A DNA stretch of 64,000 bases from Staphylococcus phage vB_Sau_P68: sequence record OL741057.1; one strand, written 5' to 3'. Every line of letters starts with the position of its first letter. Within the stretch, counting starts at the first letter, position 1. The notes beneath the pieces were generated by a model. That model worked only from the letters and a program-made list of their open reading frames with translations. It did not search any database and was not told the DNA's origin. This document shows, piece after piece, positions 1 to 64,000 of the stretch. The position numbers and the translations under genes were made by a program.

Positions 1-76
1 GCCTGGTTTCCAACCTGCAGGGGGCATTACCTTGTCCGCCATTTTTTGAATGTTGCCTAAATTTGAATTTGCCATT
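1..76 (-). CDS. hypothetical protein, N-terminal part only (MANSNLGNIQKMADKVMPPAGWKPG...; gene runs off the left edge)
   Basis: minus-strand ATG at 76 preceded by AGGAGG RBS and a TTGACT-N17-TATTAT promoter at 107-135. Confidence 0.45.
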
Positions 77-106
77 TTGTATTTCCTCCTTTTTTTAACT
101 ACCTTA

Positions 107-135
107 ATAATATCATGGTAGGGCTTGGAAGTCAA
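107..135 (-). promoter_or_regulatory. sigma-A-like early promoter (minus: TTGACT-N17-TATTAT); its -35 sits inside the palindrome GGGCTTGGAAGTCAAGCCC (121-139)
   Basis: read directly from sequence; consensus hexamers with 17-nt spacer. Confidence 0.6.
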
Positions 136-149
136 GCCCTTTATTTAAT

Positions 150-413
150 TTATTTACAAATCACTGTGTAAGGTGTTTCTAGGTCTGCTTCTTCAATGCT
201 TGTTTCAAAGTTTTCCCATACGTTCTTGATTGCTTTGTTTTTAAAAGTTTCTACGTTCATTCCACTGTGACATGTGAACTGGCTTACCTTGACGATTCCT
301 TTACTTCTAAGTGCTATTTGTAGGGTAACAATCGTTTCTCCTAGGTTGCCTTGTCTGATTTCCTCTTGTGCGTGGTTTAAAGCTTGTGTGAATGTTTTTT
401 TCATAATTATCAA
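150..413 (-). CDS. hypothetical protein (87 aa)
   Basis: ORF track; RBS aaaggaga; promoter 437-465 upstream. Confidence 0.55.
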   Translation of the reverse strand: MIIMKKTFTQALNHAQEEIRQGNLGETIVTLQIALRSKGIVKVSQFTCHSGMNVETFKNKAIKNVWENFETSIEEADLETPYTVICK

Positions 414-436
414 TTCCTCTCTTATTTGTTATCTTA

Positions 437-465
437 ATAATAACATGTATTTGGAAGGTTGTCAA
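437..465 (-). promoter_or_regulatory. sigma-A-like promoter (minus: TTGACA-N17-TATTAT)
   Basis: sequence. Confidence 0.6.
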
Positions 466-523
466 CACCTTTTTAAAAGTTTTTTTTATTTGATGTTTTG
501 ACCGCTTCCTTACTACACTCTAT

Positions 524-552
524 ATATTACAGTATAATGATATAAAAGTCAA
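524..552 (-). promoter_or_regulatory. second, tandem upstream promoter (minus: TTGACT-N17-TAATAT)
   Basis: sequence. Confidence 0.5.
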
Positions 553-597
553 TAGATTTATGAAACTTTTTTAAATAAATTATTTTAAGTAAAACTC

Positions 598-626
598 TTG
601 ACAAAAGGGGCAAAATTTGAGATAAT
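598..626 (+). promoter_or_regulatory. plus-strand promoter TTGACA-N17-GATAAT for the HNH gene
   Basis: sequence. Confidence 0.5.
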
Positions 627-658
627 GGAAGAGAGAATCAAAAAAGGAGAGGTAAAAA

Positions 659-1144
659 ATGATTGAAAATAAAATTAATGAAGATTGGAAACTTATAAAA
701 AAATTATCTAATGAAAATAATAAATATTATGTTTCTAATAACGGAATTGTTAAAAGTAGTATCAAAGGAAAAGAAAACACCTTAACAAATTTTCCAAATA
801 AAAAAGGGTATTTAATGGTTAGAATAGCAAAAAGAAATATAAAAGTTCATAGGCTTGTATATGAATATTTTGGAACAGATTTCAATAAAGATTATCATGT
901 ACACCATAAAGACGAAAACAAACAAAATAACTGTATTGATAACCTAGAATGTATTAGCCCATCAGAACATACCACACATCACAATAAAACTGATGATTTT
1001 AGATACAAAAGAGGTAAAGCACCAACACAAAAAGAAATTAAAGAAATAAAACAGAAATACAAGCCATATAAATATACTGCACCGATGTTATCAAAAGAAT
1101 ATAATTTGAGTGTAGATACAATAAAATATATTTTAAAAAATTAA
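659..1144 (+). CDS. HNH homing endonuclease (NUMOD4-like N-terminus + HNH_3-type motif)
   Basis: WKLIKKL...YYVSNNGIVKS (NUMOD4-like); GYLMVRI...HRLVYEYF...HHKDENKQNNCIDNLECISPSEH (HNH_3); orientation opposite to neighbours; own promoter. Confidence 0.75.
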   Translation: MIENKINEDWKLIKKLSNENNKYYVSNNGIVKSSIKGKENTLTNFPNKKGYLMVRIAKRNIKVHRLVYEYFGTDFNKDYHVHHKDENKQNNCIDNLECISPSEHTTHHNKTDDFRYKRGKAPTQKEIKEIKQKYKPYKYTAPMLSKEYNLSVDTIKYILKN

Positions 1145-1152
1145 TTTAAGTA

Positions 1153-1181
1153 TTGACAATAAGTAGCAAACATAGTATAAT
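1153..1181 (+). promoter_or_regulatory. plus-strand consensus promoter TTGACA-N17-TATAAT with no ORF downstream
   Basis: sequence. Confidence 0.55.
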
Positions 1182-1333
1182 TGAGATGAGTGGTTATTTT
1201 TTTTTAAAAAAGGACGGATTTGCCCCGAAACCCCTTCTTTGGTCTTGGGCTCCTTAACCTTATATCTATATTATACTATGGATTGAAAGAAATGTCAACA
1301 CTTTTTTATAAACTTTTTTAATTAATTTAAGTA

Positions 1334-1362
1334 TTGACAAGTGGGAGCAAAATTGATATAAT
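1334..1362 (+). promoter_or_regulatory. plus-strand consensus promoter TTGACA-N17-TATAAT with no ORF downstream
   Basis: sequence. Confidence 0.55.
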
Positions 1363-1486
1363 GGGGGTGGAGGGTATTTTTATCTATAATTTTTTTATAT
1401 AATATTATTTTTATACGAAAAAAAGTCATCACTTCATTATCTCATTTTTTCGTACATTTGTCAAGCACATATTCAAAAAGAAATAA

Positions 1487-1521
1487 CCGCTTCAAATTAT
1501 TAAATAAGAAGCGGTTTATAT
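1487..1521 (-). terminator. rho-independent terminator, probably bidirectional (AACCGCTTC...GAAGCGGTT hairpin with T-runs on both strands)
   Basis: sequence. Confidence 0.6.
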
Positions 1522-1528
1522 AATTTTT

Positions 1529-1711
1529 TTATTTAAATAAAATTTCATCTTCAAATAATTGAATAGTCTTGTTATCAACCTTACAGATAAATATATAAGT
1601 TTCTGAATCATTAAAATCGTATTCTGATTTAGATAAAGGTTTTATAATTTCTACATTTGAGTTGTTTAATTTTTTTAATTCTGAATCATTTGTATTTAAT
1701 AGAGTAGTCAT
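1529..1711 (-). CDS. hypothetical small protein (60 aa)
   Basis: ORF track; followed by a terminator. Confidence 0.4.
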   Translation of the reverse strand: MTTLLNTNDSELKKLNNSNVEIIKPLSKSEYDFNDSETYIFICKVDNKTIQLFEDEILFK

Positions 1712-1766
1712 ATTATCATTTCCTTTATTGTATAATTTTTTTATATAATGCCTAGGGAATAAATCC

Positions 1767-2168
1767 CTAGAACATTAAATCATGTAGCTCATAAGATAAT
1801 AAACTTAAATCTTCATATTCTACAATGTATAGCACACCATTAACTTTTATGCTAATTGCTTCTTGTTGATAAAAAACAATCAACTGTCTAGCAATTTTAG
1901 AAATGGCGTGTAATAACCCTTGTTGGTCGTTCACGTCCTCCATATCCTTGTCATAGTACCATTCAAAGTTAGTGTTATTGTCTTGCATTATACGTTGTTC
2001 ATTGTCTGACCACCATTGACCTTTAACGTCTGTAGTAGTACAACCTCCACATATTTTAGTGATATTTTCTAATGATTCACGAATTGCTAAGTTGTCAATC
2101 TCAACACCGTTGTTATCTTCCTTAGGTACGATAATTTCCACTTTATTTTGTAATTTGAACATTTTCAT
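1767..2168 (-). CDS. hypothetical protein (start moved to MKMFK)
   Basis: the longer ORF-track start would overlap promoter 2207-2235; RBS aaaaggaa before ATGAAAATG. Confidence 0.55.
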   Translation of the reverse strand: MKMFKLQNKVEIIVPKEDNNGVEIDNLAIRESLENITKICGGCTTTDVKGQWWSDNEQRIMQDNNTNFEWYYDKDMEDVNDQQGLLHAISKIARQLIVFYQQEAISIKVNGVLYIVEYEDLSLLSYELHDLMF

Positions 2169-2248
2169 CAATTCCTTTTCTGATTTGTATTTTTTAACTA
2201 TCTTAATAATAACATGCCAGGGCTTGGAAGTCAAGCCCTATTTTAAAA

Positions 2249-2572
2249 TTAATCTTCATAAATGAATAAGTTTTTGCTTGGTAAGTATCTGAAGTTTGGT
2301 GCAATCCCTAAGCAATATACAAGCGTGTTGAGGCTATCACGGTCTGAATTGCTTTCACCATAGTACGAAACAATTTCATTTACGCTTAAGTCAATCTCAA
2401 TCGTTTGAGTTCCCCAATGTCTCATAACCAATTTGTTTCCGTCAATCTCAATTGCGTATTTTTCCTCAAGCTCACCCTTGCTATATCCGTCAAAGTAACG
2501 ACCGTTTAAAATTGCTTGCCCTTTGTTTTCAGCTTTTTCCAATAAGTTTTCAATAGTTTTGATAAATTTCAT
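2249..2572 (-). CDS. hypothetical protein
   Basis: ORF track; RBS aaaaggaattgat; tandem promoters upstream. Confidence 0.55.
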   Translation of the reverse strand: MKFIKTIENLLEKAENKGQAILNGRYFDGYSKGELEEKYAIEIDGNKLVMRHWGTQTIEIDLSVNEIVSYYGESNSDRDSLNTLVYCLGIAPNFRYLPSKNLFIYED

Positions 2573-2738
2573 TTGTATCAATTCCTTTTCTGTTTGATTT
2601 GTTATACTAAGTATATCATGTGGCTAAGTGACTTGTCAACAGTTTTTTTAAAACTTTTTTTACTAGGTTGGAAGTGGTTTGTCCGCTTCCCTTACCTTGT
2701 ATCTTAATAATAACATGTAATGTTTAAGTTGTCAACAG

Positions 2739-3020
2739 TTATTTAAAAGTATTTTCAATTTCTTTTATTAATTCTTGAGCATTTGGGAAGTTTAAAGTGT
2801 AACCGTAAAAGTCAATACATACGTTCCCTAAGTCTTCATCTAAAAAGTCGGGAATAATAAAAAGACTCTCAACTTTTCCGTCACGTATAAAGCTTGGTGT
2901 GATATCCTCATAAGCACCACTAGGGCTTGTGATTTCTAATACTGTAATAGTTTCATCGTATTCAAATTCGTACCCTTTGCTTTCTAGTGTTTCAATTACG
3001 TTGTTTAATGTGTTTTTCAT
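2739..3020 (-). CDS. hypothetical protein (93 aa)
   Basis: ORF track. Confidence 0.55.
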   Translation of the reverse strand: MKNTLNNVIETLESKGYEFEYDETITVLEITSPSGAYEDITPSFIRDGKVESLFIIPDFLDEDLGNVCIDFYGYTLNFPNAQELIKEIENTFK

Positions 3021-3091
3021 AATAAATCAATTCCTCTCATTTGGTATATATTAATAATAACATGCTAGGGCTTGAAAGTCAAGCCCTTTAT

Positions 3092-3520
3092 TTAATTAAT
3101 TTCTTTTATCCAATCTTTTTCAATTCTGTTATATACGCATTGCACTTCTTCCTTTAGTTGTGGTTTTTCAAATTCTGATTTTATTAAGTCCACTGTGTCA
3201 AATTCTTCTTCATCGGCAAAATAAGCTAAGTCTGAAAATGAGTAATAATCATGTGCAAAGTATTCAGATGTTGGAATTTCTAACGTTAAAGTTATCTCAT
3301 TTTTTAAAGAGCTTAATGATGTTATTTCTTCAATACGTCCCTCATTCTCTTTCATGTAATCATTTTCTAACATTCCAAAGAATAAACCTTTATAGCCAGT
3401 AATTTCTTTCAAATAATCGTAAGCATAATCTGAAAATGATGTATCATTTTTAGCGTAACAAACTCCCTCATTATTTATTATTTCTAAAACTTCATTCGAT
3501 ACTTTTGTTATAATTTTCAT
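3092..3520 (-). CDS. hypothetical acidic protein (142 aa)
   Basis: ORF track; two tandem TTGACA-N17-TATTAT promoters upstream at 3555-3690. Confidence 0.55.
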   Translation of the reverse strand: MKIITKVSNEVLEIINNEGVCYAKNDTSFSDYAYDYLKEITGYKGLFFGMLENDYMKENEGRIEEITSLSSLKNEITLTLEIPTSEYFAHDYYSFSDLAYFADEEEFDTVDLIKSEFEKPQLKEEVQCVYNRIEKDWIKEIN

Positions 3521-3686
3521 AATTAATCAATTCCTTTTCTGTTTGTTTTTGTTATCTTAATAATATCATGGTTTCAAGTTACTGTCAATAGTTTTTTTAA
3601 ACTTTTTTTATTTAGGTTGGAAGCGGTTGACCGCTTCCCTTACCTTGTATCTTAATAATAACATGTAGTGCTTAAGTTGTCAACAC

Positions 3687-3995
3687 TTATTTAAAACTTT
3701 CTATATAAGCATTTTCATCAAGTCCAACACGTGAATTAAAATCTTTTAAGTTTTCATATGTTGGATTTATCCAAATTCCATTCACTACATTTTCATGGTG
3801 TTCTTGCATTTCTTCAATAGTATCAAATATATCTAACCAATCCGTCAATTCATCTATAGTGTCATTTGTCACGTCACCTAGGTAATTGCTTTCTACAGTT
3901 AAATCTTTCATTAGGTTGTCTAATCCAATTGCTAATAATTCCGGACTTTCAAAACCACTGTAAGAGTAAAATTTCAAGTTTTGTACGTTTTTCAT
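3687..3995 (-). CDS. hypothetical protein (start at MKNVQ)
   Basis: ORF track; the RBS spacing favours the second ATG. Confidence 0.5.
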   Translation of the reverse strand: MKNVQNLKFYSYSGFESPELLAIGLDNLMKDLTVESNYLGDVTNDTIDELTDWLDIFDTIEEMQEHHENVVNGIWINPTYENLKDFNSRVGLDENAYIESFK

Positions 3996-4063
3996 TTGTA
4001 TCATTTCCTTTTTGTTTTATTTGTTATCTTAATAATATCATGGTTTCAAGTGACTGTCAAGCC

Positions 4064-4222
4064 TTATCTTAAAAAAATATTTATGTTATCTTGTAGTAGT
4101 AAAAACCAATTTACAAGCTTAGGCGTGATTGATGCAACTAAACCGCCTATAATAAGTAAAAGGATATTGTCCGTTTTTTGTGTTGATTTGATTGTTTTGT
4201 TTTTCCATTTAAATTTTAGCAT
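4064..4222 (-). CDS. small hydrophobic membrane protein (~52 aa: MLKFKWKNKTIKSTQKTDNILLLIIGGLVASITPKLVNWFLLL...)
   Basis: found by hand; GGGAGG RBS 8 nt before the ATG; TTGACT promoter at ~4255-4290; same strand as neighbours; replaces the plus-strand ORF 3981..4352 in the track. Confidence 0.4.
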   Translation of the reverse strand: MLKFKWKNKTIKSTQKTDNILLLIIGGLVASITPKLVNWFLLLQDNINIFLR

Positions 4223-4319
4223 TTGTGTTGCCTCCCTTGTTGGTATACCTATATATTACTATAAGAATAAACATAAGTCAATAGGTTTTTTAAATCTTTT
4301 TGAAAAAGTTAAAATAATA

Positions 4320-4345
4320 AAAAGCCCACATAATAGTAGGCTTTG
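4320..4345 (-). terminator. rho-independent terminator (AAAGCC...GGCTTT hairpin + T-run on the minus strand)
   Basis: sequence. Confidence 0.45.
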
Positions 4346-4348
4346 TGT

Positions 4349-4495
4349 TTAACTCCAATTTATAGCTTGTCTTTCTTTTTGTAGTTCAAGCAATCTCATT
4401 TGTAAAGAGCTTGCTTGTGCTTTACTGTTTTCATTATGTTTTATCATTTCTTTAACCTCAGTGATTTCTCTTTTTACTATTCTAATATCTCTCAT
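4349..4495 (-). CDS. small protein (~47 aa: MRDIRIVKREITEVKEMIKHNENSKAQASSLQMRLLELQKERQAINWS)
   Basis: found by hand; TTGACT promoter at ~4560-4590; terminator immediately downstream. Confidence 0.35.
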   Translation of the reverse strand: MRDIRIVKREITEVKEMIKHNENSKAQASSLQMRLLELQKERQAINWS

Positions 4496-4627
4496 TTTAA
4501 CAACCGCCTTTTTTTTATTTGTTTTCCTAATTGCTATACCTATATATTAAACCATAATAAGATATAAGTCAATAGATTTATTGAAATTAATTTAAAAAAC
4601 TTTTTTGAATAAAAGTATTGACAATAA

Positions 4628-4656
4628 GTCCGAATTATTATATAATGGAAGTGGAG
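4628..4656 (+). promoter_or_regulatory. plus-strand consensus promoter TTGACA-N17-TATAAT with no ORF downstream
   Basis: sequence. Confidence 0.55.
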
Positions 4657-4721
4657 CCTTTTTTTATCTATAATTTTTTTATATAATAATAAAAGAAAGT
4701 AAAAAAAGTTTCTGAAAGGTG

Positions 4722-4750
4722 TTGACAATTATGGTTATTCATAGTATACT
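4722..4750 (+). promoter_or_regulatory. plus-strand promoter TTGACA-N17-TATACT, convergent with the minus-strand promoter at ~4890-4925
   Basis: sequence. Confidence 0.5.
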
Positions 4751-4984
4751 ATATATAGAAAGTAAAACAGTGGTAACCCGCCTAACCCTTCCACTATAAA
4801 TATGACAAGGTGGGGAGAAAGAGCGGTTCTAAAACCATTTAATATAAATTTTTTATACAATAATTTTTTTATACTAAAAAAGGTCTTCACTTCATTATAC
4901 CATAAAAAATATATTCTTGTCAACAGTCAATTTTACACTAATTTATTTATTAAATAATTTTTTTATATAAATTTAAACAAATAA

Positions 4985-5012
4985 AAAACCCTAGGAATTT
5001 AATCCCAGGGAA
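4985..5012 (-). terminator. rho-independent terminator (CCCTGGGATT..AATTCCTAGGG hairpin + T-run on the minus strand)
   Basis: sequence. Confidence 0.5.
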
Positions 5013-5025
5013 TTCTATAATTTTT

Positions 5026-5292
5026 TTATACTTCTAACATTGTATTTAAATCTTCTAACACTTCAATAATATAATTATGAAATAATATAGGTGTAACATT
5101 AGAATTTTTATATAACTTTTCTTCATCTGTTATAATTGCATTATTTAATGCAATACTATCTTGAATTTGAAAATAATTATTTAATTCTTTTAATTCATTT
5201 AAAGTTACATCATAATTGAGTGCAATTCTATTTATTTCTTCATTAGTTCCAAAAAGTACAGTTTTAATAATTTTATTTAATTTTTTATTCAT
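5026..5292 (-). CDS. hypothetical protein (88 aa)
   Basis: ORF track. Confidence 0.5.
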   Translation of the reverse strand: MNKKLNKIIKTVLFGTNEEINRIALNYDVTLNELKELNNYFQIQDSIALNNAIITDEEKLYKNSNVTPILFHNYIIEVLEDLNTMLEV

Positions 5293-5341
5293 AATATCAT
5301 ATCCCTTTTTTATAAATTTTTTATTTAATTCAGAAGCGGTT

Positions 5342-5635
5342 TTAATTCTTAACCGCTTCTATTTCTTTAACTTTGTCTAGTGCAAAATTTAATGTATCTT
5401 CTATATTATAACTTTGGAATACTACACCGCCGCCAAACCATTTTGCACGATATTTATTAAAGCCATACATCATATTGATTTTGTCATAGTCCCATAAACC
5501 AATACCAAGGTCATAGAAGTCCACTACATAACGTGGGTTTCCGTTTACATCATTGGGAATTCTGAACACTTCAATTTCTTTTCCTTGTACTGTGTGAGTT
5601 TCTGTGTATACGTAATTTTTAGCCATAATAATCAA
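5342..5635 (-). CDS. hypothetical protein (97 aa)
   Basis: ORF track. Confidence 0.55.
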   Translation of the reverse strand: MIIMAKNYVYTETHTVQGKEIEVFRIPNDVNGNPRYVVDFYDLGIGLWDYDKINMMYGFNKYRAKWFGGGVVFQSYNIEDTLNFALDKVKEIEAVKN

Positions 5636-5736
5636 ATCCTATTCTATAATTTTTTTATTTAATTTCTGTTCCGTGTGCTTGTGTTCCTTACATCTATTAT
5701 ATTACTACATCTTTAGGGCTTTTGCAAGCCCTATTT

Positions 5737-6045
5737 TTAAATTTCTTCAATAAATTTTATTTCTTTATCTTTCACACCGTACACCGTATTTTCATATACG
5801 ATTATAATCACATCGTCAATTACATTAACCAACATGCTAGCCGGTTGTGTTTGCCTTCTCATGCTCATGAGAGGCGTTTTGCGGAACATTTGAATAGTTT
5901 CATAGTTTCCCTTAACGCTCACTATTAAAGCTGTGTGTGTGCGTGTGTGGTTCACTGTGCTTTCATACAGTGGCGGTTCTGAACATCTGTACCCATCCAT
6001 CTGCCATAGCTCCTGGATAGTATCTGCAATTTCTTTGATTTCCAT
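5737..6045 (-). CDS. hypothetical protein (102 aa)
   Basis: ORF track. Confidence 0.5.
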   Translation of the reverse strand: MEIKEIADTIQELWQMDGYRCSEPPLYESTVNHTRTHTALIVSVKGNYETIQMFRKTPLMSMRRQTQPASMLVNVIDDVIIIVYENTVYGVKDKEIKFIEEI

Positions 6046-6351
6046 TTAAATCAATTCCCTTCGTGTTATTTATTACACTACTAATATTAAAGGATAGCCG
6101 GCAATAAGTCAATAGATTTATGAAACTTTTTTAAAAAACTTTTAAAGCCCTTTTTTTGCTTTATATAGTAGAAACTGGAAATTAAGCAAAAAATAAATAG
6201 TATAATTTTTTTATATAAATCTATATATAAGACAGACAGACCCCTCCAATTATTATGATAAAGGATAAACACCGATTTGTCAAGCACCAATTTTACACTT
6301 TTTTAAATTGTCATAAAGTGTAAAACTTCTCATTTAATTTGCTAAAAAGTA

Positions 6352-6379
6352 TTGAAATTATATATCAATCTGCTATAAT
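6352..6379 (+). promoter_or_regulatory. plus-strand promoter TTGAAA-N16-TATAAT
   Basis: sequence. Confidence 0.55.
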
Positions 6380-6436
6380 AGTATTTGTAAGGTAATCAAA
6401 CGACCTTAACAACTAAACGAAAAGGATTGATATATA

Positions 6437-6721
6437 ATGATAATTTACAATGAGGACAACACGCAACTAATCGAATTTTTTGAAGGGCTTAACAATGGTA
6501 TGGCAATTAATCAAACGTTCCGAGGTCATTCTTATGAGTTCTATAAGGAAAACGGGAATATCCTAGTAAGACTTGAAGGTGAAACAATCGGTCACATGGT
6601 GCAAAGTGAGTACCGTCACACATATGAAAGCGTTCAATATGAAAATTGGGAAACTGAACAAGTTAGGGTAATTGAATGGTTGGATGAATTAGATGCCTAC
6701 GAATTTGAATACGAAGTATAA
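6437..6721 (+). CDS. hypothetical protein (94 aa), plus strand
   Basis: ORF track; RBS aaaagga; own promoter and own terminator. Confidence 0.55.
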   Translation: MIIYNEDNTQLIEFFEGLNNGMAINQTFRGHSYEFYKENGNILVRLEGETIGHMVQSEYRHTYESVQYENWETEQVRVIEWLDELDAYEFEYEV

Positions 6722-6740
6722 TATATAAAAAAATTATAGA

Positions 6741-6780
6741 AATCCCTGGGAATATAATTCCTGGGGATTCTTTTTGCGGT
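6741..6780 (+). terminator. rho-independent terminator (AATCCCTGGGAAT..ATTCCTGGGGATT + TTTTT)
   Basis: sequence. Confidence 0.55.
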
Positions 6781-6935
6781 CTGCTTGAAGCGGTTGGGAT
6801 AAACTAGGGGAATTCCTCCCTAGCTACTTGACCTTTTTTGACTTTTATAACAAGGTCTAATCCTAAGGTACTACTTATTGATTATTCTAATAGTATTAAT
6901 AACCATCTACTTAGACAATATCCGCTTCTGAATAA

Positions 6936-6963
6936 TTAACCTTATTAATAACCATCTACTTGT
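6936..6963. repeat. 28-nt direct repeat TTAACCTTATTAATAACCATCTACTTGT, copy 1 (partial copies at 6895-6915 and 7431-7465)
   Basis: exact match with 7349-7376. Confidence 0.8.
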
Positions 6964-7099
6964 CTTATTTACCCTATTATACACAATCAAATTACAAGGA
7001 GTAACTTAACCTATATAACATTTACATTAACTTTACAAATATGTAATACTACTGTAACCTAATTCTCATCTAATTCTCATAAACATATGATATAATCTA

Positions 7100-7405
7100 A
7101 ACAACAAAGTAATTAGTTGTTAGTAATTTATTACTGATAACTATTACAGGCGTTGCCTGGTTGTTGTAGCGTAGCGTTAAACAACAACTTGGCATAAGCT
7201 GTTTTGTTCTTAGCTTTTCTAAAAAGCTAAGTCGTACGCTAGTACGAAACAGTATCTATTACATTATATATAACATCCTAATAGATAAACAAATAAATAT
7301 TATATAAGATATAAGGGGCATACTCTGTTCAAATTGACAAGCAATTATTAACCTTATTAATAACCATCTACTTGTAACCTATACCTATTCAGTATAGGTA
7401 TTTTT
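7100..7405 (+). ncRNA. candidate ~300-nt structured non-coding RNA: extended -10 promoter TGaTATAAT at 7088-7096, three strong hairpins at 7160-7250, rho-independent terminator at 7376-7405
   Basis: no ORF with RBS; stems GTTGTTG/CAACAAC, CTTAGCTTTT/AAAAGCTAAG (10 bp), TCGTAC/GTACGA; terminator ATACCTAT..ATAGGTAT + TTTTTTATT. Confidence 0.35.
7349..7376. repeat. 28-nt direct repeat, copy 2
   Basis: exact match with 6936-6963. Confidence 0.8.
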
Positions 7406-7595
7406 TATTATTACTCAATATTATTACTCAGAATAATTAATCAATATTTGAGGTATCTACTTGTAAATATACTCAAAGTAACCTAAACCCTATCTCAAAA
7501 TACCTTAGTTTTATCTTAACATCTTAACCCTATCGCATCCTACGGTAAATCGGAACGTATCCTATTTGTTTTATCGTATTTTTAACCTAAATAAA

Positions 7596-7620
7596 TAACC
7601 GCTTCCTATCCCAAAGAAGC
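7596..7620 (-). terminator. rho-independent terminator (ACCGCTTC..GAAGCGGT hairpin; T-rich run follows on the minus strand)
   Basis: sequence. Confidence 0.55.
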
Positions 7621-7630
7621 GGTCATCATC

Positions 7631-7867
7631 CTATTCTATTGTAATATCAGGTAACGTCTTGTTATCCTTCGTAAGTTCATCTAAAGTTAAAGGTTTTCTA
7701 TATATTAAGAAGTTTTCTAGTAGCTCATCATAAGACTCGGAGTTACTATTTATACTCATAATATTATAACCTTCACCTTGACCAACTACTATACCAAAAT
7801 CCTCAATAACAGAGTTATAAACAATACAATTAATATCTATATCTGTCTTGTTAAACTTTAACTTCAT
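7631..7867 (-). CDS. hypothetical protein (78 aa)
   Basis: ORF track. Confidence 0.5.
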   Translation of the reverse strand: MKLKFNKTDIDINCIVYNSVIEDFGIVVGQGEGYNIMSINSNSESYDELLENFLIYRKPLTLDELTKDNKTLPDITIE

Positions 7868-7949
7868 ATTAAACTCCTAACTACTTTTTTCTTATTATAC
7901 CATATTTCTCATATAAAAGCAAATACACTACTTACGATTTGTCAACATC

Positions 7950-8198
7950 CTACAACTCTGCATTATAACCACGGTTGATAAGTAATATACCTTCTCTATT
8001 AACCGCTTCAATTAATCTATCTATATCTATGTCTATACAGAATTTTGTTTTATACATAGTATAGTCTGTTGGGTATATATTACTTATATCCTTATGCCAA
8101 GTCTCATATAAGAAGTCAATTAAACCGATTCTACCTAACCTATCCTGAATCGTCTTCATACTCTGCCTATGATAAACTGTATAATATACATTAAACAT
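7950..8198 (-). CDS. hypothetical protein (82 aa)
   Basis: ORF track. Confidence 0.5.
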   Translation of the reverse strand: MFNVYYTVYHRQSMKTIQDRLGRIGLIDFLYETWHKDISNIYPTDYTMYKTKFCIDIDIDRLIEAVNREGILLINRGYNAEL

Positions 8199-8201
8199 CC
8201 A

Positions 8202-8495
8202 TTACATCTCCTCTATATACTTATATATTGTATCCACATCTACAGACTCTCCATTAATATATTCACTTACACTTCTATCATTAAAGAATACAACTAAATC
8301 ACCTCTATACGATAGGCTACTACTATGCTCTACCGCTTCCTCATAAGATAAATGGATACTTGTATTAATACATACATCCACTTCGGAATTATTAGTATCA
8401 TATGTCAATTCCCTTGAAGCGGATTCCTTTATATACTTTAAGTAAGCTTTAAGTAAATCCTTATCATAATCGTCACTTAAAAATATCTCTATCAT
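8202..8495 (-). CDS. paralog family member 1 (MIEIFLSDDYDK...SASRELTY)
   Basis: shared N-terminal motif MI-I-hydrophobic...NY.K..L...L..I....RELTY with the next three genes. Confidence 0.6.
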   Translation of the reverse strand: MIEIFLSDDYDKDLLKAYLKYIKESASRELTYDTNNSEVDVCINTSIHLSYEEAVEHSSSLSYRGDLVVFFNDRSVSEYINGESVDVDTIYKYIEEM

Positions 8496-8509
8496 CCATT
8501 ACACCCTCC

Positions 8510-8812
8510 TTATTTAAACATATCATATATAATCTCATCTAAAGCCACTCCACCATACTTCTTTCCTCCCCAGTAAGCTATATAACCTGATTCAAGTATA
8601 ACTATCCATAAATCCTCTTCAATTAACTTTGAATATCTTTCATACTCATGAGGTGGTTTAAGAGGGATTACATCTTCAATATTAACATCTACCGTATTTA
8701 TCTCCGCTTCCATAGCATAGGTTAATTCCCTAGGTGCTACACTCTTAATTTTCTCTAACATAAACTTCAACTGACTTTTATCATAGTTCTCAGCTAATCT
8801 AATCTCTATCAT
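8510..8812 (-). CDS. paralog family member 2 (MIEIRLAENYDK...APRELTY)
   Basis: paralogy. Confidence 0.6.
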   Translation of the reverse strand: MIEIRLAENYDKSQLKFMLEKIKSVAPRELTYAMEAEINTVDVNIEDVIPLKPPHEYERYSKLIEEDLWIVILESGYIAYWGGKKYGGVALDEIIYDMFK

Positions 8813-9102
8813 TATATCATCCTCCCTACATAGTGACGTATACTAGTAGGGTGACCATTAAGAAATGCATTACAGTATCCCGTCCCTACAAGAATACATA
8901 AGTCACCTTTGAACTGACTCATACCTGATAAATCAAGTGCACTTTCCTCATCTATTGGGTCATCTGTTTCAACTACTATATCCTTATCATAGTCTGTATT
9001 AATACCATAAGTTAATTCCCTATCTACAGTAGTATTAATATAATTAAGTAAATCCCCTAATGTTTCTTTACTATAGTTCTCATTTACAAATATATGAATC
9101 AT
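8812..9102 (-). CDS. paralog family member 3 (start at MIHIFVNENY...DRELTY)
   Basis: paralogy; RBS aaaggagag 7 nt before this ATG. Confidence 0.6.
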   Translation of the reverse strand: MIHIFVNENYSKETLGDLLNYINTTVDRELTYGINTDYDKDIVVETDDPIDEESALDLSGMSQFKGDLCILVGTGYCNAFLNGHPTSIRHYVGRMI

Positions 9103-9222
9103 TATATCTCTCCTTTCAATTCTAAGACCTCTCATAAGCTCATACAGAGCTTCTATTATATTTCTAGTACAATTTATCCTTTCTACTTAACCGCTTCTTA
9201 AATAAGCTCTAAATAACTCCTC

Positions 9223-9519
9223 CTAGAATATTTCCTTAACTGCTTGTCTAAGACCATAACCCGATAAAAAGTTACCACCATATATAACCTTAGTCTCGTC
9301 CTTAGTAATACATATAATAATGCACCCAGGGTAATCCATAGACATCGTACCATATACATGCATAACATCACCTTCATACTTCATGTCCTCTATATTTACA
9401 TCCGCTTCTTTATTATTAAACCCATAACTTAACTCTCTTGAAGCGGAAAACTTTATAATATTCATAATCGTAGATAAGTAATCAGTATTATAGTTTTTAC
9501 CTAGATATATATCAATCAT
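9223..9519 (-). CDS. paralog family member 4 (MIDIYLGKNYNT...SASRELSY)
   Basis: paralogy. Confidence 0.6.
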   Translation of the reverse strand: MIDIYLGKNYNTDYLSTIMNIIKFSASRELSYGFNNKEADVNIEDMKYEGDVMHVYGTMSMDYPGCIIICITKDETKVIYGGNFLSGYGLRQAVKEIF

Positions 9520-9521
9520 AT

Positions 9522-9704
9522 CTATTCCTCCTTGTTACTACTTCTATAATCTACTATAGCAAATATTAAAGCAAATACGTAAGGTAACCAAAAGGTAAAG
9601 GGATTAATATCTCCTCCTGTAATTAAATTACCTACACAAACACCTATAAACCCTGCTACTAAATAAATTAAATAATACATAACAAATTCTAATACTTTAT
9701 TCAT
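9522..9704 (-). CDS. small membrane protein (60 aa, two hydrophobic segments)
   Basis: ORF track; RBS taggaggag. Confidence 0.45.
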   Translation of the reverse strand: MNKVLEFVMYYLIYLVAGFIGVCVGNLITGGDINPFTFWLPYVFALIFAIVDYRSSNKEE

Positions 9705-9733
9705 AATAACTCCTCCTATTAATTTATATATTA

Positions 9734-9762
9734 ATCATACCACACTACTTAGTATATGTCAA
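9734..9762 (-). promoter_or_regulatory. promoter for the paralog operon (minus: TTGACA-N17-TATGAT)
   Basis: sequence. Confidence 0.6.
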
Positions 9763-9769
9763 TAGATAA

Positions 9770-9800
9770 ATAAAAAAACACCCTAATTGCAGTTAGGGTG
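9770..9800 (-). terminator. rho-independent terminator (CACCCTAACTGCAATTAGGGTG + TTTTTTT on the minus strand)
   Basis: sequence. Confidence 0.65.
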
Positions 9801-9931
9801 CCGGCGTTTGGAACAAACCAAAATGACTCGACCTCAGTCTAAAAGGTCTGTAGGTTAATCACTCCTACTTACAATATACAATTGCTTATATACTCTAAGT
9901 AGGAGAAGCGGATAACCGCTTCAACTATTAA

Positions 9932-10609
9932 TTAGTAGCTAGTTTGAAACGCATCTACTGTAGGATAGTACTTTAATAATTTTCCATTATGTCTAGCTCT
10001 CTCAAATGCTTTACGAGCATATTCATTATCAAGAGGTTTTACCAAACCATGTACAGCTTGATAAGTATATCTAGTTCCTGTTGAATCTTCAAAGTGACCG
10101 TCAAGTGTTGCTTTAAGTACATTAAGGTTACGACCCTGAGTCCCGTCTATATACCAAAAAGTATATCCCATAGGTGAATCTTCCGCTTCTTCTTTACCAC
10201 AAAACACACCTTCCCTAACCTGGGCTTGAATAAGACTTAAGCTTGTGTGTTCTAGGAATAATAGTCTATCAGTTTCTAAGTTAAGTAAGTTATACTTATC
10301 ATGTACTTGGTGTTTAATAACTCTGTAAGTATACTTACCATTACCTGATTTTAAGGTAGTACCTTCCTTTACTCTATTTAAATAGTTAGCTAATACTTCT
10401 AAGGCTTCTGTTAGAGAGTCGTAGTTAGTAGGACTTAACTTACCTTCATTTGTATATAGAGCGTAAGCACCTCTTCTATCTTCAATAGTCATATCTTCGT
10501 TAACTTCTATTTCAGAAAATCCTGTTTTATTCTTCTCTACTATATTTAATTTATTTACTTGAATACCATTTTCATCTAGTACCATAATAAGTTGTTTTAA
10601 TAATTTCAT
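9932..10609 (-). CDS. hypothetical protein (225 aa)
   Basis: ORF track. Confidence 0.6.
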   Translation of the reverse strand: MKLLKQLIMVLDENGIQVNKLNIVEKNKTGFSEIEVNEDMTIEDRRGAYALYTNEGKLSPTNYDSLTEALEVLANYLNRVKEGTTLKSGNGKYTYRVIKHQVHDKYNLLNLETDRLLFLEHTSLSLIQAQVREGVFCGKEEAEDSPMGYTFWYIDGTQGRNLNVLKATLDGHFEDSTGTRYTYQAVHGLVKPLDNEYARKAFERARHNGKLLKYYPTVDAFQTSY

Positions 10610-10680
10610 AATTTACTTCATCTCCTAATTGATTATATATTAATTTTACCATACTACTTACTTAATGTCAATACTTTTAA

Positions 10681-10755
10681 TTAAAAGTTTCTGATTGTTT
10701 TTGCAGTTACGTAGTCTTGTCTAGCTTGTTCCATTTCCATTTCTTCTCTAGTCAT
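10681..10755 (-). CDS. micro-ORF, 24 aa (MTREEMEMEQARQDYVTAKTIRNF)
   Basis: strong RBS AGAGGAGGAA 7 nt upstream; own TTGACA-N17-TATACT promoter at ~10790-10825. Confidence 0.25.
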   Translation of the reverse strand: MTREEMEMEQARQDYVTAKTIRNF

Positions 10756-10801
10756 AATTAATTCCTCCTCTTAACTTTGTATACTAAGTATAACAGAGAA
10801 C

Positions 10802-11116
10802 TTAATCTCTGTCAATACTAAATTCATGATTTGTTACTTCTTTTTTATTAATACGTAATCCTCTTTCATGTATAGGTGTTCTAGCGTATAAGTAAAAAAG
10901 ATAGAATAGTTCGTCCTGTTTTTCTAGTTCCATACCTTCAAAAGCTCCCCATGCTGTATCAATATCAAACTCATAACTATTACTAATACATAATAGTGTT
11001 TGACCTTCTTCGGTTCTAGCATATTCTACGATAATACCATCTTCTATTTCTTGAGTGTCACAATTATATTCATAACCTAATTCTTTTATACGTTCCTCAA
11101 ATTCTCTACTCTTCAT
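10802..11116 (-). CDS. hypothetical protein (104 aa)
   Basis: ORF track; RBS aaggagga. Confidence 0.55.
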   Translation of the reverse strand: MKSREFEERIKELGYEYNCDTQEIEDGIIVEYARTEEGQTLLCISNSYEFDIDTAWGAFEGMELEKQDELFYLFYLYARTPIHERGLRINKKEVTNHEFSIDRD

Positions 11117-11147
11117 AATATTATTCCTCCTTATTGATTATATACTA

Positions 11148-11176
11148 AGTATAGCATACCGCTTCATATCTGTCAA
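11148..11176 (-). promoter_or_regulatory. minus-strand promoter TTGACA-N17-TATACT, back to back with the plus-strand promoter at 11186-11213
   Basis: sequence. Confidence 0.55.
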
Positions 11177-11185
11177 CAATTAATT

Positions 11186-11213
11186 TTGAAAATATTCATT
11201 ATTATGCTATAAT
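11186..11213 (+). promoter_or_regulatory. plus-strand promoter TTGAAA-N16-TATAAT for the DUF559-like gene
   Basis: sequence. Confidence 0.55.
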
Positions 11214-11232
11214 AGTCTTAAGGAGGCTAAAC

Positions 11233-11796
11233 ATGAATAAGAAAAAACATGATAAGCTACTAAATAAAGCTATACAACATAATAAAAAAATTAAAGATAG
11301 GCAAAAACATAAAGAAGCGGAACCAAAACAAAAAGCAGTAGAGGTACCTAAGGTTAACACCTCAAATATTGATACTTCTAAGAGGTACAGTAAACCTGAG
11401 AAGATTATGGCTTCTATACTATTGTATAATGATATACCTTTTACGTTCCAAGAAAGATTAAAAGGTTCTAGGAGACGCTTTGATTTCTATATACAGGAAG
11501 GTATTATATCAGATACTGCTGTAGTCATAGAGGTTAACGGTGAGCAACATTATTCTAAGGGAAGCGGATTATTAAGTTCTAAAATGTATTCCGCTTCAGT
11601 AGAATCAGATTCCTTCAAACGAGACTATTGTAAAAATAATAATATAGAATTAATTTTTGTAGATGCACAACGAAGTAGTTATATCCATATAATAAGAAGT
11701 ATAAGTAACATACCTTTAATATCTTATCTTGTAACAGGACTTACAAATAAGAAACTAAGTAAACTTAAAAAGAAATACTTTGAAGAAGTAGATTAA
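11233..11796 (+). CDS. DUF559/Vsr-like (PD-(D/E)xK superfamily) endonuclease-domain protein with a Lys-rich N-terminus
   Basis: RRRFDFYI...AVVIEVNGEQH resembles the R.DF...IE.DG.QH signature of DUF559/YcjD-type nucleases; opposite orientation; own promoter, RBS and terminator. Confidence 0.5.
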   Translation: MNKKKHDKLLNKAIQHNKKIKDRQKHKEAEPKQKAVEVPKVNTSNIDTSKRYSKPEKIMASILLYNDIPFTFQERLKGSRRRFDFYIQEGIISDTAVVIEVNGEQHYSKGSGLLSSKMYSASVESDSFKRDYCKNNNIELIFVDAQRSSYIHIIRSISNIPLISYLVTGLTNKKLSKLKKKYFEEVD

Positions 11797-11812
11797 TTTC
11801 TACTTCTTTTTT
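11777..11812 (+). terminator. rho-independent terminator (GAAGTAGA TTAATT TCTACTTC + TTTTTTTT)
   Basis: sequence. Confidence 0.65.
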
Positions 11813-12116
11813 TTATACAATATTATAGATTAACCCACCATTAGATAAGATTATTATATAATAACAATAGATTAAAGGTACATTAGCATAGATTAACAAG
11901 TGATTACTATAGTTTACCATTGTATAATAAATGAATATTATAACTATAGAATAAGTAGTTAGGGAAGTCGGTAGTAAGTAATAGGCTGAGTGGGAGAGGT
12001 AAAAAAATTCCCAGGTACTTAGTATTTACTTGTTTTAGTTTATTAGGTTAAGGTACTTGGTTTTACTTTATTAGGTTCTAGAATATTATTCTCTTCTCTC
12101 TAGTATACTACTATCT

Positions 12117-12608
12117 TTATCCCCCTCTTACATCTGTTTCATCACCTAGACTAATAATATGTTCATTACTAAGTAATTTTTGTTTTACTTCTTCTTGTTT
12201 TTCCTTACGTTTTATATGTTCTGATTCTACTTCCTTCACTATATCAAGTATATATTCAGTTATCCAATCAAATTTCTTTAATTCTTCTGTTGAATATTTT
12301 TGACATCTAATATTCCAATCTAACTCCCTATAGTAAATACAATCTTCAATTGTTATTTTTAGACTTCTTTCACTGAAATGTTCATTTATGACTCTAAATG
12401 ATGTTGTACCATTATCTAATAGTACTGGATTGTATTCCCAGTCTTTAAAAAACTCTCTCCATGTTAAATGTGCAGTATCTTGAAGTCTACCTAGTTCCTT
12501 GTAATATTCCTTCTGCTGTTTCTTTTTAATACAACCTTTAATAACAGTAATACCTAACGTATATATAGTAAGTATTACAAGAGTTATAAATATGTTAAAT
12601 AAAAACAT
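12117..12608 (-). CDS. membrane-anchored protein (N-terminal TM helix; 163 aa)
   Basis: ORF track; hydrophobic N-terminus. Confidence 0.55.
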   Translation of the reverse strand: MFLFNIFITLVILTIYTLGITVIKGCIKKKQQKEYYKELGRLQDTAHLTWREFFKDWEYNPVLLDNGTTSFRVINEHFSERSLKITIEDCIYYRELDWNIRCQKYSTEELKKFDWITEYILDIVKEVESEHIKRKEKQEEVKQKLLSNEHIISLGDETDVRGG

Positions 12609-12652
12609 TATATTTCCTCCTTATAGAATGATTCTTTTATTTAATATTACCT

Positions 12653-12880
12653 CTACTCTATACCATATACTTCTTCTAAACAAGCCTTCTCTTCTATGTT
12701 ATCATATACATTAGGAGTCATTTCATTTTCTAGTTTCCTAATGTAAGCACCTGCTTGTTTAATATTTAGTTTACTATACTCTGAATAGGTTTTAAACTCA
12801 AAATCTACAAACCCAAACTCTGAGAGTATCTTGTGTAAGTGTATTATATAATCAATTTGTCTATGTGTTATATATTTCAT
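12653..12880 (-). CDS. hypothetical protein (start moved to MKYITHRQ)
   Basis: GAGGAGGG RBS 8 nt before the internal ATG; this removes a 52-nt overlap with the upstream gene. Confidence 0.5.
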   Translation of the reverse strand: MKYITHRQIDYIIHLHKILSEFGFVDFEFKTYSEYSKLNIKQAGAYIRKLENEMTPNVYDNIEEKACLEEVYGIE

Positions 12881-12903
12881 TGTATTTCCCTCCTCTTCGA
12901 TTA

Positions 12904-13260
12904 TTACCAACTGATGTGTATAATAGGTACTAAGGTACTGTCTGTGTAACCACATCTAAAGTAATCCTTAGCTATACCCTTCTCTGACCACTCAGGTTTC
13001 CTTACCTGTGTTTTTACTTTAAATCCTAACCTCTTATAGTGAAGCCCAATCTCTTTTAAGTATTCTAGTTTAGATAAAGAAAACTCCGAAGGATAATCTG
13101 TTCTTAAGTTCACAACAATATAGTCCTTACCTAAGCTACTACTGTTATTAATTAAATAGTCTATCTTGTTATAGATATAAGTTAGATGTTGTTCCTTAGT
13201 TACTACTTTAGAATCCTTATATTGCTTTAACTGTTTACGTGCTTTCTTAGCGTTCATCAT
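12904..13260 (-). CDS. hypothetical basic protein (118 aa)
   Basis: ORF track. Confidence 0.5.
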   Translation of the reverse strand: MMNAKKARKQLKQYKDSKVVTKEQHLTYIYNKIDYLINNSSSLGKDYIVVNLRTDYPSEFSLSKLEYLKEIGLHYKRLGFKVKTQVRKPEWSEKGIAKDYFRCGYTDSTLVPIIHISW

Positions 13261-13343
13261 TTACCCTCCTCTTGATTATATATTAATCTTAACATACCTA
13301 TTTATGATTGTCAAACTTACCCTTATTTAAATTGATTCTTCTA

Positions 13344-13457
13344 TTACTTCATATATTTGTCTTTACTTACCATACTTGGTTTTGGTAGTTTCTTAATGTC
13401 ATACTGCTTTACATTTTCATACGTGTGTGATGTTTTTAATAATTTCTCTGTATTCAT
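13344..13457 (-). CDS. small ORF, 37 aa (MNTEKLLKTSHTYENVKQYDIKKLPKPSMVSKDKYMK)
   Basis: found by hand; GGGAGG RBS; ATGA overlap with the stop of the upstream gene. Confidence 0.35.
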   Translation of the reverse strand: MNTEKLLKTSHTYENVKQYDIKKLPKPSMVSKDKYMK

Positions 13458-13753
13458 ATTAATTCCTCCCATTTAAAATTAAATACTAGTTTCCCTTCTC
13501 TTATAAGTATAACTTTGTAAGGGAACAAGCAAATACAGTCCTCTGTAAACTTAGAATACGCAAAAGCCCTTCTTTCTGTTTCTAACATATTCTTATCAAG
13601 ATGAATAACTTCAATATCTGCCTCCTTGATATCCTTCTCTCCGTAGTTCATACTATAAGTAATACTCTTTTTAGTCTCTCTGATATCTCTCAAACACTTA
13701 TCAAGTAACTTCTCATTGTAGTCATTGCTTACATAAATTCTCATATCTTTCAT
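13454..13753 (-). CDS. hypothetical protein, a distant member of the 8.2-9.5 kb paralog family
   Basis: MRIYVSNDYNEKLLDKCLRDIRE..SITY resembles the paralog N-terminal motif. Confidence 0.5.
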   Translation of the reverse strand: MKDMRIYVSNDYNEKLLDKCLRDIRETKKSITYSMNYGEKDIKEADIEVIHLDKNMLETERRAFAYSKFTEDCICLFPYKVILIREGKLVFNFKWEELI

Positions 13754-13828
13754 CTCCTTATTTAATATACTCTTATTATATAATAAAACTCTACCTATGT
13801 CAATAGATAGAGTTAAAGTTTTTTAATT

Positions 13829-14347
13829 TTATTTAAAATTAACTTTATGTGTATCAATCATAAATGGTGAGAATGACAATTGTACTTGTGGTTTTTCTGT
13901 TGTACCTTTCGTGTCAACAAAGTAGGCATTTCCTGTCACTTCGTTACCTGGGTTAATGCTATCTAAATCGAAAGCATCCGGGAAATCCATAGATTCTTCA
14001 AATTGTTTTCCTTCTGATTGCATTTTAAAATCACCTGTTGAGAACATTGCATCTTCATCACTATTATTTTTAATCGTAAATGCTACTTTATAAAATGTAC
14101 CGTCTTGTGAAGCCATTTCAGGAGCTCCTACTTGCTCTACACTGTCTACTGTTACATCTACATCTTCATAGGTTTTCGTTGTTCCTATAGGGTATTCTTT
14201 CTTAGACTCTTCTTTATCTTTCTTATCTTGTTTAGTAATTTCCTTATCTGCTTCGTTAAATACAAACGCTGTACATCCTGCAAATAACATTCCCATAATA
14301 ATAAATGCCCCAATAATACCGATAACTACTTTTAAAATTGTTTTCAT
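13829..14347 (-). CDS. lipoprotein with a DUF4352-like (Ig-fold) domain
   Basis: signal peptide plus lipobox LFAGC; the ...FTIKNNSDE...GNAYFVD pattern is typical of DUF4352. Confidence 0.55.
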   Translation of the reverse strand: MKTILKVVIGIIGAFIIMGMLFAGCTAFVFNEADKEITKQDKKDKEESKKEYPIGTTKTYEDVDVTVDSVEQVGAPEMASQDGTFYKVAFTIKNNSDEDAMFSTGDFKMQSEGKQFEESMDFPDAFDLDSINPGNEVTGNAYFVDTKGTTEKPQVQLSFSPFMIDTHKVNFK

Positions 14348-14435
14348 AATTAAAATCTCCTTTTATTTGTTATATATTTAGTGTATCACACACTTAATTA
14401 TTTGTCAACACTTTTTTCCAAATTAATTTTTTTAT

Positions 14436-14687
14436 TTAATCATAGAGGTTATTAATAGAATCTTGAGCAAAAGAAATAGCTTGTTCTTCTTTTACAATTT
14501 CTAAGCCTTTTAGACCTCTATCTTTGTACTTCTCCTTAATTAACGCAATTTCCTCTTCGGTTTCATCTAATTCTTTATTCCAATAATCATTATCTTGTAG
14601 CAACTCTACACTCTCATAAATCTCGTTTAGCTCTTCTATAGTAAGTTTATCAATTCTATCTTTCATTTCTTCTCTTATTGATTTCAT
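14436..14687 (-). CDS. hypothetical acidic protein (83 aa)
   Basis: ORF track. Confidence 0.5.
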   Translation of the reverse strand: MKSIREEMKDRIDKLTIEELNEIYESVELLQDNDYWNKELDETEEEIALIKEKYKDRGLKGLEIVKEEQAISFAQDSINNLYD

Positions 14688-14699
14688 ATTAATTCCTCC

Positions 14700-14897
14700 T
14701 TATTTATCCGCTACATATTCATAAAAACCGACTTCTTCTCTCAACTTAGCTTCTGATAGTGATTTAGTATGCTCTCTAGAAACATCTTCCCCTTCTACCC
14801 ATTTTACAAGCTCAATAAGTGCTTCTTCTAAATACTCTCTAGGACAATCATCATTTTCCCAGTAGTTAATTCCTTCTTTTTCCCAATTATTTTCCAT
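14700..14897 (-). CDS. hypothetical acidic protein (65 aa)
   Basis: ORF track. Confidence 0.5.
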   Translation of the reverse strand: MENNWEKEGINYWENDDCPREYLEEALIELVKWVEGEDVSREHTKSLSEAKLREEVGFYEYVADK

Positions 14898-14928
14898 TAT
14901 AGTTCCTCCTATAAAACTTATATTTTAA

Positions 14929-15075
14929 CGCCACTCTTTTTCTTCAAAAAGTATTAGTATATCTAAGTCTCCAACTGCGCTAAACATTAAATTTCTAAAA
15001 TGTTTCTTTTCATCTATTGTCATATTTTCAACATTTCTCATCAGTTCTTTAAATATTCTTTCATAATCCATAATT
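14929..15075 (-). CDS. small ORF, 48 aa (MDYERIFKELMRNVENMTIDEKKHFRNLMFSAVGDLDILILFEEKEWR)
   Basis: found by hand; AGGAGGAATTAATT RBS. Confidence 0.4.
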
Positions 15076-15101
15076 AATTCCTCCTATTTGTAATTTCCTC
15101 T

Positions 15102-15260
15102 CTATAATATAAATCCTATAAGTAATAGTATAACACCAATACCGAAGAGTGTAAATAACATTTTTAAATCTGCAGTATCATAATAGTTACCTAAAACTAA
15201 TTTGTATCCACTAGCTAAAAATAATATTAAACCTACAATTAAAATTATAATATCTGTCAT
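15102..15260 (-). CDS. small membrane protein, 52 aa (MTDIIILIVGLILFLASGYKLVLGNYYDTADLKMLFTLFGIGVILLLIGFIL)
   Basis: found by hand; GGAGGTAG RBS; two hydrophobic helices. Confidence 0.4.
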   Translation of the reverse strand: MTDIIILIVGLILFLASGYKLVLGNYYDTADLKMLFTLFGIGVILLLIGFIL

Positions 15261-15272
15261 AGTACTACCTCC

Positions 15273-15497
15273 TTAAAATAAAATAGTACCTGCTACAGTG
15301 TAATCATCTCTTTCTAAACAATACTGTTGTAGCTTAATGTAATCATCTCTATTGATATCTGATACATCAATCTGTAATACACCTTTACCAGTGTCTGCAT
15401 TAAATTCTGTGTTAACAATTGCTAAAATACTCCCAGTAAATCTAACCTTACATGGTTTATTCTTTTTAATAGTTTCTAGTACCTCTTTATAATTCAT
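15273..15497 (-). CDS. hypothetical protein (74 aa)
   Basis: ORF track. Confidence 0.5.
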   Translation of the reverse strand: MNYKEVLETIKKNKPCKVRFTGSILAIVNTEFNADTGKGVLQIDVSDINRDDYIKLQQYCLERDDYTVAGTILF

Positions 15498-15530
15498 TTG
15501 TAATTTCCTCCTTTATAATATAAATCCTAA

Positions 15531-15734
15531 TTAGTCTAATGTTTTGTTAGCTTTATCTAACGCTAATAGTAATTCAGTCATTACATCTCTCTTTTCAAAA
15601 TCAGACACTGGTAAATCAAGATACTCCTTAATAATTTTATGTGCTTGTACATAACCTAAATCTTCAATACCTTCTGATTTACTTACTACCTCATTTGATT
15701 TCTTGTGTAGTCTTTCAATCTGTTTGTTATTCAT
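15531..15734 (-). CDS. hypothetical protein (67 aa)
   Basis: ORF track. Confidence 0.5.
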   Translation of the reverse strand: MNNKQIERLHKKSNEVVSKSEGIEDLGYVQAHKIIKEYLDLPVSDFEKRDVMTELLLALDKANKTLD

Positions 15735-15811
15735 GTTAACCTCTCCTTTTTCTTTATATCTAAAGTATACTATAATAAATACCTGCTGTCAACAGGTATT
15801 TATAAATTTAT

Positions 15812-16465
15812 TTAATTTTTAGTAATACCAATAATATCACACTCAGGCATACCTAAGTAAAGATTTAGTATTTCAGAGTCAGGCTCGTCAATTAGCACTA
15901 TTGAATCTTTATAGCCTTCTCTTTTTTTAGATGTAACTCTAATAGTTGGATAATCATTTAATAGCATTCTAACCATCACTGTGTTTGATACTATAAGAGG
16001 TAAATCATATTCTACAGCTAAATAAGCCATTGTTGATGTTTTTCCTGTGCATCTATCTAAAAGTTCAGAAGGTAAAACTACAGGTACTCCCTTATCAATA
16101 GATGATTTAAACACTGAGTAGTATTCTTCATTAATATAGGGCTTCAGTTTTCTAAGAGCTGTCTCCTTATTAATCTCCTCAATTGCTTCAATAAATACAT
16201 CATCTGTCTTTATCTGCTCTTCTACAATTTTCAATACTTTATCTCTAATTTGAGTAAGGATTTCCTTAGGCTCTTCATTTTCGTAAGATATAGTTATTGC
16301 AGGCTGTAATTTATAATTCCCCCTGTATTGTATTGAGGTTTCAAATTCTATGAAATGCCCTACGCCCTTATATCTACCCTTCTCAAGAGTTACTTTTATA
16401 TTGTGTTTTTGTATATCTATATATTCCATATTTAATAATGAATTTATAATAGCATCTGATTTCAT
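15812..16465 (-). CDS. protein with a C-terminal P-loop NTPase-like segment
   Basis: DRCTGKTST (Walker A-like) and IVLIDEPD (Walker B-like); weak. Confidence 0.4.
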   Translation of the reverse strand: MKSDAIINSLLNMEYIDIQKHNIKVTLEKGRYKGVGHFIEFETSIQYRGNYKLQPAITISYENEEPKEILTQIRDKVLKIVEEQIKTDDVFIEAIEEINKETALRKLKPYINEEYYSVFKSSIDKGVPVVLPSELLDRCTGKTSTMAYLAVEYDLPLIVSNTVMVRMLLNDYPTIRVTSKKREGYKDSIVLIDEPDSEILNLYLGMPECDIIGITKN

Positions 16466-16783
16466 TTATTTTACCTCCTTAAAGTATCTTGATAACTCTA
16501 TATTTGTTTTAGTTTGGTCTCCTACAATATCTTGTAAAGTATTACTAATCTCTGTGTATAATTCATTAGGGCTTAGTGTTTCAGGTTTACTAATCGTAAT
16601 CTGTGTATCTAATAAGTACTTACCTGATAAGGTGAAAACTACAGTATCTAAAAACAATACTGATTCATCTACCATATCTATGTCTAAAATATATGTCGAA
16701 CTAGCTTGTGAAAACCGTACTTTATACCCTTCTATTTGTAATACCTTGTCTTGAAAAAATCGTTCTATTGACTTTGCTTTCAT
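16466..16783 (-). CDS. hypothetical protein (105 aa)
   Basis: ORF track. Confidence 0.5.
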   Translation of the reverse strand: MKAKSIERFFQDKVLQIEGYKVRFSQASSTYILDIDMVDESVLFLDTVVFTLSGKYLLDTQITISKPETLSPNELYTEISNTLQDIVGDQTKTNIELSRYFKEVK

Positions 16784-16785
16784 AA

Positions 16786-17049
16786 TTACTTTTCCTCCTT
16801 ATTATCTTTTGGAATAAAAATCTGAGGTGAATACTTATCCTCTAGTACTCGAATAGCCTCTTCATACTGAGAAATCATTAAATCAAAGTGTCTTAGTTGT
16901 AACTGTGATTCATAGTGTTCCCCGCCCCTAGTTTGATACTCTGCAAAATCCTTTTCTGCAGATATTAGTTCGGCTAGTGCCTCTCTTAAAGCTTGTGATG
17001 GTGTTGCAATATAATTTTCTCCGTTAAGATTTGGTTCATATCTTACCAT
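16786..17049 (-). CDS. hypothetical protein (87 aa)
   Basis: ORF track. Confidence 0.5.
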   Translation of the reverse strand: MVRYEPNLNGENYIATPSQALREALAELISAEKDFAEYQTRGGEHYESQLQLRHFDLMISQYEEAIRVLEDKYSPQIFIPKDNKEEK

Positions 17050-17063
17050 TTCTACTTCCTCCT

Positions 17064-17246
17064 TTAATTTCTACTAAACATACTTCCTACTGCACTGATT
17101 AAAATAAATATCCCGATACATACCCAAATACTTACCTTAACACCAAATGCAGATAATACTAATTGTAAAATCCATGCAGGTAAAACAATACCTACTGCAA
17201 TAACTAGGATTACAATCCCTAAAATCAAAATAATATGTTTCATCAA
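17064..17246 (-). CDS. small membrane protein (60 aa)
   Basis: ORF track; hydrophobic. Confidence 0.45.
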   Translation of the reverse strand: MMKHIILILGIVILVIAVGIVLPAWILQLVLSAFGVKVSIWVCIGIFILISAVGSMFSRN

Positions 17247-17264
17247 TTAACCTCCTTTTCTATA

Positions 17265-17293
17265 TTATATCATACTATCTTATAGTTGTCAAC
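17265..17293 (-). promoter_or_regulatory. promoter (minus: TTGACA-N17-TATAAT)
   Basis: sequence. Confidence 0.6.
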
Positions 17294-17335
17294 ACTTATT
17301 TTCAATTTCTTCTTGGTACATGCTAATATATTCAT

Positions 17336-17860
17336 CTAATGAATTTCTCCGCTATATTCACCTGCTCTACTTATAATATCATCAAAACTATAGGCAATTT
17401 TACCTTCTACGTCATAACCTACATTGATGTGATACTCTGTATCCATTAATTGTGAGTGTATATGACCGTGGATATTAAACATGTTTTTTCTACCTATTAG
17501 TGTAGGGTAATGACTTAGATAAAATCTCTTCCCATCTTTCTTAATCATATCTGCATATTTTACTGTAATACCATTACGTTCATATAGTTTTACAAGCTTC
17601 TTATGGTCATGGTTGCCTGCAATCAGTATCATTTCTTTATAGTTTAGCCTATTAAGTATATCTTCTACTTTAGAAGGCTTCATATTGAAAAAGAAGTCCC
17701 CAATATTGTAAACAATATCGTTATTTGTAATTGTATTGTTCCACAACTCAATTAAACCTTCATTCATTTCTTCTACCGAGTTCCAGTGACTACGTGTAGA
17801 TGCTTCAAATTCTCTAATATTATCATGACCAAAATGTAAATCACTAACAAAATAAATCAT
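17336..17860 (-). CDS. calcineurin-like metallophosphoesterase (Ser/Thr phosphatase-like)
   Basis: motifs DLHFGH, GDFFF, GNHD, HGHIH. Confidence 0.75.
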   Translation of the reverse strand: MIYFVSDLHFGHDNIREFEASTRSHWNSVEEMNEGLIELWNNTITNNDIVYNIGDFFFNMKPSKVEDILNRLNYKEMILIAGNHDHKKLVKLYERNGITVKYADMIKKDGKRFYLSHYPTLIGRKNMFNIHGHIHSQLMDTEYHINVGYDVEGKIAYSFDDIISRAGEYSGEIH

Positions 17861-17862
17861 TT

Positions 17863-18270
17863 TTATTCCTCCTTATTAAGCTCAATTAATTTATAGAACC
17901 CTTCTATATCTAAGTTGTGTGAAAGTAATAACATGTTCTCTGTTTGTCCTCCTAAGGGAGTTAGTCTTACTACGTCAGAAACATCTACAGATGTTAATTC
18001 CAAGTCATACATTTTTTGTAATATATCTACAACTTTACTTTTATTTGCACTTATTATTATTTTACTTGATTCCTTATGAATTAAAGCATACTTACTTTCA
18101 ACATAACCTGTATGACCTGAAGTGCTACCTGGCTCAGAACTACCAAAATGTCTCTGTATACCTTTTAATTGTTTCTTCTCTATTCTTCTTTCTAGTAGTT
18201 TGTCAATAGCAAAACCAATTAAACATAATATTAGTAGTAAACCAAAAATTAATACAAATATTGCTAACAT
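17863..18270 (-). CDS. membrane-anchored hypothetical protein (135 aa)
   Basis: ORF track; N-terminal TM helix. Confidence 0.5.
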   Translation of the reverse strand: MLAIFVLIFGLLLILCLIGFAIDKLLERRIEKKQLKGIQRHFGSSEPGSTSGHTGYVESKYALIHKESSKIIISANKSKVVDILQKMYDLELTSVDVSDVVRLTPLGGQTENMLLLSHNLDIEGFYKLIELNKEE

Positions 18271-18575
18271 TATTGACTCATCTCCTTTAAATACTCATCT
18301 AAGATACTTATACCGTAGGAATCCCCTTTTTCGTAATAATGAACATCATCACGTGATTTACTTAATAATCCTACAACTAAACTATTATTTGTCTTACTAA
18401 ACTGCCTCAAGTTATACTTACCCATATTATTATCTTCAAGTAAAACGATATCGTTATCGACTAATGTACCTTCTGTAGTATAAGATAACCCTTTTGCTGT
18501 TGTGTTAATGAATTCTAAAAGCTCCTTTAGGATGTGTTTATTTTCTTCTTTATAAAATACAATAATACCTTTCAT
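18270..18575 (-). CDS. hypothetical protein, a possible distant member of the paralog family
   Basis: ORF track; weak N-terminal similarity (IIVFYKEENKHILKELLEFINTT). Confidence 0.5.
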   Translation of the reverse strand: MKGIIVFYKEENKHILKELLEFINTTAKGLSYTTEGTLVDNDIVLLEDNNMGKYNLRQFSKTNNSLVVGLLSKSRDDVHYYEKGDSYGISILDEYLKEMSQ

Positions 18576-18651
18576 AAGTTAACCTCCTTATTTAATATAC
18601 TCTTAGTATATAATAAAAGAAACCTAATGTCAATAGGTTTCTTAAACTTTT

Positions 18652-19344
18652 TTATAATGAAATTGGTTTCACAATACTGTCTAGTGTAGCAATTAAATGA
18701 CCTGTACCATCATACGTAATATCTGTTTTAATAATACGATTAATAAGCGTACCCTCAGAATCCTGCAATTTCGTATCTATAACATGTTTACCTTCATCCT
18801 TAGAGTATTCAATAACAATTAAGTATCCCTCAGGTAAATGTATACTTACTTTTCTTCTTTGAATGAGCATATTTCGGTCATTGATAGTAAAACTACCTAC
18901 TCTAATACCTCTTGATAATTCTGCAACGATTCCAGGTAATTTGTCCTCCTGCTGAGTACCAACTAATTGTAGTTGTAGCCAATTATAATACTCTTCTGTA
19001 GCTTTCATATATAAAGTATCTAAAAACTCCACAACAGACTCTTCCGAAGTTTCAAAGTCATCAGGTACAATATCATGAGTTACTTTACTGTCAGTTGTAA
19101 CAACAGTCTCACCATTAGCTAAAACAACAATTGAACTAACTACTTCTAGTTTTTCATTTTGTACGTAGAATATAATTCCTTCTTCTTCAGTAAGGCTATC
19201 TTTGAATGATTGGCAGTCTTTATTACCTGTAAAGGATAACTTAGCCTTTTTAGGGCACCCGCCAATTTCTTCTTGTTTATTAATAATTTTTTCCCATTCT
19301 TTTAAGTCAATACTCATTTTTTGTTTTTCCTCCTTCGTCTTCAA
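18652..19344 (-). CDS. hypothetical protein (230 aa)
   Basis: ORF track. Confidence 0.55.
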   Translation of the reverse strand: MKTKEEKQKMSIDLKEWEKIINKQEEIGGCPKKAKLSFTGNKDCQSFKDSLTEEEGIIFYVQNEKLEVVSSIVVLANGETVVTTDSKVTHDIVPDDFETSEESVVEFLDTLYMKATEEYYNWLQLQLVGTQQEDKLPGIVAELSRGIRVGSFTINDRNMLIQRRKVSIHLPEGYLIVIEYSKDEGKHVIDTKLQDSEGTLINRIIKTDITYDGTGHLIATLDSIVKPISL

Positions 19345-19433
19345 AACGTTCTATTTGTTTTTTAAGCTCTTTATTCTCTGCTTCAAGTTCTTTTACTCTT
19401 TGCTCTAACTCTTCTTTAGTCATAGAATTCCTC

Positions 19434-19721
19434 CTACTTTATAAATCCTTTAAGTTCTAAAATAGCATAGTACTCAGGGTTAATGACGTGTAAGCCACCC
19501 CAAATAAAACTAGCAACAATACTAACTAACATAATTGAATATACAACAAAAGCTGTTGGGTGATTAAAAGGTACATGTAGTTTTCTCACTAATACCCAAA
19601 CTAGTAAAGATAATATCAATCCTAGTAAAATAAAACCTAACCCTACTAATACTTGATGCCATACCATGGCTGAAAATCCTTGACCTAATGCATTACTTGC
19701 CTGTTCTACCGCTTTATTCAT
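19434..19721 (-). CDS. membrane protein (95 aa)
   Basis: ORF track; two TM helices. Confidence 0.5.
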   Translation of the reverse strand: MNKAVEQASNALGQGFSAMVWHQVLVGLGFILLGLILSLLVWVLVRKLHVPFNHPTAFVVYSIMLVSIVASFIWGGLHVINPEYYAILELKGFIK

Positions 19722-19737
19722 ATTAATTTCCTCCTTA

Positions 19738-20031
19738 TTAAATATCTAATTTCTCATAACAATCTTCACAAATTAAACCTGAGTCTTCTTTCTCAAGATA
19801 TTCTTTATTGTCTCCCATATATCTATAGCCATCTTGCCACATATCAATGTAACCCTTACACATATCACACTCAGTGTTTTCATGACTTGTATTATTAATT
19901 AAATCACTGCTTCCACACTCACTACATTCTTCAGGCTCTTCAACATAACTCCAGTCTTCAAAATGTTTACAATCCTCACATTCATAAGCTAGTACAAAAT
20001 CCTCTTCAAATTCAAAATCTTTTTGTCTCAT
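19738..20031 (-). CDS. Cys-rich zinc-ribbon-like protein
   Basis: four Cys pairs (CEDCKHF, CSECGSS, CDMCKG, CEDC). Confidence 0.5.
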   Translation of the reverse strand: MRQKDFEFEEDFVLAYECEDCKHFEDWSYVEEPEECSECGSSDLINNTSHENTECDMCKGYIDMWQDGYRYMGDNKEYLEKEDSGLICEDCYEKLDI

Positions 20032-20032
20032 A

Positions 20033-20443
20033 TTAATTTCCTCCTTTAGATTGTTCGATTAAATCTTTTACCGCAAATACTTCAGGGTTCAGTATTCTTA
20101 GAATATCCATAGGTATTCCATATACTAAGTAAATAAATGCACCTATTGATATGATTGATGTAACTATTACATAAAACAAACCTACACCTGTTAAATCTCC
20201 AAAGTTTTCAAATAGTATACTATAATCATCATCTCTATCTGTATCATTTACCTTTTTGTATTGGTTAATAAATACCTTCCATAAAAATATAGTTAATGCT
20301 ATAACTACAATACCTACTATAATGTCTACAATACCGTATATAACTTGATACTTTACTAGTGCTTCCCAAGCATGTTGGCTAATATCACCTAATTTACCTC
20401 CAAGGGAATCAATTCTCTCTAATACTTTATCTTCTAACTTCAC
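20033..20443 (-). CDS. membrane protein (136 aa)
   Basis: ORF track; two TM helices. Confidence 0.5.
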   Translation of the reverse strand: MKLEDKVLERIDSLGGKLGDISQHAWEALVKYQVIYGIVDIIVGIVVIALTIFLWKVFINQYKKVNDTDRDDDYSILFENFGDLTGVGLFYVIVTSIISIGAFIYLVYGIPMDILRILNPEVFAVKDLIEQSKGGN

Positions 20444-20861
20444 TTTAACCCCTCCTTTTTTAGTCTTCTGAATTATATCCGTTAATAAATCCTAGTACAA
20501 AAAGTACTGCCAAGCAAAAAACTATAAATAACATAGGTCAGACCTCCTCTTTATTTGTTAACTTAAGTATAACCTATGTATACTCATTTGTCAACAGTTA
20601 TTTCTTCTTTTTACTTAATTTTTTTTGTTGCTCTTTTAAAGTAGTCCATTGTTCCGGTGTCAACATTCCTATCTCTCCTCATCAAATTGTTTTGTTGTTT
20701 TTATAGCGTACTCTGTGTCAGGGTTTCTTTCTTCTAGTCTCTCTTTTAACTCTTCTAATACTGAAATATCTCTATGTGCTCTAACTTGCTTAGGTTTCTT
20801 CTTTTTACCTACTTTATCATAATAACATAAAGCATACCACTCATTCACTTATTTAGCCACC

Positions 20862-21464
20862 TTACTTAATATTCTTGATTTCTAACTCAAACTCCACTAA
20901 TGAGTTTTTAGATAAATCTTTAATAATAAATACATTATTATCTCTCTTAATAAAATGATTACTAGGTGTAACTCTTTCAGGTTCATTTTTCTTAATCAGT
21001 AACTCCAGTTGGGAGAATAGTCTCTCATTAACTAAGTTGTTGATATCCTCTTCAATATCTTTCCTAGTCAAATAAGAATCATTTAATTTATAGATATTTT
21101 TATTAACATTACCTTTACCAATAAACATATTATCTACATGACAATTACTTCGGTCACCATCTTTAAAACATACATGACCATTCTTAAGGTCTCCTCTTGA
21201 TTGACTAATCATTTCAGGGAATGTATGTGCAATAACAACACCTCGTGAATAACTTGTTTTCTTAGGGTTAATTAAGTATACAATCTCATGAGCAGTCCAC
21301 TTAGGATGATTTTTTCTTGTCTGTGTACCTTTAATTAATTTTCTTGTTACTTTATTTCTAATTAAACCTGAAGGGTGGGCTTCATAGTACCCATTAAACG
21401 GTACTGTTCTCCATCCCTTATCAGGTTGTACTGTGTGGTCTAAATGTTTTCTTCTTTTAATCAT
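20862..21464 (-). CDS. HNH homing endonuclease (NUMOD4-like + HNH_3-type)
   Basis: WRTVPFNGYYEAHPSGLIRN; HTFPEM...NGHVCFKDGDRSNCHVDNMF. Confidence 0.7.
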   Translation of the reverse strand: MIKRRKHLDHTVQPDKGWRTVPFNGYYEAHPSGLIRNKVTRKLIKGTQTRKNHPKWTAHEIVYLINPKKTSYSRGVVIAHTFPEMISQSRGDLKNGHVCFKDGDRSNCHVDNMFIGKGNVNKNIYKLNDSYLTRKDIEEDINNLVNERLFSQLELLIKKNEPERVTPSNHFIKRDNNVFIIKDLSKNSLVEFELEIKNIK

Positions 21465-21814
21465 TATTTTTCCTCCTTTTGTAACTTCTTATCTAAAGTT
21501 ACACTATAATCCTCTTTATAGAATCCTTTAATTCTACCTTTACGTCCTCTAGCATGTTTAACATACTTGTAAACAGTACCTACAAATTGAATTCTTTTTC
21601 CTTTAAGTTCTCTTAACTTTTCGTAGAATGAAATACCTACTTCAATATTAACATGGTCAATTGGTATTCCGTTAATCTTTACATCAGTAACTGTGATTTT
21701 TACACACCCATGTTGATTACCTTTATGTCTTCTACGCTTTGAGTATCTAACATCATCTAAGTACCCTTTAACATTAACTTGCTTCCTATTAAAAGGTTTT
21801 AACTCTTCTCTCAT
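21464..21814 (-). CDS. hypothetical basic protein (116 aa); its stop overlaps the start of the HNH gene
   Basis: ORF track. Confidence 0.5.
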   Translation of the reverse strand: MREELKPFNRKQVNVKGYLDDVRYSKRRRHKGNQHGCVKITVTDVKINGIPIDHVNIEVGISFYEKLRELKGKRIQFVGTVYKYVKHARGRKGRIKGFYKEDYSVTLDKKLQKEEK

Positions 21815-21828
21815 CTTTCCACCTCCAA

Positions 21829-22143
21829 TTATAATTGTAATTTATGATAGTTAAACATATCTTTAGTTAATTTCTTAGCAAAGTAATTAATCATGTATTG
21901 TGTTGAAGTACCTTCAAGTTTATCATAATCAAAGTCAATACATGTGAAAACTACAAAGCTTCCTAAGTTTCTATTACCTTCTCTAACTTCAAATACCAGT
22001 GTGTCATTTTTAAAAGATTTAATTTTAAACTCTTTATTTGTATTAAAACTTTTAGGGAAATTCCACCATTCCTTAGTTGTTGCCATAATCTCAATTGCAT
22101 TTGAAAATTGTCTTCTGATTGTTTCTTTACTCATATTAATCAT
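21829..22143 (-). CDS. hypothetical protein (104 aa)
   Basis: ORF track. Confidence 0.5.
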   Translation of the reverse strand: MINMSKETIRRQFSNAIEIMATTKEWWNFPKSFNTNKEFKIKSFKNDTLVFEVREGNRNLGSFVVFTCIDFDYDKLEGTSTQYMINYFAKKLTKDMFNYHKLQL

Positions 22144-22202
22144 CTCCTGTACTTGTTATACTTATAGTATAATACAAAAGTTTAGAAGTGTCAACACTTA
22201 TT

Positions 22203-22490
22203 TTAAGAAAATACAAGAAGATTTATTATCATCCCTAGTACACATAATATCGAAGCACCTGAGTATACTATAGATTCCTTAGCATCTTTACCTTTTCTAG
22301 CTAAGAGTAAGAAAAGTAGCATACCTGCTTGTAGTAAAAAGAACCACCCATAAAAACCCGCCCAAATGTTTAGTAATATTGCAATACCTGTTAATATATA
22401 GCTCATATCATCATTGAGTAAATCAATGATAACGACAGCTATAAAGGCAACAGAAGCTATTGTCATTAAGTCCATAGGCGTTAATCCCAA
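22203..22490 (-). CDS. membrane protein (95 aa)
   Basis: ORF track; hydrophobic. Confidence 0.5.
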   Translation of the reverse strand: MGLTPMDLMTIASVAFIAVVIIDLLNDDMSYILTGIAILLNIWAGFYGWFFLLQAGMLLFLLLARKGKDAKESIVYSGASILCVLGMIINLLVFS

Positions 22491-22828
22491 TTCCAGTCTT
22501 CCATCACAAAATCAATGTAAGCTTGGTTTTCCTCATCTGTAATTTGGTCTTTAACCACTTCTATTTCTGAAATAACAAACTGTAAAGAATCTGTTAATCT
22601 GCCAAGAGCAATACGTTCTGTTGTTTTAATAGGTAAACGTCCTGAGTGAGGGTGAACTAAGTTATCAATAACCTCTACTGCTTTAATGTCACCACTTACA
22701 ATTTTAATATCCCCTTCATCAAAAAATACTTTACTTAAATTACCAGTACTTGCACTTAGTAAACTTGCAATACTATTAATCATATACACTTTCGTATCTT
22801 CTAAATTTTTTAGTTTTTCATTTAACAT
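22481..22828 (-). CDS. hypothetical protein (115 aa)
   Basis: ORF track. Confidence 0.5.
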   Translation of the reverse strand: MLNEKLKNLEDTKVYMINSIASLLSASTGNLSKVFFDEGDIKIVSGDIKAVEVIDNLVHPHSGRLPIKTTERIALGRLTDSLQFVISEIEVVKDQITDEENQAYIDFVMEDWNWD

Positions 22829-22840
22829 TTTATTTCCTCC

Positions 22841-23215
22841 TTATAACATTAAGTCCTCATTTAAATCTCCTATAACATCTAATAAATCTGAATGTTTGTA
22901 TAGCATATCTACAGGGTTATCAAGACCCCAACCCATACCATCATGTATATCTAAATATGAATAAGGTAGGTCTATAATTAGTTTTGTATGTTCCGTAGTT
23001 TCATATACATTATATACGTCATGGAATCCTGTACCTTGCTTAACAATAACTATATTATAGTCTTTAAATTTCTCTATATTCTCTTCAGTAAGTTTTGTTG
23101 CTGTCATTTTAACCAAACCATGTTCATCCTGTAATAACCTTTTTATAGTTTGAATTGTTTCTTTTAAAACTCTTTGATTTGTAGATTCATAGTGAACAAT
23201 CAGTATATCAATCAT
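22841..23215 (-). CDS. hypothetical protein (124 aa)
   Basis: ORF track. Confidence 0.5.
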   Translation of the reverse strand: MIDILIVHYESTNQRVLKETIQTIKRLLQDEHGLVKMTATKLTEENIEKFKDYNIVIVKQGTGFHDVYNVYETTEHTKLIIDLPYSYLDIHDGMGWGLDNPVDMLYKHSDLLDVIGDLNEDLML

Positions 23216-23229
23216 CTAGTATCCCTCCT

Positions 23230-23460
23230 TTAGTATAGGTATACTACTGTCATAGCATTGTGAATAGACTTCATAACCCAAAATAAGAATAATAATACTG
23301 CTCCTGCCCCAATAACTCCTGGCATCCATCTATCCTTATAAAACTCAATCCCAAGCATCACTACAAAGTAAGATACAAATCCCCATATAAACCATAAAAT
23401 TCCTAATAACATAATAATCATTCCTCTTTTCTTTTTTTTATTTATACTCTTACTATACAT
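23230..23460 (-). CDS. small membrane protein (76 aa)
   Basis: ORF track. Confidence 0.45.
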   Translation of the reverse strand: MYSKSINKKKKRGMIIMLLGILWFIWGFVSYFVVMLGIEFYKDRWMPGVIGAGAVLLFLFWVMKSIHNAMTVVYLY

Positions 23461-23756
23461 TAAAATGATTCATCTGTCAAGCCTTTAATGTAAAGTTTTT
23501 TATTAAAATATTCTAAAGCTTTCTGAGCTGTTGCTACCTCTTTAGTAAACTTTCTAAGTTCTTTCATATCAAGCTCTTCTGAACCTACACGCATTACAAG
23601 CTCTACACCTTCTCGACCATTATCAAATATTATCGGTGAAAATTTTGTTTTATTTTTCTTAGTTACTTCAGTAACAATAATATTACCTGCTAGTCTTACA
23701 ACTATAGTATAATCTCTATACTTATCTTTGTAAAGTACATTTGTTCCTTTAGTCAT
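23460..23756 (-). CDS. hypothetical protein (98 aa)
   Basis: ORF track. Confidence 0.5.
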   Translation of the reverse strand: MTKGTNVLYKDKYRDYTIVVRLAGNIIVTEVTKKNKTKFSPIIFDNGREGVELVMRVGSEELDMKELRKFTKEVATAQKALEYFNKKLYIKGLTDESF

Positions 23757-24027
23757 TTCTTTTTCTCCTTAAATCAATATATAATGATTTCTCTCTTATT
23801 CTTTTCAACATTTGTTCCTTTTCTTCGATAGGAGTAGAAGAAGGTAGTTGTTTTTCTACCTTCTTTTTTTGTTTAGGTTTACCTACTCTATCTGACTCAC
23901 TGTTTATAAAGTCATTAAAATCCATAGTAAAACTCCTTATAATAAAATATTGTTTACTACTAACCCTATTAAAAGTACAATAATCCCAAACACAATTGTA
24001 ATGATGACTGCTACTATCATAGAGCAA
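23749..24027 (-). CDS. hypothetical protein (92 aa)
   Basis: ORF track. Confidence 0.45.
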   Translation of the reverse strand: MLYDSSSHHYNCVWDYCTFNRVSSKQYFIIRSFTMDFNDFINSESDRVGKPKQKKKVEKQLPSSTPIEEKEQMLKRIREKSLYIDLRRKRND

Positions 24028-24185
24028 GCTTTTACATCTAGCGTAGTTTTACTTAATAATAACATCATCACTTTATCTAGTAGAATAGTCATACCTTTAA
24101 ATACTAAATAAAGTATTCCCATGGCTACTGCAAATGCTATAATAATGTATATTACAAGTAATACACTATCAAATGAACTTATCAT
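23937..24185 (-). CDS. membrane protein (start uncertain; overlaps the previous ORF)
   Basis: ORF track; very hydrophobic. Confidence 0.4.
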   Translation of the reverse strand: MISSFDSVLLVIYIIIAFAVAMGILYLVFKGMTILLDKVMMLLLSKTTLDVKACSMIVAVIITIVFGIIVLLIGLVVNNILL

Positions 24186-24274
24186 TGGTTTCTCACCTCT
24201 TTAATTACTTTGGTATAATATTACTATACACTATATAAAACGATTTGTCAATAAAAAAAGCTAACAAATTAATG

Positions 24275-24508
24275 TTAGCTCGATTGGTTTACTTTATGCT
24301 CCTTAATAGAAAAAGCTACACGTTTTCCATCTTTTGTTTCTACTTGATTTTCCTTAACAAATCTTTCTGCTAACTGTTGGGTTGAAAAGTAAAATGATTC
24401 TCGGTTAGAACTTCCTTCTGTTGGTGTCGTAATTACAGTCTTTACAATAACTTCATATACACTAAACTTTGGTAATGTTTTATCCATAATAAATTCCCCT
24501 TTATTCAT
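24275..24508 (-). CDS. hypothetical protein (77 aa)
   Basis: ORF track. Confidence 0.5.
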   Translation of the reverse strand: MNKGEFIMDKTLPKFSVYEVIVKTVITTPTEGSSNRESFYFSTQQLAERFVKENQVETKDGKRVAFSIKEHKVNQSS

Positions 24509-24752
24509 TTTCTTTATCCTTAATGGCTTGGGCTACTGCGTCATTTACTACTCGTACCATAATTCTGTGTGCTGTTCTGATAATCAAGAATCCTATTCCT
24601 AAGAAAGTAGCTAATACAAACGGGTCAATCGTAGCATGTGTTATAAGAATAACTAAACTAGATACACCATAAAAGAATAAAAACCCTACTGTATAAATTA
24701 ATACTACTACTAATAAATTAAATAAGTACACTCCAATAAATTTACTCACCAT
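24501..24752 (-). CDS. membrane protein (83 aa)
   Basis: ORF track. Confidence 0.5.
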   Translation of the reverse strand: MVSKFIGVYLFNLLVVVLIYTVGFLFFYGVSSLVILITHATIDPFVLATFLGIGFLIIRTAHRIMVRVVNDAVAQAIKDKENE

Positions 24753-24953
24753 ATCTCTCCTCTTCTAGCAAATTAGTAACGTATTCATTATTTTGTTCTA
24801 ACTCTTGGATGTAGTCAAAAGCTAATTCTAACATTTTACTTTCACTAATGTGACCTTGCTTATAATACTCTAACTCATTCTTGAATTTGTTTTGTGCTTT
24901 AATACTAGGTATAACCATAATATCTCTCCTCCTTTAGTAATACTATACTACAC

Positions 24954-25511
24954 TTATTTGTTTTTGTCAACAGTTTCTTTATCTTTTTTAAAAAGTTCTT
25001 TAGATAGTTTAGTGTGGTTCTCTACTGCCTTATTATACTTCATATATTTAAAGTGAAGTATATTTATTTCACTGAAAGTAATTTGTCTTAACTTATGCTT
25101 TGCTACTATATCTACTTCATCATCAGGATACTTAAATATCTCAGCTTGGTTCTGCTCAGCATTACTTAGCTCCCAATACATCTTTATACTTCCTCTGTAA
25201 GATACTATCTTATTCATCTTACTTACTTTCCAAGTTCCTAGTGCTAAAACAAACATAATAATAACTGCAGGTGCTAAAGGTGAGTAAACAGCATTACCTG
25301 TTACAAAATACTCGATAACACGTAGGATTATAAGAATAAAGAAACTTATAATTAGCCCTACCATAACTGAATCCAATACTTTTGTAGATACGTAGTTACG
25401 TGTCCCCTTAGAGCGTATAATATCCTTATAATCGTCTACTTCTTTTAACCTGATTTGAATATCTCTATTAGCCTCATCAATATCTTTAACTAATTTTTCC
25501 CTTTCTGTCAT
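24954..25511 (-). CDS. membrane protein with two TM helices (185 aa)
   Basis: ORF track. Confidence 0.55.
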   Translation of the reverse strand: MTEREKLVKDIDEANRDIQIRLKEVDDYKDIIRSKGTRNYVSTKVLDSVMVGLIISFFILIILRVIEYFVTGNAVYSPLAPAVIIMFVLALGTWKVSKMNKIVSYRGSIKMYWELSNAEQNQAEIFKYPDDEVDIVAKHKLRQITFSEINILHFKYMKYNKAVENHTKLSKELFKKDKETVDKNK

Positions 25512-25515
25512 TGTC

Positions 25516-25812
25516 CTATCTCCTTTGGTCTATTTGAGCTATCGACTTAAGTAAGAATTTATAATTTCTTTTAAAGTTTTTTGCTTCTAACTTACCAAAT
25601 TTACTTCGAATACGTTTTTTAGCTTTGTAAGCTGTACCTCCTTCTAGTATCGGATTTAGTAAATCTACGCTTAACTCTAGTATTCTCTCCTCCGAAAGCT
25701 CATCATCTGAAATTAGTCTTACAAATGCATCAAATCTTTCTAAATCTGCCATTTCCATAATTAATCTCTCCTTCCTATATATTAATATACCATAAAACAA
25801 AAAGAGAGTCAA
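25516..25812 (-). CDS. hypothetical protein (98 aa)
   Basis: ORF track. Confidence 0.5.
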   Translation of the reverse strand: MTLFLFYGILIYRKERLIMEMADLERFDAFVRLISDDELSEERILELSVDLLNPILEGGTAYKAKKRIRSKFGKLEAKNFKRNYKFLLKSIAQIDQRR

Positions 25813-25905
25813 GAATTAACTTGACTCAATCACTGTTCCATAAGTAATAAATGATAGCAATAAAGATGACAACAATAAGTACTGTCATTTTTAGTCACCT
25901 CCCTA

Positions 25906-26313
25906 TTACTTTTCGTTTGGTACTACCTCAAACCTATACTTATGAATTGGATTATTTTCCCCATCCTCAGTATATACCCTAATAAGCTTGAAATTTACCC
26001 CTTCTTTAAATCTACTTGTTTTGTAGTACCTCATATCTATGCTGTTATCTCCTGTTCTACCTGGGAGGTAAGTAGGTAATGTTTCCATAAAATAAGCCTT
26101 ATTATTCTTAACCTCTTTCAATGTATAGTCACCGACAAATTCTACGTTCTTTTCTTCTTTAATCTCCCCTGTGTTTGATAACTCAGTAGAGACTTGGTTT
26201 TTTGCTTTGTCGTGATACATGAAAGACGATATATAATAAGATGAGATAGAAAAAGCTAAAACAATAACCACCAGTATATAAAATACACTTGCTTTTTTTG
26301 ACATAATTAACAC
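25906..26313 (-). CDS. membrane-anchored or secreted protein (N-terminal TM helix)
   Basis: ORF track. Confidence 0.5.
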   Translation of the reverse strand: MLIMSKKASVFYILVVIVLAFSISSYYISSFMYHDKAKNQVSTELSNTGEIKEEKNVEFVGDYTLKEVKNNKAYFMETLPTYLPGRTGDNSIDMRYYKTSRFKEGVNFKLIRVYTEDGENNPIHKYRFEVVPNEK

Positions 26314-26364
26314 CTCTACAAAAATGTCTCCTCTTACAGTTCTAATATAAGAGGAGACTAGTTA

Positions 26365-27069
26365 CTATTCTATAATTTTAACACATTTATTTAAAAGCGG
26401 ACAATAAATCATTCTATCATTTCCGACTAACTCTCGTAATTTGCTATAATACTTAATTAAATCATCGGAATCCGTTAGTTCATGGTAAAAATCAAGGACT
26501 TCATTAATACGACTTTCAAAAAACTTATTATCAACAATCTCTAAATAAGAAATTTCTTCCCCTGTTACTAATCTTAAGTCTTCTAATTCAGCATCATATA
26601 CATTCTTGTCTTCTTTAATATCTTCAAGTAACTCATGTTGTTGATATTCTATACTTGTATTATTAATACGGACTAAAGGTTTTAAAACATGAGAAGTTTC
26701 ATAAAGATTTCTAGGCATTTGACCTCTTAAATGGTCAAACTCTTCTGATTCTGATAATAATCCTGTACTAACACCAATGTATTGTCCTGGTTGTACTTCT
26801 TTAGAACGATAACCTTTTGGTATTGTACAGATATAAAGCTTATTAGCCTCATATAGTGGTTTCGATGCAGGAAAATTGTCTACAACATCTTTTAATCCTT
26901 GAGCATCTAATAAGTTTTCTTTTAACTCATCTAAAGTATATAGTTTTTCTTCTTCTACTTCAGGTTCTTCAGAAGGAGCCACTTCTTCAGTGAACTCCTC
27001 TTCAGATACCCATTTCTCTTTATTACGCATGTCATTTAACTGCTCTTGAAATGATTTTTTATTTCTCAT
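26365..27069 (-). CDS. hypothetical protein (234 aa)
   Basis: ORF track. Confidence 0.55.
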   Translation of the reverse strand: MRNKKSFQEQLNDMRNKEKWVSEEEFTEEVAPSEEPEVEEEKLYTLDELKENLLDAQGLKDVVDNFPASKPLYEANKLYICTIPKGYRSKEVQPGQYIGVSTGLLSESEEFDHLRGQMPRNLYETSHVLKPLVRINNTSIEYQQHELLEDIKEDKNVYDAELEDLRLVTGEEISYLEIVDNKFFESRINEVLDFYHELTDSDDLIKYYSKLRELVGNDRMIYCPLLNKCVKIIE

Positions 27070-27085
27070 ATTATAACCTCTTTAC

Positions 27086-27529
27086 TTACTCAACGACAAT
27101 ATTATCTTCTTCTAATGCTTTGTCCTTAAGTTCAGATTTTCTTTCTACATGGTATAAATCTAAGATGTAATATAAACCATTCTTATGAAGATTATACTTA
27201 CTATAAATGTCCTGTAAATTCATATACTGGTAATCCTTAATAATCTCTTTAACTAAGTCTTTATCCTTTAAGATATGTGCAATTTTTTCTTCTACAGGTG
27301 ATTTCTTGTTACGTTTACCTACTTTATAGTAGTTTAATACTGTGTAAATTAATCCCATACTTACTTTAGCTTCTTTTGCAATGTAATCTAAAGGTTTACC
27401 CTCATTATAACTTGTTACAATGAATTCTTCCTTAGGTGTGTTAAACTCTCTTGATGTTTCTAGTGGTGTGTACTTGCTTTCCTCTTTAGTTAATAATGCT
27501 TTCTCTTCTTGATTTAATGAAATAAACAT
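27086..27529 (-). CDS. hypothetical protein with a possible helix-turn-helix segment
   Basis: GKPLDYIAKEAKVSMGLIYTVL resembles an HTH; weak. Confidence 0.5.
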   Translation of the reverse strand: MFISLNQEEKALLTKEESKYTPLETSREFNTPKEEFIVTSYNEGKPLDYIAKEAKVSMGLIYTVLNYYKVGKRNKKSPVEEKIAHILKDKDLVKEIIKDYQYMNLQDIYSKYNLHKNGLYYILDLYHVERKSELKDKALEEDNIVVE

Positions 27530-27593
27530 AATTGTTAGCTCCTTTATTTTTAGTATACATATACTATATCATATACTTTAAGAACTGTCAACC

Positions 27594-28052
27594 TTAATCT
27601 TTAATTTTATTTAATTTATTTTCATCAAAGAGCATTGTTTCTCCTGTAAGTGCATAGAAATAATTACCATTGTTATCTGTAAGTATTTCTTTAATCATAG
27701 CAACATCTTTTTCTTGGTCTTCTCTTGTATATTCTACAATAGTATCTTTAGGATACTTAACCTTAGTTGTTTCTGAGTATTCTTCATCTAGGTAAACATC
27801 AAATGTTATAAGAGAGTTAACAGATACATTATATAGAACCCAATGCCTTTTATAGTAGAATGACTCTTTATCCAGGTCTCTAGATACTTCAGTAAACTTG
27901 TGTTTCCCTGGGCTCATTCTAACAAGGATATCCCCTTGGTTGTCTTGCTTAACTCTCAGTACTCTTCCGTCTTTTAAATATGTCATAATCTCTACTATAT
28001 CATCAATTGGCTTAGCATCTTGTATTGGATTTAAACTAATCTCATCTGCCAT
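27594..28052 (-). CDS. hypothetical protein (152 aa)
   Basis: ORF track. Confidence 0.55.
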   Translation of the reverse strand: MADEISLNPIQDAKPIDDIVEIMTYLKDGRVLRVKQDNQGDILVRMSPGKHKFTEVSRDLDKESFYYKRHWVLYNVSVNSLITFDVYLDEEYSETTKVKYPKDTIVEYTREDQEKDVAMIKEILTDNNGNYFYALTGETMLFDENKLNKIKD

Positions 28053-28069
28053 TACTCTAACCTCACTAT

Positions 28070-28825
28070 CTAAATTGTATAGCCTACTCTATCAAGAGCT
28101 TCTTTTAATTTTCTACTTTCCTCATCTAAATCTAGGTTTTTGTAGAATTCATTTTGTAGTTCTTCTAATCGTTGTAATACCTCTTCATGTTTTTCTTCAG
28201 GTATAAATTCTAATAATACTTCACTCATAGCTGTATCTTGAGCTGTTTGTTTTAATTGTAACTCTCTAAGTCCAATAAATGACATACCTTTTAATTGGTT
28301 TCCGGTAATCTTATCTTTTGTTTCCATTGCACGTATCATTAAAGCAGGGTCTAAAGTTTCCACAAATTCTAATCCTTTTGCACCTTTAGAAATAATCATA
28401 TCTAGTACTTGAATATCATCATAAATTGTTTGTGTATGATGTTTTGATTGCTCAAATGGAGAAAGTTGCTCTTCTTCTAATATAGGAGTTTCTTTTTCCT
28501 TAATATCTTTTACACTTGTTTTCTTACGTTTATCTATTAATTCTCCTAAATCCCAACCATTTTCAATAGCTTCTTTTCGTTTACTCTTATATCTTGTAAT
28601 AGCTGATTTAGACAATTCTAAGTCATACTCTTTACATAGTTCTATAATATCATCATAACTCATATCCTCATCTAATGCATTATCTACCTTTGAGCGTAGT
28701 AATTTATTATGGTATAGTTTAGATAATATACTCTCTTTTTCTTTATCAGGAACAACTTTTATATCACTGTTTTTATTTCGTAAATTCTTTTTTCTAGCCA
28801 TTATATAGCTCTCCTTAACTATCAT
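28070..28825 (-). CDS. hypothetical Lys/Glu-rich protein (251 aa), possibly DNA-binding
   Basis: ORF track; RBS taaggagag; no sigma-A consensus promoter upstream. Confidence 0.55.
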   Translation of the reverse strand: MIVKESYIMARKKNLRNKNSDIKVVPDKEKESILSKLYHNKLLRSKVDNALDEDMSYDDIIELCKEYDLELSKSAITRYKSKRKEAIENGWDLGELIDKRKKTSVKDIKEKETPILEEEQLSPFEQSKHHTQTIYDDIQVLDMIISKGAKGLEFVETLDPALMIRAMETKDKITGNQLKGMSFIGLRELQLKQTAQDTAMSEVLLEFIPEEKHEEVLQRLEELQNEFYKNLDLDEESRKLKEALDRVGYTI

Positions 28826-29159
28826 TTATTTATGGTAACTGGTTTTCTGAAACCAGTATAGTGAACATAAACAAACCTTACCACATCAACTGTTTCAGGG
28901 TTACACTATATAATATATCATAATTTCTGTTATAATTTCATAATATATAAATGTAATATAATTTTATTAACTACTTTGTATAAAATTTTAATATATTTTT
29001 TAACTAATTACGAAGCCTTTACCTAAAAGATATTTTAACTTTTCATAAATATAATTTCACAGAAACTAGAGTAAGTAGAAAAAACCTAACTAGTTTCTGT
29101 ATTAAAAACATTATGAAAACTTCTTATATACCGTATATTTATACCTAATTACTACATAT

Positions 29160-30023
29160 TTATAATAAAATAGTTAATGTATCTTCACCTTTTAAGTTAA
29201 TTACTATCTCAGTTAATTTCTTAGTATCATTTTCAATTTTAACATGACTAGACTTAATGTCTTTAGTGTTAACTTTAACATATGATTGACCACAAGCAAT
29301 AGTAATAATATCTGTATCTTCTAAAAAGAATATACCTGTCTCATGTGTATTATATAAATTGAAGTAATAGTCTTTACTTAATAGTTTAACACAAAATACA
29401 CTTTTACTTATTAAACTATTATTTCTGAAGAATGCTAATAACTTCTCTGTATCACCCTTAGATAACTTATCTTTCTTAGATAACATACCAAATAGTGTTT
29501 GACCATCATATAATTTTTCTGTAGTAAGAAGATATACAATATGAGTATAACCATTTAATGGTGATTCTTCTTCTAATTTATATAAACGTAATTTAATATC
29601 TTTAGCTATTGTAATATCTTGGTAAGTTACAGTAGGTTCTATGAATGTACTTACAATATCTACTTTCTTAGTAGAAGTTAAGTTAGTACCTCTAGCTAGT
29701 AAATCTGTCATTAATCCCGTCTCTTCTAGTTCTTTTTTAAGTTGTTCAGTTCTAACATATCCAAGACCTGAAGAACCTAATTGATTATTCATTCCTACTA
29801 CAGCTTGTTTCATTGATTCCACTACGTTTACTTTATTAACAAACTGAAGACCTTCATCTACATTACCTATATCTTCAATGTAGGATTGTACTGTAACACC
29901 TGAAGGGAAGTAATCACTATCATAAGATACCCCTAGTAATTCTACTTTACCGCTTGTTAGTGTCTTATATAAGGTCTTAATCGTTGTAGGTTTATCTACA
30001 TGTTCTGAAAATCCTTTTAACAT
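29160..30023 (-). CDS. hypothetical protein (287 aa)
   Basis: ORF track. Confidence 0.55.
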   Translation of the reverse strand: MLKGFSEHVDKPTTIKTLYKTLTSGKVELLGVSYDSDYFPSGVTVQSYIEDIGNVDEGLQFVNKVNVVESMKQAVVGMNNQLGSSGLGYVRTEQLKKELEETGLMTDLLARGTNLTSTKKVDIVSTFIEPTVTYQDITIAKDIKLRLYKLEEESPLNGYTHIVYLLTTEKLYDGQTLFGMLSKKDKLSKGDTEKLLAFFRNNSLISKSVFCVKLLSKDYYFNLYNTHETGIFFLEDTDIITIACGQSYVKVNTKDIKSSHVKIENDTKKLTEIVINLKGEDTLTILL

Positions 30024-30469
30024 TATTTATCTTTCCTTTCTGCTTTAACTCTATGTCTTGTCTTAAATATAAATATTAAGTGTTTACCTCTAAAAGTTCT
30101 TTGCTCTCTGATACTACACTTCCCGATAAGTTTCTTACCTCTATGAACATAATATACTCGGTCTGTATGAAATATAGATTCTGTTTTCTTACCTTTTTGT
30201 TTAAGAGATAGATAAGTTTCTTTAACATCAAGTGCTTCACTAATAAGATTTAATGCATATTTTTTCTGTAGTTTAACATCAGTATTAGTAACATTATCAA
30301 ACCTCTTAATAAAAAGAATTCTGTATTCAATAACAGATGTTGTATCTTTAGGTTCTGCAGGCTTTTTAGTTAAGAAACTATTATTAGCTCCTGTTAAAGT
30401 ATTTGTAGGGGCAAAGTTAACAGGTTGATGTTGTATCTCTTTACGTCTATTTGGTTTGTCTTTGCTCAT
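30023..30469 (-). CDS. hypothetical basic protein (148 aa)
   Basis: ORF track. Confidence 0.5.
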   Translation of the reverse strand: MSKDKPNRRKEIQHQPVNFAPTNTLTGANNSFLTKKPAEPKDTTSVIEYRILFIKRFDNVTNTDVKLQKKYALNLISEALDVKETYLSLKQKGKKTESIFHTDRVYYVHRGKKLIGKCSIREQRTFRGKHLIFIFKTRHRVKAERKDK

Positions 30470-31214
30470 TGATTACTCTTACCCCATTCTTCATAGTATT
30501 AAAGAAATCCTCTTCTATTACCTCCCACCTATTATTATAACCATAAATAACACCTCTTGTAAAGAGTTTATAGGTATTATCTACCCCTACATAGTGTATT
30601 ATCTGATTAATAATAGCAGGTTTCTTCATTCTTTTACTCTGTGTTGTTTGGGAGAAGTTACCTTCACCACCACTGTATCTACCACTAGCATTATAACTAT
30701 ACCCTGTTCTATACGTATGAGGGTCTCTAATCAGTCTAAGTATTGTCATAAGGTTAGTCTTCCATAATATATTCATTGTGTGGTAAGGGCTTCTGTGTGG
30801 TGATGGTGTAGCATCTTTATATTTACCTACAACAGGTTTACCTTTAAAACTGATATAGCTCATAATACCTACATGAGTATGTTTATATCTCTTTAGTATT
30901 TGTTCTACTTTAGGTACATGTTTATCATGACACATTACATATACATACTTACATACTAAGCTGTAATACTTTAGCTGATTGTTTAACCTTTGAGTAGAAT
31001 CTCTCTCAGTCTTTATTTCTATACCCATGACAGTACCATTACGGTCTAACACTAAGCAATCTGTCCTACACTTACCTTGACAGATTACTTTCTCATTAAA
31101 GATACGTATATCATTTATATCACTAGTTATTTCATCATCTTTAAACATGTGTTTTTTAGTTCTTATAAGGTCTTTAATATCTTTTTCATAGAACTTAACT
31201 ACATCGTTAGACAT
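30447..31214 (-). CDS. possible PD-(D/E)xK-fold nuclease
   Basis: DCLVLDRNGTVMGIEIKT has D...E-x-K spacing; weak. Confidence 0.4.
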   Translation of the reverse strand: MSNDVVKFYEKDIKDLIRTKKHMFKDDEITSDINDIRIFNEKVICQGKCRTDCLVLDRNGTVMGIEIKTERDSTQRLNNQLKYYSLVCKYVYVMCHDKHVPKVEQILKRYKHTHVGIMSYISFKGKPVVGKYKDATPSPHRSPYHTMNILWKTNLMTILRLIRDPHTYRTGYSYNASGRYSGGEGNFSQTTQSKRMKKPAIINQIIHYVGVDNTYKLFTRGVIYGYNNRWEVIEEDFFNTMKNGVRVINEQRQTK

Positions 31215-31743
31215 TTAATCTATCTCCTTTTACTCTCTTACAGTATTCTACAACACTTTCTAAAGGAGTGTAAGTTCTATTCCATTTAACATTTGTTAGA
31301 CCTATAAAAACACCTGTGTATTGACCATGAACTACTTTAGTCGGTTCTTTCTGTGAGTAAATAGTTCTATCCCTATCTCTCTCAAAGAACCCTTTACCAG
31401 TCTTACCTGTTATTGTATCCACCCCTAGAGGAATAATATTAGCCACAAATATAGGGTCATCTACGACCTTCTTAGGGTATTTACGTTGAGGCATCATACT
31501 CTTAATTAAATTACTAAGAGGTGTCCCTCCTGGTATTGTCCGTTGATAAGACTCTATTCTATATTTCTTCTGAGGATTTTCTTTGTCCTCTCTATCATGT
31601 ATGTCATATACAATAACATACTCTGATAGTTCTTCCTCTACATGCTCAATAAAGTAGTAAGGGGTATCATTGAAATAGTATACACCTTCACTAATTCTCA
31701 CTGCTAATGAACTTTCATCAAAAGCACTAAAATTAAAATCCAT
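31207..31743 (-). CDS. hypothetical protein (178 aa)
   Basis: ORF track. Confidence 0.55.
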   Translation of the reverse strand: MDFNFSAFDESSLAVRISEGVYYFNDTPYYFIEHVEEELSEYVIVYDIHDREDKENPQKKYRIESYQRTIPGGTPLSNLIKSMMPQRKYPKKVVDDPIFVANIIPLGVDTITGKTGKGFFERDRDRTIYSQKEPTKVVHGQYTGVFIGLTNVKWNRTYTPLESVVEYCKRVKGDRLNV

Positions 31744-31806
31744 TTTTAAGTCACCTCTATATTAATATACCATATATAGTAAAAAGAGTCAAGTAAAGAC
31801 TTGACT

Positions 31807-32118
31807 CTATAAGAAATCCTTTTCCATTTTTCTAATAGTAGGTACAATATCTTCTACATCTGTTAAATATTGTTTCACTGACATACTAGGTGTTTCTTTA
31901 TTAATTAAACTTACTGAGTATGGCTGACCTTCAGGATGGTCTATCATACCACCTGTCATTTCTTTCAAGAAACCATCATTGATGATATTAAATAAATACT
32001 TATCGTTACCTTTATCAAACTGTATCGTATAAATATTCCCTTTATCATCTTGAGATTCATGAATGTTCTGTACTGTATCATTTTTAATTAGTTGCTCATA
32101 AATATCATTGAACTTCAT
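31807..32118 (-). CDS. hypothetical protein (103 aa)
   Basis: ORF track. Confidence 0.5.
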   Translation of the reverse strand: MKFNDIYEQLIKNDTVQNIHESQDDKGNIYTIQFDKGNDKYLFNIINDGFLKEMTGGMIDHPEGQPYSVSLINKETPSMSVKQYLTDVEDIVPTIRKMEKDFL

Positions 32119-32473
32119 TATTATCCTCCTGTGTTTGGTACTGTCTAGCTTTTCTAGCTTGGAATATTGTAAGTATAAATGACCCTACAAGACCAATCAT
32201 AACATAAACTAACATATAAATAAAGCTTGTAATAATAACACCAAATCCTGATTGTGCAGAATACAAGGAATCTCTAAAAATAATACTCAGTATAATAACA
32301 ATTACTCCTACTAAGTAAGGTACTATCACATGATAGTACTCAAAGTTACTTAGTGGTGGTTGTCCTTGACTTACCATTTTCTTCTCTGTCGTCCATAAAT
32401 CAAACAATCTAAAAATTATATTAAATGTAGCAAAAGTAATAAATGCTACACTTATAATAAATATTGTATCCAT
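32105..32473 (-). CDS. membrane protein (122 aa; three or four TM helices)
   Basis: ORF track. Confidence 0.5.
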   Translation of the reverse strand: MDTIFIISVAFITFATFNIIFRLFDLWTTEKKMVSQGQPPLSNFEYYHVIVPYLVGVIVIILSIIFRDSLYSAQSGFGVIITSFIYMLVYVMIGLVGSFILTIFQARKARQYQTQEDNNEVQ

Positions 32474-32486
32474 TTGTTAATCATCC

Positions 32487-33737
32487 TTAATCTAAAAATA
32501 CTGTTTTAATATCAATATCTTTATTCTCTTTATTTACAAATAACAGTTGCTGAGATGGTTTAGTTTTTGATAGGTGTAATTCTTTAGCATAGTTATTATA
32601 GCCCATTGGTGATGAAGCTACAATATGCATTCTATTAAAGTCTTCTTGTTTTACTGAGAAATGGTGTACATGACCTGTAATTAGTAAATCAATATGGCTA
32701 TCTAAGATAAATTTGTTAATATGGTTACCTTTACCTTTTAAGCCGTCTCCATGGTTAATGATAATAGATTTACCTCCGAAGTTATCTCTAATCGTGTAAA
32801 TATCTTCACGATTATCAATAATATCTACACCGTTTAATAATCCCTGCTCTTGGAATAGTAGTAAAGAATCTAGTACTACATAAGCAATATTATCATTATA
32901 AATCTTCTGATTCTTATTACCTTGCATACGGTCATGATTACCGCCAATAATACCAAACCTTAATTCACCTGTAACTACATCAGAAAGTACATTTAGGATA
33001 TCAATAAGTAATCGAGTACCTTTAGAGATTTGTTCCGCTAAAGTAAACTCTGTTTCAAATGCTTGGTTAACATCTCTCATGTTGATATGTTCTACTAAGT
33101 CACCGACAAAGTAAACAGTTACATTAGAAATCTCTCTATCCTCAATCTCTTTAACTGTCGTATCAATAAAGTGGTTTAGTCTTGATTTAAGAACTTCAAA
33201 ATCATATTTACCATTAGTCATATCAGATACGATACTTCCAATGTGGAAGTCAGATAATAATACAATTAACTCTGTATCATTAATATTAGCTTTACTTCCG
33301 TGATGCTCTACTAATGTTTCTCCTTGTAATTCTTTAACCATATGCTCTTTAAGTTCATCAAACATAATTTGAGGATATGCGGTATGTCTATTGTGCTTAC
33401 GTTGTTCTCTCAGGTGAGATAACTCTTTTTCTTTAGCTACTACATAAGAAGATACTTCTTCATGGTAGTTATTACCTTCGAATACTTGATTGTCTGCAAC
33501 ATCTTTTAAGTCACCTAATGTTACTTTACCTTTAATTGCTTTGTTTTTAAGTTCATTTAGATATTCATCTTGTCTAATATCTTCTACAATTTCCTTAAGG
33601 TCATCTTTACCTATTCTATCTAAACCAAACTCTTTAGTAATTTTATTAAACTTGGATGTTACAATTTTACCCTCATCCTTAAATAATACTCCGATAATAA
33701 CTGCTTGTACTTCTTCTATTGTTTTATATTTACTCAT
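32487..33737 (-). CDS. calcineurin-like metallophosphoesterase with an N-terminal extension (416 aa)
   Basis: motifs LSDFHIG, GDLVEH, GGNHD, GHVHH. Confidence 0.7.
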   Translation of the reverse strand: MSKYKTIEEVQAVIIGVLFKDEGKIVTSKFNKITKEFGLDRIGKDDLKEIVEDIRQDEYLNELKNKAIKGKVTLGDLKDVADNQVFEGNNYHEEVSSYVVAKEKELSHLREQRKHNRHTAYPQIMFDELKEHMVKELQGETLVEHHGSKANINDTELIVLLSDFHIGSIVSDMTNGKYDFEVLKSRLNHFIDTTVKEIEDREISNVTVYFVGDLVEHINMRDVNQAFETEFTLAEQISKGTRLLIDILNVLSDVVTGELRFGIIGGNHDRMQGNKNQKIYNDNIAYVVLDSLLLFQEQGLLNGVDIIDNREDIYTIRDNFGGKSIIINHGDGLKGKGNHINKFILDSHIDLLITGHVHHFSVKQEDFNRMHIVASSPMGYNNYAKELHLSKTKPSQQLLFVNKENKDIDIKTVFLD

Positions 33738-34485
33738 AACTGCTCCCTTTCTCTTTTATAAACTTAGTTATTTGATTTCCTAAAATATTAATGTGACTAT
33801 TTACGAATGTATGGAATATGTTAGAGTCACAGTCATGCTCTACATTAAACATGTTAGCTATTGCCTTTGCATCCATACCTTTAACATAAAAAGTCAGTAT
33901 ATCATTATTAGAACGTGTCTGTGAGCCGATAATAACAATACCACTCTCCTTATTTGAAAGTAAACTGTAAGCTAGTGGTAGTTTATAGTCAGGTAAGACT
34001 TCATATAATAAATATACATTACCATTATTATAGCACTTTTCTCTTACTATGTCAACTTCTTTTTTATAAATTCTATTTAAATCTAATACATCTTCAAAAT
34101 CTTGAAAGTTATAGTACTTAGTTAAATCTTTTGAATCTCTTACTATAGATTCAGGTATGTCTTCATTACTTAATTCTACAATTTGTTGTAATAGTGAATA
34201 ATACTTTTTATCTTCCTCTACAGTAATAAATTGATTTGGTAATACCCCAACATCTGATACATATAGGATATCGTTATCTTCAATGTTCATCAGAATACTA
34301 GGGTCTTGAGTTACAGCATCTTTAAATATTTTATCATCATATATAAACCCTGCTAGTACAGTCGGTTCATCTTCTATATGCAGTAATCCTTCTCTAAAAG
34401 TATCTACTTGTATAATATTAAAAAATTCTTCGGTACCACTAATAGTATTTGATTGGACGTGGTTAACATTTACTATAACTTGCAT
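33730..34485 (-). CDS. hypothetical protein (251 aa); overlaps the phosphoesterase start by 8 nt
   Basis: ORF track. Confidence 0.55.
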   Translation of the reverse strand: MQVIVNVNHVQSNTISGTEEFFNIIQVDTFREGLLHIEDEPTVLAGFIYDDKIFKDAVTQDPSILMNIEDNDILYVSDVGVLPNQFITVEEDKKYYSLLQQIVELSNEDIPESIVRDSKDLTKYYNFQDFEDVLDLNRIYKKEVDIVREKCYNNGNVYLLYEVLPDYKLPLAYSLLSNKESGIVIIGSQTRSNNDILTFYVKGMDAKAIANMFNVEHDCDSNIFHTFVNSHINILGNQITKFIKEKGSSYE

Positions 34486-34488
34486 AGC

Positions 34489-34749
34489 TTAGTCACCTAC
34501 TCTTTCGTATAAGTAACCTTTAACGTCTCTTTCATCATCTTTAGAAGCATTTTCTTGTCCGTATTCTTTAACTCTGTAACCATAGATGTGTAGGTAATCT
34601 TGAATAACATTCATCATACCTTGAACATTTAGATTCTGAACAGAAACCGAATCAAACTTTACTACAATGTATTGCTCTTTGCTTTCCATTAATTTTTTTA
34701 CTTTTGTGTAATCATATGGATTTCTAAATAATATTGTTGGAATATCCAT
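34489..34749 (-). CDS. hypothetical protein (86 aa)
   Basis: ORF track. Confidence 0.5.
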   Translation of the reverse strand: MDIPTILFRNPYDYTKVKKLMESKEQYIVVKFDSVSVQNLNVQGMMNVIQDYLHIYGYRVKEYGQENASKDDERDVKGYLYERVGD

Positions 34750-34843
34750 TACTTTCCCTCCTTTTCTTAATTCTTATATAGTGTAACACAGGATAAGTAT
34801 ATTGTCAATAAAAAAAGACCAACTTTTTAGTTGGTCTCAATAA

Positions 34844-35071
34844 TTACGCTTCAGGCTCAGGTTCAGGTTCAGGTGTAGTTGTTGTGAATTCAGGAACATC
34901 TGCTTGGTCTGACTCACCTGAGTCATTAGCAAATGCAACTTTAAAAGTTCCCGCAGGGTAATTTGTCCCTGCTTCTAAACCTGTAATAGTTACTGTTGTA
35001 GCTCCATCTTCATTAGCTACTTGTGAGCCTACAACTTCACCATTCTGATATACTTTTAATGTTTTTTCCAT
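34844..35071 (-). CDS. FN3-like single-domain protein with a Pro/Glu repeat tail
   Basis: repeat LKVYQNGEVVGS...TITGLEAGTNYPAGTFKV, shared with the next ORF. Confidence 0.5.
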   Translation of the reverse strand: MEKTLKVYQNGEVVGSQVANEDGATTVTITGLEAGTNYPAGTFKVAFANDSGESDQADVPEFTTTTPEPEPEPEA

Positions 35072-35085
35072 TCTTTAGTGTCCTC

Positions 35086-35610
35086 CTATGCAGTAATATC
35101 TGCGCTATTTTCACCAGGGTCTACTGTTACATCTGTAGGTGCTTCAGGAATAGGTTCCTTAACTGTTACAGCACATTTAGCTGTTTTACTTCCGTCCGCT
35201 ATTGATTCAACAGTAATGTCAGCAGTACCTGTTGCGACAGCAGTCACTAATCCATCGTTATCAACCGTTGCGATAGCATCGTCACTGCTTGTGAAACGTA
35301 CAGCTTTATACGATGCGTTACTTGGTGCTACTGTAGCTTTTAATTGGTGAGTATCCCCAATTGTTAAGTCTAAACTTTCAACGTCTAGTGTTACCGAAGC
35401 AACACCAATAGCATCAGTCTTGAACTGAGGTACATCTACCTTTTCTGATTCTCCTGATGTGTTAGAAAAAGAGACCTGGTATGTTCCTGCAGGGTAGTCT
35501 GTATTAGCCTCTAATCCTTCAATAGTAATAGTTGATTTTCCTTCTGTTTTTTCTACGCTGTCTACTAACTCATTACCTTTGTATAAATTTAACTTAGCCA
35601 AATTTACCAT
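35086..35610 (-). CDS. Ig-like protein (FN3-like repeat + bacterial Ig-like Big_2-type domain)
   Basis: TAVATGTADITV...KCAVTV is typical of Big_2. Confidence 0.6.
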   Translation of the reverse strand: MVNLAKLNLYKGNELVDSVEKTEGKSTITIEGLEANTDYPAGTYQVSFSNTSGESEKVDVPQFKTDAIGVASVTLDVESLDLTIGDTHQLKATVAPSNASYKAVRFTSSDDAIATVDNDGLVTAVATGTADITVESIADGSKTAKCAVTVKEPIPEAPTDVTVDPGENSADITA

Positions 35611-35621
35611 CCTTTACTATA

Positions 35622-36269
35622 TTATTCTGCTGTTACGTCTGCGCCATCTTCTGTAGGTGTAACTTTTACATTCTCAGGTGCTGAAGGCTCTGAAGTATCT
35701 CCTTGACCTTCTCCTGAATCTACACCCTTAACATCTTTACGGGCAGGACTTGCAGGGAAATCCGCAATTACATCTTCATGTGCGTGTTTCATACTATCTT
35801 TAACTTCATCTGCATCATTTTCTGTAGGGTCTACAATAGATAATACATCTTCTTTGTTATTTGCAACAAATACGTTATAAACACCAAATTTGAAACGGTC
35901 TTCAACGAAAGCTAAGAAAGCTTGAACTAGTTGTTTACCTTTGTCTAATCCTTTGATATCCTCAGTACGGATAAATGAGTGATTGTAAGGGTCTACAACT
36001 GTGTTTACTACAAAATGAATATTATCTCCATCTGTGTATGCAATCGGTGATTTCTTCATGATATTTAGTACACCTTTACCGTCTGTTTGAACAGGGTATA
36101 GGAATAACTCTTCTCCCTCTGAAACTACTTTGTACGCATATTGTCCTTCATGTGTACGAGTATAACCGTCACGGTTAACTTTAACTTGTAAATATTTATC
36201 TGCTACTGTAACAGAGTCTTGCTGTAATACATCATTAACATTCTTTTTAGCCATAAGCTTAATCTCCAA
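35622..36269 (-). CDS. hypothetical structural-type protein; its C-terminus starts an FN3-like repeat
   Basis: ORF track; the C-terminal SAPENVKVTPTEDGADVTAE is similar to the downstream repeats. Confidence 0.55.
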   Translation of the reverse strand: MEIKLMAKKNVNDVLQQDSVTVADKYLQVKVNRDGYTRTHEGQYAYKVVSEGEELFLYPVQTDGKGVLNIMKKSPIAYTDGDNIHFVVNTVVDPYNHSFIRTEDIKGLDKGKQLVQAFLAFVEDRFKFGVYNVFVANNKEDVLSIVDPTENDADEVKDSMKHAHEDVIADFPASPARKDVKGVDSGEGQGDTSEPSAPENVKVTPTEDGADVTAE

Positions 36270-36380
36270 TCTTTATTTTAGTAATCTATTTTAAAGCATT
36301 CTATAAGACATAGAAAAAGCCTTCCCTATGCTTTATTATTGAATTCTCGATAATAATATAACACAAGGAAGGCACCGTAA

Positions 36381-37043
36381 CTAGTTTTCCCAAATATGAT
36401 TTTCAGTATTTACTCTATGGTTATTTAATTCTTTTTTTGCATAGTACTCATGGTATGCATTTATTTTAAATCTAACATAATCTCTTAATTCTGTCAATTC
36501 ACTTGATACTTCTTTTCTCTTCATATCAAACTTCTCCGCTACTTGAGAAACGATAAAAGCATCATCTTCTCTTTCAGGGTTAATAAGTAATTCTTTAAGT
36601 AGTTCACTTTGAACTTCTGTAAACTCTATATCATCAAATACATAACTCATAATTTGATTATCCTCAAAGTCCTCATTTAAATCCTCAGTCAAGGACTCTA
36701 CTGTATAATCTTTTTTACCTATAATTTCAGTACGTTTGTACTTTTCATTCTTCTTAACATAGCTATTCTGAACTCTTAGAGTTAGTTTAGCTTTAATGTA
36801 TCCAGGGAAATCTACTTTACTTCTAATATTATATTCTTTAACTAGCTTAATAAATTGTTCATCAATGTATTCTCTTAATTCTTGTCTTTCAAAGTCATTA
36901 GATAAAATACCTGCATATCTATGGTACAACGCCCATCTAAGGTTTTTATACCTATTAAGTAAGCTATCTAAGTCTCTTTCAAAATCAACAGGAATACCGT
37001 CTATATCTATTACGTATCTATTACCATTGTTAGCTTTCTTCAT
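36381..37043 (-). CDS. putative RNA polymerase sigma-like factor
   Basis: position after the RecA-like gene, as in Twort-like phages; weak region-2-like segment FPGYIKAKLTLRVQNSYV. Confidence 0.45.
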   Translation of the reverse strand: MKKANNGNRYVIDIDGIPVDFERDLDSLLNRYKNLRWALYHRYAGILSNDFERQELREYIDEQFIKLVKEYNIRSKVDFPGYIKAKLTLRVQNSYVKKNEKYKRTEIIGKKDYTVESLTEDLNEDFEDNQIMSYVFDDIEFTEVQSELLKELLINPEREDDAFIVSQVAEKFDMKRKEVSSELTELRDYVRFKINAYHEYYAKKELNNHRVNTENHIWEN

Positions 37044-37383
37044 AAGGATTAGCCCCCTCGAAGATTATTCTTACTTTATGTGATTTATCTTTAACATATA
37101 TATCAGAGAAATGGATAGTTTTAGGTACTTTAACCTCTTCACCTTCATGTCTAATTAGGGAGTATCCTCCCGCCCATCTATCTGTTACATGTTCTATATA
37201 CATCACTGTAGAATCTGTATAAGGGAATCCACCTTCTTCAATGATAATTGATTCACCTTTTTCTTTTACTTCTTCAAATTTCTTTGCTATGTCTTTATAA
37301 GGTAAAGGAAGAACATCTGAGGAATTTGCATTCCCCAAAGATTCTTTTACCTGACTCATGTTTTTATCTATTAAATTATCCAT
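37030..37383 (-). CDS. hypothetical protein (117 aa)
   Basis: ORF track. Confidence 0.55.
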   Translation of the reverse strand: MDNLIDKNMSQVKESLGNANSSDVLPLPYKDIAKKFEEVKEKGESIIIEEGGFPYTDSTVMYIEHVTDRWAGGYSLIRHEGEEVKVPKTIHFSDIYVKDKSHKVRIIFEGANPYEES

Positions 37384-37386
37384 TTA

Positions 37387-38643
37387 TTATTCAGAATCCT
37401 TTTCTTGAGATTCTCCTTTTGGTTCTTCCTCTTGTTCTTCTTGTTTATTATCTGTAGCCCATTCTTCATAATACTTCTCTAATGCTTGATACTCTTCTAG
37501 TTGAGTTACAATTACTTTGTTATTAAGTAATGGTGAGTATCCATTAGGGAAATGTTCTCCGTATACTCTACTGAATAACTCTAAATATAGCTCTCTATTA
37601 TCTTTTAATACAGGTACCCATTCAGCATCTCTAAGTTTAATTTCCTCACCATTCAATGTAACATAGTTTCTCCATGCACCTTTAGTAATTAAACCTCTCT
37701 CAACTGCTTCTTTGTATACAGTATGTTCTAAGTCAATACCGTTTAATAAGATAGGGTCATCATCTTTACCTACCATATAATCAGATAGTAAGTCTGCTTC
37801 TGCTTTTTGCCCCGGTCTAGATAATTTAGATTTCTTAGTTTCAATACGCATAATATGACCATGATATTCATCTTTACCAGTCAATTCACTCTTCTGTTTT
37901 AGTTGAGATGCTTTATGAACTTTAATACGTAAACTAGCACTATGTTCAAATGCTCTACCGCCTGTAGACTTAATAGGGTCACCGTACATACCTGCATTCA
38001 TATCGTCACGAGCTTGGTTAATAACAATTAAACCTGTATTTGTATCATTTAACTTAGGTGTTACTGCATTAATTACTTTTTGAGTAGCTGATGCTTTAAG
38101 ACCCATTTGTTTCTCATCAATACCGCCATCAATCTCTTTCTGAGTTCTTGTAGCTCCTAGTGAGTCCCAAATAAAAACAATAGGTACTCCAGGTATCTTT
38201 TCATTAAAGGTGTCAATCCAGTACTCTAATTCCTTACCTACAGCTTCTACAGATAGCTCTACTGTATTTTTAAGTCTACCCTCTCCTGATTGAATAGAGA
38301 ATAGTTTTGAAACATCTACTCCAAGTTGTTCCATACGATTATTATCTGCTGTTCCTTCAATATCAATCCAAATAGTAATAACACCTAATTGTGTTGCAAT
38401 TCTAGATAAATGAACCGCAAATGTTGATTTACCACTACCAGTTAAACCATATACCTCAGTTAATCTACCTAATGGAATACCTCCACCTAAAATATAGTCA
38501 TACTGAGGAACCATTGTTGGTATAACATTCTTAATATCTGCTCTGTTTGTATCTGATAATAATGTTAATCCTAATTCTTTACCTAAATCAATTGTATTTA
38601 AATCTGTTAAATCTACTTCTTTACCTTTTTTTGCTCTTGCCAT
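37387..38643 (-). CDS. RecA/UvsX-like recombinase ATPase
   Basis: Walker A GLTGSGKST; RecA-fold core. Confidence 0.8.
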   Translation of the reverse strand: MARAKKGKEVDLTDLNTIDLGKELGLTLLSDTNRADIKNVIPTMVPQYDYILGGGIPLGRLTEVYGLTGSGKSTFAVHLSRIATQLGVITIWIDIEGTADNNRMEQLGVDVSKLFSIQSGEGRLKNTVELSVEAVGKELEYWIDTFNEKIPGVPIVFIWDSLGATRTQKEIDGGIDEKQMGLKASATQKVINAVTPKLNDTNTGLIVINQARDDMNAGMYGDPIKSTGGRAFEHSASLRIKVHKASQLKQKSELTGKDEYHGHIMRIETKKSKLSRPGQKAEADLLSDYMVGKDDDPILLNGIDLEHTVYKEAVERGLITKGAWRNYVTLNGEEIKLRDAEWVPVLKDNRELYLELFSRVYGEHFPNGYSPLLNNKVIVTQLEEYQALEKYYEEWATDNKQEEQEEEPKGESQEKDSE

Positions 38644-38702
38644 TTAATATCCTCCTAGTAATTATATCTTAAATAAAAGAGTGCTCTAAGGCACTCTATA
38701 TC

Positions 38703-39890
38703 TTATAGGTTATCTAAGTCTAGACCACCTAATACATCGTCAATACTTTGTGTTTGTTTTTGTTTTGGAGGCTCCTGAGTAGTTTGTTGTTGCTGTTGTT
38801 GTTGTGGTTGTTCAGGTGCTTGTTGTGTGTTTTGAGATTGAGTGTCAAAAGGTACTTGTACATCATCAACACTGCTTACATCAAAGTCACTGAAAGGATT
38901 TGAGTCAGGTTGTGATTGCTGTTGTGCTAAGTTGTTCCAATCAACTGAGCCTGTATTAGTAGGTTGTTGCCCTGCTTGACCTTGTTGCGGTTGGCTAGGT
39001 TGACCACCAATATTACTTGGCATCTGACTATCAATATCTTGTTGAGTTGGAGCTTGCTTAGGTTCTGAAGGTTCTTCACCTAAGACATTTGTTTCACGGT
39101 TAAACTTAAAGTTATCATGACTTAATTCTGTGTTATTAACATTATTGATTAAGAAGTTAACAAAGTTAGGGTTTTGTTCTTCTGTAGGTTGTGCTAATTT
39201 CTCTAAGTCAGATAATTGTTGTTCCCAACCTTGAGGTAATGCACCAAGAGGAGCGTTAGGGTAAACACTAACTTTCCATGACATTTCACCTTTTTTAGCT
39301 TTAGCAATATTAACTAAGAATGCTTCATTTGCTGAAATAAAGCTATGAGGTGCGTTAGGTGATGGTTTTAACATAGTATCTTTAAGGTTTGCTAATAACT
39401 CTTTATAACCTGTGTTAGATAATTCCATCGGTTGAATAACGATATTACCTTGTGAGTCTGTCTTAGGTTGAATTTGTCCGTTATTATTAAAGTATTCAAT
39501 AACATGAATGTAATAACGTACTGCAGGTTTATTAGGGAATCTACTGAATTGAACACCATTTGCTATCCAGTTATCAATGTAAGGGTCAAGTACCGATGAA
39601 CCTTGTTCTGCAGGTAATGTTAACCCTGTGAACCCTTGAGAACCATCTTTCTTAGAGTAGTTAATTCCTGATGTTCTAAATTCTTTAAAGAAAACATTTG
39701 TTCCTTGTGCAGGTGGTAATACTCGTACAAAAGCATTTTCTTTAGTAACTTTATTTCCGTTTGCATCTTTAATATTACCTAATCGTAATACAGGGTTTTT
39801 AGGTTTATAGCTCTCTACATTGTTGTTAAAAGAACTGTTACTACTTTCTAATTTGCTTGCCTCATTGTTAATAAATTGATTGAAATCCAT
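38703..39890 (-). CDS. hypothetical protein with a Gln/Pro-rich low-complexity C-terminal half and an acidic tail; possibly an ssDNA-binding protein
   Basis: position between the recombinase and the polymerase; C-terminal ...QQQQQQ...SIDDVLGGLDLDNL. Confidence 0.3.
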   Translation of the reverse strand: MDFNQFINNEASKLESSNSSFNNNVESYKPKNPVLRLGNIKDANGNKVTKENAFVRVLPPAQGTNVFFKEFRTSGINYSKKDGSQGFTGLTLPAEQGSSVLDPYIDNWIANGVQFSRFPNKPAVRYYIHVIEYFNNNGQIQPKTDSQGNIVIQPMELSNTGYKELLANLKDTMLKPSPNAPHSFISANEAFLVNIAKAKKGEMSWKVSVYPNAPLGALPQGWEQQLSDLEKLAQPTEEQNPNFVNFLINNVNNTELSHDNFKFNRETNVLGEEPSEPKQAPTQQDIDSQMPSNIGGQPSQPQQGQAGQQPTNTGSVDWNNLAQQQSQPDSNPFSDFDVSSVDDVQVPFDTQSQNTQQAPEQPQQQQQQQTTQEPPKQKQTQSIDDVLGGLDLDNL

Positions 39891-39975
39891 AATTATCTTT
39901 TCTCCTTTTAATTAATTTACTTATTTATTATAACATAGTTTTTTGTATTTGTCAATTATATTTTTTAATTTATTT

Positions 39976-40458
39976 TTAATGTGAAAACGGGTTAGTAATT
40001 CCGCCGTTTTTATTTGTTTGTCTTAATTCTGCACCTAATTGTATCATCATGTCTCTTCTTGTTTCAAAAGCTTTTACAACATATTGAAGTTGCTTAACTT
40101 TATAATTCCAAGCCTCAACAACTTTAAGCTGTTGTTGGTAAGAGTCATGAATGTATACACTAGACTCAATCATATCTTTTGTTGGTTTCTTTCCTTGTTG
40201 TTCATACTCTTGTCTAATTGTAAGGTTTAGCTTACTACCAATTGTTTCAAGGTTTCTTTGTTCCATTTCAGAATATGCTCTAACCTTCTCTAATATAGAA
40301 GCCCAAAAAGCATACTTAGCTGATTGTTGCATAAAGTCCTCTTGTATTGTATACTCTGTAATCTTTAATTCATCCGTGATATCAAACTCTTGTGAGTTCC
40401 CGTTTCTATCTTTAATAGTAAAATTTGTAAAATCTAGGGAATCAATGTGTATTTCCAT
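39976..40458 (-). CDS. hypothetical protein (160 aa)
   Basis: ORF track. Confidence 0.55.
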   Translation of the reverse strand: MEIHIDSLDFTNFTIKDRNGNSQEFDITDELKITEYTIQEDFMQQSAKYAFWASILEKVRAYSEMEQRNLETIGSKLNLTIRQEYEQQGKKPTKDMIESSVYIHDSYQQQLKVVEAWNYKVKQLQYVVKAFETRRDMMIQLGAELRQTNKNGGITNPFSH

Positions 40459-40474
40459 TTACCAGTTCCTCCTT

Positions 40475-40717
40475 TTAAATATTAACTGAAATACTGTTTA
40501 AAGGTAAAGCTAAAGGATATTCCTCTTCAATACTTTCTAATTCTTTTGCTACTTCTCCAGTAGATGACTCTGTTGGTAAAACCATAGAGCCATGTTTATT
40601 TTCTTCCTTATTATAGAATGTAATAACAATATTCATTTCACCTAATTCATCCTGGTACATACTTGTTATAATCCATTCATCTAAGGAACGATTAAATCTA
40701 ATTTCTCCTGTATTCAT
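40475..40717 (-). CDS. hypothetical protein (80 aa)
   Basis: ORF track. Confidence 0.5.
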   Translation of the reverse strand: MNTGEIRFNRSLDEWIITSMYQDELGEMNIVITFYNKEENKHGSMVLPTESSTGEVAKELESIEEEYPLALPLNSISVNI

Positions 40718-40786
40718 TGTTTTTTCCTCCTTATCTTTACTACTTAATTAGTATAACATAAGTTAAACATTTTGTCAATACTTTTT

Positions 40787-43105
40787 TTAAATTTCTTGAT
40801 AGATAGATTTCTCACCTTTAACTACACTAGTAGCCTTTTCAAATTGCTCATCAGTTAATTTACCTGATTCTTTATAGTCTTCTAGTGTTTGTAAGTTCAT
40901 CATGTACTTAATATAACCCTGGTAAGAATTAAATGTATCTATTTCTTCTTCATCGTAATCTACCATATCGTTATAATTTAATCCAATTTCCATATCTGCT
41001 TTAATAGGGTACTGTACTTCTTTACCGCCAATTTCAGCTTTTAGGAAATCAAATGGTAAGTTCTCCATAACATGGATTGTTACCTTAGCCATTAATTTAG
41101 CTTCCTCAGGAGGACAGTCAATTAAAATACTATCGTGTACTGTGGCAATAACTTTTGATTTCAAGTTACGAGATTGAATAAAGTCATCTAAGTAAGTTAA
41201 AGACATATTTGTTAAGAAACTACCTGAACCTTGAATGATAGTATTAAATGATTGTCTTAACCCTTCATTTCTTATTTTCTTTTCTGCTGATTGAGCTGAA
41301 CGGATGAAGCGTCTATGACCATGCATCGTATCAACATAACCATATTGTTGCACAAACTCATGTACATTGTCAATAGAAGTTTTTACACTAGGTTTTGTTT
41401 GGAAATACTTTTCAAAGATTTCTTCTGCTTCACTTACTTCCATATTATTTTTACCTGCAAATGAGAATGGTGACTCACCGAAGGCTAATCCAAAGTTTAC
41501 TGCTTTTGTTGCTTGTCTTTCTTCTTTAGTTACTTCTTCTACTGGTTTGTTATAGACAATACTTGCAGTAGCCTTATGGATATCTTCACCATTTAAGAAT
41601 GATTGTAGCATATCAGGGTCTTTAGTAAATAATCCAATAATACGCATCTCTAGAGCACTATAGTCGGCTCCTAGTAATACCCCATTTTCAAATCTAGAAA
41701 CAAATGAACGTTTAATTGGGTGTTTATAATCAAATTTATTTACATCTGATGTGTGTGCAGGTAAGTTCTGTAAGTTAGGATTACTACTACTTAATCGTGA
41801 TGTCTCTGTACCTGTCTCAGAGAAAGAACCGTGTAATGTTCTTTTTTGTTTATTAATCATATTAGGTAACTTCTTAGTAAATGAATTACGTTTTGTCTGC
41901 ATACTAGCATGGTATTTAAGTAATTCAAGAAGTTCTTTAACATCATCTTTTAAATCTAAGTTATCTAGTGCATAACCGATAGATTTTTTATCTGTTTTGT
42001 AGTCCTGCCAAGTAAGGTCTGCTTCTTTAACATTAGCATTAAAAGGTTTCTCTTTAACATACTCTTTATCATAAGGTAATTGAATACCTAGTATATCATA
42101 AATAACTCTACCCTTATGGTCTCCTGAACTAGGTGAGAACATCCATTTACCATCTTTAAACTTATCTCTGTATTGATGAATATCCTTATCTCTATCCTTA
42201 GGTTTCTTCTCATGCTCTTCTAAAGCCATTTGATAAAGGTTATACTGATATTCTTCAAACTCTTTAACAGCCCAATGCTCTCTCATAGTAGCGTGGTTCT
42301 TAGCCATCTCAGACTCGTATGACTCATCATTCTCTTTCATGTAATCTAAGTCACAGTATAAACCATTTGATTCAATTCTAGCTAATGATTTAGTTAATCT
42401 AGGGTAGTTAACTTCTAATAAATGCATTGACTTAGGTCTATCTTGTTCTTCTAATTTCTTAACTACATCACAGTGAATTCTTCTACATACATCTGTATCT
42501 CCTGATGCATATGGATGCATTAACTCAATAGGGAACCAATCATAGTTAAAGTTACCTCCATCAATATCATTAACTACATCTTTTGCATCTCGATACTTAT
42601 TAATAAGTTCTATAGCAGTAGTTAAGGTATATGACTTAGCATCATTAGATAATCCCATATATTCAGGTGATTGTTCTGCAATAACCTTAAAGTCATCTTC
42701 CATAGTATAATCCATGTTAACAACCTCAGGTTTTAATCCTAACTGAGTGTATTTCTTTTCTAACTCACTCTCCCCTGTCATTTCTTCTAACTTATTATCT
42801 AACCATTCTTTATAGTCAGGAGCTTTAATGTCATACTCTTTCTTAGCAACCTTTTTATTCTCTTTTTGTATTTCTTTAACTTTATCTGAGAAGAATCTCA
42901 ATAACTTAGTAACAAACCACATTTTAAAATCCTCTAGCGGTTTATCATATCCACCTACATCTGTTACTTCATAAGCTAAATCAGATAATCTTAATGATTC
43001 TTTAACTTCTTGTGTTACAGCTAAGTACCATCCTACTTTAGTATCTTGAATACTCTCAAAGGCTCTAAAGTTTTCAGTACTCATTAAGAACTTGATATCA
43101 TATTT
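40787..43105 (-). CDS. DNA polymerase (family A), exon 2: end of the 3'-5' exonuclease domain plus the polymerase domain
   Basis: the reading frame is open upstream of the track's ATG back to KYDIKFL, which completes Exo II motif HNGKYD; Exo III-like YASGDTD; Pol I palm/fingers motifs. Confidence 0.8.
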   Translation of the reverse strand, partial: KYDIKFLMSTENFRAFESIQDTKVGWYLAVTQEVKESLRLSDLAYEVTDVGGYDKPLEDFKMWFVTKLLRFFSDKVKEIQKENKKVAKKEYDIKAPDYKEWLDNKLEEMTGESELEKKYTQLGLKPEVVNMDYTMEDDFKVIAEQSPEYMGLSNDAKSYTLTTAIELINKYRDAKDVVNDIDGGNFNYDWFPIELMHPYASGDTDVCRRIHCDVVKKLEEQDRPKSMHLLEVNYPRLTKSLARIESNGLYCDLDYMKENDESYESEMAKNHATMREHWAVKEFEEYQYNLYQMALEEHEKKPKDRDKDIHQYRDKFKDGKWMFSPSSGDHKGRVIYDILGIQLPYDKEYVKEKPFNANVKEADLTWQDYKTDKKSIGYALDNLDLKDDVKELLELLKYHASMQTKRNSFTKKLPNMINKQKRTLHGSFSETGTETSRLSSSNPNLQNLPAHTSDVNKFDYKHPIKRSFVSRFENGVLLGADYSALEMRIIGLFTKDPDMLQSFLNGEDIHKATASIVYNKPVEEVTKEERQATKAVNFGLAFGESPFSFAGKNNMEVSEAEEIFEKYFQTKPSVKTSIDNVHEFVQQYGYVDTMHGHRRFIRSAQSAEKKIRNEGLRQSFNTIIQGSGSFLTNMSLTYLDDFIQSRNLKSKVIATVHDSILIDCPPEEAKLMAKVTIHVMENLPFDFLKAEIGGKEVQYPIKADMEIGLNYNDMVDYDEEEIDTFNSYQGYIKYMMNLQTLEDYKESGKLTDEQFEKATSVVKGEKSIYQEI

Positions 43106-43903
43106 CGTTTTAGCCTGTATATTTCTATACAGAACGGACTATACCTTCATAAGCCCTTACCATTAGGTTTTTTTGTAGTTACCTAAATGGGCTTGATGTC
43201 CCTCATTTACATAGTGTGATTATTTTTTGTGATGTGTATCTTCATGACATGATTTACATAACCATTTTATTTCTAAAGGTTTGTTATAATCAGGATGATG
43301 AGCCTCAGGAATACATTCCTTATTACACTCTGAACATTTACTAGGTCTTAATAGAGAACCGTTTCTTAATGCAGTTCTTACAGAGTTTCTAGCTTTAGCT
43401 TTTAAAGAATTATTTTCTCTGTATTTTCTTGAACGCTTTTTATTTAGTTCCCTTCCTCTATCAGAAGTATTATACTCATTACCTTGTTTCCGATACTTAT
43501 CTCCATTTTTCTCATAACATTTTTTAATAGTATTTTTAGTTTTATCTAATTTATTATATTCCTTTCTACAAGGTATACACATACTCTGATAATAAGTTTT
43601 ATCATTCTTTTTATATGTTTTAAAATTAGATAAATCTAACTCTTCATTACATCTTCTACATACTTTTTTGTTATTTTTAACTGATGTCATATAATCTTTT
43701 TTCACTGTACCACCTCTATTAAGTTGATACACTATGTCTCACCTTGGTCTACAAAACCTCGGCTCAGTCTCTACACCCCATCTATTGTCACCAATAATGT
43801 AGGCTCGGGATTACCACTATCCTTATTACAGGACTTAGGTTCTCTTATCAGCTTCTTAAAGCTATGCCCGATATGAGAGGGATTTTACAACAGCAAATCA
43901 TTT
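43106..43903 (-). mobile_element. group-I-type intron interrupting the DNA polymerase gene; it carries an HNH endonuclease ORF
   Basis: exon 1 ends ...AACGGU, with U at -1; the intron ends ...CUAAAACG, with a terminal G; the joined exons read KVAHNG-KYDIKFL. Confidence 0.65.
43220..43732 (-). CDS. HNH endonuclease encoded inside the intron (Cys-rich N-terminus + classic HNH)
   Basis: CSECNKECIPEAHHPDYNKPLEIKWLCKSCHEDTHH. Confidence 0.75.
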   Translation of the reverse strand: MYQLNRGGTVKKDYMTSVKNNKKVCRRCNEELDLSNFKTYKKNDKTYYQSMCIPCRKEYNKLDKTKNTIKKCYEKNGDKYRKQGNEYNTSDRGRELNKKRSRKYRENNSLKAKARNSVRTALRNGSLLRPSKCSECNKECIPEAHHPDYNKPLEIKWLCKSCHEDTHHKK

Positions 43904-44770
43904 ACCGTTGTGTGCTACCTTAATATCTTCTTTGCTAGCTAACCAATTCTTAAACAACTCTAATACTTCATCAATATCATCTTGACCATTTTCCCATCTA
44001 AAGTCTGATTTGTATAAAGGTATAGTTACACCTTGACCATTTCTCCATGATAGAGATAATACTAAAGGTTTACTTCCTTCTTTATCAGGTTTCAATGAGT
44101 TAGTCTCTAAGTCCCATGCAGTGATATCTACACCGTCATAGTTATCATTCGTTACTTCCTTAGTAAATATTTCTCTAACTCTTTCAATGTTATCTACTAA
44201 TTCATAAGATACCTCTTTAGGTTTAAAGGCTTCTTCTCCTTGCTCTACAAACTTACCTACTGTTTGTAAGTCTGATACAACATGACGTTCACTATTTTTA
44301 TTTACATTAGTGTACTCAATACTATACGTAGGTAATACCCATACATCATGAGAAGATGTTTCATTTTCAACTGTTACTTTACTTGGTACTCCTCTTACTT
44401 TACCGATAGCTGTAACATTTAATAAGTATTTAACTCCTAATTTACCTACAGGAATAATCATATCATAAGCATTATCAATAATAATGTTATTCATTCTTTC
44501 ATAGTATGGTTTTACTTCTGCTTGTTTAACATCTTGATATTTAATAATCTTACCATAATCATTTCTAATAGGTGTAGGTACTGCATTATAAAGAAAATCA
44601 ATATCATAGTCTCTATTTGTTTTATCTCTCTTTAATTTAGAACACTTCTCAAGTAACTTCTTAAGTGTTTTTCCGTTAGGTGTATTTAATACATTAGACT
44701 TCACACTCCCATCTTTACTTACAGAAAAGTGTTCTTCTCTAATGTGGTCGAATAAGATTAATACTTTCAT
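43904..44770 (-). CDS. DNA polymerase, exon 1 (N-terminal 3'-5' exonuclease region)
   Basis: Exo I motif ITAWDLETNSL; the track ORF ends at ...KVAHNGK, in the middle of Exo II. Confidence 0.75.
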
Positions 44771-44800
44771 TTAGTTCCTCTCCTTTTTTAACTTAATAAT

Positions 44801-44829
44801 ACTATACCATATATTTTAAACCGTGTCAA
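44801..44829 (-). promoter_or_regulatory. promoter (minus: TTGACA-N17-TATAGT) for the polymerase gene
   Basis: sequence. Confidence 0.55.
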
Positions 44830-44837
44830 TAAAAAAA

Positions 44838-44862
44838 GAAGAGAATTATTTCTCTTCTTCAT
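44838..44862 (-). terminator. rho-independent terminator (GAAGAGAA ATAA TTCTCTTC + T-run)
   Basis: sequence. Confidence 0.55.
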
Positions 44863-45151
44863 TGAGTCTATTAATAACCTCTTCTAGTTCTTTAAGTGGT
44901 TTAAATTTTATAGCTTTTCTGTTAGGTAAATGGAAATATTCTTTATTTAGCCCATCCCAAGCTTTTTTACCTTTTCTTTCAATAACTTCTATTTGTAGAA
45001 ATTTATGGTTCTTTACTTTAGTATATCCTTCTTCTAATAAGTCAGAGATAGCATCTGTCTCTGCACTTAGTATCTCTTCTACATCTTGTATATAATACCC
45101 TGTATTCTCTGATATCTTCCTTGCTATGTCTCTTCTATTTGCTGTACTCAT
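44846..45151 (-). CDS. HU/IHF-family DNA-binding protein
   Basis: C-terminal arm RKGKKAWDGLNKEYFHLPNRKAIKFKPLKEL matches the HU beta-arm pattern. Confidence 0.6.
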   Translation of the reverse strand: MSTANRRDIARKISENTGYYIQDVEEILSAETDAISDLLEEGYTKVKNHKFLQIEVIERKGKKAWDGLNKEYFHLPNRKAIKFKPLKELEEVINRLNEEEK

Positions 45152-45160
45152 ATAATCACC

Positions 45161-45757
45161 TTATATCTTAATCTTTCGTTGTTGTTTTAGTTTCGTAATT
45201 ACATCGTCTACATCTTCAAAATCATGGCTACTTGTTAAGATATAGATATACATTTTCCATACTGATAAAGATACTCTAATTTTATCTGCAAAATCTACTT
45301 TATATTCAGGTTTTAAATCATAAGCTTCTCCATCAAAGAAATAGAATTTTTCTTGCTTTTCATCTACTTCTAGTATACGTGGGAATGATAAATGAACTTC
45401 ATCTACGTTTGTTTTAATATCATGTAAACTTCTAATAATATCATAAGGGTTTACATAAGGGAATACCACTGAAATATCAATAATAACTTTTGTTCCCATG
45501 AATGATAAAGCTATATTATCTACTTCTTTTGCAGTAAAGCCGTTACGCATACGATAAACAACTTCTGAATCAGGATGACTAGATAAGTCCTTTAATACAT
45601 AATACGGTAATACTGAGTCTGTATAGTATGTAATTTTACCACCGTGCTTACATACCTTCTCTATAAGTCTATCATTATTGTATTTCTCATTAAATAACAT
45701 ATAATGATTTTCATCTCTCATGATGTATCGTCTAGACTTAGATATTAACTCATCCAT
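45161..45757 (-). CDS. hypothetical protein (198 aa)
   Basis: ORF track. Confidence 0.55.
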   Translation of the reverse strand: MDELISKSRRYIMRDENHYMLFNEKYNNDRLIEKVCKHGGKITYYTDSVLPYYVLKDLSSHPDSEVVYRMRNGFTAKEVDNIALSFMGTKVIIDISVVFPYVNPYDIIRSLHDIKTNVDEVHLSFPRILEVDEKQEKFYFFDGEAYDLKPEYKVDFADKIRVSLSVWKMYIYILTSSHDFEDVDDVITKLKQQRKIKI

Positions 45758-45964
45758 ATTTTTTTCAATCTCTTCTTCATTACTGTGTGTGACTTTAATA
45801 GCCTCATTAATTTTATCTTTATCTTTTGTGTGTATATTAAAATACCTATCACTATTATATATCGTTAATGTTTTATTCTTTGCGATATGTCATCTTCCTC
45901 TCATTAAAAAAATCCTACTACCTTGTACTATTATAGTATAGCACAGATAGCAGGAAATTCCAAA

Positions 45965-46297
45965 TTAAAGTGACTCTAATTCTTGTAATTGCATTGGTGT
46001 AACTTGGTCTTCATATTTCTTAGCTAATTGACCATCTTTATAACCTATTAACACTGGAGTACTCATAATATCAAAAAGTTTAATTGCTTTCTCTCTATCT
46101 ACATCTTCTGCATCTAAATTAAGTGTTAAGATAGGTTTATTGATATCTCCTGATTCTTGGAACATAGGAATTACACTTTTTAAAATCTCACATTTACCAC
46201 AATTATCTTGAGTAATCATTACAATAACATCTTTCTTTTGTCTAATTGCTGTATTTAAGTCTACTAAACTATTCATTTTTTCCATCTTCTGAATCAT
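45965..46297 (-). CDS. thioredoxin/glutaredoxin-like protein
   Basis: CGKC active-site motif; sits next to the nrd genes. Confidence 0.65.
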   Translation of the reverse strand: MIQKMEKMNSLVDLNTAIRQKKDVIVMITQDNCGKCEILKSVIPMFQESGDINKPILTLNLDAEDVDREKAIKLFDIMSTPVLIGYKDGQLAKKYEDQVTPMQLQELESL

Positions 46298-46598
46298 CCT
46301 TTTCTAATGTTTTAATAATTTCGGGAAATGAGTTAACTACTGTTGCTTTCTGTGCTTCATAACCTTCTGCTAAGTCAATAAGTTTTAATTGTTCTGAGCC
46401 GTAAGATAAAGTATACATCGTCATATCATGCATAAACTCTAACTGAAATGACTTAGAAGTATCATCAGCTTTAGCATCCTTAGCGTTACTGAATAACTTC
46501 ATAGGGTCATTTATATCACTTACACATGAAAACTCATCATGTTTTTTAAATAGTGTTTCTGTTTTGCTTAATAAATCCATTGCTTCTTTTCTATCCAT
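46269..46598 (-). CDS. hypothetical protein (109 aa)
   Basis: ORF track. Confidence 0.5.
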   Translation of the reverse strand: MDRKEAMDLLSKTETLFKKHDEFSCVSDINDPMKLFSNAKDAKADDTSKSFQLEFMHDMTMYTLSYGSEQLKLIDLAEGYEAQKATVVNSFPEIIKTLEKDDSEDGKNE

Positions 46599-46615
46599 AA
46601 TATCTTTTCTCCTTT

Positions 46616-47665
46616 TTATAGGAATTCTTTAGCAATACTATATTCCTTACTATCTAAGAATGAGAAATCTTCATCCTTAATATCTTTGATATTTGTAGAT
46701 TTTTCATAGTCTGCTTTACCACTAAAGAAATCAACATTTCGTAATCTATCTACATTAGTTTGATTTTCTACAATAGGGTTATACGGTTCAGGATTAAAGT
46801 AGTCTTCTCTACCTAGGTTTTGAAGAGCTCTGTTAAAGTTATACTGAACATAGTTAATTACGTCTTCACTTAATTCTAATGGGTCATATAGGCTATGTGT
46901 ATATGCTACTTCATTAGTGTAAAGGATATCTAGTAATTCATAAGTTTCCTTATCTGCTAAGTTTTTCTCTTGTTCTGTTAAAAGATTATAATCATATTGA
47001 GCTGTTAATCCTACTGCTGAACCATGATAAGCTTCATCTTGGGTAATCTTATAAATGATAGCCCCTGATTGTGTCATCTGTCCTCTACCTGCAAGAAGTA
47101 GTGGGTAATAAAATCCTGAGTAGAATAATGCACTTTCTAAGAAGGCACTAGCTACTTTAGCCATATATCTATCGAATATAGTAGGGTTAGGTTTTAGTAA
47201 CTGGTCATAGTAATAACCAATAAACTGAGCTTTTACTTTTAAGAAGTCATTCTCTTCAACCCAAGTATCTAACAAATAGCTTGTCTCTTTATTATTTAGT
47301 AATGTTGTAAAGATATGACTATAGGATTTGGCATGTATCTCTTCCATACCACCCATAAACGCAAATACAGCTTGGTATTTAGGTCTTGGTTCATGATAGG
47401 ATACTAAGTTCATACCTTCCCCTCCTTGCTTTGTATCGAGCCCTGTGAGCCCTGCAAGGACTTTCTTATAAGTGTTCTTTTCACTCTCAGTTAAACTGTT
47501 CCAAGAACTTAAATCTCTTGATACATCAAACTCTTCAGGAGTCCAAAATTGAGAGATTCCTTGCTCCCAATAAATATCAGACATCCCGTCATCTTCAATA
47601 TTCCAGTTTGTTGCTTTTAATACTGCATTTTTATTATGTTGTTTTACTTTTTGTGTAATATCCAT
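46616..47665 (-). CDS. nrdF: ribonucleotide reductase class Ib beta subunit (start moved to MDITQKV)
   Basis: di-iron ligand pattern (E...H, FTPEEFD, EAYHG); RBS before the internal ATG removes the overlap with nrdE. Confidence 0.8.
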   Translation of the reverse strand: MDITQKVKQHNKNAVLKATNWNIEDDGMSDIYWEQGISQFWTPEEFDVSRDLSSWNSLTESEKNTYKKVLAGLTGLDTKQGGEGMNLVSYHEPRPKYQAVFAFMGGMEEIHAKSYSHIFTTLLNNKETSYLLDTWVEENDFLKVKAQFIGYYYDQLLKPNPTIFDRYMAKVASAFLESALFYSGFYYPLLLAGRGQMTQSGAIIYKITQDEAYHGSAVGLTAQYDYNLLTEQEKNLADKETYELLDILYTNEVAYTHSLYDPLELSEDVINYVQYNFNRALQNLGREDYFNPEPYNPIVENQTNVDRLRNVDFFSGKADYEKSTNIKDIKDEDFSFLDSKEYSIAKEFL

Positions 47666-47678
47666 ATCTATTTCCTTT

Positions 47679-49793
47679 CTAAACCGAACATGTTTCACAT
47701 TCAATAACAGAAAGTTTACGTGAACGTGTATAGTATAATGATTTTAATCCTTGTTCCCAAGCATAGTAATATAGTGATACTAACTTGTTAGTTGGTATTT
47801 CCGATTCTACATAAAGAATAGTAGATACTGCTTGGTCTGTGTGCTTCTGAACTACAGCACTTGTATTAATAATACGTTTATTATCAATCTTATAAGCTGT
47901 TTCTCCTTCATAGAAGAATTGAGTTATAGGACTTAGGTAAGGCATTGGGTAGTATGTCTCCATATCTCCATATTGTCTATTCTCAATAGCACTAGGTACA
48001 GGCATAATTGAGCTTGTAGCATTCTGTACGTATGATATAGATTGAGTAGGTGCTTCAGCTTTTCTATACCCATTATACAATCCATGAATTTTAACTGCTT
48101 TAGCCAATTCATCCCAATCATCTTGAGTTGGAATATAAATTTTACTTAATACTTTCTTAGCTTTTTCTGTTTTAGGTTGGTTAGACTCTCTAATATATCT
48201 TACAAAGTATTCACCTGTAGCATAATCAGACTTTTCAAACCCTTTAAATGGTTTCCCTGTTTCTTTAGCCATTAACATAGAAGTTTTAATAGATTGGAAA
48301 TTAATAGCACTGTATAAACTATTTACTAAGTCTAATGCTTCTCTAGAACCGTAACTAATCATATTCTTAGCTAAAAGTCCATGTAAATTCATTGAGCCTA
48401 AACCGATAGCTCTGATGTCATCATTTGCTTTCTGAACACTAGGTAAATATGGTAAATCCATAATATCAGTAACTTTAGTTAATGCTCTTGTTCCGATATC
48501 TACAGATTCATTTAATAAACCTTTTTCAACTACATTAACTAGGTTAAGTGAACCTAATGTACAAACAACATCTCTATTAATAACATTCTTATTGCTGTGT
48601 GCATAAGGGTGTATTTCTGATACCTCTTGTAATTGTGAAATTTCTGTACATAAGTTACTCATTTTAACTTTACCTAAGTTTTTAAGAGGGTGGTTATCAT
48701 TAGCATTATCAACATAGAATACATAAGGGTAACCTGATTCTAATTGAGTTTTAGCAATATCTGTCATGACTTCTCTAGCATCATGTTTTACTTTACCAAT
48801 CTTATCATTAGTTAATAGTTCTTCGTACCATTCATCAATGTTTAGTTCATCTAGATACTTACCGTATACTTTATTAATATCATAAGTGTCAAAAGTATAG
48901 AAAGGTTTACCTTCTTTAACTAATTCCATAAACTTATTAGGAATTGTAACGCCAATAGATAATTTATCTAATCTAACTGATTCACTGGCATTAATTTTCT
49001 TAGAACTTAATAAATCCAAGATATCATTATGGAAAATATTAAGGTATACTGCACCACTACCTTGTCTAACTCCGCCTTGGTCATAAATACCTACTTTATG
49101 TTCAATAGCTTTAGCAAAAGCAATAACACCTTTACTTGAGTTAGGTCTATTACGTACTGGAGCACCTTTAGGTCTAATTCTAGTTAAGTCAATTGCAACT
49201 CCGCCACCATTAGAACTAGCGTTAGCTACACTATCTTCAACAAAGTTTAGAGACTCAATTGAATCATCTACTACAAATAGGTAACATGAACTTAGTTCAC
49301 CTCTATTGGCTTGTCCTGAGTTATTATACGTAGGTGTAGATGGTTGGAATGTTTGTTCCATAAGTTGTACTAGTAATTCTCTAGCTTTTACATAATCATT
49401 TTGGAATAGATATAAAGCTACTCGAACGTTATGTTGCTCATAATCTTCAACAAAAATAGGTTTCTTATCTTCATCATACTGTTTTGATGCATAAGACTCA
49501 TAAAACTTCTGACCTGCCATGAAACTAGGGAACTTAAAGTTAAAACTATAAGCTAACTTAGACATTTCATCAATAATAGTATCAGGAACACTATCAAATA
49601 TCTTATCATAAGTTCCTTCTTCTGTCAATACTCTAATTCTTTCTACTTCACTACTAAATTTTCTTGTGTTATCATCAATATATTTTAAATACTCATCTAA
49701 AGCTTCTTGGTCTTTATAGAGTTTATTTTTTCCATTATCATCTAATTGAGTTATCTCGTTGTTTAACTCAATCCATTTACCATATGTTGCCAT
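47679..49793 (-). CDS. nrdE: ribonucleotide reductase class Ib alpha subunit; intact, no intron
   Basis: 704 aa; RNR large-subunit motifs (NLCTEI, C-terminal Cys pair). Confidence 0.85.
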   Translation of the reverse strand: MATYGKWIELNNEITQLDDNGKNKLYKDQEALDEYLKYIDDNTRKFSSEVERIRVLTEEGTYDKIFDSVPDTIIDEMSKLAYSFNFKFPSFMAGQKFYESYASKQYDEDKKPIFVEDYEQHNVRVALYLFQNDYVKARELLVQLMEQTFQPSTPTYNNSGQANRGELSSCYLFVVDDSIESLNFVEDSVANASSNGGGVAIDLTRIRPKGAPVRNRPNSSKGVIAFAKAIEHKVGIYDQGGVRQGSGAVYLNIFHNDILDLLSSKKINASESVRLDKLSIGVTIPNKFMELVKEGKPFYTFDTYDINKVYGKYLDELNIDEWYEELLTNDKIGKVKHDAREVMTDIAKTQLESGYPYVFYVDNANDNHPLKNLGKVKMSNLCTEISQLQEVSEIHPYAHSNKNVINRDVVCTLGSLNLVNVVEKGLLNESVDIGTRALTKVTDIMDLPYLPSVQKANDDIRAIGLGSMNLHGLLAKNMISYGSREALDLVNSLYSAINFQSIKTSMLMAKETGKPFKGFEKSDYATGEYFVRYIRESNQPKTEKAKKVLSKIYIPTQDDWDELAKAVKIHGLYNGYRKAEAPTQSISYVQNATSSIMPVPSAIENRQYGDMETYYPMPYLSPITQFFYEGETAYKIDNKRIINTSAVVQKHTDQAVSTILYVESEIPTNKLVSLYYYAWEQGLKSLYYTRSRKLSVIECETCSV

Positions 49794-49807
49794 ATATCTC
49801 TCATCCT

Positions 49808-50239
49808 TTACGCTACTTTATATTTATTACTAAAGTGTTCTAATATTGGTTGTATTTCGTTAAAGTGTCCTGATTGCTCTACTTTAGCAATTAAAGGAAT
49901 CTTAAACATCTCTGAAATCTTTGTACTTGCTCCACAGAAATTAGAGCCCCATTGTTTATTTCCTGTACCAATAACTTCTTTAGGGCTCCCATTAATTTCT
50001 AAGAATCTTTCTATTTGTTTAGGTATTGCACCTTTCATATAGGTAGGTGTTATTAGTATAAAAGGTTTATCTACTTTCTCTTTTCCATTCTTAACCCTAA
50101 ACGTTTCAAATGAATTATTAATATTAATTTTGTTTACTAGTCGTTCTGTTTGTCCTGTACCTGAAAAATATACAATTAACGGTCTTTCTTTACTTGTCAT
50201 ACTTATCTTACCTTCCTTATATATCACTAAGAAGGTCAT
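49808..50239 (-). CDS. nrdI: NrdI flavodoxin-like protein
   Basis: LIVYFSGTGQTERL; 143 aa; immediately upstream of nrdE. Confidence 0.75.
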   Translation of the reverse strand: MTFLVIYKEGKISMTSKERPLIVYFSGTGQTERLVNKININNSFETFRVKNGKEKVDKPFILITPTYMKGAIPKQIERFLEINGSPKEVIGTGNKQWGSNFCGASTKISEMFKIPLIAKVEQSGHFNEIQPILEHFSNKYKVA

Positions 50240-50825
50240 TAATCAATTCATCTTCATGCTTACTTACTTCAGATAAATTAGACTCGACCTTCTTGTATGG
50301 TTTTACATCTTTTTTGTCGTAGCAAGATATAATATAAGAAGGTGTAAATGAGGTCAACCCATTCATGGTAGTTATAAGGACATCATAAAAAAATTTATCT
50401 TTTCTAATATTATCAATAATAAAATCTGTTCTCATAACAGGGTATTCATTATCTCTTAAGTCCTCATATACTTTTTCATCATAAGGTAAAGCAACATAAC
50501 TCTGAGCTCTGTTTCTAGTAAATATTAAGCAGGGTGTCTTATTCACCTTACTACTATCATTAATAACTTGTTCCCACCATGTATGTGGCTCTCTATTGTT
50601 TAGAAGAACATTATCTATAGTCCATTCTTCTCTATGTTTACATTCAACTACTAAAGGAAAATTAGCTTCCTGAGGTACTACTATATCTCCGACAGCATTA
50701 TTATCTTTACCCCAAGAGGCACCACCTGATTGGGGAGACCTATTAAATTGGTACCCCCACCAAGAAGTTAGTTCTTTAGCTATTTTACGTTCGAATGTAT
50801 CTCCCTTTTTCTTACTGTTCGTCAT
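50217..50825 (-). CDS. PD-(D/E)xK-like nuclease, possibly a resolvase
   Basis: GDIVVP...VVECKHRE; position after the primase. Confidence 0.4.
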   Translation of the reverse strand: MTNSKKKGDTFERKIAKELTSWWGYQFNRSPQSGGASWGKDNNAVGDIVVPQEANFPLVVECKHREEWTIDNVLLNNREPHTWWEQVINDSSKVNKTPCLIFTRNRAQSYVALPYDEKVYEDLRDNEYPVMRTDFIIDNIRKDKFFYDVLITTMNGLTSFTPSYIISCYDKKDVKPYKKVESNLSEVSKHEDELINDLLSDI

Positions 50826-51264
50826 TTTTCTTCAACTGAATTACTTTTTCATTGCTGTCAGATTCAGTTTCTTTTTGTACTTCTTCTTGTTGTTTTTGAC
50901 GTAATTCTTCTTGCTTCTCTTTTAAGTAAGCTTCTCGTTTCTCATTTAACTTATCTTTAGCTTTTTCAACTTGTTCTTGAGTTACTCCTAACTCATCTTC
51001 CATGATAATCATCATTAAGTCAATTGCATTAAATGCGTCATTAAAATCCCCTGAAATCTCTTGAACTGTAACAGCATTAAGAACTTTAGCAATACGAGTT
51101 GCTTCTTCTAAAGAAACACTACGTGAACCGATTCTATCTAATTGTTTAGCTGTTTTTTCATCAACTTGTTTACCATCAACAGTTCCTTGAACTACAGCTT
51201 CAATCCATTTCTCCATGTCTGCTTGACTAATACCTTTTGTGTGTGTGCTAATATTTTTTTCCAT
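50812..51264 (-). CDS. hypothetical acidic coiled-coil protein (150 aa)
   Basis: ORF track. Confidence 0.5.
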   Translation of the reverse strand: MEKNISTHTKGISQADMEKWIEAVVQGTVDGKQVDEKTAKQLDRIGSRSVSLEEATRIAKVLNAVTVQEISGDFNDAFNAIDLMMIIMEDELGVTQEQVEKAKDKLNEKREAYLKEKQEELRQKQQEEVQKETESDSNEKVIQLKKNDEQ

Positions 51265-51602
51265 TATTCTTGTTCTCCTTTTTCTTCTTCATTTTTAGGT
51301 TCTTCTTGTGATTTATCAATTGATTCTTGAATGTAGCCTAATACATCTTCATTAATAAGCTCTGCTTTATACAAAGCATCAATTAAAATATTTAAGTTTA
51401 ATTCATTGTTGTATTCTAAGTCTGTCATTTGCTCATTAACACCTAACATAAGGTTAGTAATAGCTTTAGCTACGTCTGTTAATGTTGCTGTTTCTTCTTT
51501 ACCCATTTCTTCTAATTGATGTTGTCGTTGCTCATTACCTACTCTTAAAGCTGTAATGTACTCATCTACAAATTCTAAAATATCTTTTTTATTATTTGAC
51601 AT
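51264..51602 (-). CDS. hypothetical acidic protein (112 aa)
   Basis: ORF track. Confidence 0.5.
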   Translation of the reverse strand: MSNNKKDILEFVDEYITALRVGNEQRQHQLEEMGKEETATLTDVAKAITNLMLGVNEQMTDLEYNNELNLNILIDALYKAELINEDVLGYIQESIDKSQEEPKNEEEKGEQE

Positions 51603-51667
51603 TATTTTTTTCTCCTTTATTAATTACTTAAGTACTAGTATAACATAAAACTTCTCTGAGGTCAAGC

Positions 51668-52735
51668 CTAAAGTTTAAGTTTTTGTTGTATTTTGTAACT
51701 CTGTATACTTTCAGGTGTTACTAATACTCGATTCTGTTTTAGTAACTCAAAAGCTTTTCTTGTTCCCATATCATTTGCATCCTCGTCACCATGAGGTACA
51801 AAGTAAACTTTGTTAAAATGTGTTTTTAGTTTATAGGCTAAATCTATATTATTATCTAATGCATCAGTATCTAACATAATATATATTGATGTATCTACAC
51901 TAACATAATCAATTATTTTTTTTATTTGGTTTTCTGTTACTTGTTTCCCTAGTGTTGCTACTCCATATTCATGAAAGGTTAAAGCATCAAATACACCTTC
52001 AGTTATAACTAAGAATTTTTTCTTTCTTGCTATATTTAAATTAAATATGACATCTTTTCTTCCTACTTCATCTTGTTTAGCCGGAGCATTAATAGATTTA
52101 ATATAAGGGTTATTCTCTATACTTCGGGTATTCCAATATTGGTAGTTTCCATCATTATCATACGTAAAGAATATAATACTGTTCCTTAATGATACTTTTG
52201 ATTCTCCATCAACTTTATAGAAGCTCCCATTAATAACATAACCTATATTATTATTAATGATTTGCTCTAAAGTTATACCTCTACCTTTTAAGTATTTTAA
52301 AAAAGGTATAATCTCTCTATTATTTAAATTATCTTTTAATAATTTATATCCATCAGGTAATCGAGGTGGTTTAATACTAGTATTTCCTTTATCTTGATGT
52401 ACTCCTCTAAGCATTAATATAAGTTTCTCTGATTCTGTTAAATCCTTATTATTAGTTGTAAGTAAAGGGGCTCTCTCTATATCTATATTCTTAGACTCTA
52501 ATAAGTCAAAAGCTTGTTTACCTGTAATGTTGTAATAGGTCTTCATAAATGTAATAGGGTTACCTGATTCATCACATTTTTTACAATGGTATTGACCATT
52601 ACTAGAGTCTAAAGCTTGCTTAACATAGAACTTATAACTTTTTTCTCCACAAAACGGACAACAGTATCTTAGCTCACCTATAGTATTCTCTTTTGGTTCT
52701 CCTAATTCTTGGGTTAAAAAGTCTTCAAACCTCAT
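51668..52735 (-). CDS. DNA primase (zinc-binding domain + Toprim)
   Basis: CCPFCGEKS...HCKKCDESG; Toprim ITEGVFDALT. Confidence 0.75.
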   Translation of the reverse strand: MRFEDFLTQELGEPKENTIGELRYCCPFCGEKSYKFYVKQALDSSNGQYHCKKCDESGNPITFMKTYYNITGKQAFDLLESKNIDIERAPLLTTNNKDLTESEKLILMLRGVHQDKGNTSIKPPRLPDGYKLLKDNLNNREIIPFLKYLKGRGITLEQIINNNIGYVINGSFYKVDGESKVSLRNSIIFFTYDNDGNYQYWNTRSIENNPYIKSINAPAKQDEVGRKDVIFNLNIARKKKFLVITEGVFDALTFHEYGVATLGKQVTENQIKKIIDYVSVDTSIYIMLDTDALDNNIDLAYKLKTHFNKVYFVPHGDEDANDMGTRKAFELLKQNRVLVTPESIQSYKIQQKLKL

Positions 52736-52749
52736 AATATCCTTCCTTA

Positions 52750-53346
52750 CTATTTACTAATTTTTTTCATCAGTAGTAACATATTGTAAATCTGTCCTAG
52801 GTCACTATAAGTTAAGTCTACAGAAAAATCACTCTCTTTAAGTGCTTCATTTAATTGTGACTCTTCTGATTTCATGTTAAAGATTCTCAATTCTTCTTCT
52901 GTTTTACCTTCTAGGTATCTAGTAACAACAATAGTTTTAAGACTTTGGAATATAACTCCAATATCTCTGAACCCTTGTTCTACAATGCTAGCATCATACT
53001 CTTCTGTTATAACAGGTAAACCATATTGTTTAGCTTTCTCAATAATCTTTAAATTATCTTTACGTACTGCAGGGTTATACCAATACCCTATTTTACATCT
53101 ATGATTATTATCTCTAATAATATCTTGATTATTATCCTCTAAACCATAAGAAGAAGGTAAGGTAGAACGTAATCTTTTTAATTCTAAATATTCTCCATTT
53201 CTGCTTAACTTGTATTCATAAGCATTACTTAAAGGGTACCAATCAACTAAGTTAGCCGTAGGTACATTATCTATCGTTTTGTGCTCCTTATTACGATGAA
53301 ACACATTAAGTGTTGCATTCTCTTTATCTAAAATCTTTAATTTCAT
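52750..53346 (-). CDS. hypothetical protein (198 aa)
   Basis: ORF track. Confidence 0.55.
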   Translation of the reverse strand: MKLKILDKENATLNVFHRNKEHKTIDNVPTANLVDWYPLSNAYEYKLSRNGEYLELKRLRSTLPSSYGLEDNNQDIIRDNNHRCKIGYWYNPAVRKDNLKIIEKAKQYGLPVITEEYDASIVEQGFRDIGVIFQSLKTIVVTRYLEGKTEEELRIFNMKSEESQLNEALKESDFSVDLTYSDLGQIYNMLLLMKKISK

Positions 53347-55286
53347 TATTTTTCCTCCAATTTTGATATTCCATTTTCTTTTACTATTTTAATTGTTTGT
53401 TCAAACAGCGGTTTAAGTTCTGTATTGTGGGTAATTACAAATATAGTTCCTACTGTATTAAGTCTATCCTTTAATAACTTAATTACATTTTCACATCCTA
53501 CAGTATCTAACCCATCAAAACATTCATCATAAAGTGCAATATTTGTAGATATATCATCTTTACTCATAATTAAATCCTGAATTGCAAAACTAATTGCTAA
53601 GTCAATACGTTTTTGTTCTCCTGCTGAGTTTGATTTGTATGAGCCTCCGCCCTTACTATTTTTAACAATAACATCAAACTTATCTTTTAGTTCTCCTTTA
53701 GCATTCTTCACTTGCGTTTGGAATTCTATTTCAATATCTGAACCTGATAAAGTTTGAAGGTACTCATTAGCTTTCTCATTTAAGAAAGGTGTAATAAAAT
53801 CTAACACTACTGAACGTATACCTTTATTACTAAAAGCATCTACAGCTTGTTGGTATTTACCTTTCTTACTTTCTAATTGTACTATATTCTCCTCATGTTT
53901 GTCAATAGCATTTTGCAATTCTTTTTTATCTTCTTCATGTTTTTCTTTGCTCGGTTCTTCTCTTTCTAAACCTTGAACGGATTGATGCTGATATTTTACT
54001 TTTAAATAAGTTTTATTATTTTCTAATGAACTAATATCCGATTTAATTTTAGAAACCTCTTGAATGAGACTATTAATCTTGTTGTTATGTTCTCGTTCTT
54101 GTTGGTCTTCTTGGGTCATTTTATCTTTAATTTCTTGTGCTTTATTATTTACTTTATCAATAGCTTCTTTATACGTATCTTTCATTCCTAATACACTAGT
54201 AACTTCTTGTTTCTTACTCTCAATCTGATTATTGATATTTTCCTGCTCTTTTAATTTATGAGAGTTATCTATAGGAGAGCCACAAACAGGACAATGGTCG
54301 TTTGTATCTAACTGATTTAAGCTATTATTTAGTGTAGCTATCTCAGATTTCAGTACCTGTTCCTTAGTATTATAATCTGTGTATACTTGATTTAATTCAG
54401 TTAATTTATTAGAAAGTAAATCTAGGCTCTGAGAGGCTTTATTATAGTCCTCTGAGTGCTTAAATTGTTCATCAGGTATTGTTGGTACCTGTGAAGTTAA
54501 TTGCTCTATTTGAGCTTCTATTTGCTTCTCCTCTTGCTCTCTTAATCTATCTTTCTCTTTATTACTGTTTTCTATCTGAACTAATTGTTCTTTATATTGA
54601 TTGTACTGTTCTACTTCCTTTTGAAAGTATTCATCTTTTGTAGATAACTGATATCCTAATTTATCTATTTCTTGTCTTAGGTTATTCTGTTGTTCTTCTA
54701 CCTCTTTAACTTTCTCTTTTGCTATATCTTGTGCTTGCTTATATACATCTGTTTTAGTAATGGATTCAAGAATTTCTTTCTTACCTTTATCTGTTGCTTG
54801 AGAGAACATAGGAATGTCTCCTTGACCATACATGATAGCATTGACATACGTATTAAACTCAATACCAAATAAATCCTGTATCTGCTTATCAGTAACATCA
54901 TTTGTTGAGCCTGTAATTTCGTTATCATTAACAAACAATTTAACTTTATTCTTATTCTCTTTATCCTTACGATAACGCTCAATTAAATAACTGTCTTCTC
55001 CAATATCAAACTTAAGTTTAACAGATGTATTTTTCTTCTCAATGTTATTTACTACATCATCTGCTTTTAACCCTTTTTCAGTTTTACCGTATAAAGCATA
55101 AGTAATGGCAGATATTAAAGTTGATTTACCGGAACCATTAGAATGAAATGACTCATTGGATTTATTTTCACCCTCAATGAGAATGAGACCTCTATTATCT
55201 AACTCTAATGTAGCCTCTTTAATTGCTAAAAAATTATTAACTTCTACTTGTTTAAATACTACCATTATAGAACCTCCTTCAAGCAT
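53346..55286 (-). CDS. SbcC/Rad50-like recombination ATPase
   Basis: Walker A GSGKST; long coiled coil with CPVCG zinc hook; C-terminal LYDECFDGLD. Confidence 0.8.
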   Translation of the reverse strand: MLEGGSIMVVFKQVEVNNFLAIKEATLELDNRGLILIEGENKSNESFHSNGSGKSTLISAITYALYGKTEKGLKADDVVNNIEKKNTSVKLKFDIGEDSYLIERYRKDKENKNKVKLFVNDNEITGSTNDVTDKQIQDLFGIEFNTYVNAIMYGQGDIPMFSQATDKGKKEILESITKTDVYKQAQDIAKEKVKEVEEQQNNLRQEIDKLGYQLSTKDEYFQKEVEQYNQYKEQLVQIENSNKEKDRLREQEEKQIEAQIEQLTSQVPTIPDEQFKHSEDYNKASQSLDLLSNKLTELNQVYTDYNTKEQVLKSEIATLNNSLNQLDTNDHCPVCGSPIDNSHKLKEQENINNQIESKKQEVTSVLGMKDTYKEAIDKVNNKAQEIKDKMTQEDQQEREHNNKINSLIQEVSKIKSDISSLENNKTYLKVKYQHQSVQGLEREEPSKEKHEEDKKELQNAIDKHEENIVQLESKKGKYQQAVDAFSNKGIRSVVLDFITPFLNEKANEYLQTLSGSDIEIEFQTQVKNAKGELKDKFDVIVKNSKGGGSYKSNSAGEQKRIDLAISFAIQDLIMSKDDISTNIALYDECFDGLDTVGCENVIKLLKDRLNTVGTIFVITHNTELKPLFEQTIKIVKENGISKLEEK

Positions 55287-56293
55287 TCAAGTATTTCTTG
55301 TTCTGATTCAGGTGAATATTGCTTAGCATAAGTACTAGCAATTGTTAGAGGGTCATCAGATACATCACTTTCTATACGTTTCTCTACAGTATACTCTTTT
55401 TTAATCTGAACCTCAACATTTTTATCCTTCATACTGTCATCCATTTCTAACACTTTAGCATGGTTTGAAGTACCAATTAACCTAATAAAATTATCTTCAT
55501 CTATTAATTGGTCAAAGTTTTCAGGTATATCTTCTCCCTGGATAGTAATAAATCTACGTGTATGAATTGGAATAAATTCTGTAGTCATCTTTTCCGTATC
55601 TATTAAATGAACACCATTAGCTTCTTGCTCATCAGAAAATGACTGTTGCATTAATGAGCCTCCATAAAAATGGTTTGGGTTTTTGAAATATTGTCTTCTA
55701 TGGTAATGTCCTAATAGAATAAAAGCATAGTTATCGGGTAATAAATCAGGATAACCAAAAGCACCTTCTAGTCTATGAGAGCCTTTACCAGTTAAAGACC
55801 CTTCTACGCCTAAATGACCTACTAGAACATTTACTTTACCTTCTTGGTAGCTCTTTTTAATAAATTCTTTAATCTCTTCAGTCTCATCTCCATAAGCACA
55901 CATTGTTAGTTGTACCGTATCACTTAAAGGTTCACTTCGTAAAGACTTAGTTACTTCTACGTTAGGTAACGTTTCAAATATATCTATACTTGAATCAGTA
56001 TATAATGAGTTACTCACAGCATCATGATTTCCTCTAACCATGTAAACTTTAACGTCTTGGTTACTAGCAAATGTTTCAAAGACCTTGTTATACACTCTAG
56101 TATCTACTGAATTACGTTTATGAAATAGGTCTCCTCCAAAAATAACTGTAGCTTCTTCTTCTCTAGCAATATCAAAAACTTTCTGTAATGCTTCTATCTG
56201 CTCTTTAAATCTATCATTTACATAATCTTCATCAGGTTTTGCATAGTTTGTAAATAAATGAAAATGACTATCAGTAAAAAATACAAATTTCAT
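55265..56293 (-). CDS. SbcD/Mre11-like nuclease (metallophosphoesterase)
   Basis: FTDSHFH, GGDLFH, GNHD, GHYH. Confidence 0.8.
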   Translation of the reverse strand: MKFVFFTDSHFHLFTNYAKPDEDYVNDRFKEQIEALQKVFDIAREEEATVIFGGDLFHKRNSVDTRVYNKVFETFASNQDVKVYMVRGNHDAVSNSLYTDSSIDIFETLPNVEVTKSLRSEPLSDTVQLTMCAYGDETEEIKEFIKKSYQEGKVNVLVGHLGVEGSLTGKGSHRLEGAFGYPDLLPDNYAFILLGHYHRRQYFKNPNHFYGGSLMQQSFSDEQEANGVHLIDTEKMTTEFIPIHTRRFITIQGEDIPENFDQLIDEDNFIRLIGTSNHAKVLEMDDSMKDKNVEVQIKKEYTVEKRIESDVSDDPLTIASTYAKQYSPESEQEILECLKEVL

Positions 56294-56607
56294 TATTCAT
56301 CCTCCAAATTCTCTTCAACAAGTTTGTTTATATGTTTTTCTAGTTCGTCAGATGAAGTGTCTACATCATTTACATAGGTAGTTATTTTATTATTGTTATC
56401 TGTCAAAATAATTGTATTTGGTTTATATTCAAGCTCAAACACTCTATCTTGCGGACTTGCTACTTCAATTGTCATCCCTTTAGTTTCTGTCTCACTTGTT
56501 AGGAATATTACATATCCTTCCGGTTTAGTGCTATTAAAAAATCTAAAGTTAATTATTGGGTCAAAATTTCTCATTATAAATCTCTCCTCTTTTTGTTTAT
56601 AAAACAA
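56293..56607 (-). CDS. hypothetical protein (104 aa)
   Basis: ORF track. Confidence 0.5.
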   Translation of the reverse strand: MFYKQKEERFIMRNFDPIINFRFFNSTKPEGYVIFLTSETETKGMTIEVASPQDRVFELEYKPNTIILTDNNNKITTYVNDVDTSSDELEKHINKLVEENLEDE

Positions 56608-56635
56608 TTATACCACCTAACATATAAAATGTCAA
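56607..56635 (-). promoter_or_regulatory. promoter (minus: TTGACA-N17-TATAAT)
   Basis: sequence. Confidence 0.6.
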
Positions 56636-56653
56636 GTGGTATAGATTAAAAAT

Positions 56654-58096
56654 TTAAATTCCAGGTAATCCTCCGAATGTGTTATTTATAGCTTCTATTT
56701 TATTATCTTTAGCTTGGAATTTACTTGTATCTTCTTTCCCATTATCAGATAACAATTGAATGTGTTCTTGTTTTTCTTCCGGTGTTTCATCTCTTACAAT
56801 CATCTTAGTTGGTTCTACTTTAAGATTAACAAATCGTTCCCCTGTATTAGAACTGTTACGAACTTTATCCAGGTACAATCTCAAGAAACCGCTCTTGAAT
56901 TCTTCATCTTTTTGGTTTACTGCTAATGATACCTCAACAGCATTGACAATCTTACGAGAGCCCTCTACATGTTCACTTGTAATAACATCTGAACCATAAG
57001 CTCCACGGTTAGTCTGAGCTAAAGTCCAACATACAAATCCATATTGCTGTGATAATCTACGAATGTCTTCAAACAGTTTTCCTCCTGCATCTGATTCTGA
57101 ATGATACTTAGCATGTGGATTTCTCATTAGATGAGGATAGTCAATGATAACAACATCAATATTCTTATCTTTCTTAATTGTAGTATTAACAATAATTTGC
57201 TCTAATTGGTTTGGTGTAACTTCACCTGGCATATGTTTAGAAATATAAAAGTCACCTAATAACTTTCTATTCTTCTGATAATGATTTTGTATTGCATCAT
57301 AAACTTTATTATTTAAAGACATATCTTGATTGACAATTTGGCTTTTTTCTGCCCCTGCCATTTGTTGCTCTGCACGTAAAACCATTCTATCCATTTTTTC
57401 CTCTAATGCAATGTATAGAACACTTAACCCACTCTTCACATAGTTTTTAGCTAAGTTAGAAGCCATTAATGACTTACCTCTACCTGTTGGAGCTATAATT
57501 AATCCAACCTCTCCTCTTGCTATACCACCTTCAATGTGGTTATCAATAGAATTGAACCCTGTAGAGAATTTATTTGTAGCTAAATTACTTAATAGTTCCT
57601 GTTTCTTTTCAGTATCTTCGAAGAAATCAATGAATTCCCCATTACCACCTGAAATATCACTTACCTCTATTTGTTTTAATTTATCTACAAGCTCATGTAA
57701 GTTGTCTGAATCTTCTTGTTTATTCTCTGCAATAAACTTAACTAATACTTCCTTAGACATTTCTGTTTTAATATACTTTTCTATTTCATAGTTAACAGAC
57801 TCATCTTTCTCATTAACATCTACTTTATATAAATCTTCTAAGTAAGTTAAAGTTTTAGTTACTTTCTCTTCATCTTCCTTATTATTACCCATAAGCTGTT
57901 CTATTTTAATTGCTAACGCTTCATTTGACATCTTATCGGAAATGTGTGCTGTTCTCTTTATAGCTGTAAATAAGTAACCCATATCTTCAGATTCTGCTGA
58001 AAATAGGTTCTTAGGTAAGTTATCTAGTACTTCTCTTGCAAAATGTATATCCTTCATTGATTTATGAAGAATAAGCTCCTTTATCTTTTTACTCAT
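56654..58096 (-). CDS. DnaB-like replicative helicase (RecA-fold C-terminal domain)
   Basis: Walker A GLIIAPTGRGKS; DnaB C-terminal-like architecture. Confidence 0.7.
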   Translation of the reverse strand: MSKKIKELILHKSMKDIHFAREVLDNLPKNLFSAESEDMGYLFTAIKRTAHISDKMSNEALAIKIEQLMGNNKEDEEKVTKTLTYLEDLYKVDVNEKDESVNYEIEKYIKTEMSKEVLVKFIAENKQEDSDNLHELVDKLKQIEVSDISGGNGEFIDFFEDTEKKQELLSNLATNKFSTGFNSIDNHIEGGIARGEVGLIIAPTGRGKSLMASNLAKNYVKSGLSVLYIALEEKMDRMVLRAEQQMAGAEKSQIVNQDMSLNNKVYDAIQNHYQKNRKLLGDFYISKHMPGEVTPNQLEQIIVNTTIKKDKNIDVVIIDYPHLMRNPHAKYHSESDAGGKLFEDIRRLSQQYGFVCWTLAQTNRGAYGSDVITSEHVEGSRKIVNAVEVSLAVNQKDEEFKSGFLRLYLDKVRNSSNTGERFVNLKVEPTKMIVRDETPEEKQEHIQLLSDNGKEDTSKFQAKDNKIEAINNTFGGLPGI

Positions 58097-59702
58097 AGTT
58101 ATTAACCTCTTCCTCTACTAAATGTATAAGTTTATTATAATCCAACATACCTTCTTTTGTCAAGGGTATTTTATCAATTAAATTATATTTTTCTATAATA
58201 TATTTTACTTCTCTTAGGTTTACTTCATATCCTAGGTAATCACCAAACATTCTTAGTATATAATAAGTTGAAGTATGTTGTCTCATATAAAGATATTCAT
58301 TACCGTTCTGTTCTAAGTTTTGTATATCCATACCACTTAGTGAATTTCTATTCACTATACCTCCTAGACTTATCGGTAATAAATCTTCTCTTTTGATTCC
58401 TTTGTTTAGCTGTTTATCATAAACTATATGCTCTTTCTGCATAGTAAACATTGATAACCTTGCAGACGGTGATATACTTGTTGGAGAGTAATCATTAATT
58501 ATGCATTGTTTTACATATTTATTAATGATACTTTTCTCTTCTGTAGGTAGGTTCTTAATTTCTTCTTCAATCATAGAATTATATTGTAGTAAAATAATAT
58601 GTTTCATATCCCCAAATAATCCATAAGAAGCATTCTCAAGGTCTAAGGCTTGTTCAAACATAGTATCAATATCATGTAAGTTAGAATTTAACCCTGTAGT
58701 GTATAATTGATGTAAATGTAATACAGCAGGATTCTTAACGTAGTCTGATGAATTAATAATACTATCTGTATCTCCTAGGTGTCTATTTGTATTGTTAACA
58801 CCTTTTTTTATTCCCTTAATATAATTATTATAGTTTTTAAAATACTTATCTGAACTAAAGAAGTTAGGAGAAGGTATTGGATTAGGTTGCATACCGTTCT
58901 CATAATAAAATGTTACATTCTTAAATACGTTTTGCATATATTTAAATACATTAATATTTTTATCTTTTATTTTTAAATAAAAATTATAAAAGGTATTAAA
59001 TGTTTTACTACCGAAGAAATTATCACTTACACTATTTCTAGGTAAGTTCTGAATCATTTTATTTCTATAGTATTCAGACATATGTTGGTGGTAATCATAT
59101 TCATCTTTAGTTGTTGCCTTATTCATTGCTTTAAGGTGACTAGTATGTTTAGCATCCATATGAGAGATAGCATACTGGTCATAGAGCTTGCAAAGTATAT
59201 AAGCTTTATAAAACCCTTCAGGGTCATAAGACATATTAAAAACTTCCTTAGAAGGGTAAGGAAGACCTTCTGAATGAAAATTCATATCAGATATAATCTT
59301 TCTTTTCTCATCTTTAATAGCATTATACTGTGCCATTTCTAATTTTGTACGTCTTCGTTGTTCTTTTCTCTCATATCTATATGAAGGGTAGTGCTTTTCT
59401 CTTAATGCTTTAGCATACTGTAAATCAGAAGTAATAATATTATCTGTAGAATTATTAAATTCTTTCAATTCTTCTGTGTCATATTCTCTAACTAAAGTTA
59501 TCACTACTCCACCATTTTTACCTCTTTTAGATACAGTAACAATTTTATTTTCTTCTTCTAACTTTTTAAGGTTATTGGATAAAGCAGAGATGGAAACGTC
59601 TAGAGAATCTGCTAGTTCTTTCTTAGTAGAAATATGAAATTTATTTTCTGTAGCATTTTCTTCTAGATATTGGTATAACTTTCGTTGTGTTTTTGTTGCC
59701 AT
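58089..59702 (-). CDS. replication-associated protein with an N-terminal winged-helix/HTH (Rep-like in Twort-like phages)
   Basis: N-terminal HTH-like segment; position between the two helicases. Confidence 0.45.
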   Translation of the reverse strand: MATKTQRKLYQYLEENATENKFHISTKKELADSLDVSISALSNNLKKLEEENKIVTVSKRGKNGGVVITLVREYDTEELKEFNNSTDNIITSDLQYAKALREKHYPSYRYERKEQRRRTKLEMAQYNAIKDEKRKIISDMNFHSEGLPYPSKEVFNMSYDPEGFYKAYILCKLYDQYAISHMDAKHTSHLKAMNKATTKDEYDYHQHMSEYYRNKMIQNLPRNSVSDNFFGSKTFNTFYNFYLKIKDKNINVFKYMQNVFKNVTFYYENGMQPNPIPSPNFFSSDKYFKNYNNYIKGIKKGVNNTNRHLGDTDSIINSSDYVKNPAVLHLHQLYTTGLNSNLHDIDTMFEQALDLENASYGLFGDMKHIILLQYNSMIEEEIKNLPTEEKSIINKYVKQCIINDYSPTSISPSARLSMFTMQKEHIVYDKQLNKGIKREDLLPISLGGIVNRNSLSGMDIQNLEQNGNEYLYMRQHTSTYYILRMFGDYLGYEVNLREVKYIIEKYNLIDKIPLTKEGMLDYNKLIHLVEEEVNNYE

Positions 59703-59713
59703 CTCTTACCCTC

Positions 59714-61462
59714 CTATTTTCCTAAGTCTTTTATTTCAAAATCTTCCTCTTCATAAATTTTCCTACGCTCATTAGCATGAGTATATAAAAATCTATTTGT
59801 CATATCATTAAAATCAAATATTTGTGTTGTATTGTCATCTTTCTTCTTACGTAAAGCACGTCCAATACGTTGTAGTGTCTGTCTTAATGATTTACCTCCT
59901 GCACCTAGTATCAGTGCATTAATACCGGATATATCTACACCCTCATCAATAAGTGATGTAGCTATCATTACTTTAAGTTTACCACTTCTCATGTCATTTA
60001 GTTTTTCTCTTCTAGTTTCAGAGTCTATTTCCCCATGTAAGAAGTAGTGTTCTACATCTAAATCATTTAACAGCTCAGATATTGTATCTCCGTGCTCTAT
60101 AAAGTTTACAATGATTAATGTTCCTTTATCTTGATTATACCACTTTTCTGTTAGTTTTGCAATAAGTTTATTCCTAAAATCATTATTTGTTATACCTTTA
60201 TCGTAAGCTTCCCTATAATCATCAATTCTATCTATATCATTAGGGTTAGCTACCGGTATAATATTTATTGTTGGTCTAGCAGAATGTCCTTCGTCAATCA
60301 AGAACTTATTAGTAGTTCTAGCTATAACATTACCAAATAAAGCTTGTAGTCTCATCCATAGTAATTCATCTTTCTTATCTATAGAGCCTGTTAGGGCAAT
60401 CCTATATAATGCCTTTTCACAAGTCATTAGGTTATTATACCATGAGTCTGATTTAGAGTGGTGTGCCTCATCAACTATCATAACAGTCACTGAATCTAAA
60501 AAGTCTCTCATATCTTGGTATTTATCGTATTTCTTTTCATTCTTTTCCCTAACAACTTTTTGGAAATGGGCATTATGTTTCTTTAGGTTTAATAAGACCT
60601 CTGCGTCAGTTTTACTGTTTTGGTAAATTAGTTCTAGAACATTTAATACATTTTGCTCTACCTTTGTTTTAGGTGTTGTATTATCAAGTAATACTTTAAG
60701 TAATTTCTTTTGATTAGTACCACCTTCAAATTTAGGTAATATTTCTTGTGCAATCTTTTTACTAATATTTTGTTTAGGTGTTACTTTAACTCCTTGTGTC
60801 GGGTCTTTAAGGTTTGCATTTAATGTAGGTATCATTACAACTGTAACCTGTTTAACATCAAATTTACCTGCCCCTACTTTACCAATAGGAATATTTAGTC
60901 GTTCTTTTAATCTGTCTGCAGACTGATGAAAAATTTCTGTAGAGCCTGTGAAGAAAGCTACCCTTTCTCCTTTCTCAAGTTGAGGAAGTAACTGGTCTAT
61001 AATACCACTAGCAACCTCTGTTTTACCTCCGTTAGTTGCTAAGTGAGCAATACCATTATAGAATGTTAAACTATTATATACTGCCTCATACTGATAGTCT
61101 CTTAAAGTTATCTGACCAATATTATTATCTAGTAAAGTTATTTCATCATCAATATCCTCTTCCGATAGGAAACTTTCATCACGTTCATCAATCGTTTCAA
61201 ATTGGAAGTTATATCTTGATTGTAACTCCCCTAATAATAACTCAATCTTAAATAAAAGTCCAGTAGGGAATTTATCTTCCTCATAAACATAAAAGTCTAC
61301 GTAACCATCCCAACTACCTCTCTTGTATGCGGGGCTGTATTGAAACCCTTCCTGTCGTGCTCCTATTGTAGTATGGACTCTCTTTAAAAATATATCTTTT
61401 AAGTATTTATCATCCTCCTCAAATTCTACATAGGTATATAAGTTCTTAATTCGTAATTTCAT
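59714..61462 (-). CDS. SF2 helicase (DEAD/DEAH-like)
   Basis: Walker A ATNGGKT; DEAH box MIVDEAHH; helicase C-terminal motifs. Confidence 0.8.
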   Translation of the reverse strand: MKLRIKNLYTYVEFEEDDKYLKDIFLKRVHTTIGARQEGFQYSPAYKRGSWDGYVDFYVYEEDKFPTGLLFKIELLLGELQSRYNFQFETIDERDESFLSEEDIDDEITLLDNNIGQITLRDYQYEAVYNSLTFYNGIAHLATNGGKTEVASGIIDQLLPQLEKGERVAFFTGSTEIFHQSADRLKERLNIPIGKVGAGKFDVKQVTVVMIPTLNANLKDPTQGVKVTPKQNISKKIAQEILPKFEGGTNQKKLLKVLLDNTTPKTKVEQNVLNVLELIYQNSKTDAEVLLNLKKHNAHFQKVVREKNEKKYDKYQDMRDFLDSVTVMIVDEAHHSKSDSWYNNLMTCEKALYRIALTGSIDKKDELLWMRLQALFGNVIARTTNKFLIDEGHSARPTINIIPVANPNDIDRIDDYREAYDKGITNNDFRNKLIAKLTEKWYNQDKGTLIIVNFIEHGDTISELLNDLDVEHYFLHGEIDSETRREKLNDMRSGKLKVMIATSLIDEGVDISGINALILGAGGKSLRQTLQRIGRALRKKKDDNTTQIFDFNDMTNRFLYTHANERRKIYEEEDFEIKDLGK

Positions 61463-61550
61463 TTTAATCTCCTTATATCCTTACACGAGTTATAGTATAG
61501 CACAGAATGCTTATTAAGTCAAGAAAAAAAGACTAGGAGTTTATCCTAGT

Positions 61551-62927
61551 CTATGGCATATTAATACCTATAATTCTCGTAACATATTGTGTTTTAGGAC
61601 TCTGTATAGCACCTTCGTCTATAGTCCATGTTGAGCCTTTAAATTTTATACCTAATCTATAAAACTCTGTGATAGGTGGTTTAGTAGCTGTTCTATCTCC
61701 TGATACGAATGTTCCCGAACAAACACATATGTTACTACCATCTAAATAAAATTTATGGCAAATAGTACCTGCATCGTCACTACCTTTAGTTTTCTCTACA
61801 GTTTTATACTTAATATATATTTCAACATAGGAGTAATTACTTATATCATCTGCTAATTTCTTGGAAATCCCAGTAGAAGAAAATGCTTGTGCCCCAGTCC
61901 ATAATTCTTTATAGGAAGGAGAAGCTTTAGGGGTAGTCCAATTACCACTAGTTACTGAACCTGTAACATTTCTACCGTCAGTACCTACTGCAGTGTATAC
62001 ACCGTGAAAACTAGAAGTGTCAGGAGTATCTGACATGAATAATCCTCGACAACTATTAGGCATAGGTGAACCTGTAACACCGCCTTGAACATAGAATGTA
62101 AAAGTAGTTTGCCCTGTACTATCAACATGGTCTAAAACAGCTTGTTGGAATGTCTTATTACCACTTGCGTATACTAGTAAAGGGAAGGAAGCTCTACCAT
62201 CCTCTTGAATACTTGATAATAAATATTTTTCCATATCTTTTGGTTCTAACTCTTTTTTCCATTCATTATATGAACCTGAAGGTTTTTTAGTACTTACATA
62301 CTCTTTACCAGTGTCAGGGTCTGTTAATCTAGCTAATCTATTATCATTAGCATCTATATTTAATTCTAAGAACCCTGAATCCACTCCATCAGGCATACCT
62401 CCGGTCATACCTGTTACAAAGTATACCCCCGGAGAAGTTAAATCTTCTACGTTAGAACCCATTATAACAGAATTTTTATTACTTGGAAGTCCTTGAATAA
62501 ATTGCCATTCTGAGCTTGAATTTCCTGAAACATATCTATACACTGTTTTAATTTGGTTATTATTAGTGGATAAGGTATATAAGTGTTGCACTACACTAGT
62601 AGAAGAATCCAAGGGTAGTACTTGTAGTACTACATTCAACGACTCAATATCAGGTTTATCTGATAGTGTTGCTAGTGTTCTTGCATTAACGTAATAGTAA
62701 CCTGGCTCTTTTATGTCCTTAAGAGTAGTTATATTTCCATAGGCTTTAGCTAGTCCTTTGTCGTCTGTTAACTTAACTCTCTGTGACTTATTAAAATTAT
62801 ATACTAAGTCATCTGTAATGTCAAATATATTTCTTTCCTTTGTTAATTCTTCCCCAATGTTATTGACCTGAATCGTCAGGTCTTTAATAACATTGTTATC
62901 GGTTATTGTGTTAAAATTTAATGCCAT
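61551..62927 (-). CDS. tail fibre or receptor-binding-like protein
   Basis: 458 aa, Gly/Ser/Thr-rich beta-type composition; lies upstream of the helicase module, as in Twort-like gene order. Confidence 0.4.
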   Translation of the reverse strand: MALNFNTITDNNVIKDLTIQVNNIGEELTKERNIFDITDDLVYNFNKSQRVKLTDDKGLAKAYGNITTLKDIKEPGYYYVNARTLATLSDKPDIESLNVVLQVLPLDSSTSVVQHLYTLSTNNNQIKTVYRYVSGNSSSEWQFIQGLPSNKNSVIMGSNVEDLTSPGVYFVTGMTGGMPDGVDSGFLELNIDANDNRLARLTDPDTGKEYVSTKKPSGSYNEWKKELEPKDMEKYLLSSIQEDGRASFPLLVYASGNKTFQQAVLDHVDSTGQTTFTFYVQGGVTGSPMPNSCRGLFMSDTPDTSSFHGVYTAVGTDGRNVTGSVTSGNWTTPKASPSYKELWTGAQAFSSTGISKKLADDISNYSYVEIYIKYKTVEKTKGSDDAGTICHKFYLDGSNICVCSGTFVSGDRTATKPPITEFYRLGIKFKGSTWTIDEGAIQSPKTQYVTRIIGINMP

Positions 62928-62933
62928 TGGCTA

Positions 62934-63299
62934 TTACCCCTTCTGTTTCATTAATTGTTCTAGAAGTTTTTTTATTTCATCCATTTCGGCTTTTAGTTTA
63001 TCATAGTCTTCTTTAGATACTGTTTCTTCTTTTTCAACTTCTGTAAAAGAACCACTTTCCATTTCACTATAATCAGGTACATAATCTTTATTTTCGATTA
63101 CTTCCTGAGGTTTATCGTAATAGAGGTATCTATCTAAAGAAAAGTTATCAAAGAAATATGGAGGAAGTATCTCTCTACTAATTTTAATCTGCCCGAAATC
63201 TTCATCATAGCCTCCATATGTTGTATAACCTGTAATATATTTTTTGTCTCTCAAGTGTAATACTATTTCATCTGAACCTATGTCATATTTTACTACCAT
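62934..63299 (-). CDS. hypothetical protein with a C-terminal coiled coil (possible fibre chaperone)
   Basis: ORF track. Confidence 0.45.
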   Translation of the reverse strand: MVVKYDIGSDEIVLHLRDKKYITGYTTYGGYDEDFGQIKISREILPPYFFDNFSLDRYLYYDKPQEVIENKDYVPDYSEMESGSFTEVEKEETVSKEDYDKLKAEMDEIKKLLEQLMKQKG

Positions 63300-63312
63300 T
63301 TAGTTTCTCTCC

Positions 63313-64000
63313 TTATATTGAATTAATACCTATAATACGGTATATTTTTATTCTCTCTTCTTCTGCCCAAGAAGCTACTTTAACTGTATTAGTGTCTCCA
63401 TCTAGTGTTACTGATTTAGACATACCAGGTTTAACAGATGTCTTGGTAGGGAATGTACAATAGCCCTCGAAAAAGTCTATATTAGCGGATGTACTATTAT
63501 TTCCTACGTTGAAGTCTCTAATATACATAATTTCATTTACTAAATTAAATCTCTTAATTGATTGATGTCCGGCGGCACGAGTCCAATAAGAAACTTCAAA
63601 TAAATCATAGTTATCTATAGAGTCATTTAATGGTATAGTATCGGAAGATGCAAAATCAAGCGTACCTTCCCATAATAGTGTAGCTGTTTCTTCTTGTCTT
63701 AGAGGTTTCCATCCTTGGTTGTGTCCTCCATAATAGAGGATGTAGTTTAAACCTTCACTATCTGTAAGTTGTACATTAATAAATTTATTAGTACTATTTG
63801 GGTCTCCTTTGTCATAGTCTACTTGTATCGTACCTCTTATAGAACGGTTTCTAGGTGTACCTTCAATAGTACTTTGACAATAAAAAGTATGGAATCCTTG
63901 TGGTACTGTCATAATTAAGTCTTTAAGTGTTAGGTCTCCTACATTATCTTTAAACCACGCATACTTAAAATAGTTATCCGTATTTATATCTGAAGTATAA
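63313..64000 (-). CDS. tail fibre-like protein, 5'-truncated by the window edge
   Basis: the frame stays open from the track's ATG (63912) to position 64000 (...YTSDINTDNYFKYAWFKDNVGDLTLKDLIM TVPQG...). Confidence 0.4.
   Translation of the reverse strand, partial: YTSDINTDNYFKYAWFKDNVGDLTLKDLIMTVPQGFHTFYCQSTIEGTPRNRSIRGTIQVDYDKGDPNSTNKFINVQLTDSEGLNYILYYGGHNQGWKPLRQEETATLLWEGTLDFASSDTIPLNDSIDNYDLFEVSYWTRAAGHQSIKRFNLVNEIMYIRDFNVGNNSTSANIDFFEGYCTFPTKTSVKPGMSKSVTLDGDTNTVKVASWAEEERIKIYRIIGINSI

What the first reader, a model, noticed from the sequence alone, without database searches (positions are those of the whole stretch)
107..3086. Palindrome that is a promoter on the minus strand and an intrinsic terminator on the plus strand (3 copies)
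GGGCTTGGAAGTCAAGCCC occurs at 121-139 and 2221-2239, with a variant GGGCTTGAAAGTCAAGCCC at 3068-3086. On the minus strand the loop and right arm give a -35 TTGACT, followed 17 nt later by TATTAT, and each copy sits upstream of a minus-strand gene. On the plus strand the same 7-bp GC stem is followed directly by a T-run (TTTATTTAATTTATTT), which is an intrinsic terminator. This compact dual-use element would block antisense read-through from the plus-strand promoters in this region while driving early genes.
Basis: partly seen in the sequence, partly recalled or inferred. Interest (0 to 1): 0.55.

Follow-up and report, generated by a model that had tools for sequence, protein, structure and literature searches.

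The report
Early promoter with built-in hairpin
Three early promoters in the terminal repeat of a Staphylococcus Twort-like phage have their -35 box built into a conserved GC hairpin; the promoter is already known from phage K, and the hairpin is most likely a transcription insulator like the promoter/stem-loop cassettes of T4-type phages, but which strand it acts on is unproven.

Summary
GGGCTTGRAAGTCAAGCCC occurs three times (121-139, 2220-2238, 3068-3086; none expected by chance). Each copy overlaps a minus-strand TTGACT-17-TGnTATTAT promoter upstream of a small gene.

The window is the long terminal repeat of a Staphylococcus Twortvirinae phage. The phage K ortholog is already listed as the early promoter of gp017/treQ.

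The hairpin is selected as a base-paired structure. Relatives carry compensatory variants (GGGC/GCCC, GGGG/CCCC, AAGGC/GCCTT). Terminal-repeat promoters of Bacillus (Goe8, Mater) and Listeria (A511, CKA15) Herelleviridae share the design with unrelated stems.

But the T-run is the A/T-rich upstream element shared with the six hairpin-less sister promoters. Two of the three copies have no plus-strand promoter feeding them. Phage K RNA-seq lists no terminator there.

Every copy lies 3-10 nt past the stop codon of the upstream same-strand gene. In the Bacillus phages such hairpins precede nearly every gene of one-directional arrays.

My best reading is a PeSL-like promoter/stem-loop cassette acting mainly on same-strand transcripts, with plus-strand termination as a side effect. 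This is a new variant of a known kind, of moderate interest.

The parts
107..135 (-). Copy 1 promoter: -35 TTGACT at 135-130, 17-nt spacer, TG at 115-114, -10 TATTAT at 112-107. It drives the gene that starts at base 75 and runs off the left edge of the window.
120..140 (.). Copy 1 hairpin AGGGCTTG-GAAGT-CAAGCCCT (palindrome 121-139), dG -12.5 kcal/mol. It starts 10 nt past the stop codon (152-150) of the upstream minus-strand gene 404-150.
141..155 (+). Copy 1 T-rich tract TTATTTAATTTATTT (tail score 4.22). On the minus strand it is the A-rich UP-like region of the promoter and holds the upstream gene's stop codon.
2206..2234 (-). Copy 2 promoter TTGACT-17-TATTAT with TG. It drives gene 2168-1767 (133 aa, phrog_3543) and is the positional ortholog of the phage K promoter for gp017/treQ, downstream of the TreP-like gene.
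2219..2239 (.). Copy 2 hairpin (palindrome 2220-2238), dG -12.5 kcal/mol, 10 nt past the stop codon of the TreP-like gene 2572-2249. Its plus-strand tail ATTTTAAAATTAATC is weak (3.12).
3054..3082 (-). Copy 3 promoter TTGACT-17-TATTAT with TG. It drives gene 3020-2739 (93 aa).
3067..3087 (.). Copy 3 hairpin AGGGCTTGA-AAG-TCAAGCCCT (palindrome 3068-3086), dG -13.2 kcal/mol, 5 nt past the stop codon (3094-3092) of gene 3520-3092. Its plus-strand tail at 3088-3102 is TTATTTAATTAATTT (4.13).
5699..5733 (-). Fourth, variant element: hairpin TAGGGCTTGCAAAAGCCCTA (5733-5714) with the same outer stem and a 4-nt loop. It carries a weak promoter-like TTGCAA-17-TAATAT and starts 3 nt past the stop codon of the TreJ-like gene 6045-5737. 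Its plus-strand tail is TTTTTAAATTTCTTC (4.87).
437..465 (-). Hairpin-less member of the same 74-nt promoter family. The others are at 1270-1298, 2707-2735, 3560-3588, 3655-3683 and 4032-4060. They serve as the control showing that the T-rich flank belongs to the promoter family.
598..1362 (+). Plus-strand promoters at 598-626 (drives the HNH endonuclease gene 659-1144), 1153-1181 and 1334-1362 (both 12/12 consensus). No plus-strand terminator-like site lies between them and the copy 2 hairpin.
4618..4750 (+). Second cluster of plus-strand consensus promoters (4618-4646 and 4722-4750). The next plus-strand terminator-like site is the variant hairpin at 5714.

Best explanation
The element is a composite early-promoter/stem-loop cassette of the phage's long terminal repeat. 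It works like the PeSL (promoter-early stem-loop) cassettes of T4-type phages.

Shown:
- It is a strong sigma-A-type extended -10 promoter on the minus strand.
- The palindrome over the -35 box is kept as a base-paired structure through compensatory changes, across several Herelleviridae lineages.

Inferred:
- The hairpin's main job is on the same (minus, tre-gene) strand. It forms in RNA that reads in from the upstream tre gene, 3-10 nt after that gene's stop codon.
- There it marks or attenuates the 3' end of that transcript, or protects it from degradation, exactly where the next promoter restarts transcription. Neighbouring small early genes thereby become semi-independent units.
- The promoter's A-rich UP-like region abuts the stem. 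On the plus strand the same hairpin therefore has full intrinsic-terminator anatomy and should also stop any plus-strand polymerase that reaches it, for example from P+1153 or P+1334 at copy 2. I regard that as a real but secondary effect.
- The repeated cassettes probably also serve as recombination junctions for gene shuffling.
For: Promoter:
- Consensus match and family membership.
- The phage K ortholog is listed as the early promoter of gp017 (PMC9241854 Table S2A).
- It is annotated as a promoter in 812h1 and fRuSau02.

Hairpin is a discrete, selected feature:
- Pairing in the fixed register is bimodal. 31 promoters score 8/8 and 7 score 7/8, against a bulk at 2-3/8.
- In 30 Twortvirinae copies, 100% of cells pair. 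Two pairs show changes on both sides (C:G to G:C in 12 of 30; G:C to A:U with a G.U intermediate). The covariation score is 0.208 against 0.098 in shuffles, with 0 of 500 shuffles reaching it.
- At the site orthologous to copy 1, EW42, Stab22 and CF7 carry the GGGG/CCCC version.

Same design with unrelated stems:
- Bacillus megaterium phages Goe8 and Mater, and a related contig, have six different perfect 10-bp stems.
- Listeria A511 and CKA15 have GGGTTGACAAGTTCAACCC.

Same-strand role:
- Every copy follows a same-strand stop codon by 3-10 nt.
- In the Goe8-like contig (11 promoters, all on one strand) and in Goe8 (scored elements all on the strand of its genes), hairpin promoters precede nearly every gene. 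Each copy is individually maintained. Redundant antisense stops should not need that.
- Phage K lists at least seven co-directional terminator/promoter overlaps with the -35 box inside the hairpin (Tables S2A/S2B).
- CKA15 ONT-cappable-seq found efficient terminal-repeat transcript ends that ARNold does not predict. One flanks CKA15_007-008 (PMC12282133), whose downstream spacer has no canonical terminator. The -35 hairpin forms in the predicted fold of that spacer.
- PeSLs have the same parts list and tested terminator and promoter activity (PMC2839356).
- Near-intact stems show more G.U on the promoter strand than on the other strand (6 vs 2, not significant).
Against: - On the minus strand the hairpin is followed by ACCATGWTATTAT, not a U-tract. 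Tail scores are 1.7-1.9, below the regional mean. Canonical same-strand termination is therefore not expected.
- Hairpin promoters have even fewer downstream T's than hairpin-less ones (1.92 vs 2.48, p=0.001).
- Elsewhere in this window the phage does build same-strand -35-overlapping terminators with a proper T-tract. The missing T-tract here looks deliberate.
- Only the plus strand has terminator anatomy. Plus-side tails of hairpin promoters are slightly better than those of hairpin-less ones (3.67 vs 3.31, p=0.04).
- No 3'-end data exist for this site. The exact CKA15 end coordinate after CKA15_008 is not given in the text.
- The excess of promoter-strand wobble pairs is not significant. 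Six of the seven G.U cells in Twortvirinae sit opposite the fixed TTG of the -35 box, so they say nothing about strand.
Confidence: 0.45

Rival explanations
1. The hairpin plus T-run is selected as a plus-strand intrinsic terminator. It stops antisense transcription, which comes from the consensus plus-strand promoters inside the repeat or from the flanking bofL-side operon that reads into the repeat. The same DNA serves as a minus-strand promoter.
For: - A canonical stem (dG -12.5 to -13.2 kcal/mol) is followed directly by a T-rich tail on the plus strand only: 4.22, 3.12 and 4.13, against 1.7-1.9 on the minus strand.
- These are the only -35-overlapping hairpins in the 64-kb window whose T-tract faces away from the promoter.
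- Plus-side tails are slightly higher than at hairpin-less promoters (p=0.04).
- In the window and in Stab22, Stab23, CF7, EW6 and EW42, the first plus-strand terminator-like site after the plus-strand promoter cluster is a hairpin promoter 0.5-1 kb downstream.
- The HNH gene at 659-1144 has no terminator of its own.
Against: - The T-run is shared with hairpin-less family members and matches the AAAAAGTTTTAAAA-type upstream element also seen in SPO1 and the Bacillus phages.
- Copies 1 and 3, the single phage K copy, and the 8-12 serial copies in Goe8 have no antisense promoter feeding them.
- The hairpins protect only genes to their right and lie after 1-2 genes that are already exposed to antisense transcription.
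- The K RNA-seq tables list no terminator and no antisense RNA at this site.
- Each copy is individually maintained by compensatory change. That is unexpected for redundant serial stops.
Confidence: 0.28
2. The palindrome is an operator. A dimeric phage or host DNA-binding protein binds the two half-sites over the -35 box and shuts off, or activates, this subset of early promoters.
For: - It is a perfect inverted repeat centred on the -35 box and spacer, and only a subset of the promoter family carries it.
- The outer AGGG/CCCT is nearly invariant in 30 Twortvirinae copies.
- The K study speculates that a factor binds the -35 region to end early transcription (PMC9241854 Discussion).
Against: - Both arms change together while keeping complementarity (C:G to G:C; G:C to A:T). 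The Bacillus phages have six unrelated stems.
- G.T intermediates occur.
- The fourth window element keeps the outer arms but changes half-site spacing by 3 bp.
- All of this fits base pairing and not sequence-specific protein contacts.
Confidence: 0.05
3. The hairpin has no transcriptional role. It persists because the whole promoter cassette is copied and exchanged between intergenic sites by recombination or gene conversion. It may simply be a recombination-prone palindrome that mediates gene shuffling.
For: - The cassettes are repeated.
- Homology with relatives breaks inside or at the edge of all three hairpin cassettes. Examples are positions 104 and 155 at copy 1, 2188, 2203 and 2250 at copy 2, and 3085 at copy 3.
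- 6 of 67 breakpoint clusters fall in the 3.2% of sequence that the hairpin cassettes occupy (p=0.02).
- The same post-TreP cassette drives different downstream genes in phage K and in the window.
- The stem type switches at an orthologous site, as conversion would produce.
Against: - Copying alone does not explain strict maintenance of pairing through independent compensatory changes in three subfamilies.
- Breakpoints are enriched in intergenic DNA generally. Within intergenic DNA they are not enriched in cassettes (7 of 39 clusters against a 20% share).
Confidence: 0.1

Closest known systems
PeSL (promoter-early stem-loop) cassettes of T4-type phages (Arbiol et al. 2010, PMC2839356; Comeau et al. 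2014, PMC4122927)
   Same: - Repeated intergenic cassettes in a hypervariable region full of small genes of unknown function.
- The parts are the upstream gene's stop codon inside an A/T-rich stretch, a strong sigma-70-type early promoter, and a GC stem-loop that can overlap the -35 box.
- The Shine-Dalgarno sequence and start codon of the next gene follow.
- G-T pairs are noted in PeSL stems.
- PeSLs are proposed to insulate neighbouring units and to act as recombination junctions.
   Different: - The phage family and host are different (Herelleviridae on Firmicutes), and there is no sequence relationship.
- Only 3-4 of about 10 promoters in this repeat carry the stem.
- The stem is always in one register over the -35 box.
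- The only T-tract faces the opposite strand.
- Terminator activity and mini-circle formation have not been tested here.
Phage K early promoter of gp017/treQ (promoter no. 10, position 6690, in PMC9241854 Table S2A; annotated 'promoter' in 812h1 MH844529 and fRuSau02 MF398190)
   Same: It is the direct ortholog of copy 2: the same position after the TreP gene, the same palindrome GGGCTTGAAAGTCAAGCCC, and the same -10 box.
   Different: In the papers and records I read, it is described only as a promoter. I found no mention of the palindrome or of a terminator role.
Co-directional overlapping terminator/promoter pairs of Kayvirus genomes (phage K T44/P68, T45/P69, T46/P70, T31/P51, T33/P53, T40/P63, T43/P67)
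   Same: The -35 hexamer sits inside a terminator hairpin. These pairs are also present in this window at about 13798, 15787, 18628, 25807, 31787 and 56630.
   Different: Those elements have the T-tract on the promoter strand, inside the spacer, and are listed as terminators in the K study's terminator table. The terminal-repeat elements have no same-strand T-tract and are not listed as terminators.
Intrinsic (Rho-independent) and bidirectional terminators
   Same: On the plus strand there is a GC-rich 8-9 bp stem, a 3-5 nt loop and a T-rich tail. The stem energy is comparable to that of the other predicted terminators in the window.
   Different: There is a U-tract on one side only. No plus-strand gene ends at the hairpin. 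No 3'-end evidence exists.

Membership tests
Sigma-A/sigma-70 extended -10 promoter (minus strand) | -35 hexamer close to TTGACA | tested here: met
   TTGACT (5 of 6) in all three copies.
Sigma-A/sigma-70 extended -10 promoter (minus strand) | 17 +/- 1 bp spacer, a -10 hexamer close to TATAAT, and TG at -15/-14 | tested here: met
   17-nt spacer, TATTAT (5 of 6), and TG present in all three copies.
Sigma-A/sigma-70 extended -10 promoter (minus strand) | A gene with a ribosome-binding site downstream on the same strand | tested here: met
   Genes start at bases 75, 2168 and 3020, each 25-35 nt after the -10 box and preceded by a GGAGG-like site.
Sigma-A/sigma-70 extended -10 promoter (minus strand) | Mapped transcription start | not testable with these tools
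   The phage K ortholog is listed as an early promoter in an RNA-seq study. No 5'-end mapping is available for this phage.
Intrinsic terminator, plus strand | Stable GC-rich stem-loop | tested here: met
   8-9 bp stem with 5 G-C pairs, dG -12.5 to -13.2 kcal/mol, z-scores -2.3 to -3.6.
Intrinsic terminator, plus strand | U-rich tract directly after the stem | tested here: met
   Tail scores are 4.22 and 4.13 for copies 1 and 3 (6 T in the first 9 nt). Copy 2 is marginal at 3.12 (4 T in 9). The same T-richness is present beside hairpin-less promoters.
Intrinsic terminator, plus strand | Lies at the end of a transcription unit on that strand | tested here: inconclusive
   Copy 2 lies 0.9-1.6 kb downstream of P+598, P+1153 and P+1334, with two antisense genes in between. 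Copies 1 and 3 have no plus-strand promoter upstream, either in the window or in relatives.
Intrinsic terminator, plus strand | Observed RNA 3' ends | not testable with these tools
   The site is not among the 51 terminators listed for phage K, nor in the second K study's table.
Intrinsic terminator, minus strand (same direction as the promoter) | U-rich tract directly after the stem | tested here: not met
   The tails ACCATGATATTATTA, GGCATGTTATTATTA and AGCATGTTATTATTA score 1.67-1.76, below the regional mean of 2.33.
PeSL-type promoter/stem-loop cassette | Repeated composite motif: A/T-rich region holding the upstream stop codon, an early promoter, a stem-loop overlapping the promoter, then the Shine-Dalgarno sequence and start codon | tested here: met
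   compared with the description in PMC2839356.
PeSL-type promoter/stem-loop cassette | Located in a hyperplastic region of small genes of unknown function | tested here: met
   The best relative covers only 68% of bases 1-6000, in 7 pieces. Flanking genes hit only unknown-function PHROGs or none.
PeSL-type promoter/stem-loop cassette | Insertion, deletion and replacement junctions coincide with the cassettes | tested here: inconclusive
   6 of 67 breakpoint clusters fall in hairpin cassettes against 3.2% expected (p=0.02). There is no enrichment over other intergenic DNA.
PeSL-type promoter/stem-loop cassette | The stem-loop terminates or attenuates same-strand transcription (reporter-tested in phi1/RB49) | not testable with these tools
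   Only indirect support exists: the CKA15 terminal-repeat transcript end after CKA15_007-008.
PeSL-type promoter/stem-loop cassette | Member of the T4-type phage lineage in which PeSLs were defined | tested here: not met
   The window is Herelleviridae, Twortvirinae. The element is therefore an analogue, not a homologue.

The most novel reading that the evidence does not exclude
Hairpins built over the -35 box of terminal-repeat early promoters are a conserved device of Herelleviridae. They occur in Twortvirinae, Bastillevirinae and Jasinkavirinae, are kept by compensatory evolution, and are absent from SPO1. In this reading they end the upstream early transcript without a U-tract, exactly at the point where the next promoter re-initiates. 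The same hairpin is a canonical terminator for the opposite strand, so one roughly 45-bp element would insulate each host-takeover gene in both directions. A U-tract-independent, promoter-coupled termination mechanism would be the new part.
Probability: 0.25. Interest if true: 0.6.

Novelty: new variant of a known kind. Interest (0 to 1): 0.4.

Why it matters
The terminal repeats of Twort-like phages carry the first genes expressed after infection: host-takeover genes, nearly all of unknown function. These phages are used therapeutically.

Knowing how each small gene is insulated and driven would help in three ways.
- Defining the true early transcription units.
- Designing expression cassettes for Staphylococcus.
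- Explaining why the gene content of this region shuffles so freely between phages.

If the hairpin ends same-strand transcripts without a U-tract, it would also explain the efficient, unpredicted transcript ends seen in the terminal repeat of a Listeria relative.

Tried and rejected
- **Strand test from wobble pairs.** All 7 G.U cells in 30 Twortvirinae copies are on the promoter strand, but 6 sit opposite the fixed TTG of the -35 box. At free positions, pooled with the Bacillus phages, the count is 6 vs 2 (15 vs 7 with looser cut-offs), which is not significant. Strand-biased C-to-T mutation would confound it in any case. Inconclusive.
- **T-run as evidence for a terminator.** Rejected as decisive, because hairpin-less sister promoters have the same T-rich flank.
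- **Correlation with plus-strand promoters.** It holds for the orthologous post-TreP site in six relatives, but that is one evolutionary observation, and phage K has the hairpin without any upstream plus-strand promoter.
- **Protein-based retrieval of related loci from IMG/VR.** Only 5 loci were returned.
- **Exact-pattern scan of IMG/VR.** It found mostly unrelated phage contigs. In those, GGGSTTGAC..AASCCC hairpins are followed by a same-strand T-run and a -10 box. This shows the design recurs but does not bear on this element's strand.
- **Supplements of the 515A1 transcriptome paper.** They hold no match to the stem.
- **Rfam.** Nothing relevant at E<=1 in bases 1-8000.
- **SPO1 terminal repeat.** It has related promoters, but the hairpins lie 20-40 nt upstream of the -35 box and do not overlap it.
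- **Operator hypothesis.** Rejected on the compensatory changes and the variable arm spacing.

Full report
**What the window is**

Bases 1 to about 6800 match the long terminal repeat (LTR) of Staphylococcus Twort-like myoviruses (Herelleviridae, Twortvirinae). The matches are mosaic. The best relative, phage CF7, covers 68% of bases 1-6000 at 88% identity in 7 pieces. Features under the matches are the tre (terminal-repeat-encoded) genes.

The tre genes lie on the minus strand. An HNH endonuclease gene (659-1144) lies on the plus strand.

**Checking the observation**

GGGCTTGRAAGTCAAGCCC occurs at 121-139, 2220-2238 and 3068-3086, with none expected by chance.

Each copy overlaps a minus-strand TTGACT-17-TATTAT promoter with TG at -15/-14. 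Each lies 25-35 nt upstream of a ribosome-binding site and a start codon.

With the closing A-T pair the stem is 8-9 bp, at dG -12.5 to -13.2 kcal/mol.

The T-run is good after copies 1 and 3 and weaker after copy 2. A fourth hairpin with the same outer stem and a 4-nt loop lies at 5714-5733.

**The promoter**

The three copies belong to a nine-member family of 74-nt promoter cassettes. All nine have a TTGACW -35 box and an A/T-rich upstream region, and eight of them have TG at -15/-14.

The ortholog of copy 2 sits after the TreP gene in phage K.
- It is promoter no. 10 (position 6690, TTGACTTTCAAGCCCTACCATGTTATTAT) for gp017, classed as early (PMC9241854 Table S2A).
- It appears again in the second K study (PMC11598898 Table S1).
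- It is annotated 'promoter' in 812h1 and fRuSau02.

The promoter half of the finding is therefore already known.

**Is the hairpin more than an accident of copying?**

Yes. I scanned the LTR regions of 18 relatives plus the window (bases 1-8000).
- Pairing between positions -5..+3 and +9..+16 relative to the -35 box is bimodal. 31 promoters score 8/8, 7 score 7/8, and the bulk score 2-3/8.
- Three perfect stem types occur: AGGGCTTG/CAAGCCCT, AGGGGTTG/CAACCCCT and AAGGCTTG/CAAGCCTT. A G.T intermediate is present in Stab23.
- In a 30-sequence alignment every cell pairs. Two pairs change on both sides. The covariation score exceeds all 500 shuffles and all slid controls.
- At the site orthologous to copy 1, with flanks 93% identical, EW42 has the GGGG/CCCC version.

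The design also extends well beyond Staphylococcus phages.
- A contig related to Bacillus megaterium phages Goe8 and Mater has 11 promoters in 5 kb. Most carry a 9-10 bp hairpin over the -35 box.
- Together with Goe8 and Mater this gives six different perfect stems (AGGTGG, TAGCGG, TAGGTG, ATGTGG, AGACGG, TGGTGG and their complements).
- Listeria phages A511 and CKA15 have one such promoter in their repeat (GGGTTGACAAGTTCAACCC).
- SPO1 has related promoters, but its hairpins lie 20-40 nt upstream of the -35 box.

These co-ordinated changes, together with the altered arm spacing in the fourth window copy, argue against a protein operator.

**Which strand does the hairpin serve?**

- Only the plus strand has a T-rich tail: 4.22, 3.12 and 4.13, against 1.67-1.76 on the minus strand.
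- Among 11 promoters in the 64-kb window with a hairpin over the -35 box, these three are the only ones whose T-tract faces away from the promoter. Six others have it on the promoter strand. They correspond to elements that phage K lists as both terminator and promoter.
- Plus-side tails are slightly better at hairpin promoters than at hairpin-less ones (3.67 vs 3.31, p=0.04), and same-side tails are worse.
- Strong plus-strand promoters exist in the repeat (598, 1153, 1334, 4618, 4722). The next plus-strand terminator-like sites after them are copy 2 and the variant at 5714. The same layout recurs in five relatives.

*Against it:*
- The T-rich flank is also present at the six hairpin-less family members (2.4-4.8). 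It matches the AAAAAGTTTTAAAA-type upstream element of repeat promoters in SPO1 and the Bacillus phages. The promoter alone therefore explains it.
- Copies 1 and 3, and the single phage K copy, have no plus-strand promoter upstream.
- The two K transcriptome papers list no terminator and no antisense RNA at this site.
- In the Goe8-like contig (11 promoters, all on one strand) and in Goe8 (scored elements all on the strand of its genes), hairpin promoters precede nearly every gene, and each keeps its own compensated stem. Individually maintained copies fit a job tied to each gene better than a row of redundant antisense stops.

*For a same-strand role:*
- Every window copy starts 3-10 nt after the stop codon of the upstream tre gene.
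- ONT-cappable-seq of CKA15 found two efficient LTR transcript ends that ARNold does not predict. One is at position 2230. The other flanks CKA15_007-008 (PMC12282133).
- The 102-nt spacer after CKA15_008 has no canonical terminator. The -35 hairpin forms in its predicted fold. The exact end coordinate is not given, so this support is indirect.

*The wobble-pair test is inconclusive.* Promoter-strand G.U outnumbers opposite-strand G.U by 6 to 2 at unconstrained positions, which is not significant.

**Closest known system**

PeSL cassettes of T4-type phages have the same parts list.
- The upstream stop codon lies in an A/T-rich stretch.
- A strong early promoter follows.
- A GC stem-loop can overlap the -35 box.
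- The ribosome-binding site of the next small gene comes next.

They were shown by reporter assays to act as promoters and as same-strand terminators or attenuators, and to mediate gene shuffling (PMC2839356, PMC4122927).

Here, homology with relatives breaks inside or at the edge of all three hairpin cassettes. The post-TreP cassette drives different genes in phage K and in the window. Statistically the link is weak, because breakpoints are enriched in intergenic DNA generally.

The element is an analogue of PeSLs, not a relative. It differs in that its only T-tract is on the opposite strand.

**Verdict**

| Claim | Probability |
|---|---|
| Promoter on the minus strand | about 0.95 (already known in relatives) |
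| Hairpin is a selected structure | about 0.85 |
| Main role is on same-strand transcripts (PeSL-like insulation, with physical plus-strand termination as a side effect) | about 0.45 |
| Selected purpose is plus-strand (antisense) termination | about 0.28 |
| Recombination or copying only | about 0.1 |
| Operator | about 0.05 |

No paper or record that I read mentions the palindrome.

It is a new variant of a known kind, of moderate interest. The open question is whether these hairpins end same-strand transcripts without a U-tract.

Noticed in passing
window 1153-1181(+)/1298-1270(-), 1334-1362(+)/1464-1436(-), 4722-4750(+)/4923-4894(-): Pairs of near-perfect consensus promoters face each other only about 130-170 bp apart in gene-free stretches. 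P-1298 is followed by a minus-strand terminator (GGGGCAAATCCGTCCT plus a T-run, 1226-1211), which would give an RNA of about 60 nt fully overlapped by the plus-strand transcript. The cluster is conserved in Stab22, Stab23, CF7, EW6 and EW42. It may be a small sense/antisense RNA pair.
   Followed up: partly
window 1378-1403, 1724-1749, 4662-4687 (weaker copies near 4855, 4955, 5015, 5315, 5645, 6200): The repeated motif TTTTATCTATAATTTTTTTATATAAT recurs in intergenic DNA of the repeat (families D8 and D10). Its function is unknown.
   Followed up: no
window 2644-2748 and 3592-3696: A 105-nt tandem-promoter module is duplicated at 86% identity. It holds a GC hairpin (GGAAGCGGTTGACCGCTTCC at about 3617-3636) between the two promoters, and that hairpin has no T-tract on either strand. 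It corresponds to the region phage K reports as small RNA snc003.
   Followed up: partly
window 659-1144 (+): This is an HNH homing-endonuclease gene with its own promoter (598-626) but no terminator of its own. The phage K homologue treM is followed directly by one. A second promoter of the same type (4618-4646) matches the K treM promoter but has no gene behind it, suggesting that an endonuclease gene was lost there.
   Followed up: partly
window 6931-6963 and 7343-7375: A 33-nt direct repeat, AATWATTAACCTTATTAATAACCATCTACTTGT, occurs twice 412 bp apart in a gene-poor stretch at the edge of the terminal repeat (family D15). These are probably the repeat-boundary sequences.
   Followed up: no
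window about 13798, 15787, 18628, 25807, 31787, 56630 (minus strand): Outside the repeat there are same-direction terminator/promoter overlaps: the -35 hexamer lies in the loop or an arm of a hairpin that is followed by a T-tract and the -10 box. Elements of this kind are listed both as terminators and as promoters in phage K's supplementary tables, though not discussed there.
   Followed up: partly
L059 (IMG/VR contig), L067 16000-21584 (Goe8), L068 (Mater terminal repeat): The terminal-repeat regions of Bacillus megaterium phages carry dense arrays of promoters, one per small gene. Each has a 9-10 bp hairpin over the -35 box, and there are six different compensated stems. I found no description of this in the papers read.
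   Followed up: partly
L008-L055 (IMG/VR contigs of 35-50% G+C): Many unrelated phage contigs carry AAAGGGSTTGACNNNNAASCCCT followed by a short T-run and a -10 box at the correct spacing. The terminator-with-embedded-promoter design therefore recurs widely.
   Followed up: no

What the first reader, a model, noticed from the sequence alone, without database searches (positions are those of the whole stretch)
1153..1470. Convergent promoter pair with no ORF between: candidate sense/antisense small RNAs (locus 1)
Plus-strand consensus promoters lie at 1153-1181 and 1334-1362 (TTGACA-N17-TATAAT) in a region where every protein gene is on the minus strand. They are followed only by short G-rich then U-rich sequence (GGGGGTGGAGGGTATTTTTATCTATAATTTTTTTATATAAT...). 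A minus-strand promoter at ~1425-1461 faces the second one from ~65 bp away. The overlapping transcripts would form an RNA duplex. This could be transcriptional interference or an antisense-RNA regulatory pair. A small-peptide/antitoxin pair was considered, but no RBS-bearing peptide ORF was found.
Basis: partly seen in the sequence, partly recalled or inferred. Interest (0 to 1): 0.55.

Follow-up and report, generated by a model that had tools for sequence, protein, structure and literature searches.

The report
Head-on promoters around phage small RNA
In the first-expressed end region of a Staphylococcus Kayvirus-type phage, four near-perfect host-type promoters face each other around a short conserved hairpin RNA and no protein gene.

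Summary
The window begins in the long terminal repeat (early, host-takeover region) of a Staphylococcus Kayvirus-like phage. A fourth, perfect leftward promoter (P-1, 1298..1270) was missed, and so was a + strand HNH homing-endonuclease gene (659-1144) immediately upstream.

The four promoters alternate in direction: P+1 faces P-1, and P+2 faces P-2. In 14 homologous loci their hexamers are almost invariant (2/48 variable columns). Spacers (48/68) and initial transcribed sequences (36/56) vary freely, so promoter activity is what is conserved. No reading frame is conserved.

The best-conserved transcribed sequence is leftward. It is a ~58-nt hairpin RNA from P-1 that ends in U6. It looks like a short, inverted paralog of an RNA at the second locus (4751-4854, +), which forms an H-type pseudoknot with strong covariation and adjoins phage K 'snc002'.

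The rightward promoters belong to the family that drives the LTR HNH genes. Thirty relatives carry this site without an HNH gene.

Most likely reading: an early small-RNA gene opposed by head-on antisense promoters (transcriptional interference plus RNA duplex). Transcripts and function are inferred, not shown.

The parts
598..626 (+). Promoter of the HNH gene (TTGACA-N17-GATAAT, TG-extended). It is the left copy of the duplicated rightward promoter that flanks the HNH cassette.
   Evidence: In HNH-free relatives this promoter is fused directly to the sequence that follows P+1.
659..1144 (+). Free-standing HNH homing-endonuclease gene (161 aa).
   Evidence: ORF. Pfam HNH_3 E=3.2e-12 plus a weak NUMOD4 match (E=9.7e-4, 19.8 bits, below its 23.4-bit cutoff); PHROG 59 E=4e-34. 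73% DNA identity to the phage K gp013 cassette. Absent at this site in 30 relatives and present in 1.
1153..1181 (+). P+1: rightward consensus sigma-A promoter. Predicted start ~1187-1188. It fires head-on at P-1.
   Evidence: 12/12 match. The equivalent promoter is present in all 14 homologous loci, with 1/12 variable hexamer columns against 14/17 for the spacer.
1197..1211 (.). T9-A6 run. On the - strand it reads as the U6 tail of the P-1 RNA followed by A9. On the + strand it is a U9 run 10 nt after the P+1 start.
   Evidence: Sequence. The length of the whole T/A stretch between the flanking GG dinucleotides (window 1194-1211; this part is its 1197-1211 core) is 18, 19 or 20 nt in relatives, i.e. 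not in multiples of 3. U5-U6 is retained in all 14.
1206..1264 (-). P-1 transcript: a ~58-nt conserved hairpin RNA ending in U6. It is the short-form member of the LTR RNA family. Helix GGAGCCC (1253-1247) / GGGUUUC (1233-1227); alternative 5' partner AGACC (1245-1241).
   Evidence: 96% mean column identity in 14 loci. MFE -18.1 kcal/mol, z -1.67. The helix is 100% paired and has two invariant G-U pairs that work only on this strand. In Stab23 the changes at columns 18, 25 and 40 are mutually compensatory. CM R1 aligns it in register at 17.4 bits.
1270..1298 (-).
   Evidence: 12/12 match. Hexamers 0/12 variable in 14 loci. The spacer end and initial transcribed sequence resemble those of the locus-2 RNA promoter.
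1299..1333 (.). A/T-rich region shared by the back-to-back promoters P-1 and P+2 (likely UP-element DNA).
   Evidence: Sequence; conserved. The same back-to-back module occurs at 524-626 and 4544-4646 (repeat families D2, D3, D7).
1334..1362 (+). P+2: rightward consensus promoter, TG-extended. Predicted start ~1368-1369. It fires head-on at P-2.
   Evidence: 12/12 match. Hexamers 0/12 variable, spacer 11/17, initial transcribed sequence 12/14 variable.
1385..1416 (.). Invariant A/T-rich block containing one copy of the LTR-wide motif TATAATTTTTTTATATAA.
   Evidence: Invariant. The motif occurs 11 times against 0.34 expected, with 9 copies in 1385-6218, all in + orientation. It is a deletion end-point in phiIPLA-RODI.
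1414..1454 (.). Weak A/U-rich inverted repeat (10 bp arms) around the -10 and start of P-2.
   Evidence: Fold -6.2 kcal/mol, z -2.9. One G:C to U:A exchange is seen in some relatives, but the repeat is absent in others. Minor feature of uncertain significance.
1436..1464 (-). P-2: leftward promoter (TTGACA-N17-GATAAT, TG-extended). Predicted start ~1429-1430. It is an upstream tandem promoter for the P-1 RNA region.
   Evidence: 11/12 match. A full TTGACA -35 is found in 8 of the 14 loci, with 1/12 variable hexamer columns. In CUB-B, V1SC01 and PSU4 the -35 reads TTTACA. The promoter is absent in Stab23, 184DA and RODI.
1485..1535 (.). Bidirectional intrinsic terminator: 9-bp stem at 1485-1516, with U-rich tails on both strands. 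It ends the upstream - strand gene (1529-1711) and probably the P+2 and P+1 transcripts.
   Evidence: Folds of -12.5 (+) and -15.1 (-) kcal/mol, z -3.5 and -4.4. The stem is invariant and the loop varies in relatives.
4751..4854 (+). Paralogous long-form RNA at locus 2 (promoter 4722-4750). H-type pseudoknot: stem 1 4769-4773/4791-4795, helix 2 4777-4783/4808-4814. It is faced by the leftward promoter 4923..4894.
   Evidence: 87.5% of cells paired; covariation score 0.371 against 0.101+-0.025 (0/500 shuffles); slid controls <=0.11. CM 110 bits. 265 phage records hold the region. The phage K snc002 equivalent is window 4818-4863.

Best explanation
The stretch is the non-coding core of a small-RNA locus in the early-expressed long terminal repeat of a Staphylococcus Kayvirus-like phage.

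Two leftward host-sigma-A promoters, P-2 and P-1, transcribe a short conserved hairpin RNA. The P-1 product is about 58 nt and ends at a U6 run. The P-2 product would be about 225 nt. This RNA is the short form of an LTR RNA family whose long form, at the second locus, is an H-type pseudoknot.

Two rightward promoters, P+1 and P+2, fire head-on into P-1 and P-2, from about 76 bp and 60 bp respectively. They make no protein, and their transcribed sequence is free to vary. What is selected is therefore the act of transcription and the resulting perfectly complementary RNA. The predicted rightward RNAs are about 155 nt (P+2) and about 340 nt (P+1), both ending at the bidirectional terminator at 1485-1535.

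The proposed mechanism has two parts. First, polymerase collision or promoter occlusion (transcriptional interference). Second, sense/antisense duplex formation that limits the amount or timing of the leftward small RNA and, reciprocally, of rightward transcription.

The rightward promoters belong to the family that expresses the free-standing HNH homing-endonuclease genes of the LTR. In this phage an HNH cassette is inserted at the P+1 site and is flanked by two copies of the promoter (598-626 and 1153-1181). The leftward hairpin-U6 also shields that gene from antisense read-through.

Shown: the promoters, their selective conservation, the lack of a conserved ORF, the conserved leftward hairpin, the paralogy, and the covariation at locus 2. 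Inferred: that the transcripts exist with these ends, and that interference or antisense pairing is their function.
For: Promoters: four sites at 11-12/12, against 1.87 expected in the whole window.

Selection on the promoters: in 14 homologous loci from Kayvirus, Baoshanvirus, unclassified Twortvirinae and metagenomes, 2/48 hexamer columns vary, against 48/68 spacer columns and 36/56 initial transcribed columns (Fisher p~1e-14). For the + promoters alone the figures are 1/24 against 46/62.

No coding constraint: indels are not in multiples of 3, frames are truncated, and start codons are not conserved.

Leftward RNA: 96% column identity. Hairpin plus U6. The helix at columns 16-22/36-42 is 100% paired and has invariant G-U pairs that only work on the - strand. 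Stab23 carries coordinated changes at three mutually pairing positions.

Paralogy with the locus-2 RNA: the promoter end and 5' sequence are shared, and helix 2 is shared. The CM aligns the P-1 RNA in register (17.4 bits; E 0.0086 in a 300-bp search, 1.8 in 64 kb). A SAP23 hairpin-only form at locus 2 scores 44.5 bits, E 2e-4.

Locus-2 pseudoknot covariation: 0/500 shuffles reach the observed score.

HNH link: the phage K gp013 HNH gene sits exactly in the window's empty site between 4653 and 4685, under the homologous promoter. At locus 1 the HNH-free junction is found in 30 records, and the occupied junction in 1 record plus this window.

Published support: the K gp013 promoter is consensus yet expressed as 'middle', and an HNH-strand small transcript (snc002) is seen in the paralogous spacer (PMC9241854). 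The ISP record annotates the convergent promoter pair at locus 2.
Against: There are no transcript data for this locus. Phage K, the only Kayvirus examined for small RNAs, lacks the P-1 block.

Covariation for the P-1 hairpin rests on one divergent genome, Stab23 (197/500 and 23/500 shuffles reach the observed values).

The CM hit on the P-1 RNA is not significant in a whole-window search (E 1.8).

The hairpin-U6 is a modest terminator. Leftward transcripts might read on towards the gene at 150-413.

The locus is mosaic. P-2 and the A/T block are missing in Stab23, 184DA and RODI, and the P-1 block is missing in PALS_1, PG35 and vB_Sau_CG. No single pair is therefore indispensable.

Hexamer invariance could partly reflect recombination among paralogous promoter copies.
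Confidence: 0.45

Rival explanations
1. The rightward promoters are only expression and landing sites of the mobile HNH homing-endonuclease cassettes. Where no HNH gene is present they are left-over or waiting promoters, and the short RNAs they make have no regulatory role.
For: Both 'a'-position rightward promoters carry an HNH gene in some genomes: window 598-626 drives HNH 659-1144, and the K gp013 promoter is the homolog of window 4618-4646. The HNH cassette is flanked by two promoter copies, as expected if the promoters serve as homology arms. O1-102 carries a K-type HNH at locus 1.
Against: 30 records keep a perfect empty promoter at locus 1, against 1 occupied record. P+2 (P+b) never carries a gene in the 14 loci, yet it has 0/12 variable hexamer columns. 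Each rightward promoter is positioned head-on to a leftward one.
Confidence: 0.2
2. The region is a by-product of cassette shuffling in a modular LTR. Promoter modules in both orientations are recombination scars or spare parts, perhaps acting only as an RNA polymerase sink, and none of the RNAs has a function.
For: The LTR is full of repeated promoter modules (families D1-D7). Architectures differ between relatives through deletion, inversion-like swaps and replacement. The motif TATAATTTTTTTATATAA marks deletion end-points.
Against: Hexamers stay perfect while everything around them drifts. The P-1 transcribed block is more conserved than the promoter spacers (96%). Its long-form paralog shows compensatory changes in two helices.
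Confidence: 0.12
3. P-2 and P-1 are extra upstream tandem promoters for the next leftward early gene (150-413). The hairpin plus the SD-like AAGGAG would then be a 5' stabiliser leader, as in the snc003-type leaders. The rightward promoters merely insulate.
For: The same layout (promoter, then AAGGU(U)AAGG plus a hairpin, then an A-run, then the next promoter) precedes genes at 2735->2639 and 3683->3588. It corresponds to the expressed K snc003. In HNH-free relatives only ~250 bp separate P-1 from the promoters of the next gene.
Against: The hairpin is followed by an invariant U5-6 run. A consensus promoter (P+a) fires against any read-through. In this window 600 bp of antisense HNH would have to be crossed.
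Confidence: 0.12
4. It is a transcription-activated replication origin or R-loop site: a strong promoter, then a G-rich RNA start, then an invariant A/T-rich unwinding block. This would resemble T7 or T4 origins.
For: In this window P+2 is followed by GGGGGTGGAGGG and then a 32-nt invariant A/T block with no ORF.
Against: The G-rich start is not conserved. The A/T motif occurs 9 times at gene junctions across the LTR. The block is deleted in RODI, Stab23 and 184DA. No iterons or initiator boxes were seen.
Confidence: 0.04
5. It is a type I toxin-antitoxin-like pair or a micro-peptide gene. One candidate is the 35-aa - strand frame 1322-1432, which starts at the P-2 transcription start. Another is the 23-aa + strand frame starting at ATG 1186.
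For: Convergent promoters with a bidirectional terminator resemble par/Fst-type loci. The ATG at 1429-1427 coincides with the predicted P-2 start, so the message could be leaderless. The frame is open in several relatives.
Against: There is no SD sequence. The frame is cut to 15 codons in CF7 and V1SC01, and its N-terminus is changed radically in IMG/VR contig L013. Its C-terminal half is simply the complement of the P+2 promoter. The + frame is broken by 1- and 2-nt length changes in the T/A run. Small ORFs annotated in CUB-B, V1SC01 and 184DA disagree with one another.
Confidence: 0.03

Closest known systems
Convergent-promoter transcriptional interference in phages (coliphage 186 pR-pL, face-to-face 62 bp apart); from my own knowledge of the literature, not checked here
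   Same: Two strong sigma-70-type promoters fire head-on from about 60-76 bp. There is no terminator between them and the transcripts overlap.
   Different: Here there are two interleaved pairs. No repressor gene or lysis/lysogeny decision is involved, since the phage is strictly lytic. One partner is a small structured RNA rather than an operon. Interference has not been measured.
Phage K small non-coding RNAs snc002 and snc003 (Finstrlova et al. 2022, PMC9241854)
   Same: Same phage group and same LTR region, with small transcripts from early sigma-A promoters. snc002 lies on the HNH strand in the spacer after the HNH gene. snc003 is a promoter-proximal hairpin leader like the P-1 RNA.
   Different: snc002 maps to the second locus (window 4818-4863), directly 3' of the pseudoknot found here. 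It shares only the A/T block with locus 1. Phage K has no P-1 block, which is present in only 34 records. The paper gives neither structure nor antisense partners.
Annotated promoter pair and ORF142 downstream of the HNH gene in phage ISP (FR852584.1)
   Same: The ISP record already annotates a rightward promoter overlapping the HNH terminator and a leftward promoter facing it.
   Different: ISP treats the interval as a 44-aa ORF (ORF142). Here that interval holds a covarying pseudoknot RNA plus the A/T block, and the ORF has no SD and no conserved start.
Free-standing HNH homing-endonuclease genes of phages
   Same: An HNH_3/NUMOD4 protein with its own promoter and presence/absence polymorphism at the same site among close relatives.
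   Different: The finding itself is not the endonuclease gene. It is the promoter array next to it, which persists where the gene is absent.
SD-like 5' stabiliser elements of Bacillus phage SP82 early RNAs and cryIIIA STAB-SD; from my own knowledge of the literature
   Same: SD-like purine tracts (AAGGAG, GGAGG) lie within the first 10-20 nt of transcripts that have no start codon after them.
   Different: Not present in all variants of the + promoters. Stability was not tested.

Membership tests
Kayvirus early (host sigma-A) promoters as defined by RNA-seq in vB_SauM-515A1 (PMC7698491) | -35 TTGACW, 17-bp spacer, -10 TATANT | tested here: met
   All four sites score 11-12/12 with 17-bp spacers.
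Kayvirus early (host sigma-A) promoters as defined by RNA-seq in vB_SauM-515A1 (PMC7698491) | TRTGN extension upstream of the -10 | tested here: met
   TG is present before the -10 of P+2 and P-2 but absent in P+1 and P-1. The extension is not obligatory in the published set.
Kayvirus early (host sigma-A) promoters as defined by RNA-seq in vB_SauM-515A1 (PMC7698491) | A coverage step or mapped transcription start at the site early in infection | not testable with these tools
   No reads are available. Only the homologous K gp013 promoter is listed, as a promoter of a gene of the middle class.
Cis-antisense RNA pair / convergent-promoter interference | Two promoters face to face with no terminator between their start sites | tested here: met
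   P+1/P-1 starts are ~76 bp apart and P+2/P-2 starts ~60 bp apart. For P+2/P-2 only weak A/U pairing lies between them. For P+1/P-1 the leftward hairpin-U6 lies inside the overlap and could stop P-1 transcripts before they reach P+1.
Cis-antisense RNA pair / convergent-promoter interference | Both overlapping transcripts detected, with reciprocal effects on their levels | not testable with these tools
   Needs strand-specific RNA mapping and promoter mutants.
Phage K snc002 (PMC9241854) | Orthologous position and sequence (HNH strand, spacer between the HNH gene and the next Tre gene) | tested here: not met
   snc002 aligns to window 4818-4863 at locus 2. Locus 1 shares only a 56-nt A/T block (K q858-913 = window 1385-1440).
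LTR promoter-proximal RNA family defined here (long form = pseudoknot at 4751-4854) | Helix 2 (7 bp) with a central invariant G-U pair | tested here: met
   In the P-1 RNA, GGAGCCC pairs with GGGUUUC. All 7 pairs are standard in 12 distinct sequences, and G-U is central. The long form is 96.4% paired with 4 covarying pairs.
LTR promoter-proximal RNA family defined here (long form = pseudoknot at 4751-4854) | Stem 1 (AGNGG/CCNCU) crossing helix 2 to give the pseudoknot | tested here: not met
   The P-1 RNA lacks about 21 nt, including the 3' strand of stem 1. It is a hairpin-only short form, like the SAP23 locus-2 variant.
LTR promoter-proximal RNA family defined here (long form = pseudoknot at 4751-4854) | Significant covariance-model score | tested here: inconclusive
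   17.4 bits. E is 1.8 over the 64-kb window (rank 6) and 0.0086 over 300 bp. The hit is in register with the promoter.
Type I toxin-antitoxin | Small hydrophobic ORF with a ribosome-binding site, conserved as a reading frame | tested here: not met
   No SD sequence. Frames are broken or truncated in relatives.
Free-standing HNH homing endonuclease cassette (flanking element) | HNH catalytic domain, and presence/absence polymorphism at one site | tested here: met
   Pfam HNH_3 E=3.2e-12. Empty junction in 30 records and occupied junction in 1. The K HNH gene lies in the window's empty site 4653/4685.
Free-standing HNH homing endonuclease cassette (flanking element) | Cleavage of the empty allele and homing | not testable with these tools
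   Needs an enzyme assay or co-infection crosses.
Any Rfam family | Score at or above the gathering threshold | tested here: not met
   0 hits in the whole window. Only chance-level hits (E>=0.09) appear at 1100-1600 and 4600-5050.

The most novel reading that the evidence does not exclude
The Kayvirus LTR encodes a previously undescribed family of very early small RNAs. The long form is an H-type pseudoknot. The short form is a hairpin whose 3' strand can pair with either of two upstream segments, and both of those segments co-vary with it in Stab23, which suggests a two-state RNA. Each RNA gene is faced by a dedicated head-on consensus promoter that sets its level. On this reading the RNAs act in host takeover, for example by binding a host protein or the ribosomal anti-SD through their conserved AGAAAG/GGAGAAAG tracts. 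The mobile HNH genes would have settled in the antisense promoters of this system.
Probability: 0.17. Interest if true: 0.75.

Novelty: new variant of a known kind. Interest (0 to 1): 0.5.

Why it matters
Kayviruses are the main therapeutic phages against Staphylococcus aureus. Their terminal repeat is the first DNA to be expressed, and almost nothing in it has a known function.

This analysis turns a vague 'intergenic' gap into testable parts with coordinates:
- promoters kept perfect by selection although they make no protein;
- a conserved leftward hairpin RNA;
- a covarying pseudoknot paralog present in about 265 sequenced phages.

It also explains why a consensus host-type promoter (phage K gp013) behaves as 'middle' rather than 'early', through head-on early promoters. 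It links free-standing homing endonucleases to a resident antisense promoter system. Finally, it flags small ORFs annotated in several GenBank records as probably spurious.

Tried and rejected
Rfam: gathering thresholds on the whole window, and permissive thresholds on both loci, gave nothing credible. There are no tRNA or tmRNA genes.

Peptide and toxin readings:
- The + frames from 1153, 1186 and 1220 were rejected. Their start codons are not conserved, and the T/A run changes length by 1-2 nt.
- The - frame 1322-1432 was rejected. It has no SD, it is truncated in CF7 and V1SC01, and its C-terminal half is the complement of the P+2 promoter.

Structure in the + strand transcripts of locus 1: none was found beyond the terminator and a weak A/U inverted repeat that is not universal.

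Trans target of the P-1 RNA: there is no second match to its 19-nt core in the 64-kb window with <=3 mismatches. Host targets could not be searched.

Search for more distant copies of the P-1 block: 34 phage records, 2 IMG/VR loci and one mis-binned MAG contig, all nearly identical. Covariation power is therefore low.

Resemblance to a CRISPR repeat (an RNA anti-CRISPR idea): compared by eye with the staphylococcal type III-A repeat from memory. It lacks the repeat's CCCC/GGGG hairpin. The idea was dropped and not tested further.

A third hairpin in the locus-2 RNA (columns 77-80/85-88): only 56% paired, so not supported.

A degenerate pattern scan of IMG/VR gave 47 loci, but only a handful were true family members by CM.
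Full report
CONTEXT

The first 6 kb of the window match about 300 Staphylococcus Twortvirinae genomes, mostly Kayvirus. The matching regions are annotated as the long terminal repeat (LTR), which carries the terminal-repeat-encoded 'Tre' early genes. Across the window almost all consensus promoters lie on the - strand. The finding therefore sits in the host-takeover region, which published RNA-seq shows to be transcribed within 2 min of infection (PMC9241854; PMC11598898).

CHECKING THE OBSERVATION

The scan confirms three promoters:
- P+1 at 1153-1181, 12/12 matches.
- P+2 at 1334-1362, 12/12 matches, with TG extension.
- A leftward promoter at 1464..1436, 11/12 matches, with TG extension.

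I call this one P-1 and the outer leftward one P-2.

TTGACA-N17-TATAAT with at most one mismatch occurs 34 times in the window, against 1.87 expected from shuffles. Only five copies are on the + strand: 598, 1153, 1334, 4618 and 4722.

Transcription starts lie 6-7 nt after the -10 in Kayvirus (PMC7698491). The head-on pairs are therefore P+1/P-1, with starts ~1188 and ~1264, and P+2/P-2, with starts ~1369 and ~1429.

A 161-aa ORF on the + strand (659-1144) ends 9 bp before P+1 and is an HNH endonuclease (Pfam HNH_3 E=3e-12; PHROG 59 E=4e-34). It has its own promoter at 598-626.

On the right, a 9-bp hairpin at 1485-1516 has U-rich tails on both strands. It is a plausible bidirectional terminator.

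ARE THE PROMOTERS MORE THAN DECORATION?

I collected 14 homologous loci: Kayvirus, Baoshanvirus PSU4, unclassified coagulase-negative-host Twortvirinae, an IMG/VR contig and a mis-binned MAG contig.

The alternating architecture recurs, with hexamers at or near consensus. Counting variable alignment columns gives:
- hexamers: 2/48
- spacers: 48/68
- first 14 transcribed nt: 36/56

Fisher's test gives p~1e-14. For the rightward promoters alone the figures are 1/24 against 46/62.

The columns are not independent, and the spacers fall into a few recombining 'types'. Even so, the contrast is what selection on promoter function predicts. It also shows that the sequence of the rightward transcripts is not what is conserved.

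NO CONSERVED READING FRAME

The T/A run after P+1 is 18, 19 or 20 nt long in different phages. This breaks every + frame that crosses it. The TTG at 1220 lies in a 5-nt hypervariable patch.

The - frame 1322-1432 begins at the P-2 start, but several things count against it:
- It has no SD sequence.
- It is cut to 15 codons in CF7 and V1SC01.
- Its N-terminus changes radically in IMG/VR contig L013.
- Its C-terminal half is simply the complement of the P+2 promoter.

Small + strand ORFs annotated in CUB-B, V1SC01 and 184DA disagree with each other.

THE HNH CONNECTION

In SAP23, Sa87, CF7 and others there is no HNH gene. A single rightward promoter is fused directly to ...GGTTATTTTTTTTTAAAAAAGGACGG.... 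In this window, and in vB_SAP01, an HNH cassette is inserted and is flanked by two promoter copies (598-626 and 1153-1181).

A megablast of each junction finds the empty junction in 30 records. The occupied junction is found in one record besides the window.

At the second locus the situation is reversed. The phage K HNH gene gp013 lies exactly between window positions 4653 and 4685, under a promoter homologous to 4618-4646. The window is the empty allele there. The K promoter sequence is listed in Table S2A of PMC9241854, where gp013 is 'middle' despite a consensus sigma-A promoter.

The rightward promoters therefore belong to the family used by the LTR homing endonucleases. They persist, in perfect form, where no endonuclease gene exists. 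P+2 never carries a gene in any of the 14 loci.

THE CONSERVED PART IS LEFTWARD

The most conserved segment of the locus runs from the P-1 -10 to the T/A run, with 96% mean column identity.

Read on the - strand it is: UAUAAGGUUAAGGAGCCCAAGACCAAAGAAGGGGUUUCGGGGCAAAUCCGUCC UUUUUU.

It folds at -18.1 kcal/mol, with 49.5% of the ensemble in the MFE structure and z -1.67. The + strand version folds no better than shuffles.

Variation is concentrated in the apical loop and in a 5-nt internal patch. Covariation is thin, because the 34 records that hold the block are very similar.

Two alternative helices are possible: GGAGCCC/GGGUUUC, or AGACC/GGUUU together with GCCC/GGGC. Each shows one compensatory exchange, both in Stab23. 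In Stab23 the single 3' change (U to A at column 40) is matched by changes in both possible 5' partners (column 18 A to U; column 25 G to U). The first helix is 100% paired in all 12 distinct sequences. It contains two invariant G-U pairs that would be C-A mismatches on the + strand, which argues that the functional strand is the leftward RNA.

A PARALOGOUS, WELL-SUPPORTED STRUCTURED RNA AT LOCUS 2

Following the repeat families and the K comparison, I aligned the rightward sequence downstream of the promoter at 4722-4750 with its homologs. These were K, ISP, MCE-2014, T-SE-E1, SAP1, 184DA, O1-102, vB_SAP01, the Sepunaviruses SEP1 and C1C, and Sciuriunavirus SscM-1.

RNAalifold predicted a 7-bp helix with compensatory changes in 4 pairs. 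Together with a 5-bp stem that crosses it, this makes an H-type pseudoknot:
- Stem 1: 4769-4773 with 4791-4795. Variants AGCGG/CCGCU, AGUGG/CCACU and AGAGG/CCUCU.
- Helix 2: 4777-4783 with 4808-4814. Variants GGAGCCU/AGGUUCC, CCCGCCU/AGGUGGG, CCAGCCU/AGGUUGG and CCUGCAU/UUGUAGG.

On 12 distinct sequences 87.5% of cells pair. The covariation score is 0.371, against 0.101+-0.025 in shuffles (0/500 reach it) and <=0.11 when partners are slid. Stem 1 is 100% paired and helix 2 is 96.4% paired, with an invariant central G-U.

The region occurs in 265 phage records and has no Rfam match. Phage K 'snc002' (K 5022-5067, HNH strand) corresponds to window 4818-4863. That is the segment directly 3' of helix 2, so snc002 is probably part of the same transcript (inference). 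The ISP record annotates both the rightward promoter and the leftward promoter facing it, and calls the interval ORF142. That ORF has no SD and no conserved start.

LINK BETWEEN THE TWO LOCI

The P-1 promoter and its transcript align with the locus-2 promoter and RNA. They share the spacer end CATAGTATAAT/ACT, the start AUAGAUAUAAGG / AUAUAUAGAAAG, and UAAGGAGCC. About 21 nt, including the 3' strand of stem 1, are missing from the P-1 RNA. The alignment then resumes with AAGAAGGGGUUUCGGGG against AAGAGGUUCCGGG.

A covariance model built from the locus-2 alignment with helix 2 only gives these scores:
- window 4751-4854: 110 bits.
- the P-1 RNA: 17.4 bits, rank 6 of the window, placed in register and forming helix 2 with standard pairs. 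E is 1.8 over 64 kb and 0.0086 over 300 bp.
- a hairpin-only variant at locus 2 of SAP23: 44.5 bits, E 2e-4. This bridges the two forms.

I conclude, with moderate confidence, that the P-1 RNA is a short, inverted-orientation member of this family. At both loci the RNA gene is faced by a consensus promoter on the other strand.

MOST LIKELY MECHANISM

Leftward promoters P-2 and P-1 make nested RNAs that end at the hairpin-U6 (~1206). Rightward promoters P+1 and P+2 make RNAs that are fully complementary to them. These rightward RNAs run to the bidirectional terminator, or stop earlier in the U-runs at 1197-1205 and 1390-1396.

Only the promoter elements of the rightward units are conserved. Their selected role is therefore best explained by transcription itself, through collision or occlusion, and by cis-antisense pairing.

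The published 'middle' timing of the K HNH gene, despite its consensus promoter, fits suppression of rightward transcription while the early leftward promoters are most active. This is indirect support only.

Everything about transcript ends, duplexes and regulation is inference. No expression data exist for locus 1.

RIVALS

(i) The rightward promoters are merely HNH expression or landing sites.
(ii) The array is a recombination by-product of a modular LTR.
(iii) P-2 and P-1 are extra tandem promoters with a stabilising leader for the gene at 150-413, like the snc003-type leaders at 2735->2639 and 3683->3588.
(iv) The region is a transcription-activated origin.
(v) The region encodes a type I toxin or micro-peptide.

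The evidence for and against each is given in the rival-explanation entries. Rivals (i) to (iii) are not excluded. They overlap partly with the favoured reading.

NOVELTY AND SCORE

Head-on promoters and phage antisense RNAs are known kinds. Kayvirus sncRNAs and the ISP promoter pair have been noted before. Four things are new:
- the two-pair architecture at locus 1;
- evidence that the promoters, and not their rightward products, are under constraint;
- the conserved leftward hairpin RNA;
- its relation to a covarying pseudoknot RNA that is absent from Rfam.

I rate this a new variant of a known kind, with interest 0.5.

Noticed in passing
window 1385-1402, 1519-1536, 1731-1748, 4669-4686, 4843-4860, 4953-4970, 5311-5328, 5645-5662, 6201-6218 (also 6721-6738 and 12595-12612 on the - strand): The 18-nt motif TATAATTTTTTTATATAA occurs 11 times with <=2 mismatches, against 0.34 expected. 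Nine copies lie in the LTR, all in the same orientation, at gene and module junctions. On the - strand the motif often sits between a hairpin and the next gene's SD. In phiIPLA-RODI the sequence between the copies at 1385 and 1731 is deleted. In phage K the HNH gene replaces the copy at 4669. The motif may be a recombination or homing junction, or an RNA 3'-end or translation signal.
   Followed up: partly
window 120-140, 2218-2240, 3067-3087: The G+C-rich hairpins AGGGCTTG(G/A)AAGTCAAGCCCT act as terminator-like elements. They also contain the -35 (TTGACT) of the next leftward promoter (135..107, 2234..2206, 3082..3054). These are fused terminator-promoter units between early genes.
   Followed up: no
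window 2640-2735 and 3589-3683 (- strand): Tandem early promoters are separated by a ~65-nt leader: AAGGUAAGGGAAGCGG...CCGCUUCC hairpin followed by an A-run. They are homologous to phage K snc003 (95% and 85% identity). A truncated copy lies at 464-527.
   Followed up: partly
window 4802-4957 (+); ISP ORF142 (L021:821-955): A 44-51-aa ORF is annotated in ISP across the 3' part of the pseudoknot RNA, the A/T block and the facing promoter. It has no SD, and its start differs between phages (GTG in ISP, ATG inside the pseudoknot here). It is probably spurious.
   Followed up: partly
L016 (Stab23) 1038-1160 and L017 (184DA) 1038-1160: In these phages P+b is followed directly by a perfect A/T palindrome and the terminator, giving a compact ~80-nt rightward unit with no facing P-2. 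Its start, GAAGTGATGAC, is the sequence that follows P-2 on the other strand in this window. This suggests inversion between the inverted promoter copies.
   Followed up: no
L015 = JAKDZT010000317.1 (2155 bp): A contig binned as a Tetragenococcus sp. MAG carries this Staphylococcus-phage LTR locus almost unchanged, with all four promoters. It is most likely phage DNA mis-binned from a food metagenome.
   Followed up: no
L008 (CUB-B) 436-1202, L009 (V1SC01) 319-1305, L017 (184DA) 643-1606: Several GenBank records annotate chains of 32-83-aa + strand 'hypothetical proteins' across this promoter array. The frames are not conserved between records, so they look like over-annotation.
   Followed up: partly
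L019 (O1-102) 1581-2340: A third allele of locus 1: the left promoter drives a K-type HNH gene, followed by the long-form pseudoknot RNA on the + strand and then P-2. Here the HNH-plus-RNA module replaces P+a, the P-1 block and P+b. This shows exchange of whole modules between the two loci.
   Followed up: partly

What the first reader, a model, noticed from the sequence alone, without database searches (positions are those of the whole stretch)
6722..7595. ~870-bp non-coding island with a candidate ~300-nt structured plus-strand RNA
No ORF with an RBS lies between the terminator of the plus-strand gene 6437..6721 and the terminator of the minus operon ending at 7631. An extended -10 promoter (TGaTATAAT, 7088-7096) is followed by a GC-richer block holding three strong hairpins: GTTGTTG..CAACAAC at 7160-7188, the 10-bp stem CTTAGCTTTT/AAAAGCTAAG at 7210-7232, and TCGTAC..GTACGA at 7233-7248. 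A good rho-independent terminator follows at 7376-7405 (ATACCTAT tcagt ATAGGTAT TTTTTTATT). This is the only place in the window where the sequence behaves like a dedicated non-coding gene. It could equally be an origin of replication, a pac site or a terminal-repeat boundary.
Basis: partly seen in the sequence, partly recalled or inferred. Interest (0 to 1): 0.6.

Follow-up and report, generated by a model that had tools for sequence, protein, structure and literature searches.

The report
Candidate small RNA gene in phage repeat
The largest gene-free stretch of this Staphylococcus phage sequence very probably holds a self-contained gene for a roughly 300-base folded RNA of unknown function, shared by two phage genera, matching no catalogued RNA family and not yet shown to be expressed.

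Summary
Window 6722-7630 is the largest ORF-free gap in the 64 kb (909 nt). It lies inside the long terminal repeat (LTR) of a Kayvirus-like Staphylococcus phage.

A core at 7044-7353 is 77-80% identical in 46 Silviavirus-type records and at least 90% identical in 11 Kayvirus-like records (JDYN/HN01/O1-102 group). Classic phage K lacks it.

The core carries an invariant TATGnTATAAT promoter (7086-7096), in which only the free base varies. Four plus-strand hairpins follow (7109-7247), then an AT-rich spacer, two small conserved hairpins, and an intrinsic terminator (7377-7406).

Between the two lineages almost every change in the hairpins keeps pairing:
- three compensatory pairs, one in each of three helices;
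- a matched 3-nt deletion on both arms of one stem;
- G-U/A-U switches.

In all 15 homologs the plus strand folds 4-14 kcal/mol better than the minus strand. This 160-nt stretch is also the best GC-corrected fold in the whole window.

No small ORF is conserved and no Rfam family matches. It is not a terminal-repeat boundary, which lies at about 12011. It is not an ssoA origin, a CRISPR-repeat mimic or a type I toxin locus.

Best reading: an accessory, early, sigma-A-transcribed non-coding RNA cassette. Expression and function are untested.

The parts
6741..6769 (+). Intrinsic terminator of the plus-strand gene 6437-6721. It marks the left edge of the island (context).
   Evidence: Terminator scan: 13-pair stem followed by CTTTTT.
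6894..6913 (+). Copy 1 of the 20-mer direct repeat TATTAATAACCATCTACTT(A/G).
   Evidence: Three copies in the island and none elsewhere in the 64 kb; 0.01 expected. Part of repeat family D1.
6943..6962 (+). Copy 2 of the 20-mer. It lies inside the 33-nt repeat 6931-6963, which is 97% identical to 7343-7375.
7021..7050 (+). Candidate upstream promoter P1 (TTTACA-18-AATACT, preceded by TATG). Silviavirus has TTGTAA-17-TATAAT at the aligned place.
   Evidence: Promoter scan; Romulus sequence; alignment A1.
7061..7080 (+). Tandem AATTCTCAT(CT)AATTCTCAT repeat, occupying the place where P2 would have a -35. Invariant in the 10 aligned homologs and found as an exact anchor in all 15. Possibly a regulator site.
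   Evidence: Unique in the window; invariant in A1; exact anchor found in all 15.
7086..7096 (+). Promoter P2: TATGaTATAAT, i.e. a -16 TRTG motif plus a consensus -10. Only the free base (A/T) varies between lineages.
7103..7406 (+). Predicted primary transcript, about 300 nt. The start is inferred as 7 nt after the -10; the end is at the T-run.
   Evidence: Inferred from promoter and terminator. Fold z-score -5.6.
7109..7147 (+). Hairpin H0 (15 pairs, including an invariant G-U).
   Evidence: RNAalifold on A2. A-U to U-A compensatory change at 7126/7131 in 5 of 15 sequences; U-G/U-A switch at 7121/7136.
7149..7200 (+). Hairpin H1. Outer stem GGC/GCU, main stem 7154-7167/7181-7194, and an apical loop carrying TAGCGTAGCGT (7167-7177).
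   Evidence: G-C to A-U compensatory change. Matched 3-nt deletions on both arms in Silviavirus. HN01's TG-to-AA change repairs two weak pairs. U-A/U-G switch.
7209..7231 (+). Hairpin H2 (10-pair stem, 3-nt loop).
   Evidence: G-C to U-A compensatory change between lineages. Inverted repeat I20.
7232..7247 (+). Hairpin H3 (6 pairs). The stem is invariant and the loop varies (GCUA vs GGUUA).
7253..7315 (+). AT-rich, poorly conserved spacer with indels between lineages.
   Evidence: Alignments A1/A3.
7316..7346 (+). Two small conserved hairpins: H4 GGGCA/UGUUC (7316-7330) and H5 AAUUG/CAAUU (7332-7346).
   Evidence: RNAalifold on A3. H4 shows G-C/G-U/A-U variation. H5 has invariant stems and variable loops.
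7355..7374 (+). Copy 3 of the 20-mer direct repeat, just upstream of the terminator.
7377..7406 (+). Plus-strand intrinsic terminator: ACCTATAC..GTATAGGT followed by a T-run. Conserved in the Kayvirus-like lineage. Silviavirus has an unrelated hairpin at the equivalent place.
7594..7627 (-). Terminator of the converging minus-strand Tre operon. It marks the right edge of the island (context).

Best explanation
The island holds a self-contained, accessory gene for a non-coding RNA on the plus strand.

Proposed sequence of events:
1. Host sigma-A RNA polymerase starts at the TATGnTATAAT promoter (7086-7096), and probably also at a second promoter about 46 nt upstream.
2. It transcribes a tightly folded 5' domain of four hairpins (7109-7247), an AT-rich linker and two small hairpins.
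3. It stops at the intrinsic terminator at 7377-7406, giving an RNA of about 300 nt.

The gene lies in the long terminal repeat, among the terminal-repeat ('Tre') genes that phage K transcribes within 2 minutes. I therefore infer that it is made at once on infection. It would then act in trans during host takeover, as a regulator or as a protein-binding decoy.

What is shown here (in silico): the promoter, the conserved and co-varying structure, the strand, the terminator, the lack of a conserved ORF, and the cassette-like distribution.

What is inferred: that it is transcribed, when, and what it does.
For: Conservation of the core
- Core 7044-7353 is conserved at 77-80% in 46 Silviavirus-type records and at 90% or more in 11 Kayvirus-like records, while the flanks are unrelated.
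- Within the close group, identity peaks at 98-100% over 7051-7300 and falls to 60-85% on either side.

Structure
- P2 is invariant apart from its free base.
- The consensus structure has 49 pairs, with 99.1% of cells paired.
- Three pairs carry changes on both sides, one in each of helices H0, H1 and H2. There is also a matched 3-nt indel.
- No shuffle out of 500 reaches the observed covariation score, and versions of the structure with the 3' partners slid by 1-3 columns collapse to 31-61% paired.

Strand
- Three G-U pairs in the 5' domain are invariant and two more pairs are G-U in some sequences (a further G-U sits in H4). Only one A-C cell is seen.
- The plus-strand MFE beats the minus strand in 15 of 15 homologs. 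The alifold energy is -45.1 against -35.4 kcal/mol.

Other
- It is the best GC-corrected fold of 6,386 windows.
- A dedicated plus-strand terminator is conserved in the window's lineage.
- No conserved ORF.
- In Silviavirus records that carry both terminal repeats the element occurs twice, so it is LTR-borne there too.
- Phage K LTR genes are the earliest transcripts, and sncRNAs have been reported in its LTR (PMC9241854; PMC11598898).
- SapYZU04 is Silviavirus-like on the left of the gene and Kayvirus-like on the right. The cassette therefore moves by recombination.
Against: - There are no expression data for any phage that carries it.
- Only two deep lineages exist (11 distinct sequences), so each covariation is essentially a single event. 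The shuffle control can be exceeded by related sequences that have no structure.
- P2 has no -35.
- The Silviavirus terminator has a poor U-tract on the plus strand.
- No antisense target above chance was found in the 64 kb.
- No Rfam family or known sRNA matches, so the function is a guess.
Confidence: 0.6

Rival explanations
1. It is a cis-acting transcription-control region, not a trans-acting RNA. The hairpins and promoters would insulate the two converging early transcription units, or would be the orphaned leader of a plus-strand gene that has since been lost.
For: The island lies between converging units and has terminator-like sites on both strands. Another intergenic stretch of the LTR (9700-9985, minus strand) folds almost as well and is plainly a terminator/promoter cluster. 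No target was found.
Against: H0-H3 lack U-tracts, and proper terminators already flank the island. The promoter plus structured block is kept across genera while the neighbouring genes on both sides differ. No downstream plus-strand ORF exists in either lineage.
Confidence: 0.17
2. It is a DNA-level replication element. One form is a transcription-primed origin (promoter plus AT-rich unwinding region, as in T7 or T4 ori(uvsY)). The other is a single-strand priming signal like the ssoA of staphylococcal rolling-circle plasmids.
For: The H1 loop carries TAGCGT twice, invariant in all homologs. TAGCGT is the CS-6 motif of ssoA (PMC4598088). The fold is strand-specific. A 20-mer direct repeat occurs three times, and only here. 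A promoter is followed by an AT-rich stretch.
Against: The ssoA RS_B motif is absent (0 matches at up to 3 mismatches). Covariance model R1, built from the 15 homologs, does not find pT181 or pE194 palA (5.2 bits, E about 4). The element is missing from phage K-type relatives, which replicate without it. The origin proposed for phage K is between gp190 and gp191 (PMC11598898). The 20-mers are not repeated in Silviavirus.
Confidence: 0.07
3. It encodes a very small protein, or a type I toxin with an antisense RNA.
For: Short ORFs exist: 7097-7195 minus (32 aa) and 7259-7321 minus (20 aa, hydrophobic).
Against: In Silviavirus the first loses its ATG (GGCAT becomes GGTAT) and the second stops after 5 codons. 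Neither has a Shine-Dalgarno sequence. Indels of 1 nt occur within the block.
Confidence: 0.02
4. It is a packaging site or the boundary of the terminal repeat.
For: The island is in the terminal region and is rich in short repeats.
Against: The boundary motif TAAGTACCTGGG and homology to phage K position 1 are at window 12010-12021. The island is 4.4-5.3 kb inside the repeat. In Silviavirus records with both terminal repeats the element lies 2-4.7 kb from the record start.
Confidence: 0.01

Closest known systems
Non-coding RNAs reported by RNA-seq in phage K (snc001-003 in the LTR, lnc001/002) (PMC9241854)
   Same: Same phage subfamily. Non-coding transcripts from early sigma-A-type promoters, three of them inside the LTR. 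Function unknown.
   Different: There is no sequence or structure homology. Phage K lacks the element, and K carries gp008 at the equivalent slot. The K sncRNAs were called by prediction plus read coverage, not by conserved structure.
Classical stand-alone phage sRNA genes (lambda OOP, P22 Sar, Pseudomonas phage PAK_P3 early sRNAs), recalled from general knowledge
   Same: A short gene with its own promoter and intrinsic terminator and no ORF.
   Different: Those known examples are antisense to a neighbouring gene or have mapped targets. This one overlaps no gene and has no detectable target in the window. At about 300 nt with a four-hairpin domain, it is also larger.
ssoA (palA) single-strand origins of staphylococcal rolling-circle plasmids
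   Same: About 150 nt of strand-specific hairpins, with TAGCGT (CS-6) in a terminal loop, in a Staphylococcus replicon.
   Different: No RS_B. No model match to pT181/pE194 palA. It sits in a dsDNA phage LTR, preceded by a normal duplex promoter and followed by a terminator.
Rfam families (4,227 models, including Staphylococcus Rsa/Spr/Teg sRNAs, phi29 pRNA, ROOL/GOLLD)
   Same: None reaches threshold.
   Different: The best hit is rli28 at 24 bits against a cut-off of 45. It aligns mainly the promoter TATGnTATAAT and is not reproduced in Romulus.

Membership tests
Stand-alone bacterial/phage sRNA gene | Own promoter on the strand of the RNA | tested here: met
   TATGnTATAAT at 7086-7096 is invariant in the 10 sequences aligned over it, and only n varies. 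There is no -35. Sequence evidence only.
Stand-alone bacterial/phage sRNA gene | Intrinsic terminator on the same strand | tested here: met
   7377-7399 plus a T-run, conserved in the Kayvirus-like lineage. In Silviavirus a different hairpin with a weak U-tract takes its place.
Stand-alone bacterial/phage sRNA gene | No conserved ORF | tested here: met
   Starts and stops are not conserved.
Stand-alone bacterial/phage sRNA gene | Conserved secondary structure with compensatory change | tested here: met
   99.1% of cells paired, 3 compensatory pairs plus a paired indel, and 0 of 500 shuffles reach the score. Only two deep lineages.
Stand-alone bacterial/phage sRNA gene | A discrete transcript is made | not testable with these tools
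   The papers searched and read yielded no transcriptome for a carrier phage.
Stand-alone bacterial/phage sRNA gene | A base-pairing target | tested here: inconclusive
   25 perfect 12-mers, 6 of them self-matches to the 20-mer repeat, leaving 19, against a shuffle mean of 11.7 and maximum of 23. Only 64 kb of phage was searched and no host genome.
Any Rfam 15 family | Score at or above the family's gathering threshold | tested here: not met
   0 hits in the window. Best sub-threshold hit is 24.1 bits against 45.
ssoA-type single-strand origin | CS-6 (TAGCGT/A) in a terminal hairpin loop | tested here: met
   TAGCGTAGCGT at 7167-7177 at the apex of H1, invariant. Motif definition from PMC4598088.
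ssoA-type single-strand origin | RS_B (TTATGCCGAGAAAAYTT) at the base of the structure | tested here: not met
   0 matches at up to 3 mismatches in the window. pT181 and pE194 both carry it with 1 mismatch.
ssoA-type single-strand origin | Similarity to known palA elements | tested here: not met
   Model R1 on pT181/pE194: the palA region scores 5.2 bits, E about 4. No staphylococcal plasmid hit by blastn.
Phage K LTR sncRNAs / lncRNAs | Homologous sequence or structure in phage K | tested here: not met
   R1 finds nothing in the first 10 kb of phage K, which covers the whole 8,486-bp LTR. A distant blastn finds only 57 carrier records, none K-type.
Replication origin | Present in all close relatives (essential cis element) | tested here: not met
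   Absent from phage K-type Kayvirus genomes.
Replication origin | Iterons plus an AT-rich unwinding region | tested here: inconclusive
   A 20-mer occurs three times, and only here, and an AT-rich stretch lies at 7253-7315. The repeats are not kept in Silviavirus.
Terminal-repeat boundary / pac site | Coincides with the end of the LTR | tested here: not met
   The boundary is at window 12010-12021.
Type I toxin-antitoxin | Conserved small hydrophobic ORF with an overlapping antisense RNA | tested here: not met
   The 20-aa ORF at 7259-7321 (minus) stops after 5 codons in Silviavirus.
RNA anti-CRISPR (solitary repeat mimic) | Similarity to a host CRISPR repeat | tested here: not met
   Local alignments to S. 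aureus II-A and S. epidermidis III-A repeats (sequences recalled from memory) score at the shuffle mean.

The most novel reading that the evidence does not exclude
The RNA is a mobile, accessory host-takeover or anti-defence effector. In this reading, a structured decoy RNA is made from both terminal repeats in the first minutes of infection. It would sequester or mislead a host protein such as a nuclease, an RNA-sensing immune protein or RNA polymerase. It would be traded between Silviavirus and Kayvirus-like phages as a promoter-to-terminator cassette, and so contribute to host range.
Probability: 0.15. Interest if true: 0.7.

Novelty: new member of a known kind. Interest (0 to 1): 0.45.

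Why it matters
Kayvirus and Silviavirus phages are the main candidates for therapy against Staphylococcus aureus. Their terminal repeats hold the least understood, earliest expressed genes. A conserved, unannotated RNA gene there would be a new player in host takeover. It is present in one set of therapeutic phages and absent from phage K-type ones. That also makes it a possible determinant of differences in host range or efficacy.

It is also a clean test case. The cassette is short and bounded by a promoter and a terminator. Natural 'with' and 'without' relatives exist, as does a natural chimera (SapYZU04). If the RNA is not expressed, the conserved hairpins would instead point to an unknown DNA-level signal.

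Tried and rejected
- Rfam. Gathering and relaxed thresholds, on both the window and Romulus, gave nothing. The rli28 hit is just the promoter.
- tRNA/tmRNA. None in the window.
- More distant homologs. Exact-pattern scans for the H1 hairpin in viral, genome and metagenome collections returned only SA11 and chance hits. One is a marine Alteromonas contig at 32 bits with model R1, but it had been pre-selected by the exact 19-mer.
- Other collections. A plasmid blastn gave no staphylococcal hit. R1 found no paralog in the window, in phage K (first 10 kb, covering the LTR) or in phage CF5.
- ssoA idea. Prompted by TAGCGT occurring twice in the H1 loop. RS_B is absent and there is no model match to pT181/pE194 palA.
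- CRISPR-repeat mimic. At shuffle level.
- Type I toxin or small protein. The ORFs are not conserved.
- Terminal boundary. It lies at about 12011.
- Phage K putative ori repeat. Not in the window.
- Antisense targets in the window. At chance level.
- The 33-nt match in K-type phages (for example SA3). It is merely a similar promoter upstream of a protein gene.
- The 'second place' per Silviavirus record. It is the palindromic H2 hitting itself.
- Flanking proteins (94, 78, 82, 102 and 67 aa). No informative Pfam or PHROG function.
- Literature. No transcriptome of a carrier phage and no description of this element was found.

Full report
**Where the window comes from**

Megablast of 6300-7800 hits only Staphylococcus Herelleviridae (Twortvirinae). 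The closest are HN01, JDYN and LSA2302 at 88-90% over the whole query, and O1-102 at 97% over two thirds of it.

The window runs in the opposite direction to the phage K reference. The motif TAAGTACCTGGG sits at 12010-12021 on the minus strand, and homology to phage K position 1 ends at 12011. The island therefore lies 4.4-5.3 kb inside the long terminal repeat (LTR). On one side is a plus-strand gene of unknown function (6437-6721). On the other is a minus-strand run of terminal-repeat ('Tre') genes ending at 7631.

**Checking the observation**

Window 6722-7630 is the largest stretch of the 64 kb without an ORF of 50 aa or more (909 nt). The scan finds the flanking terminators and four further terminator-like sites (two of them hairpins inside the RNA body), 6 in all against 0.4 expected.

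Two hairpin coordinates are off by one base, and a fourth hairpin (7109-7147) was missed.

The folding is far from chance:
- The z-score is -6.3 for 7097-7256 and -5.6 for 7103-7405 on the plus strand.
- Among 6,386 windows of 160 nt on both strands, corrected for GC content, the one starting at 7101 on the plus strand is the most stable (-4.8 sd).

**Comparative evidence**

A sensitive blastn of 7040-7420 finds 57 phage records, all from Staphylococcus Twortvirinae:
- 11 records are at 90% identity or more: the JDYN/HN01/O1-102/PALS_1/LSA2302/OPT-SC01/SapYZU04 group.
- 46 Silviavirus-type records (Romulus, Remus, SA11, Stau2 and others) are at 77-80%.

Homology to Silviavirus starts sharply at 7044 and ends at about 7353. 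Both flanks, and the neighbouring genes, are unrelated. Silviavirus records that include both terminal repeats carry the element twice, so it is LTR-borne there as well.

Classic phage K lacks the element. Neither blastn nor covariance model R1 (built from the 15 homologs) finds it in phage K. K has the protein gene gp008 at the corresponding slot.

SapYZU04 resembles Silviavirus to the left of the gene and the Kayvirus-like group to the right. The unit thus behaves as an accessory cassette exchanged by recombination.

Within the close group, identity is 98-100% over 7051-7300 and drops to 60-85% on each side.

**Anatomy**

1. Promoter P2, TATGaTATAAT (7086-7096), is invariant, and only the unconstrained base differs (A or T). 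It has no -35. A tandem AATTCTCAT repeat occupies that place.
2. A second candidate promoter, P1, lies at 7021-7050. At the aligned place Silviavirus has the better match TTGTAA-17-TATAAT.
3. The 5' domain has four hairpins: H0 7109-7147, H1 7149-7200, H2 7209-7231 and H3 7232-7247.
4. An AT-rich, poorly conserved spacer follows (7253-7315).
5. Two small conserved hairpins come next (7316-7330 and 7332-7346).
6. A plus-strand terminator closes the unit (7377-7406). It is conserved in the window's lineage. Silviavirus has an unrelated hairpin at the same relative place, with a proper T-run only on the other strand.

**Is the structure under selection, and on which strand?**

RNAalifold on 15 homologs (11 distinct sequences) gives 49 pairs, with 99.1% of cells paired.
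- Three pairs carry changes on both sides, one each in H0, H1 and H2.
- H1 also has matched 3-nt deletions on both arms in Silviavirus.
- In HN01 a TG-to-AA change turns a U-U mismatch and a G-U pair into A-U pairs.
- Loops and linkers take the remaining changes.
- No shuffle out of 500 reaches the observed covariation score or the percentage paired. Sliding the 3' partners by 1-3 columns drops pairing to 31-61%.

The caveat is that there are only two deep lineages, so each covariation is in effect one event.

The strand evidence is consistent:
- Three G-U pairs in the 5' domain are invariant, and two more pairs switch between G-U and A-U. H4 adds a further invariant G-U. On the minus strand these would be C-A mismatches. 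Only a single A-C cell is seen on the plus strand.
- The plus strand folds 4-14 kcal/mol better in all 15 homologs.
- The consensus energy is -45.1 against -35.4 kcal/mol.

This agrees with the direction of the conserved promoter and terminator.

**Coding potential**

The only ORFs are 20-33 aa. The 32-aa minus-strand ORF loses its ATG in Silviavirus. The hydrophobic 20-aa ORF stops after five codons there. One-base indels occur inside the block. Neither has a ribosome-binding site.

**What it is not**

- *A known RNA family.* No Rfam family matches at any useful score. The best hit, rli28, aligns mainly the promoter and does not recur in Romulus.
- *A terminal-repeat boundary or pac site.* See the boundary mapping above.
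- *An ssoA origin.* I noticed that the H1 loop reads TAGCGTAGCGT, two copies of the CS-6 motif found in ssoA single-strand origins of staphylococcal plasmids (PMC4598088, PMC5703833). I tested that lead. The second ssoA signature, RS_B, is absent, although pT181 and pE194 both carry it. Model R1 does not detect their palA regions. It is therefore not an ssoA, and the motif stays unexplained.
- *An essential replication origin.* Phage K-type relatives lack the element, and the origin proposed for phage K lies between gp190 and gp191 (PMC11598898). That repeat is not in the window.
- *A CRISPR-repeat mimic.* Similarity is at shuffle level.
- *An RNA with an obvious in-window target.* No antisense target in the window stands out from chance.

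**Best explanation**

The island most likely holds a self-contained, accessory, LTR-borne gene for a plus-strand non-coding RNA of about 300 nt. It would be transcribed by host sigma-A RNA polymerase.

It is probably among the first transcripts of infection. Phage K LTR units peak within 2 min, and phage K also yields LTR sncRNAs, although these are not homologous (PMC9241854; PMC11598898).

Its mode of action is unknown. I favour a trans-acting role in host takeover, as a regulator or a protein decoy. My reasons are that the cassette is accessory, mobile between genera, and independent of its neighbours.

I put about 0.6 on 'transcribed plus-strand ncRNA gene', and much less on any particular mechanism.

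**Novelty**

The kind of element, a phage-encoded sRNA gene, is known. This family appears to be undescribed. It is not in Rfam. It is annotated in no record inspected, apart from spurious short CDS in V1SA20 and DELF3 and minus-strand MEME promoters in Romulus. The papers searched do not mention it.

Noticed in passing
window 12010-12021 (minus strand) and 11819-12011: The LTR boundary motif TAAGTACCTGGG and the start of homology to phage K position 1. The sequence continues past it without a break, so the source record seems to hold a collapsed or internal copy of the repeat rather than a physical end. No second copy of the inverted boundary motif is found in the window.
   Followed up: partly
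window 7167-7177: The apical loop of hairpin H1 reads TAGCGTAGCGT. These are two overlapping copies of the ssoA CS-6 hexamer, invariant in all 15 homologs. The element fails the other ssoA criteria, so the motif is unexplained.
   Followed up: yes
window 6894-6913, 6943-6962, 7355-7374 (33-nt versions 6931-6963 and 7343-7375): The 20-mer TATTAATAACCATCTACTTG occurs three times in direct orientation, only in this island, and brackets the RNA gene core. The two 33-nt copies are 97% identical in the window and O1-102, but the right copy has diverged in HN01/JDYN. Silviavirus does not repeat it. It could be a protein-binding site or a recombination scar.
   Followed up: partly
window 9700-9985, minus strand: The second most stably folded region of the window (z -5.3). 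It contains two terminator-like hairpins, a long AU-rich hairpin, then a TTGACA/TATGAT promoter and a ribosome-binding site. It looks like an intergenic terminator/promoter cluster within the Tre operon.
   Followed up: partly
window 104-155, 2203-2254 and 3051-3102: Three copies of a 52-bp sequence matching phage K 6670-6721 (the end of gp016 and just beyond). The middle copy (about 2203-2254) lies at the start of a longer 559-nt block, 2203-2761, homologous to K 6163-6721. Several duplicated segments of the gp015-gp016 region also occur. The right part of this LTR is rearranged and expanded relative to phage K.
   Followed up: no
L007 (SapYZU04, OP432864.1) 1447-1870: A natural chimera. Upstream of the RNA gene and in H0-H2 it carries Silviavirus-type bases. 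From H3 onwards it is Kayvirus-like. The recombination junction therefore lies inside the RNA gene.
   Followed up: partly
L028 (phage CF5, PP034390.1) 3638-4368: This distant S. warneri phage has a 54%-identical homolog of the 78-aa gene (window 7631-7867). It is followed by a 730-bp ORF-free gap that holds no homolog of the RNA (best R1 score 11 bits) but does contain a GC-richer stretch. A different non-coding element may occupy the same slot.
   Followed up: partly
window 7631-7867 (minus strand): By tblastn the 78-aa protein next to the island is found only in 10 of the 11 Kayvirus-like carriers of the RNA (LSA2311, the 11th, was not returned) plus CF5. Silviavirus lacks it. No Pfam or PHROG family matches.
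   Followed up: partly
window 1145-1528 and 28826-29159: Two other ORF-free gaps of more than 300 nt (384 and 334 nt). The window starting at 29021 on the minus strand also ranks among the better folds (-3.1 sd).
   Followed up: no
L025 (Alteromonas contig NZ_JBAHZB010000239.1) 694-818: Model R1 scores 32 bits here. The locus was pre-selected for an exact 19-nt match to the H1 hairpin, has 46% GC and comes from a marine gammaproteobacterium. I treated it as chance.
   Followed up: no
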